Source of the DNA: an uncultured Alphaproteobacteria bacterium | GTDB taxonomy: Bacteria; Pseudomonadota; Alphaproteobacteria; HIMB59; GCA-002718135 | Length of the DNA stretch: 64,000 bases | Direction: 5' to 3' | Assembly: GCA_902518985.1 (NCBI GenBank) | Contig: CABYIF010000002.1 | Span: forward strand, 4,660 to 68,659 | In this document: positions 1 to 64,000 of the stretch, in pieces | Position numbering within the stretch: the stretch's first letter is position 1 | Layout: the number at the start of each line of letters is the position of its first letter | Position numbers and translations under genes: made by a program | Notes under the pieces: generated by a model | What the model was told of the DNA's origin: nothing | Databases searched by the model: none | What the model saw: the letters and a program-made list of their open reading frames with translations, nothing else

Positions 1-1
1 T

Positions 2-562
2 ACAGCAATGGATTGTGTTAGGACAGCTGTAAGACAGGGAGCTAAATTAATCAAATGTTTATATAGACGTGATAAAAATAATATGCCTGGCTCACAAAGA
101 GAAGTACAAAATGCAATTGAAGAAGGAGTAGATTTCCAATGGTTAACTCTACCAATACAATACGTTGGTAATGGTTTTCTAAAAAAAGTAAGAACTGTTC
201 AAATGCAACTTGGTGAACCAGATGAATCTGGAAGAAGAAGGCCTGAGCCGAAGGAAGGAACAGAAAAAGATCTTGATGCAGATCTCGTTATTGAGGCACT
301 TGGTTTTGAGCCTGAAAATTTACCTAAACTTTTCAACAATGAAGAATTAACAGTAACAAGATGGGGAACCCTAAGAATTAATTATCAAAACATGATGACA
401 TCAATAGACGGTGTTTTTGCAGCAGGTGATATTGTTCGTGGAGCAAGTCTAGTAGTGTGGGGTATTAAGGATGGAAGAGATGCAGCAAAAAACATTGAAG
501 AATATATAGAATTTAAACAACTTTTAGCAAATAGAGATAATAAGAAAGTTGCTAATGCTTAA
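2..562 (+). CDS. gltD: glutamate synthase (NADPH) small subunit, C-terminal part; 5' end lies outside the window
   Basis: The frame is open from the window edge. It carries the C-terminal FAD-binding motif VFAAGDIVRGASLVVWGIKDGRDAA typical of GltD. Its stop overlaps the gltB start. Confidence 0.85.
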   Translation, partial: TAMDCVRTAVRQGAKLIKCLYRRDKNNMPGSQREVQNAIEEGVDFQWLTLPIQYVGNGFLKKVRTVQMQLGEPDESGRRRPEPKEGTEKDLDADLVIEALGFEPENLPKLFNNEELTVTRWGTLRINYQNMMTSIDGVFAAGDIVRGASLVVWGIKDGRDAAKNIEEYIEFKQLLANRDNKKVANA

Positions 563-3500
563 TAGATTTATAGAAAATTACAAAAAGAATAAAAAATTTC
601 TAGAAGAGAATCATATCTATAACGAAAAAGATGAACACGCATCATGTGGAGTAGGCTTAATTGCTTCTTTAGATGGCTCTGAAACAAGAGAAATTGTTGA
701 ACTCGGAGTACAAGCACTCAGAGTTCTTTATCACAGAGGTGCTGTTGATGCTGATGGTAAAACAGGTGATGGAGCTGGAATTCAATTATCTATCCCTAAA
801 GAATTTTTTATAGAAAAAATTGAACGAACTGGGCATAAACCAAATGATTATCCTTTTGGAGTTGGTATGATATTTTTACCAAGAACAGATTTTGCAGCCC
901 AAGAAAACGCACGCACAATAGTAGAATCCGAAATAATCAAAGAAGATCTAAAAATATATGGTTGGCGACATGTACCAATCAATTCTGCTATTATAGGTGA
1001 CAAAGCTAAAGCCACTAGACCTGAAATTGAACAAATCCTTATCTGCAATGAAAAAATGGAAGACGAAAAAGAATTTGATAATAAACTTTATATAATTAGA
1101 AAGAGAATAGAGAAGGAAATAAGAAATCAGAACATACCAGATTTTTATATTTGTTCACTTTCTTGTCAATCTATAGTTTATAAAGGAATGTTCTTAGCGG
1201 AACAACTTTCAAATTTCTATCCTGATATTCAGAAAAAAAATTTTATCTCCAGATATGCAGTTTATCATCAAAGATATTCTACAAACACATTTCCTACTTG
1301 GTCTCTCGCTCAACCATTTAGAGTAATTGCTCATAACGGAGAAATTAATACACTCAAAGGAAATAAAAACTGGATGTCTGCTCACGAACCAAGGATGCAA
1401 CATCAAAATTTTGGAAACGTTGATGATTTAAAACCAATCATAGATTCTAATGCTTCCGACTCAGCCGCTTTAGACTCAACTATTGAATTGCTTGTCAAAG
1501 CAAATCGCTCTCTTCCAATGGCAAAGATTATTACAATTCCTGAGGCTTGGGCTCACAGAAGAGACTTTCCTAAAAAATTAAAAGACTTATATGCTTATGG
1601 TGGTGCTGTTATGGAGCCTTGGGATGGACCTGCTGCTATCTGTGGAGCACATGGTGATTGGGCAATTGCTGGTATGGATAGAAACGGCTTGAGACCTATT
1701 CGTTATACACTTACAAAAAATCTTCTTATCGCTGGATCTGAAACAGGTATGGTAAAAGTTAATGAAGAAGATGTCGTTGAAAAAGGTAGAGTAGGACCAG
1801 GCCAATTAATTGCAATAAACTTTAAACAAAAAAAATTTTATAAAGATAATGAAATTAAAAAATACTTATCTGATACTAAACCATTTGGAAATTGGACTAA
1901 AAAAATTACCTACATCGATAGACTTGTTAAATCTGCAGATGAAGAATTTAGGGATTTAGACTCAGGTGATCTCCGAAAAAGAATGGCATGTTTTGCATGG
2001 TCAATAGAAGATATTGAATTAATTCTCCATCCTATGATTGCAGAAAAGAAAGAAGCAACAGGTTCAATGGGAGATGATACACCTCTTGCAGTACTATCAA
2101 ACAAATATCGAGGCCTTCATCATTTTTTTAGACAAAACTTTAGTCAAGTAACAAACCCCCCAATTGACTCTCTCAGAGAAAGAGTTGTAATGAGTCTTAG
2201 AACAAGAATAGGAAATTTAAGTAATATTCTTGATGAGAACGAAAACCAATGCGATCACCTTCAATTAAATTCTCCCGTCTTATCTATAGAGCAATTTAAG
2301 TCTATGAGAAAATATATGAGGCACACAGTTAAGGTTATTGATACTACAATGGATAAGACTGATCCTAAAAATACATTTGAAAGTGAAATTTCAAGAATAA
2401 ATAATGAAGCTGAACAAGCTGTCAGAGAAGGTTACGTTCATATTATACTAAGTGACAAGTCAATGTCTAAATCTAGAATTGCCCTTCCTATGATTTTAGT
2501 TACAAGTTCTGTTCATCATTATTTAATAAAAAATAATTTAAGAACTTTTATTTCACTAAATGTTCAATCTGCCGAATGTCTTGATGTTCATTATTTCGCT
2601 GTTCTTATTGGGGTAGGGGCAACGAGTGTAAATGCTTACATGGCTCAACAAGCAATAGCTGATAGACATAAAAAAGGATTATTTAAAAATTTAACATATG
2701 AAGAATGTGTAGAGAGATTCATTAATTCTATAAACAACGGCTTGTTAAAGACAATGAGTAAAATGGGCATATCTGTTGTAAATTCATATCGTGGCGGCTG
2801 TAATTTCGAGGCCATTGGTCTTAGCAGAAATTTAATGAGTAAATATTTTCCATCAATGAGTTCTAAAATTTCAGGAATTGGCATCAGTGGTATTGAAAAT
2901 AGATCAAGAGAGGCCCATGATAAAGCTTATGAAGAAAATATTATAACTTTGCCTATTGGCGGAAATTATCGTTACAGGTTTGGTGGAGAAAAACATGCAT
3001 TCGAGGCTCGATCAATTCATATGCTTCAAACTGCAGTTTCTTCTAACAATTATTCTTTATTTAAAAAATATTCTTCAATGGTAGATGACATGGATCCAAT
3101 TAATATTCGCGATCTTTTAAATTTCAAAAAAAATAAAGATAATAAAAATCAATCAAATAATGTTGAACCATCTCAAGAAATTAGAAAGAGATTAGTAGCT
3201 CCAGGCATTTCCCTTGGTGCATTAAGTCCAGAGGCACATGAAACACTATCTGTGGCTATGAATAGAATTGGTGCAAAATCAGACTCAGGTGAGGGTGGAG
3301 AGGATCCAGTTAGATTTAAACCTAAATCAAATGGAGATAATGCATCTTCGAAAATTAAGCAAATTGCTAGTGGACGTTTTGGAGTAACTGCCGAGTATTT
3401 AAACAACTGTGAAGAAATTGAGATTAAAGTTGCACAAGGTGCAAAGCCTGGAGAAGGCGGTCAATTACCTGGAGGTAAGGTTACAGGCTTAATTGCAAAG

Positions 3501-5072
3501 CTGAGACATTCAACAGAGGGTGTAACTTTAATTAGTCCACCACCTCATCATGATATTTATTCAATAGAAGATCTTGCTCAACTAATTTATGATTTGAAAC
3601 AAATTAATCCAAAAGCAAAAGTTTGTGTTAAACTTGTTGCTCAGTCAGGAATTGGCACTGTCGCAGCTGGTGTAGCAAAAGCAAAAGCTGACACGATTTT
3701 AATATCAGGACATAATGGTGGAACCGGTGCGAGTCCTCAAACAAGCATTAAATATGCAGGACTTCCATGGGAGTTAGGTTTAAGTGAAGTTCATCAAGTT
3801 TTATCTTTAAATAACTTAAGAGATAAAGTTGTTCTTAGAACAGATGGTGGTTTAAAAACTGGTAAAGACATTGTTATTGCCGCAATGCTTGGAGCTGAAG
3901 AATACGGCATAGGTACAGCTAGTTTAGTTGCAATGGGCTGTATTATGGTAAGACAATGCCATTCCAACACTTGTCCGGTTGGAGTATGCTCTCAAGATGA
4001 AAAGTTAAGAGAAAAATTTACTGGCACACCTGAAAAAGTTATTAATTTATTTAGTTTTATTGCTGAAGAAGTTAGAGAAATTTTATCTAACCTTGGTTTT
4101 AATTCTTTAGATGAAGTTGTTGGAAGGTCAGATCTTCTTTATCAAGTAAGTAGAGGAAGTTCAGATCTTGATGACCTTGATCTCAATCCAATCATTCAAA
4201 CAATTGACTCATTTGTAGGAAATTTTGATAGTAAAAAGAATACTATTAACAAGGTAAGCGATAGTTTAGATTTAAAAATTATTGAAGATGCAAAATCATT
4301 TTTTGATGATAACCATAAAATTGAATTAAACTATAATATTCAAAATACAGATAGAGCAATTGGAACCAGACTAGCATCTGAGATTACAACAACAAAAGGT
4401 ATGAGTGCCCTTAATGACGATTTCTTTACTGTTAATTTTCATGGATCAGCTGGTCAATCTTTTGGTGCTTGGAGTGTACAAGGTACTACATTAAGGGTTT
4501 ACGGTGATGCTAATGATTATGTTGCTAAAGGATTATCTGGAGGCAAGATTGTTATTCAGCCAAGTTCAGCTTCGACGCTTCCTTCAAATAAAAATGTAAT
4601 TATCGGAAACACAATCTTATATGGTGCAACGCGAGGAAAATTATTTGCTGCAGGAACTGCAGGTGACAGATTTGGTGTTAGAAACTCTGGTGCACATGCA
4701 GTTATAGAAGGTTGTGGAGACAACGGTTGTGAATATATGACTGGAGGAAGCGCAGTTATTCTGGGAGAAGTTGGAAACAATTTTGGAGCAGGAATGACAG
4801 GTGGTATGGCATATGTTTATGATAAAGAGGGTACACTTCCTTTAAGAATTAATCTTGAAGATATTTTTTATCAGCAACAAATGACAAATTATTGGGAACA
4901 AATATTATTTCAAAAGATTGAAGAGCATGTCAAAGAGACAAACTCTAAATATGCTCAAAATATTCTAAATAACTGGGATAATGAAAAATTATTATTCTGG
5001 CAGATTGTTCCAAAAGAAATGATATATAAATTTGATCAACCTGTCTTAATAAAAGAAGAAAAATTAGCTTAA
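555..5072 (+). CDS. gltB: glutamate synthase large subunit
   Basis: About 1500 aa. It has the Ntn-amidotransferase catalytic Cys after a short propeptide (HASCGVGLIA), an FMN domain, the 3Fe-4S motif CHSNTCPVGV and a C-terminal Gly-rich beta-helix domain. I prefer ATG 555 over TTG 549. Confidence 0.95.
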   Translation: MLNRFIENYKKNKKFLEENHIYNEKDEHASCGVGLIASLDGSETREIVELGVQALRVLYHRGAVDADGKTGDGAGIQLSIPKEFFIEKIERTGHKPNDYPFGVGMIFLPRTDFAAQENARTIVESEIIKEDLKIYGWRHVPINSAIIGDKAKATRPEIEQILICNEKMEDEKEFDNKLYIIRKRIEKEIRNQNIPDFYICSLSCQSIVYKGMFLAEQLSNFYPDIQKKNFISRYAVYHQRYSTNTFPTWSLAQPFRVIAHNGEINTLKGNKNWMSAHEPRMQHQNFGNVDDLKPIIDSNASDSAALDSTIELLVKANRSLPMAKIITIPEAWAHRRDFPKKLKDLYAYGGAVMEPWDGPAAICGAHGDWAIAGMDRNGLRPIRYTLTKNLLIAGSETGMVKVNEEDVVEKGRVGPGQLIAINFKQKKFYKDNEIKKYLSDTKPFGNWTKKITYIDRLVKSADEEFRDLDSGDLRKRMACFAWSIEDIELILHPMIAEKKEATGSMGDDTPLAVLSNKYRGLHHFFRQNFSQVTNPPIDSLRERVVMSLRTRIGNLSNILDENENQCDHLQLNSPVLSIEQFKSMRKYMRHTVKVIDTTMDKTDPKNTFESEISRINNEAEQAVREGYVHIILSDKSMSKSRIALPMILVTSSVHHYLIKNNLRTFISLNVQSAECLDVHYFAVLIGVGATSVNAYMAQQAIADRHKKGLFKNLTYEECVERFINSINNGLLKTMSKMGISVVNSYRGGCNFEAIGLSRNLMSKYFPSMSSKISGIGISGIENRSREAHDKAYEENIITLPIGGNYRYRFGGEKHAFEARSIHMLQTAVSSNNYSLFKKYSSMVDDMDPINIRDLLNFKKNKDNKNQSNNVEPSQEIRKRLVAPGISLGALSPEAHETLSVAMNRIGAKSDSGEGGEDPVRFKPKSNGDNASSKIKQIASGRFGVTAEYLNNCEEIEIKVAQGAKPGEGGQLPGGKVTGLIAKLRHSTEGVTLISPPPHHDIYSIEDLAQLIYDLKQINPKAKVCVKLVAQSGIGTVAAGVAKAKADTILISGHNGGTGASPQTSIKYAGLPWELGLSEVHQVLSLNNLRDKVVLRTDGGLKTGKDIVIAAMLGAEEYGIGTASLVAMGCIMVRQCHSNTCPVGVCSQDEKLREKFTGTPEKVINLFSFIAEEVREILSNLGFNSLDEVVGRSDLLYQVSRGSSDLDDLDLNPIIQTIDSFVGNFDSKKNTINKVSDSLDLKIIEDAKSFFDDNHKIELNYNIQNTDRAIGTRLASEITTTKGMSALNDDFFTVNFHGSAGQSFGAWSVQGTTLRVYGDANDYVAKGLSGGKIVIQPSSASTLPSNKNVIIGNTILYGATRGKLFAAGTAGDRFGVRNSGAHAVIEGCGDNGCEYMTGGSAVILGEVGNNFGAGMTGGMAYVYDKEGTLPLRINLEDIFYQQQMTNYWEQILFQKIEEHVKETNSKYAQNILNNWDNEKLLFWQIVPKEMIYKFDQPVLIKEEKLA

Positions 5073-5803
5073 TTTTTTTTTATTATAGATTTAATAGACT
5101 CATTAATTACCTTGAGATCAAAAGGTTCTGATAGTCTATGATCACTATTTTTTAAAAGCTTAATTTGTATTTTATTACCTTTTATTTTTTTAACTATTTT
5201 TTCTGGGACATCTGGTTTGACTACATTATCTTTTAAACCTTGAATTAATATTAAAGGTTTGCTCCATTTAAAATCTTTATTTAAAATTTTATTTTTTCTA
5301 CCATCAATAATATATTTCTTTTTAACAAGATAACTAAAGCCATAAGAAGAATATCTAATAAATCCTTTTTTATCCAACTCTTCTTTTTTCTTATTAGAAA
5401 GATCATTGTAAAATCCATCTATGTAATCTGGGGCGGCTGCAAGTCCTACCATACCAGCTACTCGTGATGGTCTTGCTTTAGCTGCTAAAAACATTAACCA
5501 TCCTCCCATACTACTTCCAACAAGTATTTGAGGACCTTTAGTTATATTATCAATGACATCGATTAAATCCTTTTTCCAATCAGAGATTGTAAAATCTTCA
5601 AATTTTCCACTAGATTTTCCATGACCTCGGCACTCAAAACGAATAAAACAAAGCTTATTTTTCTTAGCATATTTCTCAACAGACATTGCTTTTTGGCCAC
5701 TCATATCAGAATTTAACCCATGGATAAAAATGATACCAGGAGATTTTCCCTTAAGTGATTTATAATGTATTTTTTCTTTTTTCTTATTAATAAAGTAGGC
5801 CAT
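5069..5803 (-). CDS. alpha/beta-fold serine hydrolase
   Basis: It has the nucleophile elbow GSSMGG, an HG oxyanion motif (IFIHGLNS) and a C-terminal DH pair. Length is 244 aa. Confidence 0.7.
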   Translation of the reverse strand: MAYFINKKKEKIHYKSLKGKSPGIIFIHGLNSDMSGQKAMSVEKYAKKNKLCFIRFECRGHGKSSGKFEDFTISDWKKDLIDVIDNITKGPQILVGSSMGGWLMFLAAKARPSRVAGMVGLAAAPDYIDGFYNDLSNKKKEELDKKGFIRYSSYGFSYLVKKKYIIDGRKNKILNKDFKWSKPLILIQGLKDNVVKPDVPEKIVKKIKGNKIQIKLLKNSDHRLSEPFDLKVINESIKSIIKKN

Positions 5804-5832
5804 CTTTGATACAAATACTTATATTTAATAAA

Positions 5833-6960
5833 ATGTCATCATTTAATGTCGCTCAAATAATTCCATCCTTAGAATCTGGTGGTGCAGAAAGAGGCACTAT
5901 TGATGTTTCTAATTATTTATCTGAATTAGGAATCAATAATAATATTATATCTAATGGGGGACGTTTATTAAATGAAACTGATAAAAATTTAACAAATCAT
6001 TTTAAATTATCAGTAAACTCAAAAAACTTTATAACCTACCCACTTATTGCCAGTAGAATTAACAAAATAATTAGTAAAAATAATATTAATATTGCCCATA
6101 TTCGATCAAGAGGTCCTGCCTGGATATTACGTTTTGTTAATACTAGGAATATAAAAACAATTTCAACTTTTCATAATGTTTATTCTGGTACATCATTTTT
6201 AAAAAAAATTTATAATAAACAACTTGCTAATGTAGATAGAATTGTAGCTATATCTGATTATGTTAAAAATGAAATAATCAACAAATATAAAATAGATAAA
6301 CAAAAGTTGGAGGTCATAAATAGAGGAGTGGATGTTGATTATTATGATAGAAAATTTTCTGATGATCTTGTTAAATATTTCTTAAATAAAAAGTCAATTA
6401 ATCCAAATAAAAAAATAATTCTTTACCCTGCAAGATTAACTAATTGGAAAGGCCATATTGAATTTTTAGATGTATTTAAAAAATTTAATAATGAAAATTA
6501 TTTTTTATATCTTGTTGGAGACACAAAAAATAAATCTTATACTGAAAGAGTCAAAAATAAAATTAATGACCTTAATTTAACAAATAACTGTCAAATTTTA
6601 GGAAATCTTAATAAAGATGATTTAAAAATTATGTACTATTTATCGTCAATAATTGTGTCACTTCCTTTACAACCAGAAGGGTTTGGAAGAATAGTCGGTG
6701 AAGCACTAGTGATGAGAAAAAAATTATTAGCATTTAATTTTGGTGGAGTTAAAGATCAATTAAATGGGTTGGATGATATCTATAAAGCTGAACCATTAGT
6801 ATATGATAATCTTCACTTAAAGCTTCAGGATCTGGCAGAAATTGATAATGAAAGATTTTTAGATATATCTAACAATAGTAGAAATCACATTATTAATAAT
6901 TTTTCAAAAGAGCAGATGGTAAAGAAATATTTTAATTTATATGAAAAAATCTCAGTATAA
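5833..6960 (+). CDS. glycosyltransferase family 4 (GT-B, LPS/envelope)
   Basis: The N-terminus has the PSLESGGAERG motif and the C-terminal half has the EGFGRIVGEA (E-x7-E type) motif. ATG 5833 is preferred over TTG 5806. Confidence 0.7.
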   Translation: MSSFNVAQIIPSLESGGAERGTIDVSNYLSELGINNNIISNGGRLLNETDKNLTNHFKLSVNSKNFITYPLIASRINKIISKNNINIAHIRSRGPAWILRFVNTRNIKTISTFHNVYSGTSFLKKIYNKQLANVDRIVAISDYVKNEIINKYKIDKQKLEVINRGVDVDYYDRKFSDDLVKYFLNKKSINPNKKIILYPARLTNWKGHIEFLDVFKKFNNENYFLYLVGDTKNKSYTERVKNKINDLNLTNNCQILGNLNKDDLKIMYYLSSIIVSLPLQPEGFGRIVGEALVMRKKLLAFNFGGVKDQLNGLDDIYKAEPLVYDNLHLKLQDLAEIDNERFLDISNNSRNHIINNFSKEQMVKKYFNLYEKISV

Positions 6961-7876
6961 TAATATCTTAGTTGTAAAACATGGTTCTCTTGGTGATATA
7001 GCATTTTCATTGTTGGCTATGGCAACAATTCGGAAATATTTTAATGACTCAAAAATAGATTTAATTACAGAGAGTAAATATAAAAATTTGTTGAAGAAAT
7101 CAGATAATTTTGACTCAATTATTGAGGACAGTCGTAAAGGATTTTTAAATACTTTAAAGGTAATATTCAAAATATATAAAAATAAATATGACCTAATAAT
7201 TGACCTGCAGAACTCAAAAAGAACAAATTATTACTGGCTATTATTAAAATATTTTTCTAAAAGTAAAATTAATGGCTCAAGATCAAATTGTGGTATTAGG
7301 TATAAAATTCCTCAGCAAGGAACTGAATCTCCTCAAAAAGGCTTATATAATCAGCTCAGACTATTAGGTATAAATGAAATATCAGATGATCTTGGATGGC
7401 TTGAAACAAATACAGATAAGATATCAGAAGATAAAATAATAATGTTTATTCCCGGTGTTTCAAACTCAGGAAAATATAAACAATGGTCTTCAAAAAAATT
7501 TGCAGAACTTGCAAAAATTCTTGAAAATAAAAATTATAAAATTTGTGTTGTAGGCCAGGATAGTGATAAAAAAATAATAGATATAATAAAGAAAAACTGT
7601 AGAAAAATAATTGATTTGACTGGTAAATCACCTCCTGAGATTATCTATTCAATTGCAAAAAAAAGTCATTTAGTTGTAAGCAATGATACTGGTCCAGGTC
7701 ATATTGCTGCTCTTAGTAAAACAAATACTTTATTTTTAGCGCTGGATAATATGATTTCTGAATCAAATTTATCAGAGTATAAAAATGCATTTAAGATCCT
7801 TAGTAAATCTATGGACACAATATTAGTTGAAGATGTTTTAAATTATATAGATCAAAACAAACTAATTAATGAATGA
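6941..7876 (+). CDS. glycosyltransferase family 9 (heptosyltransferase-like, LPS core)
   Basis: It has the N-terminal HGSLGDIAFSL motif and the C-terminal SNDTGPGHIAA motif characteristic of GT9. Confidence 0.7.
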   Translation: MKKSQYNNILVVKHGSLGDIAFSLLAMATIRKYFNDSKIDLITESKYKNLLKKSDNFDSIIEDSRKGFLNTLKVIFKIYKNKYDLIIDLQNSKRTNYYWLLLKYFSKSKINGSRSNCGIRYKIPQQGTESPQKGLYNQLRLLGINEISDDLGWLETNTDKISEDKIIMFIPGVSNSGKYKQWSSKKFAELAKILENKNYKICVVGQDSDKKIIDIIKKNCRKIIDLTGKSPPEIIYSIAKKSHLVVSNDTGPGHIAALSKTNTLFLALDNMISESNLSEYKNAFKILSKSMDTILVEDVLNYIDQNKLINE

Positions 7877-8878
7877 ATTTAATTTCTCTTCAAAATTATC
7901 TTCATTAAATATCAGTTTTGTATATTTTTTTCTCCAAGGAGCATATTCTTCTGAAATCATTTCTGGCAAATTATCAGCATCATAAATTACACAAAGTTTA
8001 CAATTTGTAAGTGAAGCTATATGAGTACATCCACATTCAGGCGTAATTACATAAGTTGAAGAATTGATTATAGATGTCCAATTATTAAAATCTAATTCTT
8101 CTAAAATTAATATTCCATTTATTTCTTTGAGATTTATAAAATCATCATTATTAATATGTTTATATTCTTCATAAATTTTACTAAAAACCTTTTTTGTAGA
8201 TTGATCACTAGTCATAACTATATTCCTACCAGTATGTTTTAATTTATTTAATAAATTAATAAAATGATCTTCCAAGAAATATCTATTTATCCATTTGGAT
8301 GAAAGATGAATTAAACATATTTCTTTATGACCATAATTTCTTTTATCAAATTGAAACAAATAATTAATTAACTCATTTTCAAGAAGTTTTAAGCCACTTT
8401 GTTTGACTAAATCTTGCATTAATTTACTTTGATTGATTGATTTATTTTGCTTAAAATATGAATTCCTATTCACAATTTTGATGTTATTAAAAAATATTTT
8501 ACAAAAAATTCTCTCAATTAATTTACTGAATATCCCAGATTTATATCTTGATTGTAATATGAGTAATGATTTAGACTTACTTTTTGAAAATATTGATATT
8601 ATAATGCTTATCCATCCGGGGCTAAACGAGTAAATATAATCATAATTTTGTTTTCTTAGGAGTCTAATAGTACTCAATATATTGGATAATTTTCTATTTA
8701 ATAAAAATAATTTATTAATGACTGAAATATTTTTACATACTTTTAAATTATTATCTGAACAAACAACATCGATAATATTTTCTTCGTTAGCTTTTTTTAA
8801 ACCTTGAATAACAGGAAGAGTTAGTATCATATCTCCCATTTTATCAATCCTAACAACACAAATTTTCATAAAGTTCAC
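7862..8878 (-). CDS. glycosyltransferase family 9-like protein
   Basis: The N-terminus RIDKMGDMILTLPVIQGLK and the C-terminal TPECGCTHIAS motif resemble GT9. It is divergent from the family, and its 3' end overlaps the previous GT9 gene by 15 nt. Confidence 0.6.
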   Translation of the reverse strand: MNFMKICVVRIDKMGDMILTLPVIQGLKKANEENIIDVVCSDNNLKVCKNISVINKLFLLNRKLSNILSTIRLLRKQNYDYIYSFSPGWISIIISIFSKSKSKSLLILQSRYKSGIFSKLIERIFCKIFFNNIKIVNRNSYFKQNKSINQSKLMQDLVKQSGLKLLENELINYLFQFDKRNYGHKEICLIHLSSKWINRYFLEDHFINLLNKLKHTGRNIVMTSDQSTKKVFSKIYEEYKHINNDDFINLKEINGILILEELDFNNWTSIINSSTYVITPECGCTHIASLTNCKLCVIYDADNLPEMISEEYAPWRKKYTKLIFNEDNFEEKLNSFIN

Positions 8879-9024
8879 AAAATATTTCTAATCAATACAA
8901 TTCTTTTTTAAATCAGGTCTTGAATTTAAATTCATTTGAGATTATATCCTAACAAAATATGAAAAAAGACTCAATTTCCTAATATGCTATTAAATAATAG
9001 CTTTAACACAATCTCAATATAATC

Positions 9025-9564
9025 TTGGCTGTAAATTTCAAATCAAAGAAAGATATTGGTCCTAGAATCAATGAGCAAATTACTGCAAGTGAGGTAAGAC
9101 TGATATCAAGTAATGGTAAGCAGCTTGGTATTTTAAGTATTCGTGAAGCTCTTATACAGGCGGAAGATGAAGGTTTTGATCTAGTTGAGGTATCTCCTGA
9201 AGCCAATCCACCAGTATGTAAAATAATAGACTACGGAAAACTTAAATATAGAGAACAGAAAAGTAAAAAAGAGGCAAAGAAAAAACAAAAAACAATAGAA
9301 GTTAAAGAAATTAAAATGAGACCTGGAATTGATACTCATGATTATAACGTCAAAGTTAAGGCACTTTCTAAATTTATTGGGGGTGGAAATAAGGTAAAAG
9401 TTTCTATGCGCTTTAAAGGAAGAGAGATGGAACACCAAAATTTAGGCTTTAATTTGTTAAAGAAATTAACAAATGAGGTTGAAGAATACGCTAAGGTAGA
9501 GGTTGCTCCTAAATTTGAAGGAAAGCAGATTATGATGATATTAGTACCACAAATAGTAAAATAG
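9025..9564 (+). CDS. infC: translation initiation factor IF-3
   Basis: There is strong similarity over the full length (RINEQITASEVRLI..., NPPVCKIIDYGK, the IKMRP...D linker and the C-domain). No in-frame ATG or GTG is available between the upstream stop (9004..9006) and the conserved N-terminus. Start candidates are TTG 9025, ATC 9022 and ATA 9019. Confidence 0.9.
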   Translation: MAVNFKSKKDIGPRINEQITASEVRLISSNGKQLGILSIREALIQAEDEGFDLVEVSPEANPPVCKIIDYGKLKYREQKSKKEAKKKQKTIEVKEIKMRPGIDTHDYNVKVKALSKFIGGGNKVKVSMRFKGREMEHQNLGFNLLKKLTNEVEEYAKVEVAPKFEGKQIMMILVPQIVK

Positions 9565-9615
9565 AGTCTAACTTATTGCAAAATATATAATTTTCAGTAT
9601 AAGCCACTAAAACTT

Positions 9616-9640
9616 GTTATGGCCTGCGGGGCAGCCTAAC
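9616..9640 (+). promoter_or_regulatory. GC-rich bulged hairpin in the infC-rpmI spacer (candidate r-protein leader or attenuator element)
   Basis: GTTA-t-GGC-c-TGC / GCA-GCC-TAAC pairs into roughly 10 bp around a GGG loop. It is the only GC-rich patch in an A/T spacer, lies 28 nt upstream of the rpmI ATG, and has no T-tract after it. Confidence 0.3.
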
Positions 9641-9668
9641 GGTGAACTATTAATTAAAGGAGTTAAAA

Positions 9669-9869
9669 ATGCCCAAGCTAAAAACAAAAAGCAGTTTGAA
9701 GAAAAGATTTTCTAGGACTGGAACAGGAAAAATAAAATTTAAACCTGCTGGTAAAAGACATGGAATGAGCAAACGTTCCAATAAATTCATACGTAACACA
9801 AAAAGATCTGCGATAATGTCACCTGGTGACTCTGCTTTAATTGATCACATGTTACCATATAACAAGTAA
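9669..9869 (+). CDS. rpmI: 50S ribosomal protein L35
   Basis: [14 protein letters not shown]... is the canonical L35 N-terminus. GGAG lies 8 nt upstream. It sits in the infC-rpmI-rplT order. Confidence 0.95.
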
Positions 9870-9880
9870 GGAAGTTAGTT

Positions 9881-10234
9881 ATGGCAAGAGTATCAAGAGG
9901 TGTTACAGCAAGAGCTAGACACAAAAAAGTTATTAAAAGAGCTAAAGGATATTACGGTAGAAGAAAAAATGTTTTTAGAGTTGCCGTACAAGCTGTTGAG
10001 AGGGGCATGCAATATGCTTATAGAGATCGCAAAAAAAGAAAAAGTGATTTTCGCGGACTTTGGATACAAAGAATTAACGCAGGTGTTCGTCTACACGGCC
10101 TAACATATTCTCAATTTATCTCTGGTTTAAAAAAATCTTCTATCGAAATTGATAGAAAAATCTTAGCAGATCTTGCAGTTAATCAGCCTGATGCTTTCAA
10201 AGCATTAGTTGATAAAGCTCAATCTGCTAGATAA
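9881..10234 (+). CDS. rplT: 50S ribosomal protein L20
   Basis: [17 protein letters not shown]...[10 protein letters not shown] is the canonical L20 sequence. Confidence 0.95.
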
Positions 10235-10261
10235 TTTTTATTAATAAAATATAATAGATTA

Positions 10262-11320
10262 ATGGTTTTTGCAGAAAACAAAAATGATATCTTAAAGAAA
10301 ATCAAAGATATAAATTCTTTTGAAGAATTAGAAAAATTAAGATTATATTATCTTGGAAAAAAAGGAATTATTCCTGAGTCCCTTAAAGGTTTGGCTTCTC
10401 TGTCAATTGAAGAAAAAAAAACTAAGGGACAAGAAATAAATATTTTTAAAAAATTTGTTGAAGAAATTTTAAGAGAACAAAAAACAATTCTTGAAAATTC
10501 ACAAATTGCTAAAAAAATTAAACAAGAAATAATTGATGTTACTTTGCCTCCCAATATTAAAACAGCCGGTAAAATACACCCAATTAGTCAAACAATTTTC
10601 AATATTATCGAAATATTTGGTAATCTTAATTATTCTGTTGAAACAGGACCAGATATAGAAACAGATTTTAACAATTTCACTGCTTTAAATATTCCTGAGC
10701 ACCATCCTGCAAGAGAAATGCAAGATACATTTTATCTGGAAGGTAATCAGGAAAACAACGTATTACGAACTCATACTAGTCCAGTCCAAGTTAGGACTAT
10801 GCTGAAAAACAAACCTCCAATCAAAATAATTGTTCCTGGTAGAACTTATCGTAGTGACTCAGATGCGACGCATGCCCCTATGTTTCATCAAGTTGAAGGA
10901 CTTGTTGTAAATCAAAATGCTACCATGGTAGATTTAAAATCCACATTAGTTTTATTTCTTGAAGAGTTTTTTGAAGTCAAAAATTTACAATATCGTTTCC
11001 GTCCTAGTTATTTTCCATTCACTGAGCCAAGTGCAGAAATGGATGTAGCTTACACTAAAGTCAACAATAAAATAAAAATAGGTGAGGGAAACAATTGGTT
11101 AGAGATATTAGGCTGTGGAATGGTTAATCCATTAGTTTTAGAAAATTGTAAGATTGACTCTAAAGTTTATCAAGGCTTTGCATTTGGTATGGGCATAGAA
11201 CGTTTATCAATGTTAAAGTATGGGATTTCAGACTTAAGAAGTTTTTTTGAATTAAATTATAGATGGTTAGATCATTATGGTTTTAGTGTTTTAGACAATC
11301 AAACAAGGTCTGGTCTTTAA
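10262..11320 (+). CDS. pheS: phenylalanine--tRNA ligase alpha subunit
   Basis: Class II aaRS motifs are present (HPARDMQDTFY-like HPAREMQDTFY, FRPSYFPFTEPS, GFAFGMGIERL). Confidence 0.95.
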   Translation: MVFAENKNDILKKIKDINSFEELEKLRLYYLGKKGIIPESLKGLASLSIEEKKTKGQEINIFKKFVEEILREQKTILENSQIAKKIKQEIIDVTLPPNIKTAGKIHPISQTIFNIIEIFGNLNYSVETGPDIETDFNNFTALNIPEHHPAREMQDTFYLEGNQENNVLRTHTSPVQVRTMLKNKPPIKIIVPGRTYRSDSDATHAPMFHQVEGLVVNQNATMVDLKSTLVLFLEEFFEVKNLQYRFRPSYFPFTEPSAEMDVAYTKVNNKIKIGEGNNWLEILGCGMVNPLVLENCKIDSKVYQGFAFGMGIERLSMLKYGISDLRSFFELNYRWLDHYGFSVLDNQTRSGL

Positions 11321-13711
11321 ATGAAATTCACACTAGACTGGTTAAAAGATCATTTAGACTCTTCAGCTGATTTAAATACCATTGCTGACACATTAACTAA
11401 CATAGGATTAGAAATAGAAAACGTTGAGGACAAATCAAATGACTACAAAGATTTTAGTGTTGCAAAAGTTATCAGAGCAGAAAAACATCCAGACGCAGAT
11501 AAGTTAAAAGTATGTCAGGTTAAAACTAAAAGTGGAGAGTTTCAAGTTGTATGTGGTGCACCTAATGCAAGAGAGGGTATGTTAGGCATTTTTGCTCCTG
11601 AAAATAGTTATATCCCAGGAACACAACTACATTTAAAAAAAACAAAAATCAGAGGTGTTGAATCATGCGGGATGCTTGTTTCTGAAAGAGAGATGGGTAT
11701 TTCAGATGAACATGATGGAATAATAGAAGTTGATTTAAAATATAAAATAGGCGAACCATTTAGTAAAATATTTAAGCTTGATGAACCTGTTATAGAAATA
11801 AATATAACACCAAATAGATCTGATTGTCTATCAGTAAGAGGGATAGCTAGAGATTTAGCTGCTGCAGGGCTTGGTAAACTTAAAGATTTAAAATTTAAAG
11901 CAATAAATGAGTCAATTAAAAGTCCAATTAAATGGAATAAAGACTTTAAAGATCAAAATTTATGTCCTGGAGTTTCAGGAAGATATTTTAAAAATGTTAA
12001 AAATATTGAAAGTCCTAAATGGCTTCAAGATAGATTAACAGCGATAGGACTTCGTCCAATATCGGCTTTAGTTGATATTACTAATTATATTACTTTTGAT
12101 TTAGGTCGCCCATTACATGTTTATGATGCTGATAAAGTTACTGGAAATCTCACTATGAGATTGGCGAAAAAAGATGAAGAGTGTCTAGCACTTAATGAAG
12201 TGAATTATAAATGTACTGAAGATATGATTGTTATATCTGATGATGATAGTAAGCTTCATGGTATTGGCGGTGTAATGGGTGGTCTTGAAAGTGGTTGCAG
12301 CATGAACACCAATAATGTTTTTTTAGAGGTCGCTTTATTTGATCCTATATCAGTCACTAAAACAGGAAGAAAACTTAATTTACAGAGTGATGCAAGATAT
12401 CGGTTTGAAAGGGGAATAGACTTTGAGTCAATTTACTGGGGTGTTGAAGCTGCAAGCCAAATGATACTTGAATTATGTGGTGGTGAAGCAAGTGAATTTG
12501 TTTCGACAAAAATAAATCAAACAGAAATTAAGAAAATAAATTTTGACACCAATAAAATCAACTCATTTGGGGGTATTAATATTGATATTAAAGATCAATG
12601 TAAGATTCTAGACTCTCTTGGATTTCAAGTTAAAGAAAATAATTCAATTCTTGAAGTTAAAGTTCCAACATTCAGACCTGATATAGTTGGAGAAGCAGAC
12701 ATTGTGGAGGAAATAATAAGAATCTATGGATTTGATAAAATTCCTCTCAAAAAAATAATTAATGACGAAGAAAAAACACAAATATTAAATTCTTCAGTTA
12801 AGACTTATCATAAAACTAAAAAAATTATTGCAGCAGAGGGATACTCAGAAGTTGTAACTTGGTCTTTTATGGATGAAAATAACGCAAAAATCTTGTTCAG
12901 TAATTTAATTAGTTTGCAAAATCCAATTAGCAGTGATTTAAATACCATGAGACCATCCACTATCCCAAATCTTTTGGAAGCTATTAATCAAAATAAATCT
13001 CGTATGTATACAAGAGCTAAAATTTTTGAAGTTGGTCCAAATTTTTCCAAATCTCTCCATGATTTGCAGGAAAATGTTGCTTCAGCAATAACATACGGTT
13101 CAATTGACGAGGAAAATTGGTTTTCTAATAAAAAAAATAGTAATGTTTATAGTACAAAAGCTGACCTATTTAGTATTTTAAGTGGTTTAAATGTTCCTAT
13201 TGAAAATTTATCATACAATAAAAATGAGGATAAAATTTACCATCCTGGTAAATCTTCTGCTTTAAGATTAGGTAAAAACATAATTGCAAAATTTGGTGAG
13301 TTGCATCCAATTTTATTAAAAACTATGGATGTAAATATAAAAGTTTATGGATTTGAAATTTATTTAGATAATATCTCTCAATTTCAAGAAAATAAATCTT
13401 CTTCTCGTAGTGCATTTTCAAATAATCCATATCAAATGGTAGAAAGAGATTTTGCATTTCTTTTACCAAAAGAAATTGAGGCGATTCAAATTATAAAAAA
13501 AGTAAAAAAAATAGATAAAAATTTAATAAATAAAGTAACAATATTTGATGTTTATGAAGGAGATAAATTACCTGATAATAAAAAAAGTATTGCGATAAGA
13601 GTCTTACTTGAACCTATAGATAAAACTTTTAAAGATGAAGAAATAGAAAATTTATCTCAACAAATTATAGAACAAGTATCAAAATCTTTCGAAGCTTCAA
13701 TTAGGCAGTAA
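11321..13711 (+). CDS. pheT: phenylalanine--tRNA ligase beta subunit
   Basis: The 796-aa protein begins [12 protein letters not shown]. It has tRNA-binding, B3/4, B5 and C-terminal anticodon-binding regions, and it directly follows pheS. Confidence 0.95.
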
Positions 13712-15513
13712 TGACAGAACTTAGTTCTATAAGAAATTTTTCAATTGTTGCGCATATAGATCATGGAAAATCAACTCTTGCTGATAGATTAATACAATTT
13801 TGTGGAGGTTTAACAGATAGAGAAATGAAAGAACAAGTACTTGATTCAATGGAATTGGAGAGGGAGCGAGGAATCACAATTAAGGCTCAAACAGTAAGAT
13901 TAACCTATCAGTCTCAAGATGGGAAAAAATATATTTTAAACATAATGGATACTCCGGGTCATGTAGATTTTTCTTATGAAGTCTCTAGGTCTCTTGCGGC
14001 ATGTGAAGGATCGCTGTTAATTGTAGACTCGACACAAGGTGTTGAAGCTCAAACATTAGCTAATGCATATCAAGCAATAAATAATGATCATGAAATATTA
14101 CCAGTATTAAACAAGATAGACCTACCGTCCTCAGAACCTGAGAAAATAAAATCACAAATTGAGGATGTATTAGGGATTGAAACTGATAATGCATCTTTAG
14201 TGTCAGCAAAAACTGGATTGGGAATAGAAGATCTACTTAATAAAATTATTACCTCACTTCCATCACCTTCTGGTGAGCCAGATAGTCCATTAAAATGCAT
14301 GCTTGTAGATAGTTGGTATGATAGTTACTTAGGAGTCGTTGTATTAGTAAGAGTTGTTAATGGAAGTTTAAAAAAAAATCAAAAAATTAGATTTATGGCT
14401 ACTGGTGCAACATATACAATTGATAGAGTAGGCGTGTTTTCCCCAAAAGCCACTGAAGTTAATTTATTAGGACCTGGTGAAATAGGTTTCATAAATTCCG
14501 GAATAAAAAGTGTATCCGATTGTAAAGTTGGAGATACAATTACTGATGACAAATATCCTACAGATCAAGTTTTACCTGGCTTCAAACCATCACAACCTGT
14601 GGTGTTTTGCGGCATGTTTCCTGTAGACTCAGATGATTATGAACACATGCGAGATAGTATGTCTAAGCTTGCTTTGAATGACTCTAGTTTTTCCTATGAA
14701 CCTGAAGTTAGTCCAGCTCTAGGTTATGGTTTTCGTTGCGGATTTTTGGGTTTATTACATTTAGAAATTATAAGAGATCGATTTGAAAGAGAATTTAATT
14801 TAGAGCTTGTTACAACTGCTCCATCGGTTGTTTATAAAATTGAGATGAAAGATGGTTCTAATATAAATTTACACAACCCTACTGATATGCCTGATCCAGT
14901 TAAAGTAGAAAATATCTCAGAGCCATGGATAAAAGCAACAATTATTGTTCCTGAGGAATTTCTTGGATCAGTTCTAGAACTTTGTACCTCAAAGAGAGGC
15001 ATTCAATTGAATATGAGTTATGCTGGAAATAGACCATTAGTTGAATATAAACTCCCATTAAATGAAGTAGTTTTTGATTTTTATGATAGATTAAAATCCT
15101 TAACAAAAGGTTACGCAAGTTTTGATTATGAAATTACAGGTTACGAAATAAATAACTTGGTTAAAGTAGGCATTCTAATAAATGGTGATCCAGTAGATGC
15201 ACTTTCTCTTATAGTGCATAAAGATAGATCAGAACAAAGAGGAAGAGCTTTATGTGAACGATTAAAAGATTTAATTCCAAGACAACAATTTAAAGTTGCT
15301 ATTCAAGCAGCAATTGGAGGAAAAATAATCGCTAGAGAAACCGTAGCTTCATTTAGAAAAGATGTGACTCAAAAGTTATATGGAGGTGATGTAACCAGAA
15401 AAAATAAACTTCTTGATAAACAAAAAAAGGGAAAAAAACGTATGAGACAATTTGGGAAAGTTGATATTCCCCAAAATACATTCTTAAACGCACTCAAAAT
15501 GAAAGATAATTAA
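13711..15513 (+). CDS. lepA: translation elongation factor 4 (LepA)
   Basis: G-domain motifs [14 protein letters not shown] and NKID are present, along with the LepA-specific C-terminal domain. The start overlaps the pheT stop (TAATG). Confidence 0.95.
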
Positions 15514-15515
15514 AA

Positions 15516-16169
15516 TTAGTTATTAAAATCTTTTATCAAATCATAATCATCTTGATATATTTTTTTTATTTTTTTATTTTGATTTGTATCAAGAGATATC
15601 TCAAATTTTCCACCACCTAATTGTAATCTAGGAAAAATAATTTCCTTTTGAAAAAAACTATTAATTTTTTTTACAAATAAACTAACATCACTTGTATTAG
15701 CGATTATATCAAAATATTTTAAATCATTTCCAAGCCAATAATTTTGGGGTAAAAAATGTCTATTCTCAAAAATATTATTCTCTAATTTTTCAATTACTAA
15801 GTCAATTGAATGATTTTTAAATGCAATATCTTGATGATAAAGTATTCTATTTTTATAAGCTGAAATAAAACGTTTAATAGGATCTCTTACCAAACAGCAT
15901 TTTATATCAACCTCTATTTTTTGAAATTTAGTGTATGATGGCAAAAAGTGAATTATATCTTTTTTGTCTTTATATTTTTTATGAACTTCCTCTGTTTGTA
16001 AATACCTTGGTAAATCATTATCCAAATTGTAAAATTTATTTTCAAGACCTAAATGTTTTATTAGAAAAAGTTTAACAGAAGAATTTGCATTTTTTGCTAC
16101 AGGATAATAAGCTAATTTTTTTTTTGTATTTGGATTAGTTATTATTAAATAGTTAATTTTGTTTGCCAT
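15516..16169 (-). CDS. PAPS-dependent sulfotransferase family protein (Sulfotransfer_2-like)
   Basis: It has a 5'-PSB-like loop (YYPVAKNANSSVK) and a 3'-PB-like motif (VRDPIKRFISAYKNR). ATG 16169 is preferred over TTG 16178. Confidence 0.6.
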   Translation of the reverse strand: MANKINYLIITNPNTKKKLAYYPVAKNANSSVKLFLIKHLGLENKFYNLDNDLPRYLQTEEVHKKYKDKKDIIHFLPSYTKFQKIEVDIKCCLVRDPIKRFISAYKNRILYHQDIAFKNHSIDLVIEKLENNIFENRHFLPQNYWLGNDLKYFDIIANTSDVSLFVKKINSFFQKEIIFPRLQLGGGKFEISLDTNQNKKIKKIYQDDYDLIKDFNN

Positions 16170-16325
16170 AATTATCAATTAAATTTAGCATTTATTAGTA
16201 ACTAATGAAATAATATGATAAAATTAAATTTATTTAATTGTCAAATCAGAATTTTTTACAACTTAATTACAAATAGTTTCATTTATAGACTAATATATTG
16301 TAAGAAATTTTAGAAATTTTAAACA

Positions 16326-16415
16326 GGAGAGATGTGAGAGTGGTTTAATCAGCACGCTTGGAAAGCGTGTGTAGTAGCAATATTACCGAGGGTTCGAATC
16401 CCTCTCTCTCCGCCA
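16326..16415 (+). tRNA. tRNA-Ser (anticodon GGA), encoded CCA
   Basis: Acceptor GGAGAGA/TCTCTCC, anticodon arm CACGC-TTGGAAA-GCGTG, long variable arm, T-arm GAGGG-TTCGAAT-CCCTC, discriminator G followed by CCA. It aligns closely to the E. coli tRNA-Ser(GGA) architecture. Confidence 0.9.
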
Positions 16416-16431
16416 TAAATTAATATTTTTC

Positions 16432-17133
16432 TTAATCTTTAATTTTTGAAAAAAAGGAATACTTTAAAATACAATATATAGCTCTAAAGCCGTCTTGCCA
16501 TGTAATTTTTTTTCCTTCACTATAATCTCTTCCATAATAGTTTATACCTATTTCATAAAATTTACACTTCATTTTTGAGAGTTTAATTGTCATTTCCGGC
16601 TCCACACCAAACCTATTTTCTTTTATATCAATTTTTTTAAAGAATGAACTTTTAATAGCTTTGTAACATGTTTCCATATCGCTTAGATTTAAATTTGTGA
16701 AAAAATTACACAGATGTGTAAGAACAAAGTTACCAATTCTATGCCAAAATAATAATGATCTTGACTCACCATAACCTTTAAATCTTGATCCATAAACTAC
16801 ATCAGCCTTACCATCTAATATAGGTTTGATTAATCTTACATGTTCAATTGGGTCATACTCTAAATCTGCATCTTGTATTAAGCATATATCGCCAGTTATA
16901 AACTTTGAAGCAGTTTTTAGACATGCTCCCTTACCCTTATTAATCTCATGTTTTATTATTTTAATTTCTGAGTTACTTTTAAATTTTTTCAATTTCTCTA
17001 AAGACTTATCGGTTGAGCAGTCATCTACAACTATAATTTCCTTATTGGAATATTGATTGTCTAAAACTTTTTCTAATATTAGTTCGATAGTCTGTTCTTC
17101 ATTATAAACTGGAATAATTATTGATAATTTCAT
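16432..17133 (-). CDS. glycosyltransferase family 2, polyprenyl-phosphate glycosyltransferase type (DPM1/ArnC/GtrB-like)
   Basis: It has IIIPVYNEE, VVDDCSTD and QDADLEYDP motifs. At 233 aa it is the soluble DPM1-like size. The start overlaps the upstream gene's stop (TAATG). Confidence 0.75.
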   Translation of the reverse strand: MKLSIIIPVYNEEQTIELILEKVLDNQYSNKEIIVVDDCSTDKSLEKLKKFKSNSEIKIIKHEINKGKGACLKTASKFITGDICLIQDADLEYDPIEHVRLIKPILDGKADVVYGSRFKGYGESRSLLFWHRIGNFVLTHLCNFFTNLNLSDMETCYKAIKSSFFKKIDIKENRFGVEPEMTIKLSKMKCKFYEIGINYYGRDYSEGKKITWQDGFRAIYCILKYSFFSKIKD

Positions 17134-18062
17134 TACTTATTTTTAAAATAATCTATCGTTTTTTGAAGTCCATTTTCTAACTTTACCTGTCGATTCCAAT
17201 TAAGTAGTTTTTTTGCTAAATATAAATTAGGTTTTCTTTTTATTGGATCATCTTCAGCCTTTTCAACATTTACTATTTTGCTTTTTGAATTTGTTAATTT
17301 AATTATCTTCTTTGCTAGATTATAAATGGTAATTTCATTATCTGATCCAATATTAATTGGACCTTGTATAGCCATCTTCGAATTCATTAATTTAACTAAA
17401 CCTCTAACTGTATCTGATACATAACAAAAAGATCTAGTTTGTTTGCCATTACCATGAATAATTAGTGGATTTCCTTTTAATGCCGACAAAATAAAATTAC
17501 TTACAACTCTGCCATCGTCATTATTCATATTGGGGCCATAAGTATTAAAAATTCTAGCAATTTTGATGTTTATTTTATGCGTTCTATAATAGTCAAAAAA
17601 AATCGACTCTGCTAATCTCTTTCCTTCATCATAACACGCCCTTACGCCAATAATATTTACATTACCCCTGTAACTTTCGTCCTGAGGGTGAATCAAAGGA
17701 TCACCATATACTTCACTTGTAGAGGCTTGGAAAATTTTAGCATTATTTTTTTTAGCTAGCTCTAGCAAATTAATTGATCCAAAAATATTGGTTTTAATCG
17801 TATCAAGAGGATTTTTTTGATATTTTTTTGGTGAAGCTGGGCAAGCTAAATTATAAATTTCATCACATTTAAGAGTAATTTTTTTTTGAACATTCTGCTT
17901 AATAAAAGAAAAGTTTTTATTTTTACTTAAAATTTCAATATTTTTTTTACTTCCAGTGAAGTAATTATCTAAACAAATAACTTTATTATTTTTCAACAAA
18001 CTCTGACATAAGTGAAAGCCTATAAAACCAGCTCCACCCGCAACTAAAATTTTTTTTTTCAT
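17133..18062 (-). CDS. UDP-glucuronate decarboxylase (UDP-xylose synthase), SDR family
   Basis: It is collinear with UXS enzymes: GGAGFIG, CLDNYFTGSKKN, ASTSEVYGDP, ACYDEGKR (Y-x3-K), RIFNTYGP, DGRVVSNFI, DDPIKRKP. Confidence 0.85.
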   Translation of the reverse strand: MKKKILVAGGAGFIGFHLCQSLLKNNKVICLDNYFTGSKKNIEILSKNKNFSFIKQNVQKKITLKCDEIYNLACPASPKKYQKNPLDTIKTNIFGSINLLELAKKNNAKIFQASTSEVYGDPLIHPQDESYRGNVNIIGVRACYDEGKRLAESIFFDYYRTHKINIKIARIFNTYGPNMNNDDGRVVSNFILSALKGNPLIIHGNGKQTRSFCYVSDTVRGLVKLMNSKMAIQGPINIGSDNEITIYNLAKKIIKLTNSKSKIVNVEKAEDDPIKRKPNLYLAKKLLNWNRQVKLENGLQKTIDYFKNK

Positions 18063-18109
18063 TTAACAAAATTTATGTATATAAATATACTTATTACACT
18101 ATAAATAAA

Positions 18110-19570
18110 ATGAAAGAAGTTAATTTTATATTTGAAAAAAAATACTATATTTTATTTTTAATTCTTTTTCTTAGTTATGTTTTAACAGCTATTAATAGTG
18201 TAGGGTTTTATAAAGATGATGAACATTTTCAAATACTAGAGCCATTAGCTTATTTATTGGGTATCAACACCACATTAATAGATGACCCAACTGGTTATTA
18301 TTGGGAATGGACATCTGGATATAGAATTAGACCATGGTTTCAGCCTTTTTTCTATTATCAAATAATATCTCTTGTAAAGCAATTAAATATTAACGATCCT
18401 TTTATTTGGGCATTGGTCTTGAGAATTTTTAATGGTACTTTGGGGCTTATAAGTGTTTTTATTCTTTTTTTCTCATTAAAAAAATATTTTGTTAAAGATG
18501 AAAGGATACAATATTATGTTATTTTTTTTACATTTTGGTTTTATCCTTTTTTACATGTAAGAACTTCATCAGAGTCTCTTAGTATAACCTTATTTACAAT
18601 CACAGTTCCATTTTTTTTAAATCTTTTTGAGTCAAAAATAATAAAATTCCAAATATACAAAGTAGTATTTTTTGGTTTCATTCTTGGTTTAGCTATAGTT
18701 GTAAGACCACAAATTATATTTACTATATTTCCTTTTTTTTTATGGTTTGTTTTCTTTAAATTTCACTTTTATAAGTTATTTATAACATCACTAGGTATTT
18801 TGATATCTATTTCTGTTGGACTATACGTCGATTATTTGAATTGGGGATACTTTACAAATACATATTGGCAAATTTTTCAAGTTCAAATTTTGAGTGGTCA
18901 AATGCAAGGTTTCGGTCATAAGCCTTGGTGGTTTTATTTTATTACAATATTGAAAGATCTATCTCCAGGATTTAGTTTATTTTTTATTATAGGACTTTTT
19001 ATTTTTTCTATCAAAAAAATTAATAATATTTTTACCTGGATGACACTAGGAACAATAATAATTCTTTTATTTTTTAAGCACAAAGAAACCAGATTTATTT
19101 TTCAAATATATGTTTTATCTCCCTTTTTTGTTATGTATTTATTAAGTATTGTATCTAACAATAAATTAAAAAATTTAATTTTTTATTTGTCCTTTATATC
19201 TAATGTAATTTTTTTATTAATAATTTGCTTACTACCAGCTAATAATAAAATTCATTTATATAAAAATATATTTTATGAAAATCTTACTGACTCAAAAATT
19301 TATTACGCAGGCAACAATCCTTACATGATTAATAATTTAGAACCAACATTTTATACAAATTTTCTTCCTGAAATAGATGAATTTAATAATTCTATAAATT
19401 TAAATAAATTTTATTTTGTTACAAATAATTATACAGAGCTAGAAAATATAAAAAAGAAATATAGTTGTAATATTAAGTTTAGCTCCTATCCACAAAAAAT
19501 ATTAGAAATTAATAAAACATTAACTAAACGTAATATGAATTGGTATATACTAAGTTGTGAAAAAACTTAG
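18110..19570 (+). CDS. GT-C fold integral-membrane glycosyltransferase (GT22/ALG9-PIG-B-like motif)
   Basis: The 486-aa protein has many predicted TM segments. The first extracytoplasmic loop carries DDEHFQILEP (nt 18215..18244), which resembles the HPDExFQxxE signature of polyprenyl-phosphate-sugar-dependent GT22 enzymes. Confidence 0.55.
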   Translation: MKEVNFIFEKKYYILFLILFLSYVLTAINSVGFYKDDEHFQILEPLAYLLGINTTLIDDPTGYYWEWTSGYRIRPWFQPFFYYQIISLVKQLNINDPFIWALVLRIFNGTLGLISVFILFFSLKKYFVKDERIQYYVIFFTFWFYPFLHVRTSSESLSITLFTITVPFFLNLFESKIIKFQIYKVVFFGFILGLAIVVRPQIIFTIFPFFLWFVFFKFHFYKLFITSLGILISISVGLYVDYLNWGYFTNTYWQIFQVQILSGQMQGFGHKPWWFYFITILKDLSPGFSLFFIIGLFIFSIKKINNIFTWMTLGTIIILLFFKHKETRFIFQIYVLSPFFVMYLLSIVSNNKLKNLIFYLSFISNVIFLLIICLLPANNKIHLYKNIFYENLTDSKIYYAGNNPYMINNLEPTFYTNFLPEIDEFNNSINLNKFYFVTNNYTELENIKKKYSCNIKFSSYPQKILEINKTLTKRNMNWYILSCEKT

Positions 19571-21543
19571 TTTTTTTGACACCAGAACTGATACATCCCA
19601 GCAAATATTCTAGGATTGTTAGCTTCAAATTTATCCCATAGTTTAAGATTATACAAATCATTAACATCATTGTGAGTTGCTCTAAATAAATTTAATAATT
19701 CTTTATTTTCAAATCCACAAAATTTTAAATTTAGTTTATTTATATATTTTGATATTTCTGGAATTGTAAATCTATATTCTTGAATATGAAAAAGTAAGTC
19801 TCTGAAATTGCTTAAAGAATAAAAATCAGGACTTTTTTTTATTAATTCATAATCACTTTCATTTGATAGTATAATTTTTTCTCTAAAATTTTTTAAGTTT
19901 ATTTCATTTATTTTGATTTTAAGTTTTTTAATATCTAATCGAATTCGCTCAATATGTTGTCTTGCAATTTTACTATATAAACCTATCATTATTAATCCAT
20001 GTTTATTCAATACATTGTATAGTTTTTCTAGTCCGTTGTAGGGATTTTCCATATGATGTAATACACCAACACTTTCAATAATATCGTAATTTTGTCCAAT
20101 TTTTTCTATATCTAATATATCCATTTGAACAAATTCTATGTTTTTTATTTCCAATTCCTCAGCTTTTCTTTTGGCATAACTTAAACTATTGGCGCTAAGA
20201 TCAATTGCAGTAATAAATGAATTTTGAAATTTTGTTGCTGTAGTAAGTGCATGTTGACCAGTTCCACATCCTGCCACTAATACATCTATATTTTTCCAAT
20301 TTATAACTTTATCATTGTTGACTCTTAAATCTAGTTTATTAAAAAAATCTATTGGTTTATCTTTATTTTGTTTTAAAGCAATATTTTGATATCTTGGATA
20401 GGGGTTATCTTCGTACTGATCTTTTACTTTTAAAGATATTACATTTTTAATTACTTTGGATTCTAATTTTTTTCTAATATCCTTTTCTTTTTGTGGTTCT
20501 AAAATTTGAAGCTTTATCAAAATTGATATTTCTTTAACATTAGATATATTTGCAGCCCATTTGTAAATGTGCAATGGTTTATATGCAGCTATACATGTTA
20601 TTTCTAATAAAAATTCATTAGAATTTTTATTTGTCAATTCATTGCTAATAATTTCTTCGAGTTTATTTATACTTTCTTCTTCTTCGTTTGTTTTAGGATA
20701 TAAATATTCATTTAAAAAACATTGTGTAGCTATTAGACTCATTAATTGTGACGCTTTTTTTTTATTTTTTATTAAAGATATATTTAACAAAATATTAGTT
20801 CTTAAATACCTTAAGGCATTTTCAATTTGGATATCTGTAATAGGTACAATTTTTAGTAATTTAATTAGTATTTTTATATTTAAAAATTTATCAATTAATT
20901 GTTCCAATGAATATACATGCTTGTTATCCTTTAAATTTTTAATAATTAAATGAAATTTATCATCTAAATAAAGATAATTTATTAGAGGATTTATAATATC
21001 TATCGGTCTTAATATTTTATCATGTTCTAGTAAATTAATAATGTGTTTTTCTAAAATATTGGAATGTTTAGAAAATTTAAAATTTTGTAAACAAACACCA
21101 AAGTTTTGTAGTGCAATTAAATAATTAGGATTTATTTCTAAACAATGTAAATAATTTTTAATAGCTAATTCTTTTTCATTTTTATCTTTGTATATGTTGC
21201 CCAAATTATTGTAAGCTTCAAACTTTAGTGGATTAATTACTAAACATTTTTTATAATGATCAATGGCATTTTCTATTTTATTAATTTTTTTATAGACTAT
21301 TCCCAAATTATAATGACTATCTGCAAAGTTTTGATTAATTTCTAAAATTTTTTTAAAATTAATAATTGCTTCACTAAAATTTCCTATTTGATTATTTGTA
21401 TTTCCAAGAAGATTTAAAAGAAAAATAGATTTTGGAAAATATTCTTTAAGATTGTTAATTTTTTTTATTAAATTATTAAAATTATTAGAATTATAAATAT
21501 TTATTAATTCATTTCTAACTTTTAATTCAGGCTCATTGTTCAT
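19567..21543 (-). CDS. TPR-repeat / class I SAM-dependent methyltransferase fusion protein
   Basis: The N-terminal ~170 aa hold repeated TPR-like units (A..Y/F..AI..NP.. pattern). The C-terminal region has SAM motif I VLVAGCGTGQHAL and a post-I acidic residue (AIDLS). The middle ~250 aa are unassigned. Confidence 0.7.
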   Translation of the reverse strand: MNNEPELKVRNELINIYNSNNFNNLIKKINNLKEYFPKSIFLLNLLGNTNNQIGNFSEAIINFKKILEINQNFADSHYNLGIVYKKINKIENAIDHYKKCLVINPLKFEAYNNLGNIYKDKNEKELAIKNYLHCLEINPNYLIALQNFGVCLQNFKFSKHSNILEKHIINLLEHDKILRPIDIINPLINYLYLDDKFHLIIKNLKDNKHVYSLEQLIDKFLNIKILIKLLKIVPITDIQIENALRYLRTNILLNISLIKNKKKASQLMSLIATQCFLNEYLYPKTNEEEESINKLEEIISNELTNKNSNEFLLEITCIAAYKPLHIYKWAANISNVKEISILIKLQILEPQKEKDIRKKLESKVIKNVISLKVKDQYEDNPYPRYQNIALKQNKDKPIDFFNKLDLRVNNDKVINWKNIDVLVAGCGTGQHALTTATKFQNSFITAIDLSANSLSYAKRKAEELEIKNIEFVQMDILDIEKIGQNYDIIESVGVLHHMENPYNGLEKLYNVLNKHGLIMIGLYSKIARQHIERIRLDIKKLKIKINEINLKNFREKIILSNESDYELIKKSPDFYSLSNFRDLLFHIQEYRFTIPEISKYINKLNLKFCGFENKELLNLFRATHNDVNDLYNLKLWDKFEANNPRIFAGMYQFWCQKN

Positions 21544-23121
21544 TTATAACACAGACTTAATTAAATCACTTGTATAATCTGATTTTGGGTTTTTAAAAAT
21601 CTCATCAGTAGTATTTGCTTCAACTATTTTTCCTTTTTTTAAAACAATAACTTTATCTGCTATTGATTGAATTACTCTCATATTGTGGCTGATAAAAATA
21701 TAACTTAGTGATAACTCTCTTTGTAATTTATTTAATAAATCAATTATTTGATTTTGTATTGTTATATCTAAAGCGGATGTTGGCTCATCTAATATTAAAA
21801 TTTTTGGCTGCAAAATCAACGCTCTTGCTATAGCAATTCTTTGTCGTTGACCACCAGAGAATTCATGAGGATATTTGTTAATACACTCAAAATATTCCAG
21901 ACCAACTTTGCTTAAGACATCTTTAAGTTTTATTATTTTTTCATTTTTTGAAAGTTCAGGATAATGAATTTTTAATCCTTCAGAAATAATTTCTTCAACG
22001 TTCATTCTTGGACTTAGAGATGAAAATGGATCTTGAAAAACAATTTGAATTTCTTTTCTTAATATTAAAATTTGATTTTTGTTAAATAATTTAATATCTT
22101 TATTATTTATTAATATTTTACCTTTTGATTGAATTAACTTTAATATAGCTAAAATAAGTGAAGTTTTTCCAGATCCTGACTCTCCAACTATTCCTAAGCT
22201 TTCTCCTTCCTTTAAAGTAAAACTAATTTTTGTCACAGCTTTAATGTGATCTATAGTTCTTTTTAGTAAACCTTTTTTTACTGGATACCAAACATCTAAA
22301 TTTTCTACTTTAAGAACTATATTTGAAGATTTATTTAAATTTATTTTTTTCTTATTTTGCGCTGATACTAATTGTTTAGTATATTCTTTTTCAGGTGTCT
22401 CAAAAATTTTTTTACTTGTTCCATTTTCTATAATTTCACCATCTTTCATAACATAAATATAATCTGCCATTTTTTTAACAACCGAAAGATCGTGACTTAT
22501 AAAAAGTAAAGTCATACCTAATTTTTTTTGAAGTTTTGATAGTAAATTTAAAATTTGCATCTGAATTGTTACGTCTAGAGCTGTAGTTGGTTCATCAGCT
22601 ATTAATAAATCAGGATTATTTGCAATACTCATTGCAATCATTGCTCTCTGTCTTTGTCCGCCAGATAATTCATACGGATATATCTTTGGTCTATCTGCTA
22701 TATCTCCTAAACCAACTTCATTTAATAATTCCAAAGTTTTATTTTTAGCTTCTTTTTTACTAATTTTATTATGAGTAAGAATTATTTCTTCAATTTGTTT
22801 ATTAATTGTATGAAGAGGATTTAAACTTGTCATTGGCTCTTGAAAAATTGTAGCAATTTTATTTCCTCTAATTTTTTGAATTTGGTCATCAGCTAATGAT
22901 AAAATATTTGTATTTTTATAGAATATTTCTCCATCAGAAATTTTTGCACTATTTGGCAAAAGTTTTAATATACTTAATGCTGATAAGGTTTTACCTGAAC
23001 CTGACTCTCCTACAATTGCAGTTGTTTTACCTTTAAATATATCTAAATTAATATTTTTGACGACTTCTTGATCTTTTTTAAAAGCAATATTTAAATTTTT
23101 TATTTTTATAATATTTTCCAT
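21544..23121 (-). CDS. yejF: ABC transporter ATP-binding protein with duplicated ATPase domains (peptide/microcin C transporter YejF type)
   Basis: It has two Walker A motifs (GESGSGKT twice), two LSGGQRQR signatures and two Walker B motifs. It lies in the yejA-B-E-F gene order. Confidence 0.8.
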   Translation of the reverse strand: MENIIKIKNLNIAFKKDQEVVKNINLDIFKGKTTAIVGESGSGKTLSALSILKLLPNSAKISDGEIFYKNTNILSLADDQIQKIRGNKIATIFQEPMTSLNPLHTINKQIEEIILTHNKISKKEAKNKTLELLNEVGLGDIADRPKIYPYELSGGQRQRAMIAMSIANNPDLLIADEPTTALDVTIQMQILNLLSKLQKKLGMTLLFISHDLSVVKKMADYIYVMKDGEIIENGTSKKIFETPEKEYTKQLVSAQNKKKINLNKSSNIVLKVENLDVWYPVKKGLLKRTIDHIKAVTKISFTLKEGESLGIVGESGSGKTSLILAILKLIQSKGKILINNKDIKLFNKNQILILRKEIQIVFQDPFSSLSPRMNVEEIISEGLKIHYPELSKNEKIIKLKDVLSKVGLEYFECINKYPHEFSGGQRQRIAIARALILQPKILILDEPTSALDITIQNQIIDLLNKLQRELSLSYIFISHNMRVIQSIADKVIVLKKGKIVEANTTDEIFKNPKSDYTSDLIKSVL

Positions 23122-23122
23122 A

Positions 23123-24148
23123 TTAACTAAATGTCTTTCTAGGATCTAAAGAGTCTCTTATTGCCTCCCCAACGAAAACGAGTAATCCTAGCATTAAGCC
23201 TAGAGTTAAAAAACTAGTTATACCAAGCCATGGTGCTTGCAAATTATTACGCCCTTGATTTACCATTTCCCCTAAAGATGCTGACCCAGGCGGCAACCCA
23301 AAACCTAAAAAATCTAATCCAGACAAAGCAGTAACTGATGCACTTAAGCTAAAAGGAAGAAAGGTAACAGTCGCAATTGTTGCGTTTGGAAGCATATGTC
23401 TTAGCATTATTCTTGTATTTGAAACACCTAAAGCTTTTGCAGCTCTGATGTAGTCAAAATTTCTAGCTCTCAAAAATTCTGCTCGAACAACACCAACATA
23501 ACCCATCCAACTGAAGAGCAGTAATATAATCAAAAGCCACCAGAAATTTGGTTGAATTACACTTGCTAGAATAATTAATACATAAAGAGTTGGAATTGCT
23601 GACCAAACTTCCATAAATCTTTGAAAGAAAAGATCGGTTTTACCACCAAAATAACCCTGTATTGCCCCTGCTGTAACCCCTATAACCATTGAAAAAAATG
23701 TTAATGTAAAACCAAACAAAACCGATATTCTAAACCCATGAATTAATCTTGATAGCACGTCTCTAGCTTGATCATCTGTGCCCAGCCAATTCTTCTTAGA
23801 GGGTCGTGATGGAGCAGGTGAATTTAGATCTCTAATAATAGTGTTATATGAGTAGGGTATAATTGGCATTATCATCCAACCTTTTTCACTTATAAGATTT
23901 TGGACAAATGGATCTTTGTAATCAGCTTCAGTTTTAAAATCTCCACCAAATGTTGTTTCTGAATAATATGAAAATATAGGATAATAATAATTTGAATTAT
24001 ATTTTACAAGCAATGGTTTTTCATTGGCAATAAAATCTGCAAATAATGAAATAATAAATAGAAATGAAAAAATCCAAAAAGAATAATATCCTCTTTTGTT
24101 TTTTCTAAAATTATTAAGTCTTCTTTGATTAAGTTTGGATAAATGCAT
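23123..24148 (-). CDS. yejE: ABC transporter permease (YejE type)
   Basis: BPD_transp_1 permease with the EAA-like loop (AAKALGVSNTRIMLRHMLPN). It is in an operon with yejB and yejF. Confidence 0.8.
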   Translation of the reverse strand: MHLSKLNQRRLNNFRKNKRGYYSFWIFSFLFIISLFADFIANEKPLLVKYNSNYYYPIFSYYSETTFGGDFKTEADYKDPFVQNLISEKGWMIMPIIPYSYNTIIRDLNSPAPSRPSKKNWLGTDDQARDVLSRLIHGFRISVLFGFTLTFFSMVIGVTAGAIQGYFGGKTDLFFQRFMEVWSAIPTLYVLIILASVIQPNFWWLLIILLLFSWMGYVGVVRAEFLRARNFDYIRAAKALGVSNTRIMLRHMLPNATIATVTFLPFSLSASVTALSGLDFLGFGLPPGSASLGEMVNQGRNNLQAPWLGITSFLTLGLMLGLLVFVGEAIRDSLDPRKTFS

Positions 24149-24150
24149 AT

Positions 24151-25248
24151 TTATCTCGACTCAAAATCAATTCTCGGGTCAATTATAGAATACATAAAAT
24201 CACCAATGATTCCCATTATCAATCCCAATAATGAAAAGAAATAAAGAGTAGCAAAAATTACAGGATAATCTCTAGTAAGTGCAGCTTCATAACCAAGTAA
24301 TCCTAAACCATCTAATGAAAATATTACCTCAATAAATAGAGAACTTGAAAAAAGTATTCCAATAAAAGCCGATGGAAATCCAGCAATAACAATTAACATA
24401 GCATTTCTAAATACATGTCCGTAAAGAACTCTCTTTTCAGTTAAACCTTTTGATCTGGCGGTAATTACATATTGTTGATTTACTTGATCAAGAAATGAAT
24501 TTTTAGTTAAAAAAGTGAGTCCTGCAAAACCGCTCACTAGCATTGCTGTAAGAGGTAGAGCTAAATGCCAGAAGTAATCTAATATTTGTTGATATAAATT
24601 TAATTCTTCAAAATTTTCTGAAAATAATCCCCTAAGTGGGAAAATATCATAAAATCTTCCCCCAGCAAAAAAAACAATTAAAATTACTGCAAATAAAAAA
24701 TTTGGAATAGCGTATCCTATAGTAACAATAGAGCTAGAGATTATATCAAATCTTGAACCATCTTTAATAGCCTTACGTATTCCTAGTGGAATTGAAATTA
24801 AATATACTAGAAGTGTAGTCCATAAACCAAGAGAAATAGATACTGGCATTTTATCAAGAACCAAAGAAGTAACTTTTTGATCTCTAAAAAAACTTTCACC
24901 AAAATCAAAAGTTAAATAGTCTTTAATCATCTTAAAAAAACGTTCATGAGCAGGTCGATCCATCCCATACATTTTTTCAATTTCTTTTATAATATCTGGA
25001 TCTAATCCTTGAGCACCTCTATATTTACTATCACTTATCGCACTAGTATCATTGTTGAATTCCATTGACTCTCCTTCACCAGCACCTGAAAATCTTGCGG
25101 TTGACTCAACGGCCGTACCAGTCATTTGAGCGATCATTTGTTCAACTGGTCCTCCAGGAACAATTTGAACGATAGCAAAATTAATTAACATTATCCCAAA
25201 TAATGTAGGAATTATTAATAATAATCTTTTTATAAGGTAAGCTCCCAT
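24151..25248 (-). CDS. yejB: ABC transporter permease (YejB type)
   Basis: DppB/OppB-like N-terminus [19 protein letters not shown] and permease loop ([20 protein letters not shown]). Confidence 0.8.
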
Positions 25249-25288
25249 AATTGAGATATTTTATATTATTTATAACAAACTTTAATAA

Positions 25289-27115
25289 TTAGTTTGATGT
25301 TCTGTTTAACTGTATTTCTTCAAATTTATTTTGATTGAACCACCACGTATCAAAACCTAATGAATACTTAGGTTTAATTTGTGGTTGATCAAAAAAATTC
25401 CAATAAAGAACTCTGTAAGAAGATATATGCCACTGAGGTATTACATAGTAATTCCAAAGAAGGACTCTGTCTAAAGCTCTAGTTATGGTTATTAGTTCCA
25501 TACGATCTTTAGCATTAATTAAACTTTCTATTAATCCATCTACAGCATAATTTTTGATACCAATGACATTTCGTGAACCATTTGTATCTGCAGCATCTGA
25601 TCCCCAAAAATTTCTTTGTTCATTTCCTGGCGAAAGTGATTGTGAGAAAGTTTGAACAATCATATCAAAATCAAAAGTTTCCATTCTTTTTTGATATTGT
25701 GCAGTATCTATAGTTCTAACCACTACATCAATTCCTAATTTTTCTAGATTATCTTTAAAAGGAAAAACAATTCTTTCAAAAGCTGGTGATCTTAATAAAA
25801 TTTCAAATTTAAATAATTCTTTTGTTGAAGTGTGTATGAGTTTGCCTTCTATAAGTTCCCAACCTGCATCTTTTAAAAGTTTAGAGGCATCTTGTAATTG
25901 TGAGCGCATATAGCCTGATCCATCTGTGATTGGGTTTTTATATTCTTCAGTAAATATCTCTTTTGGCAAAAGATCATAATATGGATTTAAGAAATACAAT
26001 TCATCTTCAGAAGGTAAATTACTTGATGCTAATTCTGAATTTTCAAAAAAACTATTTGTTCTCTTATATGCGTCAAAAAATAGATTTTTATTTGACCACT
26101 CAAAATCAAATGCAAAAGAAATTGCTTTTCTTACTCTTCTATCTTTAAATTTCTCTTTCCTAATATTGAAAGCAAATCCCTGCATTCCTTGAGGATTTTC
26201 GTGATCTATCAGTTCTTTTTTAATTAAATTTTCTTTTACTGCAGATATATCGTATGAAGTTGCCCATTCTTTGGAAGAATTTTCACTAAAAAAATCAATT
26301 TCCCCCGATTTAAAGGCCTCTCTTTCTATTCCTCTATCCTTATAATAATCATATCTAATAGTGGCAAAATTATCTTTACCAACTTTTATTGGTGTATTGT
26401 CTTTAAATCCCCAATAATTTTCATTCAACTCATAGGTAACTGATCTGCCACTATCAAATGATTTAATTATATAGGGCCCACTTCCTAGAGGAATATCAAG
26501 GGTTGTTTCATCGAAACTTTTATCTTTCCAATAATGTTTTGGTAGTACTGGTAATTGACCAACAATTAAAACAAGTTCTTTATTTGTATTTGTTTTAAAA
26601 TTAAACCTTACTTTATTTTCAGCCTCTTTTATAACTTCTTTAACATCACTATAATAATATTTATAAAAAGGGTGGCCTTTTTCCATCAGTGTATTAAAAG
26701 TCCAAATAACATCTTCAGGGGTTATTTTTTTTCCATCATGCCATTTTGCCTCTTCCCTCATAACAAATGATACCCAAGATCTATCATCTGGCCATTCAAT
26801 TGTTTTTGCAAGAAGTCCGTACTCAGTAAATGCTTCATCACTAGAACCAGTAGTTAAAGTTTCAAATAGCGCCCCAACTCCCGCGGCTGATGTACCTTTA
26901 AGAATAAAAGGATTAAATGAATCGAATGTTCCAATTGCACTTCTAACAATAGAACCACCTTTCAAGGCATCAATATCTATATATTCAACATTGAGAAAGT
27001 CTTTATCATATTTTGGTGTACCATGCATAGCAATGGCATGAGAAATGTTAGTATTAGCTTGAGAATTTAAAGAAATGAAAAATGTTATTATAATGATAAT
27101 GTTTTTGAATTTCAT
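25289..27115 (-). CDS. yejA: extracellular solute-binding protein family 5 (YejA type)
   Basis: The 608-aa protein has an N-terminal signal peptide. SBP_bac_5 features are present, and it is the first gene of the yej-type operon. Confidence 0.75.
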   Translation of the reverse strand: MKFKNIIIIITFFISLNSQANTNISHAIAMHGTPKYDKDFLNVEYIDIDALKGGSIVRSAIGTFDSFNPFILKGTSAAGVGALFETLTTGSSDEAFTEYGLLAKTIEWPDDRSWVSFVMREEAKWHDGKKITPEDVIWTFNTLMEKGHPFYKYYYSDVKEVIKEAENKVRFNFKTNTNKELVLIVGQLPVLPKHYWKDKSFDETTLDIPLGSGPYIIKSFDSGRSVTYELNENYWGFKDNTPIKVGKDNFATIRYDYYKDRGIEREAFKSGEIDFFSENSSKEWATSYDISAVKENLIKKELIDHENPQGMQGFAFNIRKEKFKDRRVRKAISFAFDFEWSNKNLFFDAYKRTNSFFENSELASSNLPSEDELYFLNPYYDLLPKEIFTEEYKNPITDGSGYMRSQLQDASKLLKDAGWELIEGKLIHTSTKELFKFEILLRSPAFERIVFPFKDNLEKLGIDVVVRTIDTAQYQKRMETFDFDMIVQTFSQSLSPGNEQRNFWGSDAADTNGSRNVIGIKNYAVDGLIESLINAKDRMELITITRALDRVLLWNYYVIPQWHISSYRVLYWNFFDQPQIKPKYSLGFDTWWFNQNKFEEIQLNRTSN

Positions 27116-27154
27116 AATTTTAGTATAATTGTATTTTAAAAAAAAAGAAATTTT

Positions 27155-27931
27155 TTATTTATTAATTAGTTCAATAATCTCATTATGCAAAACTTCAGAA
27201 CTTGATGCAACTAAACTGCCATCAGACTTTAGAGTAATCGGTTCACCGTATTTATCTGATATTTTACCCCCAGCTCCCTCAACTACATTTATTAAAGCCA
27301 TATAATCATGGGCTTTAAGTGTATCTTCAACAACTATGTCAATTAAACCACTTGCTAACATCCCGTACATATAACAATCGCCTCCCAACCTATAATATCT
27401 CGCTTTTTCTTTTATAGCCTTCCATCCTTTTCTTATTATAGGCTCATCAAAATATATACCTGAAGAAAATACATACGCATTTTTAATCTGATTAATATCA
27501 GAACAAGTTACTTCGACTTTATTACATGTTGTATTTTTATTTTTAATACCAATCCATCTTTCATTATGAGCAGGACAATTTATTATACCTAAAACAGGTT
27601 TATTATTGTGAAGTAATGATATTAAATTTCCAAAATCTTTATGACCTGCAATATAACTTCTTGTCCCATCAATAGGGTCTATTACCCATATAAACTCAGC
27701 GTCTATATTCTCATTTTCATATTCTTCACCTAAAATACCATGATTTGGGTACCTATCTCTTATTTGATTTCGAATTAATTTTTCGGTTTCTTTATCAGCA
27801 ATTGTGACTGGGCTTTCATCATCTTTATTTTCTATAGATAAATTATTTCTAAAATAATGCATTGAAGTTTTTGAAGCTGTATCAGCTAGAGAGTTAGCGA
27901 AATCAATAAATTCATTTAATTGTAATGACAT
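27155..27931 (-). CDS. inositol monophosphatase family protein (possibly histidinol-phosphatase HisN type)
   Basis: IMPase metal-binding motifs are present (GEE, WVIDPIDGT, GGDCY-type WD-like C-terminal motif). The HisN assignment is inference from alphaproteobacterial homologs. Confidence 0.7.
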   Translation of the reverse strand: MSLQLNEFIDFANSLADTASKTSMHYFRNNLSIENKDDESPVTIADKETEKLIRNQIRDRYPNHGILGEEYENENIDAEFIWVIDPIDGTRSYIAGHKDFGNLISLLHNNKPVLGIINCPAHNERWIGIKNKNTTCNKVEVTCSDINQIKNAYVFSSGIYFDEPIIRKGWKAIKEKARYYRLGGDCYMYGMLASGLIDIVVEDTLKAHDYMALINVVEGAGGKISDKYGEPITLKSDGSLVASSSEVLHNEIIELINK

Positions 27932-27941
27932 ATTTTAAAAG

Positions 27942-28487
27942 TCAAGGAAGAGGAACAGGGCTATCAGATTGCTCTCTTAAGAAGTATACTAGATCAGCCC
28001 TGTCTTTGACTTTCTTAAGTCCAGCAAAATTCATTTTTGTACCTTTAATGTACTTTTTTGGTTTATATAAAAACTCAGCTAATTCCTCGTAACCCCATTC
28101 ACCACCGTATTCTGCAAGAGCTTTAGAATAAGCAAACCCATCAACATTAGCTTTGGGACGATTAATTAGGTTCCATAATTGTGGCCCAACTTTATTTGCA
28201 CCACCTTTTTCATAGTTGTGACAGGTAGCACATTTTTTAAATAACTTTTCCCCATTTTCTATTGATGCACTTGCTAATAGTGCAGAAATTGGCTCAATAA
28301 CTTCTTCTTTCTTTATAGCAACACCATCTAAAGAAGATTCTTCTTCAACATCTATTTTGTAAGCAGTCTCTTTTTGATCATGATGTTCAATATCTATAAG
28401 TAAATCGCCAAAATGTCCGATTAAAGTAACTATTAATACAGCAAATATTATGGATGCTAGAATTTTATTAACTTCAAGACCAGACAT
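27942..28487 (-). CDS. cycM: membrane-anchored class I cytochrome c (CycM-like)
   Basis: It has an N-terminal TM helix, the heme motif CATCH and GPQLWNLINR. It lies upstream of and divergent from kdsB, as in many alphaproteobacteria. Confidence 0.75.
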   Translation of the reverse strand: MSGLEVNKILASIIFAVLIVTLIGHFGDLLIDIEHHDQKETAYKIDVEEESSLDGVAIKKEEVIEPISALLASASIENGEKLFKKCATCHNYEKGGANKVGPQLWNLINRPKANVDGFAYSKALAEYGGEWGYEELAEFLYKPKKYIKGTKMNFAGLKKVKDRADLVYFLREQSDSPVPLP

Positions 28488-28578
28488 GTATAAACATATA
28501 TACAGATATTTTAAATGAATGAATACAATTGTAATTAAAACATATTTTAAAATTAATAGCCTAATTGTCGCATAATTT

Positions 28579-29313
28579 ATGAAAAGTGTAATTATAATCC
28601 CAAGTCGAATGGCTTCATCGCGTTTACCAGGTAAGCCACTAATTAAAATTGATGGAATACCTATGATTCAAAGAGTTTGGCATCAAGCAGTATCCTCAAA
28701 TTTAGGTGATGTGTATGTAGCTTGTTGTGAAACAGAGGTATTTGATTTAATTCAAAATAATGGTGGAAATGCTATTTTTACAAATCCAAATCTTCCCTCT
28801 GGAACAGATAGAGTTTATTCAGCATTTTCACAAATAGAAAATGCATCAGATATTGATTGTATAATAAATCTTCAAGGCGATATGCCATTAATAAAACCTA
28901 ATCATATTAAAAAAGTTATTGAACCCTTAAAAAATAATTTTTTAATTGGAACGTTGGCAACTTCTCTAAGAAAAGACGAATTCACCAGCCCAAATATAAC
29001 CAAGGTATTGGTCAATTGGAAAAATAATAATATTGGTGAGGCAAAAGAGTTTTTTAGATCAAAAAATGTAAGATATGATCAAGCCTTTCATCATGTAGGA
29101 ATTTATAGTTATACAAAAGAATCATTAATGCAATTTGTAGATCTACCAAAGTCTATAAATGAAATTTCTTTAAATCTTGAGCAATACCGAGCTATGGATT
29201 CTGGAATGAGAATTGGAATAAAATTTGAGCCAGATATACCTCTAAGTATAGATACAAAAGAAGATTTAATTAGTGCTGAAAATATTATAAAAGAAATTAA
29301 TGAAAAAAATTAA
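28579..29313 (+). CDS. kdsB: 3-deoxy-manno-octulosonate cytidylyltransferase
   Basis: IIPSRMASSRLPGKPL, NLQGDMP and HVGIYSY motifs are present. Confidence 0.9.
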   Translation: MKSVIIIPSRMASSRLPGKPLIKIDGIPMIQRVWHQAVSSNLGDVYVACCETEVFDLIQNNGGNAIFTNPNLPSGTDRVYSAFSQIENASDIDCIINLQGDMPLIKPNHIKKVIEPLKNNFLIGTLATSLRKDEFTSPNITKVLVNWKNNNIGEAKEFFRSKNVRYDQAFHHVGIYSYTKESLMQFVDLPKSINEISLNLEQYRAMDSGMRIGIKFEPDIPLSIDTKEDLISAENIIKEINEKN

Positions 29314-30142
29314 TTCATTTTCTTTTCAAGGTGTAAATGGTGCTTATAGTGAACTTGCTGGTAAAAATCTTTATCCAAAAGCAGAAAGTCTTCCATGCTC
29401 AACATTTGAGGAAATGTTTGAACAAGTTCGTGTTGGTAATGCAGAAGCCGCAATGGTTCCAATTGAAAATTCTTTAGCAGGTAGAGTTGCAGACACACAA
29501 AGACTTATTCCAGAATCAGAATTAAAAATTACATCTGAATACTTTTTGGAAGTAAACCATAATTTAATTGCTATAAAAGGAACAAAGTTATCAGATATAA
29601 AAAGAATACATAGTCATGAGCAAGGTATAGCTCAATGTAGAAAAAAAATTATAAAATTAGATAAAGAAATGATTATTGAGGCAGATACTGCTGGATCAGC
29701 AAAAATGATATCAGAGTTAAACAATTCAGAGGATGCTGCCATAGCATCTGAATTAGCTGCAAAAATATATAACTTGGATATTTTAGAGTCAAATTTTCAA
29801 GATTCAAAAAATAATGTTACTAGATTTTTAATTATGCAAAAGGAATTGGTTGATATTGATGCTTCCTCAAATCATATTCTAACAACATTAGTTTTTAATG
29901 TTAGGAGTATTCCAGCAGCTCTCTATAAATGCCTCGGAGGATTTGCTAGCAATGGAGTAAATATAACAAAACTTGAGAGCTATGTTCATCCTCAAGGCTT
30001 TGATGTAGCACAATTTTATATTGATTTTGAGGGACATCCAGACAACCCATCAGTAAAGCTAGCCTTAGAAGAGATGAAGTTTTTTTGTAAACATCTAAAA
30101 ATCCTTGGTGTATATGAGAAATCAAGTTTTAGAAAAAAATAG
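29300..30142 (+). CDS. pheA: prephenate dehydratase
   Basis: It has a PDT domain (FQGVNGAYSE, TRF motif NVTRFLIM) and a C-terminal ACT domain (ESYVHP...). Confidence 0.85.
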   Translation: MKKINSFSFQGVNGAYSELAGKNLYPKAESLPCSTFEEMFEQVRVGNAEAAMVPIENSLAGRVADTQRLIPESELKITSEYFLEVNHNLIAIKGTKLSDIKRIHSHEQGIAQCRKKIIKLDKEMIIEADTAGSAKMISELNNSEDAAIASELAAKIYNLDILESNFQDSKNNVTRFLIMQKELVDIDASSNHILTTLVFNVRSIPAALYKCLGGFASNGVNITKLESYVHPQGFDVAQFYIDFEGHPDNPSVKLALEEMKFFCKHLKILGVYEKSSFRKK

Positions 30143-30196
30143 TTTAATTTAAAAACTCTAGTTAGGTTTTTTTTACATTAGTGTTATATTGGGAGA

Positions 30197-30284
30197 GGAA
30201 GGTTTGAGGGCAATCAAGTTGTCAATCCAGTCAGATCTGAAAAGAAGCAGCTGTAGCAATTTTGTTTGGGTCTTATAACCTTCC
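30197..30284 (+). ncRNA. ffs: signal recognition particle RNA (small bacterial 4.5S type)
   Basis: The conserved helix-8 core CCAGUCAGAUCU-GAAA-AGAAGCAGCU matches E. coli GGUCAGGUCC-GGAA-GGAAGCAGCC. The terminal helix GGAAGGTT (30197..30204) pairs perfectly with AACCTTCC (30277..30284). Its position upstream of dnaX is conserved. The ends are approximate. Confidence 0.8.
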
Positions 30285-30293
30285 AAATAAAAT

Positions 30294-31982
30294 ATGAATG
30301 ATATTAAAGAATTTAAAGTTTTAGCAAGAAAATACAGACCGCAAAAGTTTAAAGAACTTGTTGGTCAAGATCTCCTTGTCCAGATTTTGACTAGTGCCAT
30401 AACAAATGACAGATTAGCTCACGCATATGTTCTTACAGGTGTTAGAGGAGTTGGAAAAACTACAACTGCAAGACTCATTGCTATGAGTATTAATTGCCAA
30501 AAAAGAGAAAATAATAGCTGTGAACCATGTGGTAACTGTGACTCCTGTAAATCAACAGGTATTGATAGTAATTTAGATGTTATAGAAATGGATGCAGCTT
30601 CAAATACTGGAGTTGATGATGTAAGAGAAATTATTGATAATGTAAAATATAAACCAGTAATAGGCAAATATAAAATTTTTATCATTGATGAAGTTCATAT
30701 GCTTTCGAAAAGTGCGTTTAATGCCCTCCTCAAAACCCTTGAGGAGCCTCCAGAACATGTTAAGTTTATTTTTGCAACAACCGAGGTTAAAAAAATACCA
30801 ATAACAGTTTTATCAAGATGTCAGCGATTTGATCTTTTAAGAATTGAAAATAAAACTTTAACAGAACATTTACTAAATGTTGTTAAGTTAGAAAATATAG
30901 ACATAGATAAAGACGCCATATCTCTCATTGTTAGAGCTGCCGATGGATCAATACGAGATGGTTTGAGCCTACTTGATCAAGCAATTACAAATCAAAATAT
31001 GAAAATTGACTCAAAAGTAATTACTAATATGTTGGGATTAGCTGAGAGAGAAAAAATTTTTGATCTTCTCGAAAAAATACTAGAGGGCAATTCTATGGAA
31101 TCTTTAAATCTATACAGAAATTTATATGATTTAGGAGCTGATGTAACGATGATATTTGATGAACTAATAAATGTAGTACATTTCCTTACACAAATTAAAA
31201 TATCACCTAATATAAAGGATGATATTTATATACCAGAGATAGAAAGAACCAGAGGCTTGGATTTAACTTCAAAATTAAGTTTAAATAATCTCAATATAAT
31301 ATGGCAAATTTTATTTAAAGGGTACCAAGAGCTTCAAAGTGGTTTCCATCTGTTTCAACATGGTGAAATGATTATTTTGAGAATAATTTATTTATTTAAT
31401 GGTAATAGCCCAGATGATTTGTTGAAGAAAATTACAAAAGAGGAAAATTCAGTTTCATCAGAAGCTATTAATATTTCAACATCTGTAAAGAAAGATGAAA
31501 AAAGTAAAATTTTAAACTTTGATACAAACATAACAAAAACCAAAAAAAGTAATATAAAAAAAAATTATCAAGAAATTAAAAATTTTAGGCAATTTGTTGA
31601 TTTATTTTTTCAAAATAGAGAAGGTATTTTGCATACTAAATTATATAATGAAGTGACGATGATCTCTTTTAAAGATGGTGAAGTTGTATTAAACACTAAT
31701 AATGTAAAAGATAGTTCTTTCAATAGAACTGTTGCAAAATTAATTTCTAAATGGACTGGAAGAATTTGGCAAGTAAACTCTTCTACTAGTAATCTTGGTA
31801 GAAGTTTATATGAAGAAGATATTATAAATCAGCAAAAAGAAATTGAGAAAATGAAAAATAATAATGATGTTAAAAAAATACTTAAGGAATTTCCTGCTAG
31901 CCAAATACATAGTATAACTGAATTAACAGATGTAAATAATAAAGAAGAAATATTAGATTTGAATATTAAAAAGGAGAAATAA
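30294..31982 (+). CDS. dnaX: DNA polymerase III subunit gamma/tau
   Basis: It has an AAA+ clamp-loader module (GVRGVGKTT, the Zn module CxxCxxCxxC, DEVHML, SRC motif LSRCQRF). Confidence 0.95.
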   Translation: MNDIKEFKVLARKYRPQKFKELVGQDLLVQILTSAITNDRLAHAYVLTGVRGVGKTTTARLIAMSINCQKRENNSCEPCGNCDSCKSTGIDSNLDVIEMDAASNTGVDDVREIIDNVKYKPVIGKYKIFIIDEVHMLSKSAFNALLKTLEEPPEHVKFIFATTEVKKIPITVLSRCQRFDLLRIENKTLTEHLLNVVKLENIDIDKDAISLIVRAADGSIRDGLSLLDQAITNQNMKIDSKVITNMLGLAEREKIFDLLEKILEGNSMESLNLYRNLYDLGADVTMIFDELINVVHFLTQIKISPNIKDDIYIPEIERTRGLDLTSKLSLNNLNIIWQILFKGYQELQSGFHLFQHGEMIILRIIYLFNGNSPDDLLKKITKEENSVSSEAINISTSVKKDEKSKILNFDTNITKTKKSNIKKNYQEIKNFRQFVDLFFQNREGILHTKLYNEVTMISFKDGEVVLNTNNVKDSSFNRTVAKLISKWTGRIWQVNSSTSNLGRSLYEEDIINQQKEIEKMKNNNDVKKILKEFPASQIHSITELTDVNNKEEILDLNIKKEK

Positions 31983-32305
31983 TGGTTAACTTTGGAAATA
32001 TGATGAAACAAGCTCAACAATTGCAAAAAAAAATGGCTGAGGCTCAAGACAAACTAAATGAAATAGAAGTAGAAGGAACTTCCGGGGGTGGCTTGGTAAA
32101 AGTCATAGCAACCGCAAAAGGTTCATTTAAAAGAATCTCTATTGATGATGATTTATTAAACAAAGATGAAAAGGAAATTCTAGAAGATTTAATTATTGCA
32201 GCTATTAATGACGCTAAGCAAAAAGGAGAGTCTGTAGCACAAGAAGAAATGAAATCTTTGACAGGTGGTTTACCTTTACCGCCAGGCATGAAATTACCTT
32301 TCTAG
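31982..32305 (+). CDS. ybaB: nucleoid-associated protein YbaB/EbfC
   Basis: The 107-aa protein begins MMKQAQQLQKKM. It lies between dnaX and recR. The start overlaps the dnaX stop (TAATG). Confidence 0.9.
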   Translation: MVNFGNMMKQAQQLQKKMAEAQDKLNEIEVEGTSGGGLVKVIATAKGSFKRISIDDDLLNKDEKEILEDLIIAAINDAKQKGESVAQEEMKSLTGGLPLPPGMKLPF

Positions 32306-32308
32306 TAT

Positions 32309-32908
32309 ATGGATCAATCTCCTATTGATAAATTAATAAATGATATCTCTAGGCTGCCTGGTTTAGGCAGACGTTCAGCTCAGAGAATTGCATTATTTTT
32401 ACTTAAAAATAAGGACAAAAATTTGTCACCTCTGATCGAGAGCTTAAATGTATCTTACAATAAAATTATCGAGTGCCAAGATTGTGGAAATATTGATATG
32501 CAAAATCCATGTGGAATTTGTTCAAATAATTCAAGAGATAAATCTTCTATTTGTATTGTGGAAGACGTTTCTGATTTATGGACTTTTGAAAAAGTTGGTT
32601 TTTACAGAGGTTTATATCATGTTTTAGGCGGATCTCTCTCAGCAATTCAAGGAATTGGTACAGACGAACTTAGGCTTCAAAACCTCATCAATAGAATTGA
32701 AAATAACAACACTAAAGAAATAATTCTAGCATTAAGTACAACTATGGAGGGTCAAACAACATCTTTTGTAATCGCGGATAAATTAGATAAAATTAAAGAA
32801 CTAAATGTAACTCGTTTAGCTCAGGGCATACCAATGGGTGGAGAGGTACATTACTTAGATGAGAATACTCTAAATACTGCATTTCAAGCAAGAAAAAAAA
32901 TTACTTAG
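32309..32908 (+). CDS. recR: recombination protein RecR
   Basis: LPGLGRRSAQRIA helix-hairpin-helix, a C4 zinc finger (CQDCGN...CGIC) and a Toprim domain are present. Confidence 0.95.
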   Translation: MDQSPIDKLINDISRLPGLGRRSAQRIALFLLKNKDKNLSPLIESLNVSYNKIIECQDCGNIDMQNPCGICSNNSRDKSSICIVEDVSDLWTFEKVGFYRGLYHVLGGSLSAIQGIGTDELRLQNLINRIENNNTKEIILALSTTMEGQTTSFVIADKLDKIKELNVTRLAQGIPMGGEVHYLDENTLNTAFQARKKIT

Positions 32909-32914
32909 TTTATA

Positions 32915-33430
32915 ATGGAAAAATTATTGTACGTACCAAATCCACTTTTACGTCAAAAAACTAAAAAAATTGAGTCTGTTGGTAGTTATGAATTAAAAAT
33001 AGCAAAAAAAATGAAAGAGATTATGTATAGTGTACCTGGAGTAGGATTAGCAGCTAATCAAATAGGTATATTGAAACAAATTATTACAATTTCTTTTACT
33101 GACCAAGAAACAAAAAAAGAAGTTAATTATAATTTATTTAATCCTGAAATAATTTCCTATTCACAAGAAAAAATTTTTATGGAGGAGGGTTGTTTATCAC
33201 TTCCTGAGCAATTTGCAAAAATTGAGAGATCAAAAAAAATATTAATTAAATACTTAGATGATAATAATCACTCAGTGATGAAAGAAGTTGATGGAGTTGA
33301 AGCAAGAATTCTACAACATGAAATTGACCATCTTTCTGGAAAATTATTTGTTGACTATCTTTCTTCTTTAAAAAGAAATATTATGATTAAAAAAGTTAAA
33401 AAATATTTAAAAAATAATATTGATGTATAA
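32915..33430 (+). CDS. def: peptide deformylase
   Basis: The three PDF motifs are present: GVGLAANQ, EGCLS and QHEIDHL. Confidence 0.9.
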   Translation: MEKLLYVPNPLLRQKTKKIESVGSYELKIAKKMKEIMYSVPGVGLAANQIGILKQIITISFTDQETKKEVNYNLFNPEIISYSQEKIFMEEGCLSLPEQFAKIERSKKILIKYLDDNNHSVMKEVDGVEARILQHEIDHLSGKLFVDYLSSLKRNIMIKKVKKYLKNNIDV

Positions 33431-34346
33431 TAAAAAAATCATATTCATGGGAACTCCTGTTATTGCAACAGAATATTTAAGTTCACTAATAAATAATGAT
33501 TTTAAAATTGAAGCCGTTTTTACTCAGCCTCCAAAAAAACAATACAGAGGAATGAAATTAAATAAATCACCAATACATATACTAGCAAGTAAAAAAAATA
33601 TAAAAGTATATCATCCTCTAAAGTTTAATAATGAAACAATTAATTTTCTAAAAGAAATTAAGCCAGACTTAATTATTGTTATGGCATATGGTAAAATTCT
33701 TCCAAAGGAAGTTTTAGAAATTCCTAAGCACGGCTGTATTAACATTCATGTATCAATATTACCAAGATGGAGAGGGGCTTCACCAATAGAATATACTTTA
33801 AAAAGTGGAGATGAGAAAACAGGTATTTCAATTATTAAACTTGTTGAAAAATTAGATGCAGGGCCAATAATTGCTCAAGAGGAATGCGTTATCCCTCCAA
33901 ATTCAAATAAATTACAACTTAGTGATAAATTAACAAAGTTAGGAAAAAGTTTATTAATCAAAACAATTCCCAAAATCTTTGAAAATGAATTTGAGCTTAT
34001 AGATCAAGATGAAAAAAAAGTTACGTATGCTTATAAGATTACTTCTGAAAATAGAAAAATTAATTTTAATAATTCTGTTAAAAATATAATCAACCATATA
34101 AGAGCACATTCCCCAAAACCTGGTGCCTGGTTTTTTTTAAATGGAGAAAGAATTAAAATTATTGATGCAAAACCTGGTTTAGCAAAAGGGAAGGTTTCAA
34201 CTGTTTTGAATAAAAATTTTGAAATTGCCTGTGAAGATGGCAGCATTGATCCTATTAATTTGCAAAGAGAAGGAAAAAAAGTTGTTAATAAGGAAGAATT
34301 TTTAAGAGGTTATAAATTAAAAATCAATGATGTAATAAATGCATAA
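33423..34346 (+). CDS. fmt: methionyl-tRNA formyltransferase
   Basis: IIFMGTP, NIHVSILPRWRGASPI and the C-terminal domain are present. ATG 33423 is preferred over TTG 33420. Confidence 0.9.
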   Translation: MYNKKIIFMGTPVIATEYLSSLINNDFKIEAVFTQPPKKQYRGMKLNKSPIHILASKKNIKVYHPLKFNNETINFLKEIKPDLIIVMAYGKILPKEVLEIPKHGCINIHVSILPRWRGASPIEYTLKSGDEKTGISIIKLVEKLDAGPIIAQEECVIPPNSNKLQLSDKLTKLGKSLLIKTIPKIFENEFELIDQDEKKVTYAYKITSENRKINFNNSVKNIINHIRAHSPKPGAWFFLNGERIKIIDAKPGLAKGKVSTVLNKNFEIACEDGSIDPINLQREGKKVVNKEEFLRGYKLKINDVINA

Positions 34347-35073
34347 TTATAAAATTACTATAGAATATGATGGAACTAATTTTGTTGGATGGCAGCGCCA
34401 AAATAATGGTATTTCCATTCAACAATTAATTGAAGAGTCAATTCAAAAACTTTCTAATAAAAAAACAACAATCTTTGGAGCCGGAAGAACTGATGCAGGT
34501 GTTCACGCAAAAGGTCAAGTGGCCAGTTTTGAACTAGAAAGTTTCATAGATACTGACACAATACGCGATGGCTTAAATCACCATTTAAGACCTCACCCTG
34601 TTGCTATTTTATCAACTGAGAAAACTGATATATCATTTAATGCTAGATTTTCAGCAAAACTTAGATGGTATGAATATAAAGTTATTAATAGGAGGCCACC
34701 ACTAACATTACAAAATAATAGAGTTTGGTGTGTACATAAACACATAAACATAAATAAGATCGTTGAGCAATCGAAGTTTTTTTTAGGCAAACATGATTTG
34801 TCAGCTTTTCGTTCCGTAAATTGTCAATCAAAATCTTCAATTAAAACAATTAAATCTTTTGATGTAGAAAAAAATAATGAAGAAATTAATTTTATAATTT
34901 CAGCAAAATCCTTTCTTCACTCTCAAGTAAGAATTATGGTTGGTACATTAGTGGATATAGGTTTAAATAAAATTTCAAAATCTGTTTCAGAAATTATTTC
35001 ATTAAAGAATAGGGAATTTGCAGGCGTAACTGCACCCGCTCATGGATTATACCTTAAGAAAGTTGAGTATTAA
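34339..35073 (+). CDS. truA: tRNA pseudouridine(38-40) synthase
   Basis: EYDGTNFVGWQRQ and the catalytic GAGRTDAGVHA motif are present. Confidence 0.9.
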   Translation: MHNYKITIEYDGTNFVGWQRQNNGISIQQLIEESIQKLSNKKTTIFGAGRTDAGVHAKGQVASFELESFIDTDTIRDGLNHHLRPHPVAILSTEKTDISFNARFSAKLRWYEYKVINRRPPLTLQNNRVWCVHKHININKIVEQSKFFLGKHDLSAFRSVNCQSKSSIKTIKSFDVEKNNEEINFIISAKSFLHSQVRIMVGTLVDIGLNKISKSVSEIISLKNREFAGVTAPAHGLYLKKVEY

Positions 35074-35678
35074 TAAAAACCTATTTCTGATAAACAAATG
35101 TCGGCTGTAAAATCTTTGAAACCAGCAACCAAGCCTATAGATTTAATTTTTTGACCAATTAAAGTTGAAGGTTGATATGCGTTAGATTTTTTAAATTCAC
35201 TAAAAGGCGCTCTAATTTCATTCCATTGATTACTAGTTTTAAAGCTAAATTTATAATATTGCCATGGAGCCATGGTAAGCGCAGTTCTTAGATGTAAAGA
35301 GTAATCTTCATTATTGCCACGTACTTTTAAATAGATTCCTTCATATTGTTTTGTAGATATTGAGGGCTTAAGTTGATTGCGTATCTGAATGAAGCCACCA
35401 TTATTTTCTGTAGTTACGTTCCCTTTCATGTGGTAGCAATTTTCACCATCAACTATAGTAATATCTGCCCTTCCTTCCGAAAGACCTCCCATAACACCAT
35501 CTGTAAAAAATGCCCAATTTTGATTTTGCGTTGTAATTCCAGGGTTGCTTAAATTATCTAATATCATTTTGTTTTCTTGAGCTTTTAAATCGCTGTAAAT
35601 ATATAAAAAAACGAAAAAAACACTGTAAATTATGATTTTATTTACTTTGATTGATCTAAGTATTTCATAAAAAAACAT
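35070..35678 (-). CDS. CIA30 (complex I intermediate-associated protein 30)-like domain protein with N-terminal signal/anchor
   Basis: The core WAFFTDGVMGGLSEG matches the CIA30 signature (..DxVMGG.S). A hydrophobic N-terminal segment ends in ..DLKAQ. Confidence 0.6.
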   Translation of the reverse strand: MFFYEILRSIKVNKIIIYSVFFVFLYIYSDLKAQENKMILDNLSNPGITTQNQNWAFFTDGVMGGLSEGRADITIVDGENCYHMKGNVTTENNGGFIQIRNQLKPSISTKQYEGIYLKVRGNNEDYSLHLRTALTMAPWQYYKFSFKTSNQWNEIRAPFSEFKKSNAYQPSTLIGQKIKSIGLVAGFKDFTADICLSEIGFY

Positions 35679-35763
35679 AATTTTTATATAGTTTTATTAA
35701 GACTATTTTAAATGTTTTACTATTATTAATTGATAATCTGTTTTTTTCTCTTATCTTTATATT

Positions 35764-36327
35764 ATGGAAACAATGAAAACACTTTTATCTAGAAGATCAA
35801 TTTCTAAGCTTACTAGTCCCCATCCATCAAAAGATGAAATGGAAGATGTTTACCAAGCAGCTTTAAGGGCCCCCGATCATTCGTGGTTAAGACCCTGGAA
35901 ATTTATTGAAATTACAGGTGATTCTAGAAACAAATTAGCTAAAGCATTTATTGAGTCAACAAAAAGATTAGAAGATCTAGACCAAGAACGGGAAAACAAA
36001 ATAGCTGCACTTCCTCTACGTTCTCCTATGATAATAGTTGTAATCGCTAAGATTAATCATGAAAAACCAAATGTACCTAGATTAGAACAAATACAATCTA
36101 CAGCTGCTGCTGCGCAAAATATTCTTTTAGCTTTACATGATAAAGGTTACGGTTGTTATTGGAGAACAGGAAAGTATTCTAGTGAAAGAAATAAATATAT
36201 TTCAAATGAACTTGCACTTGAAAGTAATGATGAGGTTTTAGGGTACCTTTATGTCGGAACTCCAGAAGTTGACGCCCCAAAGATACCTGAATTAGAAAAT
36301 AAAGACTTTGTAACTTATTGGAACTAA
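35764..36327 (+). CDS. nitroreductase family protein (YdjA-like)
   Basis: It is collinear with E. coli YdjA: LLSRRS, RAPDH..L.PW+F, APLRSPMIIVV, VPRLEQ, GYLY.GTP, FVTYW. Confidence 0.8.
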   Translation: METMKTLLSRRSISKLTSPHPSKDEMEDVYQAALRAPDHSWLRPWKFIEITGDSRNKLAKAFIESTKRLEDLDQERENKIAALPLRSPMIIVVIAKINHEKPNVPRLEQIQSTAAAAQNILLALHDKGYGCYWRTGKYSSERNKYISNELALESNDEVLGYLYVGTPEVDAPKIPELENKDFVTYWN

Positions 36328-36329
36328 TT

Positions 36330-36581
36330 ATGATGGAGTTTATAAGTAACGGTTGGCACGGTGTTATGAGTTCAAACTTTAATCCATTAAGACATATTCC
36401 TGATGAAAATGTTAGACACCTTATTTTACAAATTCTTTCTTGGATGTGGTGTACATCTTTTTCTTTGTATTTTGGTTCTTGGTTTCTATTTGGTCTTACA
36501 ATAGCAACTCACTTCATATTATTATTAGCAATATTCATAACGGTCATAACTTTTGATATTATTAAAACAACTTACAAATAG
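36330..36581 (+). CDS. small hypothetical membrane protein (2 predicted TM helices)
   Basis: The ORF starts 2 nt after the nitroreductase stop. It has two hydrophobic stretches, and no family was recognised. Confidence 0.4.
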   Translation: MMEFISNGWHGVMSSNFNPLRHIPDENVRHLILQILSWMWCTSFSLYFGSWFLFGLTIATHFILLLAIFITVITFDIIKTTYK

Positions 36582-36585
36582 TTGG

Positions 36586-37218
36586 TTATAAACTTTTCGC
36601 CAAACGCCTAACACTTAACATATGTTTTTTAAAAATTTCCTTAGGCATATTAGGAAGAACAGAGTAAAAACGTAAGTATTTAGTTTTCATACCTCCTAAA
36701 TTAAATACAGATTTTTTTATTCTTCTGTAAGGAATATTATCAAAAATTGAGAAATTAAAATAACTAAGCATTGGACCACCATATGTAATGGAAACTATTC
36801 CAAGCTTACCTTTCATAGCTCCGGGAACTGGATATCCATAGTTTTTAAAATATTTACTTCCGGGTATCGCTTCTTTGTAAGAAAAAAACCATTTAGGATG
36901 AAGAACCCAATCAACCCAGTTTTCTAAAATTGAATTTAATCTTAAGTTATTGCAAGATCCTATTAGAAACATAATATCACTTTCTTCTAATCTATTTCTA
37001 TAATTTAATACTAATTTTGGTGGAGGATTAAAGTTAGAATTATAAAAAGGTAATTGTTCTTTTTCTGCAAATAAATTTACCAGATCTATAGAATGACCAC
37101 ATTTCTTTGCTTCATCAATAAACGTATCACGTATTTCAGAATTAAATGATCCTGATGTATTATGGTGCCCAAATACAATAAATATTCTTTTCACACTTTT
37201 TATAATATCAAACTCCAA
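36586..37218 (-). CDS. flavodoxin-like fold NAD(P)H dehydrogenase/quinone reductase family protein
   Basis: The N-terminus RIFIVFGHHNTSGSFNS...DLVNL resembles Flavodoxin_2 (MdaB/KefF-type) proteins. The start is uncertain (TTG 37218 or GTG 37194). Confidence 0.55.
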   Translation of the reverse strand: MEFDIIKSVKRIFIVFGHHNTSGSFNSEIRDTFIDEAKKCGHSIDLVNLFAEKEQLPFYNSNFNPPPKLVLNYRNRLEESDIMFLIGSCNNLRLNSILENWVDWVLHPKWFFSYKEAIPGSKYFKNYGYPVPGAMKGKLGIVSITYGGPMLSYFNFSIFDNIPYRRIKKSVFNLGGMKTKYLRFYSVLPNMPKEIFKKHMLSVRRLAKSL

Positions 37219-37240
37219 AAAAATTCGTTATTAAATAAAT

Positions 37241-37265
37241 AAATTCCAGTTATACTTTGGAATTT
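37241..37265. promoter_or_regulatory. 8-bp perfect inverted repeat AAATTCCA-N9-TGGAATTT in a divergent promoter region (candidate operator)
   Basis: Read directly from the sequence. A third TTGGAAT half-site lies at 37281..37287. The repeat lies between the start codons at 37218(-) and 37340(+). Confidence 0.25.
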
Positions 37266-37339
37266 GATTAATATATAATTTTGGAATAATTCTAATTTTA
37301 ATTAATTTAGTTTAAATAAAAAATATCTAAGCTAAAATT

Positions 37340-38314
37340 ATGAAAAATACTATGAGTATAAATTATAAAGATATTGAAAATGCTTACAAAAAAATTAGCG
37401 ACTCTATTACAAAAACACCAATTATAAGTAATGATTATATTAATAATTTATTGGATGCAGAAGTTTATTTTAAACTAGAAAATCTTCAAAATACTGGATC
37501 CTTTAAATTAAGGGGTGCAACTCATAAAATTTCTAAATTATCTAACAAGATAGTTAATAATGGTGTGGTGGCTTATTCATCTGGCAATCATGCACAAGCA
37601 GTTGCCTATGCAGCATTAAAAAAAAATATTAGTGCAAAAATTATTATGCCGAAAAATGCTCCTAAAATAAAAATAAATAATACAAGAAAATATGGCGCTG
37701 ATGTAATTTTGTATGATACTTTTTTTGAGAATAGAGAAAAAATTGGAAACGATATAAAAGAAAAAGAAAATAGGTTATTAATTAAACCTTATGATGATAT
37801 TGATGTTATAGCAGGTCAAGGCACAGCGGGCATTGAAATTGCAGATGACTTAAATAAGCTTTCTGTAATTCCAGAAATTTATCTTTGTTGTTGTGGCGGT
37901 GGTGGACTAATTGCAGGAAGCTCAACTTATCTAAAACACGTATTTCCAAATTTAAAAATATATTCAGTTGAGCCAAATGGCTTTGATGACACAAAAAAAT
38001 CCATAGAAAATAAAAAAATCATTGAAAATTCTTCTAATTCAAAATCAATTTGTGATGCATTACTTGCTCCAAAACCGGGAAATATAACTTTTCCAATTAA
38101 TTTAAAAAATATTTACGGAGGCATTAGTGTATCTGATGAAGAGGTAAAAAAAACTTTAATATTATTGTCAGAACATTTAAAAATCGTAGTTGAACCCGGT
38201 GGAGCTGTAGCTGCGGCAGCATTATTAAACAAAAAAATTGATACTCGAAATAAAAAAATTGTTGTTATGATTTCTGGAGGTAATATTGATATAGAATTAT
38301 TTAGATCATTATGA
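37340..38314 (+). CDS. PLP-dependent threonine/serine dehydratase family protein (catalytic domain only)
   Basis: The PLP-lysine motif NTGSFKLRGA and Gly-rich loop GGGGLIAG are present. At 324 aa it has no C-terminal regulatory domain. Confidence 0.8.
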   Translation: MKNTMSINYKDIENAYKKISDSITKTPIISNDYINNLLDAEVYFKLENLQNTGSFKLRGATHKISKLSNKIVNNGVVAYSSGNHAQAVAYAALKKNISAKIIMPKNAPKIKINNTRKYGADVILYDTFFENREKIGNDIKEKENRLLIKPYDDIDVIAGQGTAGIEIADDLNKLSVIPEIYLCCCGGGGLIAGSSTYLKHVFPNLKIYSVEPNGFDDTKKSIENKKIIENSSNSKSICDALLAPKPGNITFPINLKNIYGGISVSDEEVKKTLILLSEHLKIVVEPGGAVAAAALLNKKIDTRNKKIVVMISGGNIDIELFRSL

Positions 38315-40077
38315 GTGGAACTTCAAATTTATCTAATTTACAATTAATATTGAAGGATAATAAAATTGATATTCTAATAATTAATAGAAGTGATGAATTT
38401 TTAAATGAATATATTTCACCCTATGCAGAAAGATTAAAATTTGTAACTAATTTTTCAGGCTCAGCAGGTAAAGCCATTATTCTTCAAAATGAAGCATATC
38501 TGTATGTAGATGGTCGTTATACTTTTCAAGCTAAAGAACAGATTAACGAAAATGAAATTAAATCAAAACATTTGAATCTATTTTGGGAAGACCTTAAAAA
38601 TTATATGTCTATAGCAAAACGTAAAATTGCTGTTGACCCTAAATTACATTCAATAAAAGAGATCCAAAAAATTCATAAAAATTTAACAAATACATCGTCA
38701 AAAATTGAATTCTTAGAGTCGAATATTATCGATCTTATATGGAAAAATAAACCCAATATTAAATATTCAAATATATTTGATCATCCCGTAAAGTATGCTG
38801 GTGAGGATAGGGTAATTAAATTAATTAATTTCAAAAAATATTTGAAAACAAAGAATATCGATTATTATTTAACCTCAGGTTTAGATAACATTGCATGGTT
38901 ATTAAATATAAGGGGTGATGATATTTTATATACTCCACTCGTTTACGCATATTTATTAATTTCTCAAAATGAAAAACCATCTTTATATATCAATAAAAAT
39001 AAAATTAATGATCAACTTAAAATTGAAATAGAAAAAAATATTGATATTTATTCAATCAATAATATTAAAAATATTTTTTCTAATATAAAAAAAAATAATA
39101 TTGTAGGATTAGATTTTTCGACTACAAGTTACTATTTTTTAACTCTACTACAAAATAAAAATATTAATTATGTAGATACAGATAATTTTTGTGTTTTATC
39201 TAAAGCTGTCAAAAATAAAATTGAACAAACAGGCGCTTTAAAAGCTAATTTGAGAGATGGAGTTAGTCTAACACGTTTCATCTATTGGTTAAAAAATTTA
39301 ATAGACATCAACTGTACTGATGAAATTATAGCTTCAAATCATCTAGAAAGTTTAAGAGTTAATAATGAATTATTTCACTCATTATCTTTTGATACAATTT
39401 CTGCTTTTGGCAAAAATGCAGCATTACCTCATTACAGAGTAAATAAAGTAAGTAATTCTAAATTTGAAAAAGATGGAATATATTTAGTAGACTCAGGTGC
39501 TCAATATTACGATGGAACAACTGATATTACACGAACAATAATATTAGGAACTCCTAGTGAAGAACAAAAGGATAGATTTACTCGTGTTTTGAAAGGACAC
39601 ATAGCATTGTCTAATCATGTTTTTAAAAAAGGTACAAAAGGAACAGAAATTGATTATTTAGCACGTCAGAGTTTAAATGAAATTGGTTGTGATTACGATC
39701 ATGGAACAGGGCATGGGATAGGCAGCTTTTTAAGTGTGCATGAAGCACCACAGAGAATCGCAAAAAAATCAATGTTTGATAGTATTGAATTAATACCTGG
39801 TATGCTTCTCTCAAATGAACCTGGATATTATAAATTGAACGAATATGGAATTAGGATAGAAAATTTAATTTTAGTTAAAGAAAAATCAAATGATCAACTT
39901 TATTTTGAGAATATATCTTGGTGTCCGATTGACAGAGATTTAATTAAAAAAGATCTTTTAAAACTTGAAGAAATTAATTGGCTTAACAATTATCATTTCA
40001 ATGTGTATCATAAATTAAAAAATTTCGTTAATGATAAAGAAAAAGAGTGGTTAAAAAATGTTACAGAACCTCTGTAA
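38311..40077 (+). CDS. Xaa-Pro aminopeptidase (M24B, three-domain aminopeptidase P type)
   Basis: M24 metal ligands sit in context (VDSGAQY..GTTDITRT, HGTGHGIG, SNEPGYY, IRIEN). A long N-terminal creatinase-like region is present. Confidence 0.85.
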   Translation: MSGTSNLSNLQLILKDNKIDILIINRSDEFLNEYISPYAERLKFVTNFSGSAGKAIILQNEAYLYVDGRYTFQAKEQINENEIKSKHLNLFWEDLKNYMSIAKRKIAVDPKLHSIKEIQKIHKNLTNTSSKIEFLESNIIDLIWKNKPNIKYSNIFDHPVKYAGEDRVIKLINFKKYLKTKNIDYYLTSGLDNIAWLLNIRGDDILYTPLVYAYLLISQNEKPSLYINKNKINDQLKIEIEKNIDIYSINNIKNIFSNIKKNNIVGLDFSTTSYYFLTLLQNKNINYVDTDNFCVLSKAVKNKIEQTGALKANLRDGVSLTRFIYWLKNLIDINCTDEIIASNHLESLRVNNELFHSLSFDTISAFGKNAALPHYRVNKVSNSKFEKDGIYLVDSGAQYYDGTTDITRTIILGTPSEEQKDRFTRVLKGHIALSNHVFKKGTKGTEIDYLARQSLNEIGCDYDHGTGHGIGSFLSVHEAPQRIAKKSMFDSIELIPGMLLSNEPGYYKLNEYGIRIENLILVKEKSNDQLYFENISWCPIDRDLIKKDLLKLEEINWLNNYHFNVYHKLKNFVNDKEKEWLKNVTEPL

Positions 40078-40149
40078 ATTTTTAACTGATTGAGATTTCG
40101 TTTTCTTTCTTATATTTGTATAATAAATTAAAACATAATTTAAATAAAA

Positions 40150-41259
40150 ATGATAGTAATCCTAACTCAGTGTTTTCCATCTAAAATAGGTGGTATAGAA
40201 AATTTAATATTTAATTTAAGCTATTATTTAAGTAAAAATAATAAAGTAATAGTTCTCGCTGATCAACATAACATAATTAAAGATACAATATTTGATAACA
40301 AGTTTAAAAATAATTTTTTAGTAAAACGTTTTGGAGGTATAAAATATTTTAGAAAAAGAAATAAAATTAGAGAACTAGAAAAAATTATTAATTTTAAAGA
40401 GGTTAAAGCAATTATCTGTGATAGTTGGAAAAGCTTGGAAGTTCCTATAAAAAAATTTAAAAATATAAATCTACCATTTATTTGTTTAGTTCATGGTAAT
40501 GAAGTAATAATAAAAAATAATAGACATCACACAAGGATATTAAATTGTTTTAATAATGTTAATAAAATTGTATCCAATTCAGAATTTACAAAAAATTTAG
40601 TTAAAAAAATTAATCCTGAGCTAAAAAATATCATAGTTATAAATCCAGGAGTTTCAAATTTCGATGAGATAATAGAGGAGGAAGTAAAATTAATTGATGG
40701 TAAACCCACTTTACTAACTCTCGCAAGGCTTGAGAAAAGAAAAGGTCACGAACATATTTTAAAAGCTATAGTTAAATTGAAAAAAAAATATCATAATATT
40801 CGTTACATAATTGCTGGAGAAGGCAAAGAAAGAAGCTATCTTGAATCTTTGGCATGTTCATTAAATATTTCTGAAAATGTAATGTTTATTGGTTCAATCA
40901 ATGATGGGCAAAAAAAATTTATATTAAAAAAAACTAACTTAATGATTATGCCCACACTAGATGAGTCAAAAAAATCATCTATTGAGGGATTTGGTATTAC
41001 ATATATTGAGGCAGCTTTGTTTGGTATTCCATCAATTGCTTCAAATGTAGGTGGTACAAAAGAAGCTGTATTGCATAATGAAACTGGAATTATAATAGAT
41101 AACTTAGATAAACTTGAAATTGCTATTGTAGATTTAATAGAAGATAATATTAAAATGAAAAAATTAGGAGAAAAAGCAAAAGAAAGAGCAGAAATCCAAT
41201 TGTCTTGGACTAATATAATCAAAGATTACAATAAGCTTATTGATGAGGTAAATTTATAA
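40150..41259 (+). CDS. glycosyltransferase family 4
   Basis: The N-terminus has PSKIGGIEN and the C-terminal half has EGFGITYIEAALFGIPSIAS (E-x7-E). Confidence 0.75.
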   Translation: MIVILTQCFPSKIGGIENLIFNLSYYLSKNNKVIVLADQHNIIKDTIFDNKFKNNFLVKRFGGIKYFRKRNKIRELEKIINFKEVKAIICDSWKSLEVPIKKFKNINLPFICLVHGNEVIIKNNRHHTRILNCFNNVNKIVSNSEFTKNLVKKINPELKNIIVINPGVSNFDEIIEEEVKLIDGKPTLLTLARLEKRKGHEHILKAIVKLKKKYHNIRYIIAGEGKERSYLESLACSLNISENVMFIGSINDGQKKFILKKTNLMIMPTLDESKKSSIEGFGITYIEAALFGIPSIASNVGGTKEAVLHNETGIIIDNLDKLEIAIVDLIEDNIKMKKLGEKAKERAEIQLSWTNIIKDYNKLIDEVNL

Positions 41260-42188
41260 TGTCTATTTTTTTTTATTGTAATTTTAAGAATAAAAAACAA
41301 TGGTTAAATTCTATTAATAAGAAATTTCCAAAACATAAAGTTTTTACAATTAAAGATAAACCAGACTTTTCAAAAATTAAGTACGCTATTGTTTGGAACC
41401 TTCCAGATACTATTATGAAAAAACTAAAAAATGTAAAAATATTTTTTTCTTTAGGAGCTGGCGTTGACCATATAATTAATTTGCCAAGTTATAATAAAAC
41501 ACCAATTGTTAGAGTTAAAGATATTAATATGGCTGAGAGAATGTCTTACCATGTTCATTCACAGATATTAACATATCAATTAAAACTTTATTTATTTCAA
41601 AAAGCTCAAATACAAAAAAAATGGCTAGGTGAACAAAACACTAAACTAAATAAAGATATTACAATTGGTATAGTTGGATTGGGTTTTCTCGGTAATTATG
41701 TTGCTGATTACCTTTATAATTTAAATTATTCAGTACTTGGTCTTAAAAGAGAAATTAGACAAAAAGAATCAAAAATTAAAATTTTTACAGAGAAAAATTT
41801 AAATAAATTTCTCAATTTAAGCGATATTGTTGTTTCTATCTTGCCTGACACCAAAAAAACTAAAAACTTAATAAATAAAAAATTTTTAAATTTAATGAAA
41901 AAAAATTCTTTTCTTATAAATATTGGAAGAGGGAGTACACTAAATGAGCATGATCTATTATTACATTTAAATAAAAATAAAAACTTTTTTGTATCATTAG
42001 ATGTTTTTAAAACTGAGCCATTGCCAAAAAATAATAAATTTTGGACACAAAAAAATGTTATAATTACTCCACATGCCGCAGCATTAACGGATATAGACTC
42101 ATCAATTGATTTAATGGTTAATAGATTTAAACATTTCAAAAAAACTGGAAAGATTAAATCTGATGTAAATTTAATCAAAGGGTATTAG
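41259..42188 (+). CDS. D-isomer-specific 2-hydroxyacid dehydrogenase (glyoxylate/hydroxypyruvate reductase A-like)
   Basis: It has the NAD motif GIVGLGFLG, NIGRGS..., D..E and TPHAAA. The start overlaps the GT4 stop (TAATG). Confidence 0.75.
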   Translation: MSIFFYCNFKNKKQWLNSINKKFPKHKVFTIKDKPDFSKIKYAIVWNLPDTIMKKLKNVKIFFSLGAGVDHIINLPSYNKTPIVRVKDINMAERMSYHVHSQILTYQLKLYLFQKAQIQKKWLGEQNTKLNKDITIGIVGLGFLGNYVADYLYNLNYSVLGLKREIRQKESKIKIFTEKNLNKFLNLSDIVVSILPDTKKTKNLINKKFLNLMKKNSFLINIGRGSTLNEHDLLLHLNKNKNFFVSLDVFKTEPLPKNNKFWTQKNVIITPHAAALTDIDSSIDLMVNRFKHFKKTGKIKSDVNLIKGY

Positions 42189-42208
42189 TTTTTTTTAAAA
42201 AATTTAAA

Positions 42209-43381
42209 TTAATTAAAATAATTATCTAAAATTTGAAAGTATATTTTTTCAAGTTCAATTATATCTTTAATATTAACAAATTCGTCTACTTTATGCAGAG
42301 ATTGATTTATAATTCCAAGTTCTACAACTTCGCAATAATTTTTAATATATCTAGCATCTGATGTGCCTCCATCAGTTGCATGTTCAGGATTACTATTTCT
42401 TCCAGTAACTTCAGATACGGATTTTGCGATTAAATCACACATATAACCTGGCTTATTTAAAAATGACTCTGCGGTGGAATCGTATGTAAATTGACAACTG
42501 GCATTTTTAACGTCTATGAAATTTTTTTTTATTTTTTCTTCAATCCATTTCACCAAACTGTCTGATGAATGCATATCATTAAATCTAATATTTACAGTTG
42601 CTCTAGCTAGTTCAGGAATAATATTTTGAACGGGATTTCCAACATCAAATGTAGCTATTTGTGTTGATGATGGTAAAAAATTTTCATTACCTCCATCAAG
42701 AGGTTCTTCAAGAATATTATTTAATAATTTGATTAAGTGGTGAGATGCATTTTCTGCAAGATGTGCATTTGCAGTATGTCCTTGTATACCTTTTACTTCT
42801 AGGTAGAAACTGATTGCGCCTCTTCTACCAATTTTAATTTTATCTCCAATTTCTTTATTTGAAGTAGGTTCACCAACTAGGCAATGATCAAATTTATATT
42901 TATTTTTTGTTGCCCATTCTAAAATTTTTGGAGTACCATTTACTGAATCTCTCTCTTCATCTCCAGTTATAATAAAAGATAATTTTCCAGGGATTTTTTT
43001 ATATTTCTCAATAAATCTTTTTGTTGCACTAATAAAACATGCAACACTACTTTTCATGTCCTCGCTTCCTCTTCCATAAAGTTTATCACCTTCTATTGTT
43101 GCTGAGAAAGGTGGAAATTTCCATGATTCCTCATTTCCTACTGGAACGACATCTGTGTGCCCGGCATAAGCAAAATGCTTCCCTTTATCTCCAATTGTAG
43201 CAAACAAATTATTTACTTCGTATGAATTACTTCCAGAAAATTTTAACAAGTGACAATCAAAACCTAGTTCGCTCAAATGTTTTTTAACTACTTCTAGAGC
43301 TCCATTATCTTTTGGAGTAACGCTTGCACATTTAACTAAAGATTGAGTAAGTGTTATTGGATCAAAATTTGTATGTGACAT
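42209..43381 (-). CDS. dapE: succinyl-diaminopimelate desuccinylase
   Basis: M20 peptidase motifs (GHTDVVP, GRGSEDMK, TGDEE) are present, and it is adjacent to dapD. Confidence 0.9.
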   Translation of the reverse strand: MSHTNFDPITLTQSLVKCASVTPKDNGALEVVKKHLSELGFDCHLLKFSGSNSYEVNNLFATIGDKGKHFAYAGHTDVVPVGNEESWKFPPFSATIEGDKLYGRGSEDMKSSVACFISATKRFIEKYKKIPGKLSFIITGDEERDSVNGTPKILEWATKNKYKFDHCLVGEPTSNKEIGDKIKIGRRGAISFYLEVKGIQGHTANAHLAENASHHLIKLLNNILEEPLDGGNENFLPSSTQIATFDVGNPVQNIIPELARATVNIRFNDMHSSDSLVKWIEEKIKKNFIDVKNASCQFTYDSTAESFLNKPGYMCDLIAKSVSEVTGRNSNPEHATDGGTSDARYIKNYCEVVELGIINQSLHKVDEFVNIKDIIELEKIYFQILDNYFN

Positions 43382-44208
43382 TAATCTCTTAACAAATCAT
43401 TAATTGAAGTTTTACTCCGAGTTTTTTCATCAACTTTTTTTACTATTACTACACAGTATAGAGAAGGGTTTAAACTTTGATCACTTTGTTTACCTGGAAG
43501 TGTACCTGGGACAATTACTGAATAAGGAGGAACTCTTCCCATGTGAATTTCACCTGTTTCACGATCAATTATTTTTGTTGAAGCCCCAATAAATACTCCC
43601 ATTGATAGCACTGCACCTTCCCCAATAATAACACCTTCGGCCACTTCACTTCTTGCACCAACAAAACAATTATCTTCAATGATTACCGGATTAGCCTGTA
43701 AAGGCTCAAGAACTCCACCTATACCTGCACCACCAGATATATGACAGTTTTTCCCAATCTGTGCACAGGACCCAACTGTTGCCCATGTATCAATCATTGT
43801 TCCTTCATCAACATAGGCTCCTAAATTTACAAAAGAAGGCATCAATATAACTCCTTTTGCGATAAAGGCAGACTTTCTTACAACAGCATCAGGTACATAT
43901 CTAAAACCAGCTTTTAGATGATCATCTTTAGTCCAATTAGCAGTTTTACTCTCAACTTTATCAAACCAAGTGGCGTGAGATGCTTTAACAATATCATTAT
44001 CATTTAGTCTAAAACTTAATAAAATTGCTTTTTTAATCCATTGATTCACAATCCAGTCATTATTTATTTTTTCACAAACTCTAATAACACCATTATCTAA
44101 TTTATTTAGTGTTTCATTGACTGCATCTCGTATTTCACCATTAGTGTTTACATTAACATTTTTTCTGTCATCAAAAGCATTATTAATTATATTTTCTAAA
44201 TCACTCAT
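43381..44208 (-). CDS. dapD: 2,3,4,5-tetrahydropyridine-2,6-dicarboxylate N-succinyltransferase
   Basis: It has hexapeptide-repeat LbH sequence with the DapD N-terminal domain. The stop overlaps the dapE start. Confidence 0.9.
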
Positions 44209-44879
44209 AATTTTCCTTCATTTACATCTTTTAAAAATAAACTCAAATCTCTTGTTTGAAAATCAAGGTATTCTTTTGAAGCTTCTACATCATCACTAAA
44301 ATTTTCATAACCAGCATCTATCCAAACTGAGGTAAAGTTAACTTTTTTAGCCGGAACAAGATTTTTTGCAATATCATCAAACATAGCTGAAGTACCCGGA
44401 TTAATATTAAACAAATCAATTATTTGTTCATATGGTTTTAGTTCAGGTTTAGGAATATAGTTAGCCATTTTAATATCAAATATTTCATCAAAAAAATCAG
44501 TTAGATCAATTCTATCTAAAACATCTATTACGTGTTTTTTATTTGCATTTGTGTAAATAATTTTTCGTCCCTCAAGTTTTTGTAATTCTTGATTCAACAT
44601 TTTATTAGAGTCAACTATTGAGTAATCTAATCGATGAACCTCATCTAGGAAATGATCAGGATCAATCCCATGATTATCCATCAAACCTCTCAAGGTTGTT
44701 CCATGTTGCTTATAATACTTAGTTTGTAATTTTTTTGCTTCCGTCATATCCATATTTAAATTATTAGAAATAAATTCTCCCATTAATTTATGGACTTGTT
44801 GGAAAATTCCACTGTCTGCGGAATACAAAGTATTATCTAAGTCAAAAATCCATGTATTTATTTTTTCTCTAAGTTTCAT
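44205..44879 (-). CDS. HAD-superfamily pyrimidine 5'-nucleotidase-like hydrolase
   Basis: HAD motif I is [10 protein letters not shown], and the C-terminal FDD motif is present. Its position next to dapD is conserved in alphaproteobacteria. Confidence 0.7.
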
Positions 44880-45794
44880 TTAATAAGATACTAATTGTGT
44901 CCCAATACCATGTTCGGTGAATAATTCCAATATAACTGAGTGAGGAATTCTACCATCAAGTATTGTTGATTTTTGTACACCTTGCTCCATTGCCTCTATA
45001 CAAGTTTTTATTTTTGGCTTCATTCCTCCTGAAATAAAATTTTCTGAAATTATTTTTTTTGCTTCTGTTAAACTTAAGGATGATATGAGTTTTTTTTCAT
45101 TATCTAAAATTCCTGAAACATCTGTAAGTAACAATAATTTACTTGCTTTAAGTTTACCCGCAATAAATCCAGCAACTGTATCGGCATTGATATTGTAAAT
45201 AAATTTTTTATCATCAACTCCAAGTGGAGCAATTACAGGAATTTCACCATTATTAATATGATTTAAAATAATTTTATCATTCAAATTAATTGGCTTACCA
45301 ACAAATCCTATATCAACAATTTTCTCAATATTAGAGTCAGAGTCTTTTAGTTCAACATTTAGTTTTGTTGCACTTATTAAATTATCAACGTTACCAGAGA
45401 TTCCAACAGCTTTTCCTCCAGTAGAAGAGATTGAGTTAACTATTTCAGAATTAATATCTTTTGACAATACTTCTTCAACCACTTTGATTGTTTCAGTATC
45501 AGTTACTCGCAATCCTTCCACAAATTCTGAGGAAATATTTTTTCTCTTTAATCTTTCACCTATTTGAGGGCCGCCTCCGTGAACAATAACAGGTGAAATA
45601 CCAATTTCTTTAAGAAGGCCTATGTCTTTTGCAAAACTAGAAGACAGTTTTTTATCTCCCATTGCATGTCCTCCATATTTTATAACGATTATATCGCCAC
45701 TATGCTGACGTATATATGGAAGCGCTTCTACAAGCGTTGATGCCTTATGTATGAAATAAGCCTGGTCACTCTCAGATAAGAAATCAAATTTCAT
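44880..45794 (-). CDS. argB: acetylglutamate kinase
   Basis: IVIKYGGHAM, VHGGGPQI and NINADT motifs are present. Confidence 0.9.
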   Translation of the reverse strand: MKFDFLSESDQAYFIHKASTLVEALPYIRQHSGDIIVIKYGGHAMGDKKLSSSFAKDIGLLKEIGISPVIVHGGGPQIGERLKRKNISSEFVEGLRVTDTETIKVVEEVLSKDINSEIVNSISSTGGKAVGISGNVDNLISATKLNVELKDSDSNIEKIVDIGFVGKPINLNDKIILNHINNGEIPVIAPLGVDDKKFIYNINADTVAGFIAGKLKASKLLLLTDVSGILDNEKKLISSLSLTEAKKIISENFISGGMKPKIKTCIEAMEQGVQKSTILDGRIPHSVILELFTEHGIGTQLVSY

Positions 45795-45799
45795 TTTAT

Positions 45800-46417
45800 T
45801 TATGATAACCCGTATATTGTTTTTTGTATTTCATTAATACCTTTATTTTTTTTTGTTTCAGACAAATAAATATCTTGAAATGTTTTTCTATAATTTTTCA
45901 TAAGACTTAATATAGATTTTTTTTGAAAGCTTGTATGGTTGTAGGATATTTTATCTATTTTTGTTAAAACTATTGAGAATTTTTTTGAACAATTATTTAA
46001 AAAATCTAACATGTCTATATCAGAATTTTTAATACCAACCTTAGCATCAATTAACAAAAATACATGACTTAATTTATCCCTATTCTCAATATAATCTTCA
46101 ATTAAAATTATTAGTTTTTCTCTCATTACTTTTGAAACTTTTGCAAAACCATACCCAGGTAAATCAATAATATTTATTTTATTATTAATTTCAAAAACAT
46201 TTATAGATTGTGTTCTTCCAGGTGTTTTACTTGTTTTTGCAAGTTTTTTTGTTTTGGTAATAGCATTCAATAAACTTGATTTTCCAACATTAGATCTTCC
46301 GATAAAACAGCATTCTTTATCAATTTTTGAATAAGGTATGTCTAGGTATGAACTAAAAGATCCTAAAAACTTATTAGTATTAAAAAAATTATTGAAGTTT
46401 TTATTTTTATTAGCCAT
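45800..46417 (-). CDS. engB: ribosome biogenesis GTP-binding protein EngB/YsxC
   Basis: G1 GRSNVGKSS, G3 DLPGYG and G4 TKIDK motifs are present. Confidence 0.85.
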   Translation of the reverse strand: MANKNKNFNNFFNTNKFLGSFSSYLDIPYSKIDKECCFIGRSNVGKSSLLNAITKTKKLAKTSKTPGRTQSINVFEINNKINIIDLPGYGFAKVSKVMREKLIILIEDYIENRDKLSHVFLLIDAKVGIKNSDIDMLDFLNNCSKKFSIVLTKIDKISYNHTSFQKKSILSLMKNYRKTFQDIYLSETKKNKGINEIQKTIYGLS

Positions 46418-48137
46418 TTTTGGCTAGGATTCTTCTTTGTATGAACCATTGTTGAGCTATAGATAAAATATTATTAACAGACCAATATAAAACAAGACCC
46501 GCGGCGAAACCTGCTAATACAAAAGTGAACACAAACGGTAACAAAGCAAAAATCCTTGCTTGCGTTGGGTCTGCTGGTGCAGGATTTAATTTTTGTTGTA
46601 ACCACATTGTAAAACCCATAAAAATTGGCAAAATGCCTATGTCAATTATTGATAATAGCGGTGGAACATTCCATTGAATTAATCCAAATAATGTCATTAA
46701 GCCAAGAGGATCTGGAGCTGAAAGATCATGGATCCAACCATAAAATGGAGCATGATACATTTCAATTGTTACAAACAAGACTTTATAAAGTGAAAAGAAA
46801 ATTGGTATTTGAACTAGTATAGGTAAACAGCCTGCAACTGGATTAGCACCTTCCCTTTTATATAAAGCCATCAGTTCTTGCTGCATCTTTTGTCTATCAT
46901 TAGGATATGTCTCTTTAAGTCTTTGCATATCTGGCTGCAATTTTTTCATTTTAGCCATAGATTTGAATGAGGCTTGTGCTAATGGAAAGAGTATTAGTCG
47001 CATTAAAATTGTAAATGCAATGATTGCTAGACCAAAATTACCTGAATAGCCATAAAACCAATTAATCGCATATGAAACCGGTTTTGTTAAGAAGCTAAAC
47101 CAACCCCAATCAATTGCATCAGTAAACCTTGGTATAGATAATTTTTCATCATATGTACTTAATACGTCTAGTTTTTTTGCACCAACAAATAACTTTCCTC
47201 CATAACTGAGATTATCATTTGGCAAAATGTTATAAATTTGACCAACATATCCCGCTCTATAACTATCTCGTCCATTATTACCATGACGATAATTAACATT
47301 AATTGATTGATCTGGTTCTGGAATTAATGCTGACATCCAATACTTATCAGTGAAACCTAACCAACCTCCTTTTGATTTATTATCACAAAAAGATTTTTTG
47401 GTTTGTAATGAGGAAGTACAATCTTCAGCTATGTCATCATATTTTTTTTCTAAAAGCTCATCATTTAATAAGCTAATTAATCCTTCATGTAGAATAAAAA
47501 AATTTATTGTATCTGGAGTATTAATTCTTTTTATTAATCGATAAGGAAAAACTTCAACTGAATTTTGACTATTGTTAATGATTTCTTGAGTAATTGAAAA
47601 CATATACTCTTCATCAATTGAATACTTAACTTTAAAAATTATATTTTGATTGTTTGTCCATGTCAAAGTAACTGGGTTTGATGGAGTTAAATTTAAACTA
47701 TCACTTTTCCATTGTGTTTCTATATTTGGTAAATCAATATTTGTATTTTTTAATTCTTTCCAACCAGTTTCGATATAGTAAGGGTTTGTCGTCCCATCTG
47801 GTAATAATAAATGAATATTATCCGACTCTGGATTAAGGCTAGTTTTATATTTTGATAAAATAAGATCATCAATTATCGCCCCTTTTAAATTAATTGAACC
47901 TGTAAGAGATGAATTTTTAAATGAAACCCTTTTAGTTTTATTTATGACATCCTCTCTTGGTTGTATTTCTTCAACCAATTTATTTGATTGTTCATCAATT
48001 GAACTAGCGGGCTCTAATATTTCATTTTCCTCAAGTGGAGGAGATTGAATTGGTTGTGTAGGTAATAGTATTTGAAAAAAAATAATTATTGCTATTGAAA
48101 TACCAATTGCCAAATATAAATTTTTTTGTTCGTTCAT
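46410..48137 (-). CDS. yidC: membrane protein insertase YidC
   Basis: It has a large periplasmic domain plus the conserved C-terminal 5-TM core (NPVAGCLPILVQIPIFFSLY). Confidence 0.9.
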   Translation of the reverse strand: MNEQKNLYLAIGISIAIIIFFQILLPTQPIQSPPLEENEILEPASSIDEQSNKLVEEIQPREDVINKTKRVSFKNSSLTGSINLKGAIIDDLILSKYKTSLNPESDNIHLLLPDGTTNPYYIETGWKELKNTNIDLPNIETQWKSDSLNLTPSNPVTLTWTNNQNIIFKVKYSIDEEYMFSITQEIINNSQNSVEVFPYRLIKRINTPDTINFFILHEGLISLLNDELLEKKYDDIAEDCTSSLQTKKSFCDNKSKGGWLGFTDKYWMSALIPEPDQSINVNYRHGNNGRDSYRAGYVGQIYNILPNDNLSYGGKLFVGAKKLDVLSTYDEKLSIPRFTDAIDWGWFSFLTKPVSYAINWFYGYSGNFGLAIIAFTILMRLILFPLAQASFKSMAKMKKLQPDMQRLKETYPNDRQKMQQELMALYKREGANPVAGCLPILVQIPIFFSLYKVLFVTIEMYHAPFYGWIHDLSAPDPLGLMTLFGLIQWNVPPLLSIIDIGILPIFMGFTMWLQQKLNPAPADPTQARIFALLPFVFTFVLAGFAAGLVLYWSVNNILSIAQQWFIQRRILAKNG

Positions 48138-48379
48138 TATTTTTTTTCTAATTTATTAGGAACAGGATCATATCCATGATCTCCCCATGGATGACATTTT
48201 GATATTCTTTTAATTGATATGAAAATTCCTTTAACTATTCCAAATTTTTTTAAGCTTTCAATACTATACTCCGAGCAAGTAGGTAGGTATCTACAATTTT
48301 GGCCTAGTATTGGTGACATAAAAAATTGATAGATTTTAATACAAGAAATTAGCATGTATATAATAATTCTTTTAATCAT
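48137..48379 (-). CDS. yidD: membrane protein insertion efficiency factor YidD
   Basis: The CRYLPTCSEY and CHPWG..GYDPVP motifs are present. Confidence 0.85.
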   Translation of the reverse strand: MIKRIIIYMLISCIKIYQFFMSPILGQNCRYLPTCSEYSIESLKKFGIVKGIFISIKRISKCHPWGDHGYDPVPNKLEKK

Positions 48380-48701
48380 TTAGTTTTTCTTTAAGCTCAG
48401 CAAGTAAATTGTTAAACTTTTCATCTAGTAATGAAGATTTAGCTATTAACACATAATATGAATTAATTTTACCATTAATAATTATTTTTCGAGCTAATTC
48501 CCTCATTATTCTTTTTGCTTTATTTCTCTTAACTGCATTTCCAATTTTTTTTGTAGCTGTGTAACCCACACCTATAGATTTTTCTAGGTTTTGATTATGT
48601 AAAATTTGTAAATTTATATTTTTTCCTTTTATAAAATGTCCTTCATTTCGCACCATAACGAATGTTGATCTGTTCTTAATTGTAAATAGTTTATGGGCCA
48701 T
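48372..48701 (-). CDS. rnpA: ribonuclease P protein component
   Basis: The protein is basic and 109 aa long with the RNR-like motif (GNAVKRNKAKRIMRE). It lies immediately downstream of rpmH. Confidence 0.85.
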   Translation of the reverse strand: MAHKLFTIKNRSTFVMVRNEGHFIKGKNINLQILHNQNLEKSIGVGYTATKKIGNAVKRNKAKRIMRELARKIIINGKINSYYVLIAKSSLLDEKFNNLLAELKEKLND

Positions 48702-48710
48702 ATGGCCTTT

Positions 48711-48845
48711 TTAAGCGCTTAGTTGAGCTCTTCCTTTTGCACGACGTCTATTAATAATTTGACGACCAGCTTTAGTAGCCATTCTGGCCCTAAAACCGTG
48801 TCTTCTTTTTCTTATTATTCTACTTGGTTGGTATGTACGTTTCAT
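48711..48845 (-). CDS. rpmH: 50S ribosomal protein L34 (absent from the supplied ORF track because it is under 60 aa)
   Basis: Manual translation of the minus strand gives [44 protein letters not shown], which is canonical L34. Its stop lies 9 nt before the rnpA start. Confidence 0.92.
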
Positions 48846-48908
48846 ATTAATTACTTGGGCCTAATACGAATTCATCATATATAAGTCAATTATTTACTTA
48901 AAATTTTA

Positions 48909-49742
48909 ATGAAAATTATCACAAAAACCAAAGAATTAAAGAATATATTAGGTTCAATTAATAATTTATCTGAGTCAATTGGATTAGTTCTTACTATGGG
49001 TAATATTCATGCAGGACATCTATCTTTAATAAAAGAAGCGCAAAATAATAATAAACTTGTCATTACTTCAATTTTTATAAACCCAACACAATTTGACAAC
49101 GATGATGATTATAAATCATATCCTAAAACTTTAGATCAAGATATTGTTAAATTAAAATCTTCAAATTGTGATTTACTATATTTACCAACTGTACATGAGA
49201 TTTATCCAAAAGGATTAGTTATAGAAAAAAGTACTTTAAAATATAGAAACATACTATGTGATGGACACAGACCAGACCACTTTGATGGAGTAACAACTGT
49301 TGTGAATACTTTCTTTGATATAATAAAGCCTAAAAACAGTTATTTTGGAGAAAAAGATTATCAACAAATGAAACTAATAGATGAAATGGTAAAAATAAAA
49401 AAAATAGATGTTAATGTTGTTTCTTGTTTATCTATAAGAGATAAAAATGGAATGAGTTTATCATCTAGAAATTCTAATTTTACTCAAAAACAATCTGAAA
49501 TCTTTGAAAGTCTTGCAAAAAAAATAAAACTTCTCGTAAAAACTTTAAAAAAAAATAATCTTAAAGCTAATTTTAATCAATTTAAAAAAGAACTATCAAA
49601 AATTAATATAAATAAAATTGACTATTTAGAAATACGTGATGAAAAAAATTTAGAAATTACAAGTAATCATCATCATGCAAGATTATTTATTGCAGTTTTT
49701 ATAGATAAGATAAGAATTATTGATAATTTTAAATTATACTAA
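48909..49742 (+). CDS. panC: pantoate--beta-alanine ligase
   Basis: TMGNIHAGHLSL (HIGH-like), FINPTQF and FGEKDYQQ motifs are present. Confidence 0.9.
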   Translation: MKIITKTKELKNILGSINNLSESIGLVLTMGNIHAGHLSLIKEAQNNNKLVITSIFINPTQFDNDDDYKSYPKTLDQDIVKLKSSNCDLLYLPTVHEIYPKGLVIEKSTLKYRNILCDGHRPDHFDGVTTVVNTFFDIIKPKNSYFGEKDYQQMKLIDEMVKIKKIDVNVVSCLSIRDKNGMSLSSRNSNFTQKQSEIFESLAKKIKLLVKTLKKNNLKANFNQFKKELSKININKIDYLEIRDEKNLEITSNHHHARLFIAVFIDKIRIIDNFKLY

Positions 49743-50347
49743 GGTATAATCCAATAATATTCTGGTTTTTCATTATTAAAAATTATTTTTAATCTTCGAT
49801 GACCAGATATTTCCAGATATAGCCAATCAATTTCATTAATTCTGTTTTCTACAACTGTAAAGTTTTTAAAACCTTTTTCACTTTCTTCCAAATCAGGCTC
49901 TTTACTCATAAGATGCTCAGGTATTCCATCTTCTGGAAATGAGGTAAAAGAACTTGGATCTTTTTCAGTTAAATAACATTTTCTACTTAATAATCTTGTT
50001 TTACCCCACATTTCTTTTGCAATGTCATTTTGATTATTAAGAGTTGATGTTGTTCTAATCCTCATTTGTATTTTCAATTTATGATCATAAAATACAAATA
50101 ATGAATTATTATTATTTTTTAAATCAGTTACTTTTGGTGATCTAAAATCAGTGTGAAAATTTAGTACCATTTTTGATGGTTCAAATTTGCGTAATACAAT
50201 AACCCTTGACTCAATTTTACCATCATTATTAGTATTGCAAAATACAGGTGTATGAAAATTATGTTTTCTATCTTTAACGCCTCTAGTTAAATTTCTTTTA
50301 ATATCCTCAAATATTTCATAAGTATTTTCTTTTGAAGAATTCGACAT
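49739..50347 (-). CDS. pyridoxamine 5'-phosphate oxidase-related FMN-binding family protein
   Basis: The pattern R.VVLRKF....L.FHTD.RS.K..DL and Q.RI.. is typical of PNPOx-like split-barrel proteins. This is a family-level call only. Confidence 0.55.
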   Translation of the reverse strand: MSNSSKENTYEIFEDIKRNLTRGVKDRKHNFHTPVFCNTNNDGKIESRVIVLRKFEPSKMVLNFHTDFRSPKVTDLKNNNNSLFVFYDHKLKIQMRIRTTSTLNNQNDIAKEMWGKTRLLSRKCYLTEKDPSSFTSFPEDGIPEHLMSKEPDLEESEKGFKNFTVVENRINEIDWLYLEISGHRRLKIIFNNEKPEYYWIIP

Positions 50348-50388
50348 GATTAATGTAATATAAATATTTTTAGAGAAATATCTAGATA

Positions 50389-51183
50389 ATGAACAATAAA
50401 AGAACTTCTGATTTATTAAATAAAGATCATATTAAATTTTTAATTTCTATTTTTGAAAATAATAATGCTGAAATTCGTTTAGTAGGTGGTTGTATAAGGG
50501 ACATATTTCTTAACAAGGTAAGTAAAGATATTGATACTGCAACTGATATTAAGCCAAATGAAATTATAGAAATACTTAATAAAAACAAAATTGAATATGA
50601 TGATTTTGCTATTCAATATGGATCCATTATTTCTTATCCCTTAGAACATAAAGTTCAAATCACTACATTAAGAGAGGATGTTAATCAAATGGGGAGACAT
50701 ACAAATGTAATTTATACAAAAGATTGGCAAAAGGATGCAGCAAGAAGAGATTTTACATTTAATGCAATGTATCTTGGAAGTGATAACAAATTATTTGACT
50801 ATTTTAATGGTCAAGAAGACATTAAAGAAATGAAAATTAGGTTTATAGGTGAAATAGAAGAGAGGATTAAAGAGGATTATCTTCGCATATATCGCTATTT
50901 TAGATTTCTTGGTCTATTCGAATTACCAAATATTACCTTAAAGGATCAAAAAATTGTTGAAAAGTATATTCATGAATCTTTATCAGTATTAACTAATGAT
51001 ATGATAAGACAGGAGGTATTAAAAATGTTTAATATGCTATATCCTCTAAATTGTTTTAATAAATCCCACCAAACACAAATTAAATTTAAATGGGTTGAAA
51101 TAATTAAAGAACATTTTATTCGAACAAATTATGAACTTGGTTTAAATAAATGTTTAAATAAAATTGATAATATAATTAATTAA
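50389..51183 (+). CDS. class II tRNA nucleotidyltransferase / poly(A) polymerase family protein, unusually short (264 aa)
   Basis: Head and neck motifs are present: GGCIRD, DIDTAT, TLRED, RRDFTFNAMY and EDYLRIYRYFRF. Only about 90 aa follow motif E. Confidence 0.7.
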   Translation: MNNKRTSDLLNKDHIKFLISIFENNNAEIRLVGGCIRDIFLNKVSKDIDTATDIKPNEIIEILNKNKIEYDDFAIQYGSIISYPLEHKVQITTLREDVNQMGRHTNVIYTKDWQKDAARRDFTFNAMYLGSDNKLFDYFNGQEDIKEMKIRFIGEIEERIKEDYLRIYRYFRFLGLFELPNITLKDQKIVEKYIHESLSVLTNDMIRQEVLKMFNMLYPLNCFNKSHQTQIKFKWVEIIKEHFIRTNYELGLNKCLNKIDNIIN

Positions 51184-51584
51184 TTTTTAAATTTACAACT
51201 TTCACATAAACCATAAATCTCTAAGCTATGCTTTCTATATTGAAAATTATTTTTATCAGATTGTTTTGAAAAGTAGCTAATCAAGTTATTTCCAGTTAAT
51301 TCTTTAACTTTATCACAATTTTCACATATTAAAAAAGAAGTGGAGGTTTTAGCAGTACATCCCTCATGTTTACATGCAATGTATGAGTTCCTACTTTCTA
51401 TTTTATGCACTTTTCCAATTTCAATTAATTTATCTAGTGCTCTATAAACTTGAAGGGGAGATTTAATTCCTTTCTTCTGAATATCAAAAAGAATTGTATA
51501 TGCTTTTAGAGGTTCTGATGAGCTTTCCAAAATATCAAGAACTGTTTGTTGATTTTTAGTTAATATTAACGTTTCTAAAGCCAT
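51180..51584 (-). CDS. zur: Fur-family transcriptional regulator, probable zinc uptake regulator Zur
   Basis: It has a winged-helix N-terminus and CxxC pairs (CKHEGC, CENC, CESC). It is the last gene of the znuC-znuB-zur unit. Confidence 0.7.
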   Translation of the reverse strand: MALETLILTKNQQTVLDILESSSEPLKAYTILFDIQKKGIKSPLQVYRALDKLIEIGKVHKIESRNSYIACKHEGCTAKTSTSFLICENCDKVKELTGNNLISYFSKQSDKNNFQYRKHSLEIYGLCESCKFKN

Positions 51585-51603
51585 CAGTTAAATTACCAAA
51601 TTG

Positions 51604-52410
51604 TTATCGTTTTTGCAACTGGCCTCTAATTTCAAGAGGAAGCAATGAAATAATGAAAAGCATTAAGGCAACAACAATAATTGAAGGACCTGAAGAGGTA
51701 TTTAGTTCTAAAGAAGCAAATAGACCAACAACTACTGATAAAATACCAGATAAGATTGTAATTAAAATCATTTGTCTAGGACTACTACTAATGTTTCTAG
51801 CAATAGCAGCAGGAATTAAAAGTAAACCTGTAATTAATAGAGCACCAATCATTTTAATTGATAAAGCAATTACACCTGCTAATAAAAGTGTAAATATAAA
51901 GTTAGAAATCTCCGGCCTCATTCCTTCAGCTGCCGACAAATCATAATTTACAGTTGCGGAAAATAAAGATTTCCAAATAAAATATAAGATAATTAATATT
52001 ATGCCTCCGCCTATCCAAACTAACGCAATATCTGCTGTTGTTACAGCAAGAATATCTCCAAACAATAATCCCATGAGATCAAATCGGATGTAAGATAAAA
52101 AACCAATTAATACTAAACCAATGGCAAGTGTAGAGTGAGCAAGAAGTCCAAGTAAAGAATCGCCAGCCAACTTTGTTCTTTTTTGTAAGCTAACAAGAAG
52201 TAAAGCAACAACAGTTGAAATTACAAAAACAGAAAAAGCAATATTTATACTTAATGAGTAAGCTAATGTTACTCCTAAAAGAGCAGAATGAGATAAAGTG
52301 TCACCAAAATAGGACAACCTTCTCCAGATAACTAAGCATCCAAGTGGTCCAGAAACTATCGCTATCCCAACCCCTGCAAAAATTGCACGAATAAAAAAAT
52401 CATCAAACAT
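51604..52410 (-). CDS. znuB: zinc ABC transporter permease
   Basis: ABC-3 family permease (GDTLSHSALLGV, ...). It sits in znu context. Confidence 0.85.
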   Translation of the reverse strand: MFDDFFIRAIFAGVGIAIVSGPLGCLVIWRRLSYFGDTLSHSALLGVTLAYSLSINIAFSVFVISTVVALLLVSLQKRTKLAGDSLLGLLAHSTLAIGLVLIGFLSYIRFDLMGLLFGDILAVTTADIALVWIGGGIILIILYFIWKSLFSATVNYDLSAAEGMRPEISNFIFTLLLAGVIALSIKMIGALLITGLLLIPAAIARNISSSPRQMILITILSGILSVVVGLFASLELNTSSGPSIIVVALMLFIISLLPLEIRGQLQKR

Positions 52411-53153
52411 TAGTTTTTAACACTCCCATCTGTCTGATGTGAGTGATCGTGCTCATGTTGGTAGAGAGATAAGGTGGCAGCGTTATGTTCTCCAAATAAT
52501 TCTATGTAAGAAGAATTTTTTACTATAGAGTTGGGCGATCCAGAGCAACAAATGTGCCCATTTAAGCAAATTACATGATCTGTCGCGGACATTACAAAAT
52601 GTAGATCATGAGATATTAGAAGGATACCACAATTTAACTTAGTACAAATTTTTTTTATTAGATCGTAGAGAGCGATTTCTCCATTAAAATCTACACCTTG
52701 TACAGGTTCATCTAAAACAAGTAGATCTGGTTTTTTAGCTATTGCTCTTGCTATTAAAACTCTCTGAAATTCTCCACCAGATAAGTTATGAATTTCATTG
52801 TACATTAAATGCTGAACCCCTGTTAATTTCAAATCTTCAATAATTTCCTCTTTATTGATGTTACTAGTTAGATTCATAAAATCTATAACTCGAAGTGGCA
52901 TAGTCCAATCAATACTAATTTTTTGTGGAACATATGCCATTTTTTTTGAATAATTCTCAATTGAACCTTCATCTGATTTAAGAATCTTAAGTGCCATTTT
53001 AGCTGTAGTTGTTTTTCCTGAACCATTTGGACCAATTAAAGTTACAATTTTACCCTTATTAATTTCAAGTGAGATGCCTTTTACAATCCATTTTGAAGAT
53101 TTTTGAACACCACAATCTTTTAATCTTACCAATAAATCATTATTTTTGTTCAT
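52410..53153 (-). CDS. znuC: zinc ABC transporter ATP-binding protein
   Basis: Walker A GPNGSGKTT, LSGGEFQR and LVLDEP motifs are present, along with a His-rich C-terminus (HEHDHSHQ). Confidence 0.85.
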   Translation of the reverse strand: MNKNNDLLVRLKDCGVQKSSKWIVKGISLEINKGKIVTLIGPNGSGKTTTAKMALKILKSDEGSIENYSKKMAYVPQKISIDWTMPLRVIDFMNLTSNINKEEIIEDLKLTGVQHLMYNEIHNLSGGEFQRVLIARAIAKKPDLLVLDEPVQGVDFNGEIALYDLIKKICTKLNCGILLISHDLHFVMSATDHVICLNGHICCSGSPNSIVKNSSYIELFGEHNAATLSLYQHEHDHSHQTDGSVKN

Positions 53154-53175
53154 TTTTATATTTACAATCCTAAAT

Positions 53176-53193
53176 GTAATATTATAACATTAC
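53176..53193. promoter_or_regulatory. candidate Zur box (18-nt near-palindrome GTAATATTATAACATTAC) in the znuC/znuA divergent promoter
   Basis: 8 of 9 positions are self-complementary. It is centred in the 79-nt spacer between znuC (start 53153, minus) and znuA (start 53233, plus). It resembles the AT-rich GTAATGTTATAACATTAC-type Zur operators described for alphaproteobacteria. Confidence 0.6.
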
Positions 53194-53232
53194 GTTCATT
53201 AACATTCTTAATTACTAATAGGAACATTTTTT

Positions 53233-54243
53233 ATGAGACAAAACAACTTTTTTTTGATGCTTTTCAAAGTATTTTTATTTTCGTCAATTCTATTTTCAAC
53301 TTCAGCTGCTAGAGCAGAATTAAAAGTTGTTACTACGATCAAACCACTTTATTCACTAATTGCCAATGTAATGGATGGTTTAGGTGAGCCAGAACTTATA
53401 ATTGAAGGAAGTACTTCTCCGCATAGTTTTACATTAAAACCCTCGCATGCTAAACTTTTAGAAGAAGCAGATATTATTTTTTGGGTTGGTGAAGGATTAG
53501 AAACATTTATGGAGAGACCTCTTGAGTCAATTGTCAAAAATGCAGAAGTTGTAGAGTTCATGGAATTTCAAAGTATTAATAAATTGAAGTTTAGAGAAGA
53601 GTCAATTTTTGAAGGTCACGACGATCACGATGACCACGACGATCATGAAGATCACGACGATCATGACGACCAAGATGACCACGATGACCACGATGACCAC
53701 GACGACCACGACGATCACGATGACCACGGTCATGCACATGGTGAATTCGATGCTCACATTTGGCTAGATCCAATGAATGCTAAAGAAATGATTCATGAAA
53801 TTGCTCATGAGTTAGGAGATTTAGATCCAGCAAATAAAAATAAATATGAAGCTAATGCACAAGCTACAATCCAAGCACTAGATCAATTAGTTAACAATAT
53901 TGAAAAAGAAGTAAATAAAGATGCAAAGTTTGTAGTCTTCCATGATGCTTATCAATACTTTGAAGAAAGATTTGGAGTTAGAGCTGCTGGAGCGCTTACT
54001 TTGAATACGGATGTTTTACCTGGTGCTAAACAAATTGCTGATATTCAAGATGTAATTAAAGATAGAGCAATAAAATGTATTTTCTCTGAACCACAGTTCA
54101 ATCCAAAGATAATTACAACGATAGCTGAAGATATGAATATCAAAACAGGAGTTTTTGATCCTCTAGGTGCTAATATTGACTTAAATAAAGATCTTTATTT
54201 TAAGTTAATACAAAACTTAGGAGATGAACTTAAAGATTGTTAG
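53233..54243 (+). CDS. znuA: zinc ABC transporter periplasmic substrate-binding protein
   Basis: It has a signal peptide and a cluster-9 SBP fold (HSFTLKPS, DAHIWLDP, FHDAYQYF). A long His/Asp-rich loop is present. Confidence 0.9.
   Translation: MRQNNFFLMLFKVFLFSSILFSTSAARAELKVVTTIKPLYSLIANVMDGLGEPELIIEGSTSPHSFTLKPSHAKLLEEADIIFWVGEGLETFMERPLESIVKNAEVVEFMEFQSINKLKFREESIFEGHDDHDDHDDHEDHDDHDDQDDHDDHDDHDDHDDHDDHGHAHGEFDAHIWLDPMNAKEMIHEIAHELGDLDPANKNKYEANAQATIQALDQLVNNIEKEVNKDAKFVVFHDAYQYFEERFGVRAAGALTLNTDVLPGAKQIADIQDVIKDRAIKCIFSEPQFNPKIITTIAEDMNIKTGVFDPLGANIDLNKDLYFKLIQNLGDELKDC
53617..53739 (+). repeat. in-frame tandem 9-nt repeat (CAY GAY GAY)x12 encoding (HDD)n plus HGHAH in the ZnuA loop
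   Basis: Read directly: HDD HDD HDD HED HDD HDD QDD HDD HDD HDD HDD HDD HGHAH. It forms a GC-rich island. Confidence 0.9.
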
Positions 54244-54272
54244 AAATATATTTTAAATATTAAATTTAAATT

Positions 54273-54297
54273 GAGGGTGTTAATTAGCAGCACCCTC
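54273..54297. terminator. 7-bp GC-rich hairpin (GAGGGTG-N11-CACCCTC) between convergent znuA and the Cys-rich ORF
   Basis: The stem was read directly from the sequence. The loop contains the stop codon of the minus-strand small ORF. On the minus strand an A/U-rich tail follows, and on the plus strand there is no clean U-tract. Confidence 0.3.
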
Positions 54298-54367
54298 CAC
54301 CTTCACAAGTACAGCAACAGCTACAACTGCAACCACACTTTGGTGGGTTTGGATTTTGATTTTTCAT
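54284..54367 (-). CDS. hypothetical 27-aa cysteine-rich peptide (metallothionein-like): MKNQNPNPPKCGCSCSCCCTCEGGGCC
   Basis: Manual translation gives ATG (54365..54367) through TAA (54284..54286), 28 codons including stop, with 9 Cys. It forms a GC-rich patch in an A/T spacer. It is not in the ORF track because of its short length. Confidence 0.45.
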   Translation of the reverse strand: MKNQNPNPPKCGCSCSCCCTCEGGGCC

Positions 54368-54410
54368 AATTATACCTATATCTATATTTAGATAATTTAT
54401 AAACAAATTT

Positions 54411-55268
54411 ATGAGAAAAATAATAGAAATTAAAGAGTGTATGAAGACTTTCGAGGGTGACGGGATACCTGTAACGAGAGCCTTCCCCGTTCCTGGAATG
54501 AGAGAAAATGATCCATTTCTTCTTTTTGATCATTTTGGCCCAATTAATTATGAACCAGGAGGTGCAACTGGTGTACCAGCGCATCCTCATTGCGGATTTG
54601 AGGCAATCACTTATATGCTTGGTGGTGAAGTAGAACACAGAGATTCATTTGGCGGACAAGCAGAAATTGAAACAGGTGATGTACAATGGATGACAACTGG
54701 ATCAGGTTTAATTCACTCTGAATTGGTAACAGAAAAATTTAAGAAGAGTGGTGGGGTTATGCAGGGATTACAAATCTGGGTTAACCTTCCACAAAAAAAT
54801 AAAAAAGTGAAACCTTGGTATCAACATATTAAGAAAAATACTATTCCATCGGTATCTGAAAATGCAAATATAGAAATTAAAGTTCTTGTAGGTGAAATAA
54901 ATGGAACCAAATCCAAAGTTCAAACATATTCACCTGTATCAATATTCGATATTCAATTTTCAAAACCAGATATGACAAAGCTTAATGTCGATAAAGAACA
55001 AAATCTTATGATCTATATTATTGATGGTCAGTTACAATTCAACAACAATGATAAGATTGCTAATAAAGGTGATATGATTTATTTTGATCAGTCAAGTGAT
55101 GAGATTCAACTTACGTCAATATCTGAAAAGGGGTCCTATCTGGTTTTAGCTGGAAAGCCGCTTAAAGAATCTGTAGCACGTTATGGTCCTTTTGTGGCAA
55201 ATTCTGAGGGAGAAATCAAGCAAGCTATGATGGATTATCAAGAAGGAAAGATGGGAAGTTTAGCTTAA
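54411..55268 (+). CDS. pirin family protein
   Basis: The cupin metal site HPHCGFEAITYMLGG and the bicupin length (285 aa) fit the family. Confidence 0.9.
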   Translation: MRKIIEIKECMKTFEGDGIPVTRAFPVPGMRENDPFLLFDHFGPINYEPGGATGVPAHPHCGFEAITYMLGGEVEHRDSFGGQAEIETGDVQWMTTGSGLIHSELVTEKFKKSGGVMQGLQIWVNLPQKNKKVKPWYQHIKKNTIPSVSENANIEIKVLVGEINGTKSKVQTYSPVSIFDIQFSKPDMTKLNVDKEQNLMIYIIDGQLQFNNNDKIANKGDMIYFDQSSDEIQLTSISEKGSYLVLAGKPLKESVARYGPFVANSEGEIKQAMMDYQEGKMGSLA

Positions 55269-55711
55269 GTTAATTGACGTAACATCTCACCAGCTACAAT
55301 AGCAACTGAACTACTAAGATTAATAGACCTAGGCCCTTTTATCATTGGTATTCTTAATCTTTCGTCGACAGAGCTATGGACGTAATCAGGTGAACCTGCA
55401 CTTTCTCTTCCAAATAAAATAATATCGTTAGATTGAAATTCATAATCAAAATAATTTTTCTTACTTTTTGTTGTTAGAAGAATGAGTCGATATGAATTAT
55501 TTTTCGACCATTCATAAAATTTTTCCCAACTTAAGTGTTTTTTTAATTCTAGATAATCATAATAATCCATTGATGCTCTCTTTAATCTCTTATCATCTAT
55601 TATAAAGCCTGTTGGCTCAATAACATCCACCGGTATTCCAAGGCATGCTCCTAGTCTAAACACGTTTCCAGCATTTTGTGGTATGTCAGGTTCAAAAAGA
55701 GCAATTCTCAT
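55265..55711 (-). CDS. trmL: tRNA (cytidine/uridine-2'-O-)-methyltransferase TrmL (SpoU family)
   Basis: The 148-aa protein begins MRIALFEPDIPQNAGNVFR. SPOUT knot motifs (FGRESAG, SLNLSSSVAIV) are present. Confidence 0.85.
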   Translation of the reverse strand: MRIALFEPDIPQNAGNVFRLGACLGIPVDVIEPTGFIIDDKRLKRASMDYYDYLELKKHLSWEKFYEWSKNNSYRLILLTTKSKKNYFDYEFQSNDIILFGRESAGSPDYVHSSVDERLRIPMIKGPRSINLSSSVAIVAGEMLRQLT

Positions 55712-55737
55712 GGTTTTTTAGTATATTATTTTATTAC

Positions 55738-55765
55738 TTGCGTCACGCTGGCACATATTTATAAA
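55738..55765 (+). promoter_or_regulatory. candidate sigma70-type promoter for petABC (TTGCGT-N16-TATAAA)
   Basis: Hexamers were read by eye about 40 nt upstream of the petA ATG. AT-rich -10-like hexamers are frequent in this sequence, so specificity is low. Confidence 0.25.
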
Positions 55766-55805
55766 GTATTTTTTTGATTAATTAAGATATAAGAAATCAT
55801 AATAA

Positions 55806-56333
55806 ATGGTTAAAAAAAACAATAATAAGCGAAGAGATTTTTTACAGTTAAGTACTCTAACCCTTGGAGGAGTTGGTACAGCTGCCTTCATTTGGCCATT
55901 TTTAAAAAGCATGAGTCCAGCAGAGGATACATTAGCAGCAGGATCAACAGAAGTAGATATTAGTGCTATTGAAGAAGGCCAAAGCATTACCATAAAATGG
56001 AGAGGAAAACCTGTTTTCATAAAGAAAAGAACAAAAGATGAAATTGATGCAGCAAAAATGGTTCAAGCTTCTGATCTGCGTGATCCGCAAGATGATGCTG
56101 ATAGAGTACAAAAAGAAGAATGGTTAGTTTTAGTAGGAGTATGCACACACTTAGGCTGTGTTCCACTTGGTCAAAAAGTTTCGGATATGAAGGGGGAGTA
56201 TGACGGTTGGTACTGCCCATGTCATGGCTCGCATTATGATACATCTGGTAGAATCAGAAAGGGACCAGCACCCAAAAACTTGGACATTCCACCCTATTCC
56301 TTTTTAAATGATAGTACTATAAAGATTGGATAA
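55806..56333 (+). CDS. petA: ubiquinol-cytochrome c reductase Rieske iron-sulfur subunit
   Basis: A Tat motif (KRRDFL) is present, with Rieske boxes CTHLGC and CPCHGS. Confidence 0.92.
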
Positions 56334-56335
56334 AT

Positions 56336-57628
56336 ATGGATAAGAATAGAAAAGTACATCAATTTAATAATCCAGTTCTAAATTGGATAGAATTTCGTTT
56401 ACCAATAATATCATATTTTAAAAAAGAATACGGTGATTATCCAATGCCTAAAAATTGTAACTACTTTTGGAGTTTTGGAGCACTAGCAACGATCACTCTT
56501 GTTACAATGATTGTAAGTGGAATTTTTCTTGCAATGAATTACACTCCGCACACTGACATGGCTTTTAATAGTGTTGAGAGAATAATGAGAGATGTCAATT
56601 ACGGTTGGTTAATGCGATATATTCATTCTAATGGCGCATCCTTTTTCTTCATCATCGTTTACATTCATATAGTAAGAGCAATGTATTTTGGTTCGTATAA
56701 ATATCCAAGAGAACTTAATTGGATTTTAGGTGTATTCATATTTCTATTAATGATGGCAACCTCATTTCTTGGTTACACTTTACCATGGGGACAGATGTCT
56801 TATTGGGGAGCAACAGTTATAACTAATTTATTTAGTGCTATACCCATTATTGGAGAAGGACTAAAAACATGGCTTCTAGGTGATTACAATGTTGGAAATG
56901 CAACTCTAAATCGTTTTTTTGCTCTTCATTATGTTTTGCCATTTGTAATTTTTGGTGTTGTAGGATTACACGTTGCTGCTGTTCATGTGCATGGGTCAAA
57001 CAATCCAGACGGAATTGATATTAAAAGCAAGAATGACTCAGTTAACTTTTTTCCATATATGTTAATCAAAGATACAGTAGCTATGTGTGCTTTTGGAGTT
57101 GCTATATCTGCAGTAATATTTTTTGGTCCAAACTTAATGTCAGAAGTCGATAATTATATACCTGCAGATCCACTTGTTACTCCAGCACACATCGTACCAA
57201 ATTGGTATCTAGCTCCTTTCTACGCAATCTTAAGAGCTGTCCCTGACAAACTTGGAGGAGTTCTACTGATGTTTGGTGCGATTGCAATTTTATTTGTTTT
57301 ACCTTGGCTTGATAGATCAAAAGTAAGAAGTTGTAATTATAGACCAATGTATAAATGGTTTATGATGGGCTTCTTCGTCAACTTCTTTGCATTGGGTTAT
57401 GTTGGAATGCTTCCGGCCGAAGGTTTATATCTTTTAATCGCAAGAGTAGGTTTACTTTATTATTTTGGTTTCTTTGTAATTATCACTCCATTTGTTGGAT
57501 GGATAGAAAAACCAAGCAAACTACCTCTTAGTATTAGTGATGTTTATTCTAAAAATATAGCGCCAAACATTGGAGGAGGTGAAAAAGGAGTACCTTCACC
57601 TGCAATGCAAAAAGATACTAATCTATAA
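56336..57628 (+). CDS. petB: cytochrome b
   Basis: The 430-aa protein has conserved heme-ligand His in context (RYIHSNGAS, ALHYVLPF) and the PEWY-equivalent region (VPNWYLAPFY). Confidence 0.95.
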   Translation: MDKNRKVHQFNNPVLNWIEFRLPIISYFKKEYGDYPMPKNCNYFWSFGALATITLVTMIVSGIFLAMNYTPHTDMAFNSVERIMRDVNYGWLMRYIHSNGASFFFIIVYIHIVRAMYFGSYKYPRELNWILGVFIFLLMMATSFLGYTLPWGQMSYWGATVITNLFSAIPIIGEGLKTWLLGDYNVGNATLNRFFALHYVLPFVIFGVVGLHVAAVHVHGSNNPDGIDIKSKNDSVNFFPYMLIKDTVAMCAFGVAISAVIFFGPNLMSEVDNYIPADPLVTPAHIVPNWYLAPFYAILRAVPDKLGGVLLMFGAIAILFVLPWLDRSKVRSCNYRPMYKWFMMGFFVNFFALGYVGMLPAEGLYLLIARVGLLYYFGFFVIITPFVGWIEKPSKLPLSISDVYSKNIAPNIGGGEKGVPSPAMQKDTNL

Positions 57629-58374
57629 TGCGATTATTATTCATTATTATATTCTTTTCTTCAAATATTTTTGCAGCCGAGATGAGTACTGAAAAAATGC
57701 CAAAACATGATTGGTCATTTAATGGTGTAACCGGAACTTTTGATAGAGCCGCAATACAAAGAGGTTATAAAGTATATAGAGAAGTATGCGCAGGATGCCA
57801 CTCAATGAGTCTGTTATATTACAGAGATCTTATTGATATTGGTTTTTCTGAAGCTCAAGTAAAAGTAATTGCTTCTGAATATACTGTCTTAGATGGGCCT
57901 AACGATGATGGTGAAATGTTTGAAAGACCAGCTAGACCCGCGGACAAATTTGTTAATCCATATGCCAATGATAATGAAGCTAGAGCAAATAATAATGGAG
58001 CTTATCCTCCAGATTTAAGTGTAATTACAAAAGCAAGAAAATATGGAGTTGATTATATTTATAATCTGCTTTTAGGTTATGTTGAACCACCAAAGGGCAT
58101 GGAAGTAGGTAATGGAATGTATTACAATAAATGGATGGCTGGAAATCAAATAGCTATGCCTGCACCAATTGCAGATGGTAGTGTAGATTATGATGATGGA
58201 ACAGATAATAATGCACAACAGTTATCAGCTGATGTAACACATTTTCTTCAATGGGCTGCTGAACCAGAAATGGAAGAAAGAAAAAATTTAGGAATTAAAG
58301 TAATATTATTCTTTATTATTTTAGGAATGATTGTTTACTTAGCAAAAAACAGACTTTGGCGAGATATTACTTAA
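57628..58374 (+). CDS. petC: cytochrome c1
   Basis: It has a signal peptide, the heme motif CAGCHS, and a C-terminal TM anchor. The start overlaps the petB stop (TAATG). Confidence 0.9.
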   Translation: MRLLFIIIFFSSNIFAAEMSTEKMPKHDWSFNGVTGTFDRAAIQRGYKVYREVCAGCHSMSLLYYRDLIDIGFSEAQVKVIASEYTVLDGPNDDGEMFERPARPADKFVNPYANDNEARANNNGAYPPDLSVITKARKYGVDYIYNLLLGYVEPPKGMEVGNGMYYNKWMAGNQIAMPAPIADGSVDYDDGTDNNAQQLSADVTHFLQWAAEPEMEERKNLGIKVILFFIILGMIVYLAKNRLWRDIT

Positions 58375-59471
58375 ACATTAAATAAAAAGTTCATTACATC
58401 ACCATCTTTGACGACATAATCTTTACCCTCTTGCCTTAACTTGCCTGAATCTCTGCTTCCAGCATCACCATTATTTTCTATATAGTCGTTATAAGAAATG
58501 GTTTCTGCTCTTATAAAACCTTTCTCAAAATCAGTGTGAATTTTTCCAGCTGCTTGTGGTGCAAAAGTCTCTCTTTTTATTGTCCATGATCTTGTTTCTT
58601 TTGGACCACATGTAAAATAGTTAATTAAACCCAAAAGTTCATATCCTGATTTTATTACTTTACTTAATGTTGTTTGATCTAAATTAAGCTCTTTAAGAAA
58701 TTCAATTTTTTCCTCCTCATTATCTAATTCTGCTATTTGAGCTTCAATTGATGCAGAGATTAAAACTACAGAATCATTATTTTTTTTAGCAAAATCGATG
58801 ACTTTTTTTGATAATTCATTTCCAGTATGAATAGATTTTTCATCTACATTACATATGTACATTGTGGGTTTTAGACTAATTAAGTTAAGACTATTTACAA
58901 AATCAATTTCATTACTATTAAACTCATCGATTTTTAAGGTGCTTTTAGCATCTAACATTTGTAAGATTTTATTTATTATATCGAATTGATGTTTAGTAAT
59001 TTTGTCATTTGCTTTTAATTTTTTTTCTAAACTAGATTTTTTATTGCTTAAGCTTTCAAGATCAGCTAACTGTAATTCTAAATTAATTGTTTCTATATCA
59101 TCTATTGGATCAATTTTTGATGATACATGAGTAATATTAGTATCTTCAAAACACCTAACAACATGAGCTATTGCATCAACTTCTCTTACATGTCCTAAAA
59201 ATTTGTTTCCTAAACCCTCTCCTTTTGAGGCTCCTTTTACTAATCCTGCGATATCAACGAAATCCATGAAAGAGGGAATTATTTTTTCACTTTTTCCAAT
59301 AATTGCTAGTTTATCTAATCTATCATCAGGCACTGCAACTCTTCCTATATTTGGTTCTATAGTTGCAAATGGATAATTTGCAGCCTCTGCTTTATTTGAT
59401 TGGGTTAGGGCATTAAATAAAGTAGATTTACCAACATTTGGCAATCCAACTATTCCGCACTTAAATCCCAT
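58371..59471 (-). CDS. ychF: redox-regulated ribosome-binding ATPase YchF
   Basis: GIVGLPNVGKSTLFNALT, the coiled-coil insertion and the C-terminal TGS domain are present. Confidence 0.95.
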   Translation of the reverse strand: MGFKCGIVGLPNVGKSTLFNALTQSNKAEAANYPFATIEPNIGRVAVPDDRLDKLAIIGKSEKIIPSFMDFVDIAGLVKGASKGEGLGNKFLGHVREVDAIAHVVRCFEDTNITHVSSKIDPIDDIETINLELQLADLESLSNKKSSLEKKLKANDKITKHQFDIINKILQMLDAKSTLKIDEFNSNEIDFVNSLNLISLKPTMYICNVDEKSIHTGNELSKKVIDFAKKNNDSVVLISASIEAQIAELDNEEEKIEFLKELNLDQTTLSKVIKSGYELLGLINYFTCGPKETRSWTIKRETFAPQAAGKIHTDFEKGFIRAETISYNDYIENNGDAGSRDSGKLRQEGKDYVVKDGDVMNFLFNV

Positions 59472-59473
59472 AA

Positions 59474-60034
59474 CTAATTTTGCTCACTTATTTTTGTTAA
59501 AAATAAAGGAATATCTGAAAATATTAATTCTATATTATTAACAATTTTATCAATTTTTTTATTTATTATTTCTTCTTCTGATTTTAAAAATTTATTTAAA
59601 ACATAACTTGAAACTAAATCTTTATGTCCAGGATGATCAATTCCAATACGTATTCTAAAATAATTTTCTCCTATAAATTGGTCAATACTTTCCAACCCAT
59701 TATGACCTCCATTTCCACCACCTTGCTTTATCTTTACTTTTGATAATTCTAAATCTAGATCATCATGGATAACAAAAGTATGTTCTAATTTTATTTTATA
59801 AAAATTTACAATTTCTGAAATAGCTTTTCCAGATAAATTCATGAAAGTGAGTGGTTTCAACACAAAAATTTTTTGGTTATTTATTAAACCTGAATACAAT
59901 TCTTTTATTTTATCTTCTTTAATTTTATTTAAATTTAAATGAGAAATTATATTGTCTACTAAATGGAAACCAATATTGTGTCTGGTGTTTTTGTATTTTT
60001 CACCTGGGTTCCCAAGTCCACAAATTAAAAACAT
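59474..60034 (-). CDS. pth: peptidyl-tRNA hydrolase
   Basis: GLGNPG..Y..TRHNIGF and GGHNGL motifs are present. Confidence 0.9.
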   Translation of the reverse strand: MFLICGLGNPGEKYKNTRHNIGFHLVDNIISHLNLNKIKEDKIKELYSGLINNQKIFVLKPLTFMNLSGKAISEIVNFYKIKLEHTFVIHDDLDLELSKVKIKQGGGNGGHNGLESIDQFIGENYFRIRIGIDHPGHKDLVSSYVLNKFLKSEEEIINKKIDKIVNNIELIFSDIPLFLTKISEQN

Positions 60035-60055
60035 ATGATGGAATATAAAGTAAAG

Positions 60056-60733
60056 TTACTTAGATTCTTTACTTTCTTCTTTATTGTCAGAAGATTCTTC
60101 TTTCTTCTCTTCTGATTTTTCACCAGCACCCTCTGCAGCACCTTCTTCAGTGGTTTCTTCAGTTTTTGTTTCAATTTCTACAGTCGGTGGAACTAATGTA
60201 GCTATAACAAAATCTCTATCTACTATTGTAGGGACAACACCCTCTGGAAGTTTAATATTACTAATCTTAACAGCATCACCAATTTCACTTTCAATTAAAT
60301 CAAACTCAAGTTTATTAGGAATATTATTTGCGTTACAAGTAAGTTCTACTAAACGTCTAACAGTATTTAGTACCCCTCCTTTTTTTAATCCTGGACATTT
60401 CTCTAGATTTAGAAATTCTATTGGTATTTCAACGTTGACTTTAGTATTTTCTTGAACCCTGAGAAAATCAAAATGAATTAACCTGTCACTAACAGGGTGG
60501 TATTGTAATTGTTTTGGAAGTATTTTTTCAACTTTACCATCGATGTCGATATCTAAAATAGTGGAGTAAAAAGAACCTGTGTTCATTAGTTTTTTTAAAA
60601 TCTTATCCTCTAGTGCAATTTTAGTTGGCACCGATCCTTTTCCATAGATAATTCCTGGAACCATTCCTTTTGTAAGAAGACTGTGATTTGACTCACTATC
60701 TTTGTTTCTATCTAGTGCTTTATAACTTTCCAT
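60056..60733 (-). CDS. rplY: 50S ribosomal protein L25/general stress protein Ctc, with acidic C-terminal tail
   Basis: Ctc-type two-domain L25 (VPGIIYGKG..., HPVSDRLIHFDF). ATG 60733 is preferred over GTG 60772, which would overlap prs. Confidence 0.85.
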   Translation of the reverse strand: MESYKALDRNKDSESNHSLLTKGMVPGIIYGKGSVPTKIALEDKILKKLMNTGSFYSTILDIDIDGKVEKILPKQLQYHPVSDRLIHFDFLRVQENTKVNVEIPIEFLNLEKCPGLKKGGVLNTVRRLVELTCNANNIPNKLEFDLIESEIGDAVKISNIKLPEGVVPTIVDRDFVIATLVPPTVEIETKTEETTEEGAAEGAGEKSEEKKEESSDNKEESKESK

Positions 60734-60740
60734 AAAAATA

Positions 60741-61676
60741 TTAATCAAAAAGAGCAGAGACTGACGCGTCACTGCTAATTCTTTTTATCGCCTCACCCAT
60801 TAAAGGAGCGATACTAATATGTCTAATGTTTTTTGTATTTTTTACTTCATTTGAAGGTTCAATTGTATCTGTTAATACAAGTTCTTTTATTGCAGAATTG
60901 GATATTCTTTTTAAAGCTTCACCTGATAATACGCCATGAACAATATATGAATAAATTTCTTTAGCCCCACTTTTATGAAGGGCTTCTGCAGCGTTACATA
61001 GAGTTCCCGCCGAATCAACTATATCATCAAGTAATATACAAACTTTTCCAGTAACATCACCAATTATATTCATTACTTCTGACTCTCCTGCTTTTTCTCT
61101 TCTTTTGTCAGCTATAGCTAATCCAGCATCTAATCTTTTTGCAAAAGCTCTCGCTCTAACAACGCCACCTACATCAGGTGAAGCCACAACTAAACTTGAT
61201 TTTTGATTAAATTTTTCTTTTATATCTTTTAGTATTGGTGGTGCAGAAAAAATATTATCTAGAGGAATATCAAAAAAACCTTGAATTTGTCCCGCATGTA
61301 AATCCATTGTTAAGACTCTATCAGCACCTGCAGAGGTAATTAAATTCGCTACTAGTTTTGCAGTTATTGGAGTTCTAGGTCCTGTTTTACGATCTTGTCT
61401 AGCATATCCATAATAGGGAATAACAGTAGTAATTCTTTTTGCAGAACCTCTTCTTGCAGCATCAATAGTAATTAGAAGCTCCATCAGATGATCATTTGCA
61501 GGATGTGAAGTTGATTGTATTATAAAAACATCCTCGCCACGTATATTTTCATTTATTTCTACAAAAATTTCACGATCATTAAATGTTCTAAGAGATACAT
61601 CAGCTAATGAAACTCCAATATGTTCAGAGATTTTTCCAGAAAGGGACTTACTGCTGTTACAGGCGATTATTTTCAT
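60741..61676 (-). CDS. prs: ribose-phosphate pyrophosphokinase
   Basis: [21 protein letters not shown] and the PRPP loop [11 protein letters not shown] are present. Confidence 0.95.
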
Positions 61677-61723
61677 TTAATCGTAATGATTAGTATATCA
61701 GAATAGAAATAGTTCAATAGAAA

Positions 61724-62491
61724 TTAATCTTTTAAAGAGATGATATTTATCATTCTTCCTGTATTAATCTTATTTTGATGTTTTGACCTCCTGTGACTAA
61801 AAAAAAATCCTGAATTTCTGTAAGTGTCTCTATTAATATTGTAAATATTTTTTATTCCTTCTTTTTTTAATTGATAATTAATTATGCCTCTTAGATTAAA
61901 CAAATCCTTATTTTTATTTTTTTTTTTGAAAAATTTATAGTACGATTGATTTTTTCTAATAAATTTTTGTTTAAAATCCCTATTAACTTCAAAATTTTTA
62001 AATCCTAAACAGGGTCCAATAATTGCGACAACATTATTTTTAATTACTTTTCTGTTTTCTAATTTTTTTATACAATTCTCGACTATATTGTTTAATGTTC
62101 CTTTCCAACCAGAATGGAGGCAGCAAATTATACCTTTTTTAATATCAAAAATAAAAATTGGAGCACAGTCAGCTGTTAATACACCTAAGGCTATAGTTTT
62201 ATCACTTGTAAACAAGCCATCTCCTCTGAGCTTCTTTCTATAATTATTTTTATTTATAGAATATATTTTGTTTGAATGAATTTGAGTAATTAACTTTAGT
62301 GCTTTATTTCCAATACCTAGATTATCTAAAGCCGTATTAATATTTTTTCTAACATTTTTTTTATTATCAAAATTATTATTGCTACAGTTCAATGAATCGT
62401 AATCACCTTTGGACACTCCGCCTTTTGAGGTAAAAAAACCAATGTGAATTTTTTTTTCTAATTTTTTTAAATTAATAAAATTTTTGCTCAT
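61724..62491 (-). CDS. pgeF: peptidoglycan editing factor PgeF / YfiH (DUF152) family protein
   Basis: TADCAPIF and CLHSGWKGT motifs and the C-terminal FFSHRR are present. Confidence 0.8.
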   Translation of the reverse strand: MSKNFINLKKLEKKIHIGFFTSKGGVSKGDYDSLNCSNNNFDNKKNVRKNINTALDNLGIGNKALKLITQIHSNKIYSINKNNYRKKLRGDGLFTSDKTIALGVLTADCAPIFIFDIKKGIICCLHSGWKGTLNNIVENCIKKLENRKVIKNNVVAIIGPCLGFKNFEVNRDFKQKFIRKNQSYYKFFKKKNKNKDLFNLRGIINYQLKKEGIKNIYNINRDTYRNSGFFFSHRRSKHQNKINTGRMINIISLKD

Positions 62492-63528
62492 TAAATATTA
62501 GATACAATTAAACACTTAAACAGATTGCCCATATGTTTTTTACTAATTAATTTATCAAGCTCAACATTCAATTTATTAGTATCATTTTTTTTAGATAAAT
62601 TATTTTTTCTTTCTAATATTCCATATTTAATTAAAAATTCTCTTTGTGAGCAACATTCCTCTATTTGCAATTTATTTTTTTCTGCAATATTAAGTAAATC
62701 AATAAAATTTACGTGGCTTGAAATATCTTTATTCCCAACTTGTTCTAAAACATGAGAATATTTGTGATTTTGTATTGCTTGTAATGAAAAATTTTTGATA
62801 TTTTTAAAATATCCATAATCAATTGTAAAAAAAAGACCTCCTCTGTTCTTAATAAACTTACAAATTTTTTCGTAATACCGATTTCTTTCAAATGATAATT
62901 CTAACAATTTTTCTTTTTTGTACTTATTTAATAATTTTAACAATAATTTACTTTTTACTATTCTATCTTTAAGCAAAAATTTATTTTCTTTGGTATTAAA
63001 ACTTACATATTTTTCAAGCCAATTATTTTTTAAAATAAATTGTCTTACTGGGAAGCAATCAAAAAATTCGTTAGAGTAAATAATCGAAGGTAATTTAGAA
63101 TTAAAATTTATTTTATTTGACCATTTTATATTTTTAGATTTAATAATATTGATATTTTGTTTTTGCAACTTTATTAATTTTTTATTAATTTCTACTAAAA
63201 TTATATTCGAGTCTTTTAAAAAATTTGGATACTTTGAAACTGTATTAACAATATCATTAAAAAGAGTTCCTCTTCCAGGACCTAATTCAATTAGGTTAAA
63301 TTTTCTATTTATTTTTGATTGCCAAATATAATATATATATAAGCCAATAATTTCTCCAAACATTTGAGATATCTCTGGAGAAGTTACAAAGTCGTAATTT
63401 GAGCCAATTGGTTTTTTATTAAAATAATATCCATTTGTACCAAATAAAGCATAATTTATAAATGTATCTAATCTCATATCTTTTTTGCTTGATTGGATTT
63501 GTGATTTAATTTTTTTTTCTATATCCAT
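62491..63528 (-). CDS. SAM-dependent methyltransferase of the MidA/NDUFAF7 (DUF185) family
   Basis: It has ELGPGRGTL motif I, FDCFPV, and a length near 345 aa. The lgt-midA-pgeF order is conserved in alphaproteobacteria. Confidence 0.75.
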   Translation of the reverse strand: MDIEKKIKSQIQSSKKDMRLDTFINYALFGTNGYYFNKKPIGSNYDFVTSPEISQMFGEIIGLYIYYIWQSKINRKFNLIELGPGRGTLFNDIVNTVSKYPNFLKDSNIILVEINKKLIKLQKQNINIIKSKNIKWSNKINFNSKLPSIIYSNEFFDCFPVRQFILKNNWLEKYVSFNTKENKFLLKDRIVKSKLLLKLLNKYKKEKLLELSFERNRYYEKICKFIKNRGGLFFTIDYGYFKNIKNFSLQAIQNHKYSHVLEQVGNKDISSHVNFIDLLNIAEKNKLQIEECCSQREFLIKYGILERKNNLSKKNDTNKLNVELDKLISKKHMGNLFKCLIVSNI

Positions 63529-64000
63529 TGTATCGTATAAAAATTATCCCAATAATAAATAAAGGGATTGTTAAAATCTGCCCCATGGTTATGAAGTTAT
63601 AAATGAGTCCTAAATGTGCATCAGGCTCTCTTATAAATTCAATGAAAAAACGAAATATTGAATATAAAACTAAAAAAAGACCGCTGGTAACTCCAAATTT
63701 ATCTAATTCATTTTTTCTAAAAAAATAAAATAATAAAATAACAAATAAAATAATACCTTCAAAAAAAGCTTCATATAATTGTGATGGATGCCTTGGAATA
63801 TTATCAATTTGAGGGTAAATCACTGTTATGTAAAATTCTGTCGGTCTACCAATTAGTTCAGTATTTATAAAATTTGCAATTCTTCCAAAAAATATACCAA
63901 TTGGTGAAACAACTGCTACTAAATCTGATAAATAAAAAAAATTTATTTTATGTATTTTGCAAAAAATATAAATACTTATTATTATCCCTATTAATCCTCC
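63506..64000 (-). CDS. lgt: prolipoprotein diacylglyceryl transferase, C-terminal two-thirds; 5' end outside the window
   Basis: The frame stays open to the window edge upstream of the track's GVG start. Manual translation gives GGLIGIII...FGRIANFINTELIGRP...PRHPSQLYEAFFEG, which are Lgt signature motifs. Confidence 0.85.
   Translation of the reverse strand, partial: GGLIGIIISIYIFCKIHKINFFYLSDLVAVVSPIGIFFGRIANFINTELIGRPTEFYITVIYPQIDNIPRHPSQLYEAFFEGIILFVILLFYFFRKNELDKFGVTSGLFLVLYSIFRFFIEFIREPDAHLGLIYNFITMGQILTIPLFIIGIIFIRYNGYRKKN

Follow-up and report, generated by a model that had tools for sequence, protein, structure and literature searches.

A putative UDP-xylose synthase, GT2 and GT22 gene cassette with a proposed role in periplasmic glycosylation in a SAR11-like bacterium

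The transfer of sugars outside the cytoplasm by way of a lipid carrier is performed by several described systems, e.g. GtrA/GtrB/GtrV, ArnC/ArnE-F/ArnT, PpgS/Rv3779 and RgtE/RgtA-D, in which a GT2 enzyme loads polyprenyl phosphate and a GT-C enzyme then acts as the transferase. The three-component systems have a dedicated flippase (GtrA, ArnE/F) and employ GT-C enzymes of GT83 or Gtr-type families, and a dedicated nucleotide-sugar enzyme may be encoded together with the GT2, as in the case of ArnA and ArnC. Another GT-C family, GT22, has to our knowledge been characterised so far only in the eukaryotic endoplasmic reticulum, where it takes part in N-glycan and GPI assembly. All characterised GT22 enzymes use Dol-P-mannose as donor, and in ALG9 and ALG12 roles have been assigned to a catalytic acid, a donor-phosphate arginine and a donor-orienting asparagine (PMC13503287). 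Pentoses linked to undecaprenyl phosphate (Und-P), including xylofuranose, are known from systems whose donor is derived from PRPP via a UbiA-type phosphoribosyltransferase, a phosphatase and an epimerase, and whose GT-C enzymes act outside the cytoplasm (Kelly et al. 2024, PMC11127046).

The locus described here lies in a window of 64 kb, i.e. the whole stretch of DNA analysed (64,000 nucleotides), and comprises three adjacent genes whose coordinates, strands and lengths agree exactly with the original prediction. A gene for a predicted UDP-xylose synthase of 309 aa (UXS; 17133..18062, minus strand) is followed by a gene for a GT2 of 233 aa (16432..17133, minus strand), with one base common to the UXS stop and the GT2 start (TAATG, in the context AAG TAATG AAA). 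The third gene, encoding a GT22-family GT-C of 486 aa (18110..19570, plus strand), diverges from the UXS across an AT-rich spacer of 47 nt (18063..18109), to which no strand is assigned. Every motif on which the prediction had been built was found in the translations, namely GGAGFIG, STSEVYGDP, YDEGKR, RVVSNFI and DDPIKRKP in the UXS, VVDDCSTD and QDADLEYDP in the GT2 and DDEHFQILEP in the GT-C. Chance ORFs are ruled out by the Pfam scores of the three proteins (PF00535 for the GT2, PF16363/PF01370 for the UXS and PF03901 for the GT-C). The cassette genes are part of an island whose GC content, 23.4%, is below that of the window (28.8%), and at whose boundary a tRNA-Ser(GGA) gene (16326..16415, plus strand; ARAGORN) ends at a distance of 17 nt from the stop codon of the GT2; the original prediction mentions neither the island nor the tRNA gene. 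The region further includes a sulfotransferase of 220 aa (Sulfotransfer_2; 15516..16178, minus strand; PF03567, 39.4 bits against a cut-off of 22) and a TPR and class-I SAM methyltransferase protein of 658 aa (19567..21543, minus strand), convergent with the GT22 and overlapping it by 4 nt. Since the DNA is AT-rich, a promoter scan was uninformative, with 52 matches against 50.7 expected and both promoter and terminator scans at background level; alignment of the divergent spacer revealed AT-rich conservation only.

The 309-aa protein matches PF16363 and PF01370 with about 160 bits each, and it aligns over its full length (residues 2-308) with human UXS1 (4gll; E 1.7e-99, 51% identity). The catalytic S/T-x-E, Y-x3-K and R motifs of UXS are kept (STSEVYGDP, CYDEGKR and QTRSF), in accordance with the family originally proposed, and the protein is predicted to be a UDP-glucuronate decarboxylase/UDP-xylose synthase converting UDP-glucuronate into UDP-xylose. 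SAR11 uses UDP-glucuronate, the substrate of UXS (PMC8231724), and a UDP-glucose dehydrogenase motif was found nowhere in the 64-kb window, a result that covers the window only and not the rest of the genome. The enzyme might instead not be a plain UXS and release another UDP-pentose or a 4-keto-pentose, leading to a different lipid-linked pentose, an option suggested by its homology to decarboxylases of the ArnA and U4kpxs types, whose NCBIfam models it matches weakly (113 and 96 bits). This is improbable, given that these scores are far under the cut-offs (777 and 294), that the similarity to human UXS1 extends over the full length with intact motifs, and that no aminotransferase, formyltransferase or 4-epimerase is present in the island.

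The 233-aa GT2 carries PF00535 (116.9 bits) and matches the Pyrococcus DPMS (5mlz) over its full length with an E-value of 4e-19. Each of the top 18 PDB folds retrieved with its AF2 model (pLDDT 90.3) belongs to a DPMS, ArnC or GtrB enzyme; the TM-scores span 0.62-0.80 and reach 0.76-0.80 for DPMS and ArnC. By sequence as well as by fold, the protein is grouped with GT2s of lipid-carrier type and not with processive ones. Its DxD motif (Q87-D88-A-D90) shows no variation among 48 homologues. No TM helix or hydrophobic segment was detected in the protein, the C-terminal TM helices of GtrB, ArnC and archaeal DPMS being absent, and its C-terminal end is one amphipathic helix (212-228), an organisation like that of DPM1 and PpgS. 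Equivalog scores are under the cut-offs for AglJ (112 against 325 bits), PpgS (53 against 370) and ArnC (49 against 529), and the GT2, judged by its sequence, is orthologous to no characterised enzyme. It is predicted to be a polyprenyl-phosphate glycosyltransferase that passes the sugar of a UDP-sugar to undecaprenyl phosphate. The family to which it belongs supplies donors to GT-C enzymes, as indicated by its neighbours elsewhere, other phyla included, among which are PMT_2, PMT, GT87, STT3 and GtrA; moreover, a polytopic protein (at least six TM segments) adjoins the GT2-family gene in 23 of 72 metagenomic loci. The GT2 sequence by itself is no pointer to xylose, since a UXS is missing from the surroundings of most family members (50-60% identical) and no residue common to the UXS-linked GT2s of independent lineages was diagnostic against other GT2s. 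At each of the 13 SAR11-specific positions, the high-GC UXS-linked GT2s have the consensus residue of the family. Monophyly of the UXS-linked GT2s was considered and rejected, as these form two clusters and one singleton.

The 486-aa membrane protein scores 115.2 bits with PF03901 (Glyco_transf_22; cut-off 23.8) over residues 16-388, and the domain is carried by all of its homologues (91/91). A single-sequence search of the PDB gave no match and a profile was required, with which ALG9 (2.5e-12) and ALG12 (1.4e-10) were recovered at an identity of only 14-15%. Foldseek with the AF2 model (pLDDT 93.3) placed ALG12 (9s6t; E 1.7e-8, TM 0.60) and ALG9 (9s6u; E 2.6e-6, TM 0.67) ahead of ArnT, PglB and PMT, so that the assignment to the GT-C class holds and no non-glycosyltransferase family comes into play. 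Residues D37 and E38 align to D82/E83 of ALG9 and E35/E36 of ALG12, and neither varies across 20 sequences, with conservation of 90% or more across 69. Similarly, H324 and R328, within the motif H324-K-E-T-R328-F, align to H366 and R370 of ALG9 and show no variation, or conservation of 90% or more, across 20-69 homologues; K325, E326 and R328 are invariant among the GT22 homologues. From this alignment, D37 is predicted to be the catalytic base and R328, within HKExRF, the donor-phosphate residue. A C-terminal alpha/beta domain (about 395-486) features conserved C453 and C483. The asparagine which orients the donor mannose (N288 in ALG9, N247 in ALG12) is absent, its position being taken by Q259. 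Glutamine is found there in five of five UXS-linked GT22s and asparagine in all 13 non-linked GT22s checked, and the change arose once, within one clade; one Gln-type GT22 (P0019) has neither a GT2 nor a UXS adjoining it. Genomes of at least 512 bacterial species encode GT22 enzymes, and a search of IMG/VR viral contigs, as a test of Gtr-style phage carriage, found no relatives.

Every close relative examined carries the trio (L001/2, L003, L085 and L170-172), as had been anticipated. The GT2 and the GT22 are directly divergent in every SAR11-like locus having a GT22, and this pair is the conserved core, exchanged as a cassette beside tRNA-Ser(GGA) and lepA. More distant SAR11-like relatives have other GT2 classes and no UXS, the latter being confined to one cassette class in which the GT2 is of a different family and the GT22 carries the glutamine. 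The overlap between UXS and GT2 is kept in the window, L085, L002/3 and L170-172, and in L173/174 the pair is retained with the GT22 replaced by a DUF8201 membrane protein, for which no similarity to the GT22 profile was detected. The coupling also recurs independently elsewhere, unrelated high-GC lineages included: an organism of 64% GC (L175/176) has UXS (55% identity), GT2 and GtrA in one operon whose genes overlap by 4 nt. In L092 and L094 the gene immediately upstream of the GT2 is a UXS, and L103 has one nearby. The UXS is the sole nucleotide-sugar enzyme recurring beside this GT2 family. In Bdellovibrionota, GT2 orthologues (47-54% identity) are found within about 5 kb of a GT22. Multi-GT-C arrays were also seen in this group.

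An assembly by chance of three unrelated passengers in a hypervariable surface-polysaccharide island would suit the low GC, the strain variability and the other modification genes of the island, and Pelagibacter islands are mosaics (bioRxiv 10.64898/2026.04.03.716430). It is nevertheless very improbable, given that the trio travels together, occurring in either orientation with respect to lepA and between different flanks, that the start/stop overlaps are conserved, and that the GT2-GT-C and UXS-GT2 linkages each recur across phyla.

The same linkages bear on the identity of the sugar. The GT2/GT22 pair could carry a common hexose (mannose or glucose) as Und-P-hexose, like characterised GT22, GT87 and GT39 enzymes, with UDP-xylose serving a separate cytoplasmic transferase in the assembly of the same glycan. 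Such a role would agree with the mannose donor of the characterised GT22s, with archaeal DPMS as the closest match of the GT2, with a GT2 devoid of xylose-specific residues, and with a GT2 family that mostly has no adjacent UXS and is paired with PMT, GT87 or GT22 enzymes of mannose-donor type. However, UXS and GT2 overlap by 1-4 nt in at least three unrelated lineages, including the UXS-GT2-GtrA operon, which holds no other glycosyltransferase; the SAR11-like UXS appears only together with the switch in GT2 class and the Asn-to-Gln change at the donor-orienting residue of the GT22; and the island has no second glycosyltransferase able to use UDP-xylose. A hexose is, on the whole, unlikely. 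Xylose, as named in the original prediction, is probably the carried sugar and the best-supported candidate from comparative genomics, where the UXS class coincides with the GT2 switch and the GT22 glutamine and UXS-GT2 coupling is recurrent; the argument for it thus proceeds from gene linkage and one active-site substitution. Against a xylose pathway stand the GT2 sequence, the Dol-P-mannose donor of every characterised GT22, the single origin of the Asn-to-Gln change, the isolated Gln-type P0019, and the absence from the 64-kb window of a flippase and of a UDP-glucose dehydrogenase motif.

We lean towards the view that the three genes form a cassette for lipid-carrier glycosylation on the periplasmic side, for which a xylose pathway is proposed. 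In the cytoplasm, UDP-glucuronate would be turned into UDP-xylose by the UXS, and the co-translated, soluble GT2 at the inner membrane face would load xylose onto undecaprenyl phosphate, the product being Und-P-beta-xylose if the enzyme is inverting, of the DPM1/GtrB/ArnC type. A flippase encoded outside the cassette would then bring the lipid-linked sugar to the periplasmic face; within the 64-kb window, neither a GtrA-like ORF (at least three TM segments) nor a flippase was found. There the GT22, with Asp37 of its first periplasmic loop as base and Arg328 of HKExRF holding the leaving phosphate, would put xylose on the acceptor with inversion. The acceptor would most likely be a membrane-anchored glycan, e.g. 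LPS, capsule or another lipid-linked oligosaccharide, and nothing points to lipid A/core in particular.

The tRNA-Ser(GGA) gene is likely an integration hotspot. In L002-L007 and L084, too, it borders the GT22 island, partial copies occur in L003 and L085, and in L170 it stands on the opposite side of the cassette. No second tRNA-derived att repeat was found within the window; other repeats there were discarded as AT-rich chance matches. The sulfotransferase, encoded in the island, is possibly an accessory glycan-modifying enzyme, and unrelated sulfotransferases recur next to the module in L001, L082 and L174. The TPR-SAM methyltransferase, with homologues of 85% identity in L085 and 39-41% in L002, L006 and L007, is a recurrent neighbour and possibly an accessory of the cassette; SAM methyltransferases are the commonest neighbours of the GT2 family (11/140), and another case is found in L010. 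Diversification of a surface glycan, e.g. as a phage receptor, fits the strain variability of the tRNA-Ser(GGA)/lepA island and the alternative GT2/GT22 pairs of related genomes.

On a broader scale, we tentatively propose, with a confidence a little short of even, that Und-P-xylopyranose is an undescribed lipid-linked donor of bacteria which a soluble GT2 of DPM1-like type produces from UDP-xylose, that bacterial GT22s, as prokaryotic relatives of ALG9, ALG12 and PIG-B, use it or, in sister cassettes, other Und-P-sugars to decorate the cell surface, and that the swapping of matched GT2/GT22 pairs at a tRNA-Ser hotspot leads to SAR11-like surface-glycan diversity. If correct, bacterial glycobiology would gain a new lipid-linked donor, Und-P-xylose from UDP-xylose, and the GT22 enzymes of bacteria would for the first time become accessible to functional study. 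The donor specificity of GT-C enzymes can be tested directly with the Asn/Gln difference found in nature, which affects a residue shown to govern how ALG9/12 handle the donor. In a bacterial group that ranks among the most abundant in the ocean, interchangeable GT2/GT22 cassettes could change phage receptors. The Bdellovibrionota arrays, in turn, bear on the evolution of multi-step extracytoplasmic glycan assembly.

Compared with known enzymes, the UXS has the same catalytic motifs as human UXS1 and bacterial UDP-xylose synthases, with no sequence-level difference evident, and is unusual in its translational coupling to a polyprenyl-phosphate GT2. The GT22 has in common with ALG9 and ALG12 (and PIG-B and PIG-Z) PF03901, the fold (these being the nearest solved structures), a catalytic acid in the first helix of loop 1, HKExRF with its donor-phosphate arginine and a C-terminal extramembrane domain; it differs from these in its bacterial host, its low identity, the glutamine in place of ALG9 N288 and a predicted donor which would be Und-P-xylose, not Dol-P-Man. 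The pentofuranose systems likewise employ an Und-P-linked pentose and a GT-C outside the cytoplasm. They yield a furanose, whereas the route here, UDP-glucuronate to UDP-xylose to GT2, implies a pyranose. No report of Und-P-xylose or Dol-P-xylose made from UDP-xylose via a GT2 was found in the searchable literature. The division of labour between GT2 and GT-C and the co-encoded nucleotide-sugar enzyme are those of the Gtr, Arn, PpgS and Rgt systems and of ArnA and ArnC, respectively, and the GT2 matches GtrB and ArnC in fold but not in its C-terminus. In contrast to the three-component systems, the window encodes no dedicated flippase, the GT-C belongs to GT22 and the predicted sugar is an unmodified xylopyranose from UDP-xylose. 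The cassette is predicted to be a variation on known three-component periplasmic glycosylation, in which Und-P-xylose loading and GT22 transfer would be new in bacteria.

The three open reading frames of the cassette lie exactly where the original prediction had placed them, and all of the motifs it quoted were found in their translations. The GT2 glycosyltransferase (16432-17133, minus strand, 233 aa) matches Pfam Glycos_transf_2 at 116.9 bits, the UDP-xylose synthase (UXS; 17133-18062, minus strand, 309 aa) matches Epimerase and GDP_Man_Dehyd at about 160 bits, and the divergent GT22 (18110-19570, plus strand, 486 aa) matches Glyco_transf_22 ("Alg9-like mannosyltransferase family") at 115.2 bits against a cut-off of 23.8. 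At the UXS/GT2 junction the minus strand reads …AAT AAG TAATG AAA…, so the stop codon of UXS and the start codon of GT2 have one base in common, as the proposed TAATG coupling implied, and the divergent spacer measures the expected 47 nt (18063-18109).

Two features had been overlooked: a tRNA-Ser(GGA) gene (16326-16415, plus strand) between GT2 and an upstream sulfotransferase gene (Sulfotransfer_2; 15516-16178, minus strand), and a low-GC island spanning 15516-21543 (23.4% GC vs 28.8% for the window). On the far side of GT22 lies a convergent gene for a TPR and SAM-methyltransferase protein (19567-21543, minus strand), which overlaps it by 4 nt and contains an antisense 128-aa ORF (20567-20953, plus strand) that is probably spurious. 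One flank carries lepA-pheTS-rplT-rpmI-infC, preceded by GT9 and GT4 genes, and matches the conserved glycosyltransferase/IF-3/bL35/L20/PheRS block reported in a Pelagibacter pangenome preprint (bioRxiv 10.64898/2026.04.03.716430); the other carries an oligopeptide-type ABC transporter operon. The nearest relatives are marine single-cell genomes. Taken together, the block match, these relatives and a GC content of 29% suggest that the organism is SAR11-like. Other envelope-glycan genes in the window are a GT4 and two heptosyltransferase-like GT9s upstream of the infC block (5806-8878), and a GT4 found together with a 2-hydroxyacid dehydrogenase in a second low-GC patch (40150-42188, 23% GC).

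The 309-aa protein is well described as a UDP-xylose synthase, as originally proposed, since it aligns with human UXS1 from end to end (E 1.7e-99, 51% identity) and retains the STSEVYGDP, CYDEGKR and QTRSF motifs intact. The NCBIfam models for ArnA-type enzymes and UDP-4-keto-pentose synthases score far under their cut-offs. No Ugd motif was found within the 64-kb window.

For GT2, the sole full-length sequence match in the PDB is an archaeal dolichyl-phosphate mannose synthase, and its best matches among NCBIfam models are AglJ, PgfS, PpgS and ArnC, all under their equivalog thresholds; judged from sequence, it is not orthologous to any characterised polyprenyl-P GT2. The top 18 PDB matches to its AlphaFold model (pLDDT 90.3) are all DPMS, ArnC or GtrB, with TM-scores of 0.62-0.80. 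These matches agree with the predicted DPM1/ArnC/GtrB type, and as the protein is devoid of the transmembrane helices of GtrB and ArnC, its organisation is DPM1/PpgS-like.

HMM match, fold and catalytic motifs all place the 486-aa protein in the GT22 family, upholding its predicted GT-C nature. A profile of 20 homologues matches solved ALG9 (2.5e-12) and ALG12 (1.4e-10), and the folds nearest to its AlphaFold model (pLDDT 93.3) are ALG12 and ALG9, followed by ArnT, PglB, OST, PMT and AftB. Residues were placed onto the published ALG9/12 structures, in which ALG9 D82 and ALG12 E35 are the catalytic base and ALG9 R370 binds the donor phosphate (PMC13503287). D37 occupies the position of the base, H324 and R328 of the HKExRF motif correspond to ALG9 H366 and R370, and the C-terminal alpha/beta domain matches the ALG9/12 luminal domain. 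All three residues are invariant or nearly so across the bacterial family. Relatives of this GT22 were found in the genomes of 512 or more bacterial species, including SAR11-like single-cell genomes, Bdellovibrionota, Bacteroidota, Calditrichota, Ignavibacteria, Binatia and Gemmatimonadales. Within the C-terminal domain, C453 and C483 are almost invariant across the bacterial family and likely form a periplasmic disulfide.

In all SAR11-like loci, GT22 and a GT2 of about 233 aa are immediate neighbours in divergent orientation, mostly beside lepA and tRNA-Ser and also at other chromosomal sites. Three GT2 classes are found: class A (the window, L085 (94%), L170 (76%) and L002/3 (64%)), class B1, closest to PgfS and GtrB, and class B2, closest to AglJ. 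UXS is confined to class A, where it always lies between GT2 and GT22 and overlaps GT2 by 1-4 nt; the anticipated co-occurrence of the three genes thus holds throughout for the GT2/GT22 pair and only in class A for UXS. Divergence among the GT22s follows the GT2 class: those checked from class A share 52% identity or more with the window protein vs 34-45% for class B. Directly downstream of a class B GT22, one related locus carries a UbiA-family prenyltransferase-like gene (L084 8452-9285, minus strand), which could encode a polyprenyl-phosphate phosphoribosyltransferase of a pentofuranose pathway.

With respect to lepA, the cassette is found in either orientation. The homology that links the window to L085 stops exactly at the GT2 stop codon, and partial tRNA-Ser copies pile up nearby (L003 4156-4231, 5448-5550 and 5830-5944; L085 9077-9164; a further tRNA-Ser stretch lies at L170 3389-3512). 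The pattern is suggestive of a hotspot for tRNA-targeted integration or recombination. An integrase was not observed, and the window contains no second tRNA-derived repeat. Among related loci, the cassette lies on either side of tRNA-Ser(GGA).

The class A GT2 family is very large and well conserved (more than 8000 matches, about 60% identity across phyla), and beyond SAR11 the genes near it encode, among others, polytopic proteins of the PMT_2, PMT, GT87, STT3/AglB and Wzy_C types as well as GtrA flippases. In Halobacteriovorax one GT2 of this family is encircled by three PMT_2, one GT87 and one GT22 together with a methyltransferase, and other Bdellovibrionota carry two or three GT22 paralogues in tandem. 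This pattern strongly supports a role as polyprenyl-phosphate-sugar synthases, and we regard it as very likely that, in general terms, a polyprenyl-P-sugar GT2 supplies a GT-C enzyme. The Bdellovibrionota arrays (L010 700-11400; L014; L043 4600-16100; L011 8500-17000; L020 160-2900) gather, in Halobacteriovorax and Bacteriovoracaceae, five to six GT-C genes around one orthologue of the window GT2, together with a methyltransferase; the GT-C genes include as many as three GT22 paralogues in tandem, three PMT_2 genes and one GT87. The arrays have the look of an assembly line that builds a glycan in several steps outside the cytoplasm, recalling ER lumen or mycobacterial mannan synthesis.

As for the sugar carried, xylose is somewhat favoured. 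UXS is the sole recurring nucleotide-sugar enzyme in a census of 140 GT2-family neighbours; it lies directly upstream of GT2 in L092 and L094, close by and adjoining a GT87 in L103, and, at 55% identity, in a UXS-GT2-GtrA operon with 4-nt overlaps in a 64% GC organism. The UXS-GT2 pair is also kept where a DUF8201 protein of 10-11 hydrophobic segments substitutes for GT22 (L173/174), and SAR11 uses UDP-GlcA, the substrate of UXS (PMC8231724). Moreover, the window GT22 departs from ALG9/12 at the Asn (ALG9 N288, ALG12 N247) that helps orient the donor mannose and is required for activity (PMC13503287): Gln occupies this position in all five UXS-linked GT22s, and Asn in 13 non-linked ones. Against xylose, that change represents a single event in a single clade, and every characterised GT22 uses mannose (PMC13503287); UXS is not near most GT2-family members, its linkage is polyphyletic among GT2s, and a search for a diagnostic residue common to UXS-linked GT2s found none.

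The polytopic DUF8201 protein (L173 1346-2866, minus; L174 2968-4443, minus; L170 1526-3322, plus; 10-13 hydrophobic segments) faces the UXS-GT2 pair next to lepA, in the place of GT22. Similarity to the GT22 profile was not detected, and it may be an unrecognised glycosyltransferase family. A Gln-type GT22 (P0019, 43% identity; L177 208-1856 and L178), found in the two metagenome samples that also yielded L173/174, has no adjacent GT2 or UXS, its neighbours being a cupin and a sugar C-methyltransferase-like gene. Two further homologues (P0071 and P0072, alignment A2) carry Val at the donor-orienting position and may constitute a third donor class.

Sulfotransferase and methyltransferase genes both recur beside GT2/GT22 modules. 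The sulfotransferases are mutually unrelated (Sulfotransfer_2, Sulfotransfer_1 and a TPR-sulfotransferase fusion; L001 3664-4302, L082 2079-2933 and L174 545-2263, besides the window gene), and their recurrence hints that the glycan is sulfated. The TPR and SAM-methyltransferase protein diverges fast, with 39-41% identity in genomes that share 95% identity in LepA, and SAM methyltransferases are the commonest neighbours of the class A family elsewhere (11 of 140). No finding singles out lipid A as acceptor, and the 64-kb window has no GtrA-like ORF.

The original prediction knew of no characterised bacterial polyprenyl-P-xylose pathway; likewise, our literature searches turned up no account of UDP-Xyl being used to make Und-P-xylose or Dol-P-xylose, nor any report on what bacterial GT22 proteins do. 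A lipid-linked xylofuranose route starting from PRPP is already known (PMC11127046). In its logic the cassette follows the three-component systems Gtr, Arn, PpgS and Rgt.

What the first reader, a model, noticed from the sequence alone, without database searches (positions are those of the whole stretch)
54284..54367. Unlisted 27-codon ORF encoding a 9-cysteine, metallothionein-like peptide beside the zinc-uptake locus
Seen in sequence: the minus strand reads ATG AAA AAT CAA AAT CCA AAC CCA CCA AAG TGT GGT TGC AGT TGT AGC TGT TGC TGT ACT TGT GAA GGT GGA GGG TGC TGC TAA, which is MKNQNPNPPKCGCSCSCCCTCEGGGCC. It is too short for the supplied track. The track instead shows a frame-shifted 105-aa shadow ORF (54321..54638) running antisense through pirin. 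This stretch is the only GC-rich patch in the 167-nt A/T spacer between znuA and pirin. Its composition is explained by alternating TGY (Cys) and Gly/Ser/Thr codons rather than by an extended RNA fold that I can find. Established knowledge: dense CxC/CC clusters in peptides of about 25-30 aa are the hallmark of small thiolate-cluster metallothioneins (for example the ~25-aa, 7-Cys fungal Cu-MT). The peptide does not resemble the SmtA/BmtA zinc-finger-type bacterial MT. Inference: its position next to the Zur-box-controlled znuA and znuCB-zur suggests a metal (Zn/Cu/Cd) buffering or storage peptide, which would be a new miniature bacterial MT class. One alternative is a Cys/Ser/Thr/Gly-rich core of an orphan RiPP precursor (thiazole/oxazole type), but no modification genes are nearby. 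The other alternative is a chance ORF.
Basis: partly seen in the sequence, partly recalled or inferred. Interest (0 to 1): 0.8.

Follow-up and report, generated by a model that had tools for sequence, protein, structure and literature searches.

The report
Conserved 27-residue nine-cysteine peptide gene
A tiny unannotated gene at the end of the zinc-uptake operon of an abundant marine bacterial group (HIMB59/AEGEAN-169) encodes a 27-residue peptide that is one-third cysteine and is kept almost unchanged by selection; it is most likely a new miniature metal-binding (metallothionein-like) peptide, but metal binding has not been tested.

Summary
I found it in 57 loci from single-cell genomes and marine metagenomes. 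These gave 55 complete copies and 32 nucleotide haplotypes. 23 of 31 variable sites are third codon positions, every Cys codon switches between TGT and TGC, pN/pS is 0.045, and the stop is always at codon 28. It is the only one of six frames open in all haplotypes. The peptide stays 81-100% identical (nearly all copies 96-100%) while neighbouring ZnuA drops to 72%. Its left neighbour is pirin or murJ. Its right neighbour is znuA or a znuA-cobW-WD40-p84 operon. It always sits convergent to the 3' end of the Zur-box-controlled znuA operon. In many loci it has its own hairpin-plus-U terminator. It has no Zur box of its own, matches no Pfam, NCBIfam or PDB entry, and has no wider homologues among 1.84 billion protein representatives. 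No modification enzymes lie nearby and I found no literature on it. Its composition meets the operational definition of a metallothionein (33% Cys, CxC/CC motifs, no aromatic residues or His; nine Cys as in Zn3Cys9 clusters). Function is inferred: probably a cytosolic metal-thiolate buffer linked to zinc homeostasis. One copy has a frameshift, one has lost its start codon, and a sister genus lacks the gene at this position.

The parts
54284..54367 (-). Coding sequence of the 27-aa, 9-Cys peptide (ATG 54367-54365, TAA 54286-54284)
   Evidence: Searches give the sequence; 57 loci, 32 haplotypes, pN/pS 0.045, the only frame open in all haplotypes, stop always at codon 28.
54273..54297 (-). Hairpin GAGGGTG-(11 nt)-CACCCTC overlapping codons 24-27 and the stop, followed by an A/T-rich tail. 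Probable terminator of the peptide transcript; weak in this window.
   Evidence: In murJ/znuA-type loci the equivalent hairpin is -24 kcal/mol (z -5.0) and is followed by UUUUU on the peptide-sense strand. It is absent in loci where p84 lies downstream.
54380..54389 (-). AAATATAGAT, the only upstream block shared between the pirin-side and murJ-side contexts. Candidate -10 region of the peptide promoter (inference).
   Evidence: alignment of 38 distinct upstream regions. The consensus promoter scan was uninformative in this A/T-rich DNA.
53233..54243 (+). znuA (periplasmic zinc-binding protein), convergent with the peptide gene; the two stop codons are 40 nt apart
   Evidence: PF01297, 1.3e-68; a znuA operon end lies downstream of the peptide in every locus with enough flank.
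53176..53193 (.). Zur-box-like palindrome in the znuC/znuA divergent promoter region
   Evidence: 1 mismatch to GTAATGTTATAACATTAC, the only match in the window; conserved at the same place in related loci and never upstream of the peptide.
51180..53153 (-). znuC (52410-53153), znuB (51604-52410) and zur (51180-51584)
   Evidence: ABC_tran, ABC-3, FUR; the best NCBIfam match of the regulator is Zur.

Best explanation
This is a genuine, independently transcribed gene for a 27-residue cytosolic peptide. Its 17-residue C-terminal half, CGCSCSCCCTCEGGGCC, carries nine thiols. The most likely function is a miniature metallothionein: the thiolates wrap a small metal cluster and buffer or store metal in the cytoplasm. 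By analogy with nine-Cys domains, the cluster would hold about three Zn(II)/Cd(II) or several Cu(I). The gene is invariably placed tail-to-tail with the Zur-repressed znuA operon, so zinc is the most probable physiological metal. Shown here: the ORF is under strong purifying selection at the amino-acid level, it is fixed at the 3' end of the znuA operon while both flanks are swapped, it has its own terminator in many genomes, and it has no Zur box. Inferred: it binds metal, that metal is zinc, and expression is coupled to zinc status. One possible coupling is convergent transcription. The hairpin has a U-tract only on the peptide-sense strand, so read-through from derepressed znuA would run antisense across the 84-nt gene and lower peptide synthesis when zinc is scarce.
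For: The coding signal is strong. 23 of 31 variable sites are at codon position 3 (binomial P 3.9e-6). Every Cys codon switches between TGT and TGC. pN/pS is 0.045 overall and 0.050 in codons 17-27, which were not used to find the loci. The other five frames have stops and/or pN/pS of 0.13-8.5. The peptide is 81-100% identical (nearly all copies 96-100%) where ZnuA is 72-95% identical. The host genomes belong to genus AG-337-I02 of order HIMB59, with about 71% ANI between the groups that carry it. Conservation starts exactly at the ATG; upstream in-frame extensions are unrelated between contexts. All four combinations occur: pirin or murJ upstream, znuA or p84-WD40-cobW-znuA downstream. A hairpin of -24 kcal/mol with a U5 tail lies on the peptide strand. 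Composition: 33% Cys against 1.0% in the window's long ORFs, four CxC motifs, one CCC and one CC, and no aromatic residues or His. Nine Cys is the ligand count of Zn3Cys9 clusters in mammalian beta-domains (PMC10243857 abstract) and of Zn3Cys9His in a Pseudomonas metallothionein (PMC7387436). There is a precedent for pairing znuABC with a metallothionein in an oligotrophic marine bacterium, Synechococcus WH8102 (PMC9337993).
Against: There is no experimental or expression evidence. The peptide gene has no Zur box or other recognisable metal-sensor operator upstream. It has no sequence similarity to any metallothionein family in Pfam, NCBIfam or PDB, so the assignment rests on composition. Non-Cys residues, including the N-terminal NxNPNPPK, are as conserved as the cysteines. 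That is unusual for metallothioneins and hints at a specific partner or processing step. One single-cell genome (L081) has a 1-nt deletion that removes the last two Cys, one contig (L115) has ATA in place of ATG, and a sister-genus genome (L048) lacks the gene at this position. The metagenome loci were retrieved by exact 8-residue patterns covering residues 1-8 or 9-16, so divergent variants would have been missed.
Confidence: 0.55

Rival explanations
1. It is a metal-thiolate peptide, but for copper or cadmium detoxification, or a general thiol/redox buffer. On this reading, its position beside znuA is inherited gene order without functional meaning.
For: CxC/CC-rich peptides of about 25 residues are best known as fungal Cu(I)-thioneins (my own knowledge, not tested here). 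The gene has no Zur box. All carriers belong to one narrow clade, so shared ancestry could explain the synteny.
Against: Both flanks have been replaced independently, and a 2.3-kb cassette has been inserted or lost exactly between the peptide and znuA. Even so, the peptide always stays at the operon end. No copper or cadmium genes lie nearby in any context.
Confidence: 0.17
2. It is the precursor of a modified peptide or cofactor (RiPP-like). MKNQNPNPPK would be a short leader or recognition segment and the Cys/Ser/Thr/Gly-rich 17-mer the core, matured by enzymes encoded elsewhere in the genome.
For: The core composition resembles thiazole/oxazole-type cores. The N-terminal segment is under strong purifying selection with synonymous changes at N5, P6, N7, P8, P9 and K10, as expected for a recognition sequence.
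Against: No YcaO, radical-SAM, lanthionine-synthetase or peptidase genes lie within about 10 kb in the window or in any of the four contexts. A 10-residue leader is very short. RiPP cores are usually variable, whereas this one is invariant. The hosts are streamlined genomes of about 1.4-2.1 Mb.
Confidence: 0.1
3. It is a regulatory mini-ORF: the act of translating it matters, not the product. Ribosomes reaching the last codons would melt the overlapping terminator hairpin. Cysteinyl-tRNA supply or EF-P-dependent pausing at NPNPP would then set how much transcription reads through antisense into znuA.
For: The terminator's 5' arm lies inside codons 23-27. Nine Cys codons and a PP motif sit in 27 codons. 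The only thing downstream on this strand is the antisense of znuA.
Against: Selection acts on amino-acid identity at nearly every position, including Gly, Ser, Thr and Glu, which a codon-counting sensor does not need. Loci with p84 downstream have no hairpin, yet the peptide is equally conserved.
Confidence: 0.06
4. It is a chance ORF inside a non-coding element, for example the znuA terminator or a small RNA.
For: It is very short, no gene caller finds it at its true length, there is no clear Shine-Dalgarno sequence, and a hairpin overlaps its end.
Against: The substitutions show codon-position periodicity, pN/pS is 0.045 and the frame is conserved across 32 haplotypes. Only the last 15 nt of the 84 take part in the hairpin. 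There is no Rfam match. P is about 2e-8 for the Cys count.
Confidence: 0.02

Closest known systems
Nine-cysteine metal-thiolate domains: the beta-domain of vertebrate metallothionein (Zn3Cys9) and Pseudomonas PflQ2 metallothionein (Zn3Cys9His)
   Same: It has the same number of thiolate ligands, CxC and CC spacing, and no aromatic residues. About three divalent ions are expected (PMC10243857 abstract; PMC7387436).
   Different: There is no detectable sequence relationship. This is a free-standing 27-mer rather than a domain of a peptide of 60 or more residues. It has no His ligand. Its non-Cys residues are almost invariant.
Fungal Cu(I)-thioneins of about 25 residues (Neurospora crassa type; recalled from memory, not retrieved here)
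   Same: The size class is similar (25-27 aa), and both have a CGCS-type start to a Cys/Gly/Ser-rich core.
   Different: Those are eukaryotic, have seven Cys and are copper-specific. No Pfam metallothionein model matches this peptide. This peptide has nine Cys including a CCC triplet and a terminal CC, and it sits at a zinc-uptake locus.
SmtA/BmtA bacterial metallothioneins (Pfam PF02069), including Zur-activated bmtA of Synechococcus WH8102
   Same: It would fill the same physiological niche: a cytosolic zinc store or buffer that works alongside Zur-repressed znuABC in an oligotrophic marine bacterium (PMC9337993).
   Different: There is no PF02069 match at E<=10. It has no His or aromatic residues, and it is too short for a zinc-finger-like fold. 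It has no Zur boxes in its promoter, whereas bmtA has two.
MymT, the mycobacterial Cu(I) metallothionein
   Same: Both are small, lineage-restricted bacterial Cys-rich peptides that automated annotation overlooked (its role is cited in PMC7387436).
   Different: MymT is about twice as long (from memory), functions in copper detoxification, and has an unrelated sequence.

Membership tests
Metallothionein (operational definition) | Low molecular mass (well under 10 kDa) | tested here: met
   27 residues, and the stop is conserved at codon 28 in all complete copies but one.
Metallothionein (operational definition) | Very high Cys content arranged as CxC, CC or CxxC, with few or no aromatic residues | tested here: met
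   9 of 27 residues are Cys (33%), arranged C-G-C-S-C-S-C-C-C-T-C-x4-C-C, with no Phe, Tyr, Trp or His. All nine Cys are conserved in 31-32 of 32 haplotypes.
Metallothionein (operational definition) | Forms metal-thiolate clusters with defined stoichiometry | not testable with these tools
   This needs peptide chemistry (ESI-MS, UV charge-transfer bands, 113Cd NMR).
Metallothionein (operational definition) | Metal-responsive expression | not testable with these tools
   No transcript data are available. Only the operator search could be done; see the Zur regulon row.
SmtA/BmtA bacterial metallothionein (PF02069) | Match to the family profile; a zinc-finger-like fold with Cys and His ligands | tested here: not met
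   No Pfam or NCBIfam hit at E<=10, no PDB sequence hit, and no His in the peptide.
Direct Zur regulon member | Zur box in the gene's own promoter region | tested here: not met
   Boxes with 4 or fewer mismatches occur only in the znuC/znuA intergenic region (apart from two isolated 4-mismatch hits, L106 and L129, elsewhere). None lies upstream of the peptide in any of the 57 loci.
RiPP precursor (thiazole/oxazole, thiopeptide, sactipeptide/ranthipeptide types) | Co-located maturation enzymes (YcaO/cyclodehydratase, radical SAM and similar) | tested here: not met
   The 20 or so genes within about 10 kb are housekeeping or zinc-uptake genes. No enzyme gene is shared by all four contexts.
RiPP precursor | A leader peptide long enough for recognition (typically 20 aa or more) and a variable core | tested here: not met
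   Only 10 residues precede the first Cys, and the core is invariant.
Attenuator leader peptide | Lies upstream of, and on the same strand as, the regulated gene | tested here: not met
   Downstream on this strand is a terminator and then the antisense of znuA or p84.

The most novel reading that the evidence does not exclude
Streamlined marine heterotrophs of the HIMB59/AEGEAN-169 group carry the smallest known bacterial metallothionein. It would be a 27-residue peptide forming an M3Cys9-type cluster, and it would act as the storage or buffer arm of their zinc economy. Control would come not from a Zur box but from its position. Convergent transcription from the Zur-repressed znuA (or znuA-cobW) operon would silence it when zinc is scarce. 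The invariant NPNPPK tail would dock it to a partner such as the COG0523 zinc chaperone or the ZnuBC importer.
Probability: 0.3. Interest if true: 0.8.

Novelty: new variant of a known kind. Interest (0 to 1): 0.68.

Why it matters
Zinc is present at picomolar free concentrations in the surface ocean, and how abundant streamlined heterotrophs manage it is poorly known. HIMB59/AEGEAN-169 is one of those abundant groups. Spending nine cysteines on an invariant 27-residue peptide fixed to the end of the zinc-uptake operon implies an important role. If the peptide binds zinc, it would be a new and minimal class of bacterial metallothionein. It would also be a heterotroph counterpart to the Zur-BmtA zinc 'banking' described in Synechococcus. 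It would be a chemically tractable model, since a 27-mer can be synthesised, and a marker for zinc status in metatranscriptomes. The finding also shows that a strongly selected gene can be missed at its true length by gene callers because it is shorter than their length cut-off.

Tried and rejected
- **Exact look-ups:** The 40-aa TTG-extended ORF and the window's pirin are not on record.
- **27-aa query:** It was too short for the big protein search. The 40-aa version returned only the same peptide with spurious N-terminal extensions.
- **Exhaustive profile search:** A search of 1.84 billion representatives found no distant or longer homologues.
- **Family libraries:** Pfam, NCBIfam and PDB gave nothing at E<=10.
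- **RNA families:** Rfam gave only noise.
- **Viral contigs:** None carries the peptide.
- **Literature:** Searches for the sequence, for metallothionein in SAR11/HIMB59 and for new bacterial metallothionein families found nothing relevant.
- **Promoter and terminator scan:** The consensus scan was uninformative in 29% GC DNA.
- **Other taxa:** I looked for comparable Cys-rich mini-ORFs beside znuA in about 75 other loci (SAR11, Rhizobiales and others). Only chance frames turned up.
- **Longer protein rejected:** Upstream in-frame sequence is unrelated between contexts.
- **Plus-strand 32-aa ORF and 105-aa shadow ORF rejected:** Those frames carry stops in other haplotypes or have pN/pS above 1.
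- **Structure prediction:** Not run. The peptide is below the tool's size limit, and a metal-dependent fold would not be modelled.

Full report
**1. The observation**

The minus strand of window 54367..54284 reads exactly as reported and translates to MKNQNPNPPKCGCSCSCCCTCEGGGCC*.
- It lies in the 167-nt spacer between znuA (53233-54243, +) and pirin (54411-55268, +).
- Upstream are znuC, znuB and a Fur-family regulator whose best match is Zur.
- The ORF is the only GC-rich patch in the spacer: 0.52 GC against 0.15-0.18 in the flanks.
- The 105-aa shadow ORF exists.
- A palindrome, GTAATATTATAACATTAC, lies between znuC and znuA at 53176-53193. It has one mismatch to the alphaproteobacterial Zur-box consensus that I used from memory, and it is the only such site in the window.
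- Chance is excluded. The window is 28.8% GC, and nine or more Cys in 26 random sense codons has P of about 2e-8. Of 505 small ATG-ORFs in the window the runner-up has five Cys. Long ORFs of the window contain 1.0% Cys.

**2. Is it a gene?**

A ZnuA-based scan of one genome per species returned 80 loci. Only the three closest (L001-L003, ZnuA 72-79% identical) carry the ORF, and their peptides are 26-27 of 27 identical. The protein database holds it only as eight entries with unrelated, spurious N-terminal extensions, because the true ORF is shorter than gene callers accept. A metagenome scan added 50 loci from many different marine metagenome assemblies.

In total there are 57 loci, 55 complete copies and 32 nucleotide haplotypes.
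- Variable sites fall 5/3/23 on codon positions 1/2/3 (binomial P 3.9e-6).
- Each of the nine Cys codons shows TGT/TGC exchange.
- Pro, Gly, Ser, Thr, Asn, Lys and Glu codons also change synonymously.
- The stop is always codon 28, TAA or TAG.
- Mean pairwise pS is 0.42 and pN is 0.019, giving a ratio of 0.045. This is the only one of six frames open in all haplotypes. The others have stops and/or ratios of 0.13-8.5.

One caveat concerns how the loci were found. The metagenome loci were retrieved through exact 8-residue patterns covering residues 1-8 or 9-16. Codons 17-27 were not used for retrieval, and they still give a ratio of 0.050.

Conservation begins exactly at the ATG. Upstream sequence cannot be aligned between contexts. 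This is a translated gene under strong purifying selection.

Exceptions:
- L081 has a 1-nt deletion that replaces the final CC with a 22-residue tail.
- L115 has ATA in place of ATG.
- L131-133 use an in-frame TTG one codon upstream and carry C18Y.

**3. Who carries it**

The single-cell genomes behind L001-L003 are classified as order HIMB59 (AEGEAN-169, formerly SAR11 subclade V), family GCA-002718135, genus AG-337-I02. ANI between the carrier groups is about 71% (supplement of PMC10734472). A genome of the sister genus MarineAlpha5-Bin3 (L048) has the znuA-cobW-WD40-p84 operon but no peptide after it. SAR11 proper and other alphaproteobacterial znuA loci have nothing comparable. No viral contig carries it.

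**4. Context**

- Upstream, in divergent orientation, the neighbour is either pirin (start codons 40-43 nt apart) or murJ.
- Downstream, in convergent orientation, it is either znuA directly or a longer operon, znuA-cobW(COG0523)-WD40-p84. Once there is an extra DUF1636 gene.
- All four combinations occur. In every locus with enough flank, the peptide sits tail-to-tail with the end of the operon driven from the Zur-box region.
- ZnuA in these loci is only 72-95% identical, while the peptide is 81-100% identical (nearly all copies 96-100%).
- A Zur box is present in the znuC/znuA intergenic region of most loci whose sequence reaches that far. It is never within four mismatches upstream of the peptide.
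- The only upstream block shared across contexts is AAATATAGAT, a plausible -10 region.
- In loci where znuA lies directly downstream, the last codons form the 5' arm of a hairpin. In murJ-type loci it is -24 kcal/mol (z -5.0) and is followed by UUUUU on the peptide strand. On the znuA strand the same hairpin lacks a U-tract. The window's version is weaker, a 7-bp stem. Loci with p84 downstream have none.
- The terminator polarity argues that the peptide gene is its own transcription unit.

**5. What it is most likely to do**

Nothing in Pfam, NCBIfam or PDB matches the peptide even at E<=10. A profile search of 1.84 billion protein representatives finds only the peptide itself. The papers library has no record of the sequence or of a metallothionein in SAR11/HIMB59. 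Function must therefore be inferred from composition and position.

The peptide meets every sequence criterion of the operational metallothionein definition: 27 residues, 33% Cys, CxC/CCC/CC spacing, and no aromatic residues or His. Nine thiolates is the ligand set of Zn3Cys9 clusters in mammalian beta-domains (PMC10243857 abstract) and of Zn3Cys9His in a Pseudomonas metallothionein (PMC7387436). A marine precedent exists for pairing znuABC with a zinc-storing metallothionein, although there it is controlled by Zur boxes (PMC9337993).

I therefore favour a cytosolic metal-thiolate buffer tied to zinc homeostasis (confidence about 0.55). Coupling to zinc status could be positional. Read-through from derepressed znuA would run antisense across the 84-nt gene. 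This step is inference only.

**6. What does not fit, and the rivals**

The N-terminal NxNPNPPK is as constrained as the cysteines, which simple metal buffering does not explain. It suggests a partner or a processing step.
- **RiPP or cofactor precursor.** This cannot be excluded, but it has no local support. About 20 genes within roughly 10 kb are housekeeping or zinc-uptake genes. No enzyme gene is common to all contexts, the leader would be only ten residues, and the core is invariant.
- **Translation-sensing mini-ORF controlling antisense read-through.** Amino-acid-level selection at non-Cys positions argues against this. So do the loci that lack the hairpin.
- **Copper, cadmium or redox role with merely inherited synteny.** This remains possible.
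- **Chance ORF or pure RNA element.** This is refuted by the codon-position pattern.

**7. Verdict**

The gene is real, unannotated at its true length and apparently undescribed. I class it as a new variant of a known kind, a new sequence family of miniature bacterial metallothionein-like peptides. I score interest at 0.68: the evolutionary evidence is strong, the lineage is ecologically important and decisive experiments are easy, but function is still inferred.

Noticed in passing
L081 6001-6144 (SAG assembly GCA_902525035.1, contig CABZFN010000001.1): This copy reads GGTGGGGGTGTTGCTAG where its near-identical relative L094 reads GGTGGAGGATGTTGCTAG. The 1-nt deletion shifts the frame after G25, removes the last two Cys and adds a 22-residue tail (protein P0008). 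It is either a sequencing error or a decaying allele.
   Followed up: partly
L048 5850-6513 (SAG AG-426-I04, genus MarineAlpha5-Bin3): The sister genus has znuA-cobW-WD40-p84 but no Cys-rich ORF after p84. A convergent 185-aa protein with an N-terminal hydrophobic segment (probably secreted) sits there instead. The peptide gene was therefore gained or lost within family GCA-002718135.
   Followed up: partly
L004 2964-3200 (+), SAG AG-333-N20: Downstream of a 64%-identical znuA, on the same strand, a 78-aa Lys-rich ORF ends in ...KKQSSCSCC*. Its last 20 nt (GCAGTTGTAGTTGTTGCTAA) resemble codons 13-19 of the window peptide. It has no Pfam match. It could be chance or a distant relative in another orientation.
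   Followed up: partly
L003, L081, L090-L096, L105, L123-L128 (between the peptide and znuA); L092 adds one more gene: A variable cassette, cobW (COG0523 zinc-chaperone-like GTPase) - WD40 beta-propeller - p84, is present or absent between znuA and the peptide. p84 is 84 aa, has no family match, and carries a conserved C-H-E-P-(N/D)-C-P-P motif and a C-terminal HTH. L092 also has a DUF1636 gene. L081 and L094 have 100% identical CobW and WD40 proteins but different upstream neighbours (pirin and murJ), so a recombination breakpoint lies at the peptide gene.
   Followed up: partly
window 53233-54243 and ZnuA in L001-L133: The His/Asp-rich loop of ZnuA (HDDHDDHDEDH...) varies widely in length between loci (proteins of 336-387 aa). 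It accounts for much of the low ZnuA identity and for broken tblastn matches such as L048 and L117.
   Followed up: no
window 54368-54410: Only 43 nt separate the divergent start codons of the peptide gene and pirin. Their promoters must therefore overlap each other or the neighbouring coding sequence. A 6-bp inverted repeat, TATCTA-AATA-TAGATA, lies in this stretch in the window, but it is not conserved in murJ-type loci.
   Followed up: partly
L115 214-216; L131-L133 start region: One contig has ATA instead of the ATG start and no in-frame alternative. One haplotype, seen in three contigs, has ATA preceded by an in-frame TTG and also carries K2E, C18Y and G23S. It is the most divergent variant found.
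   Followed up: partly
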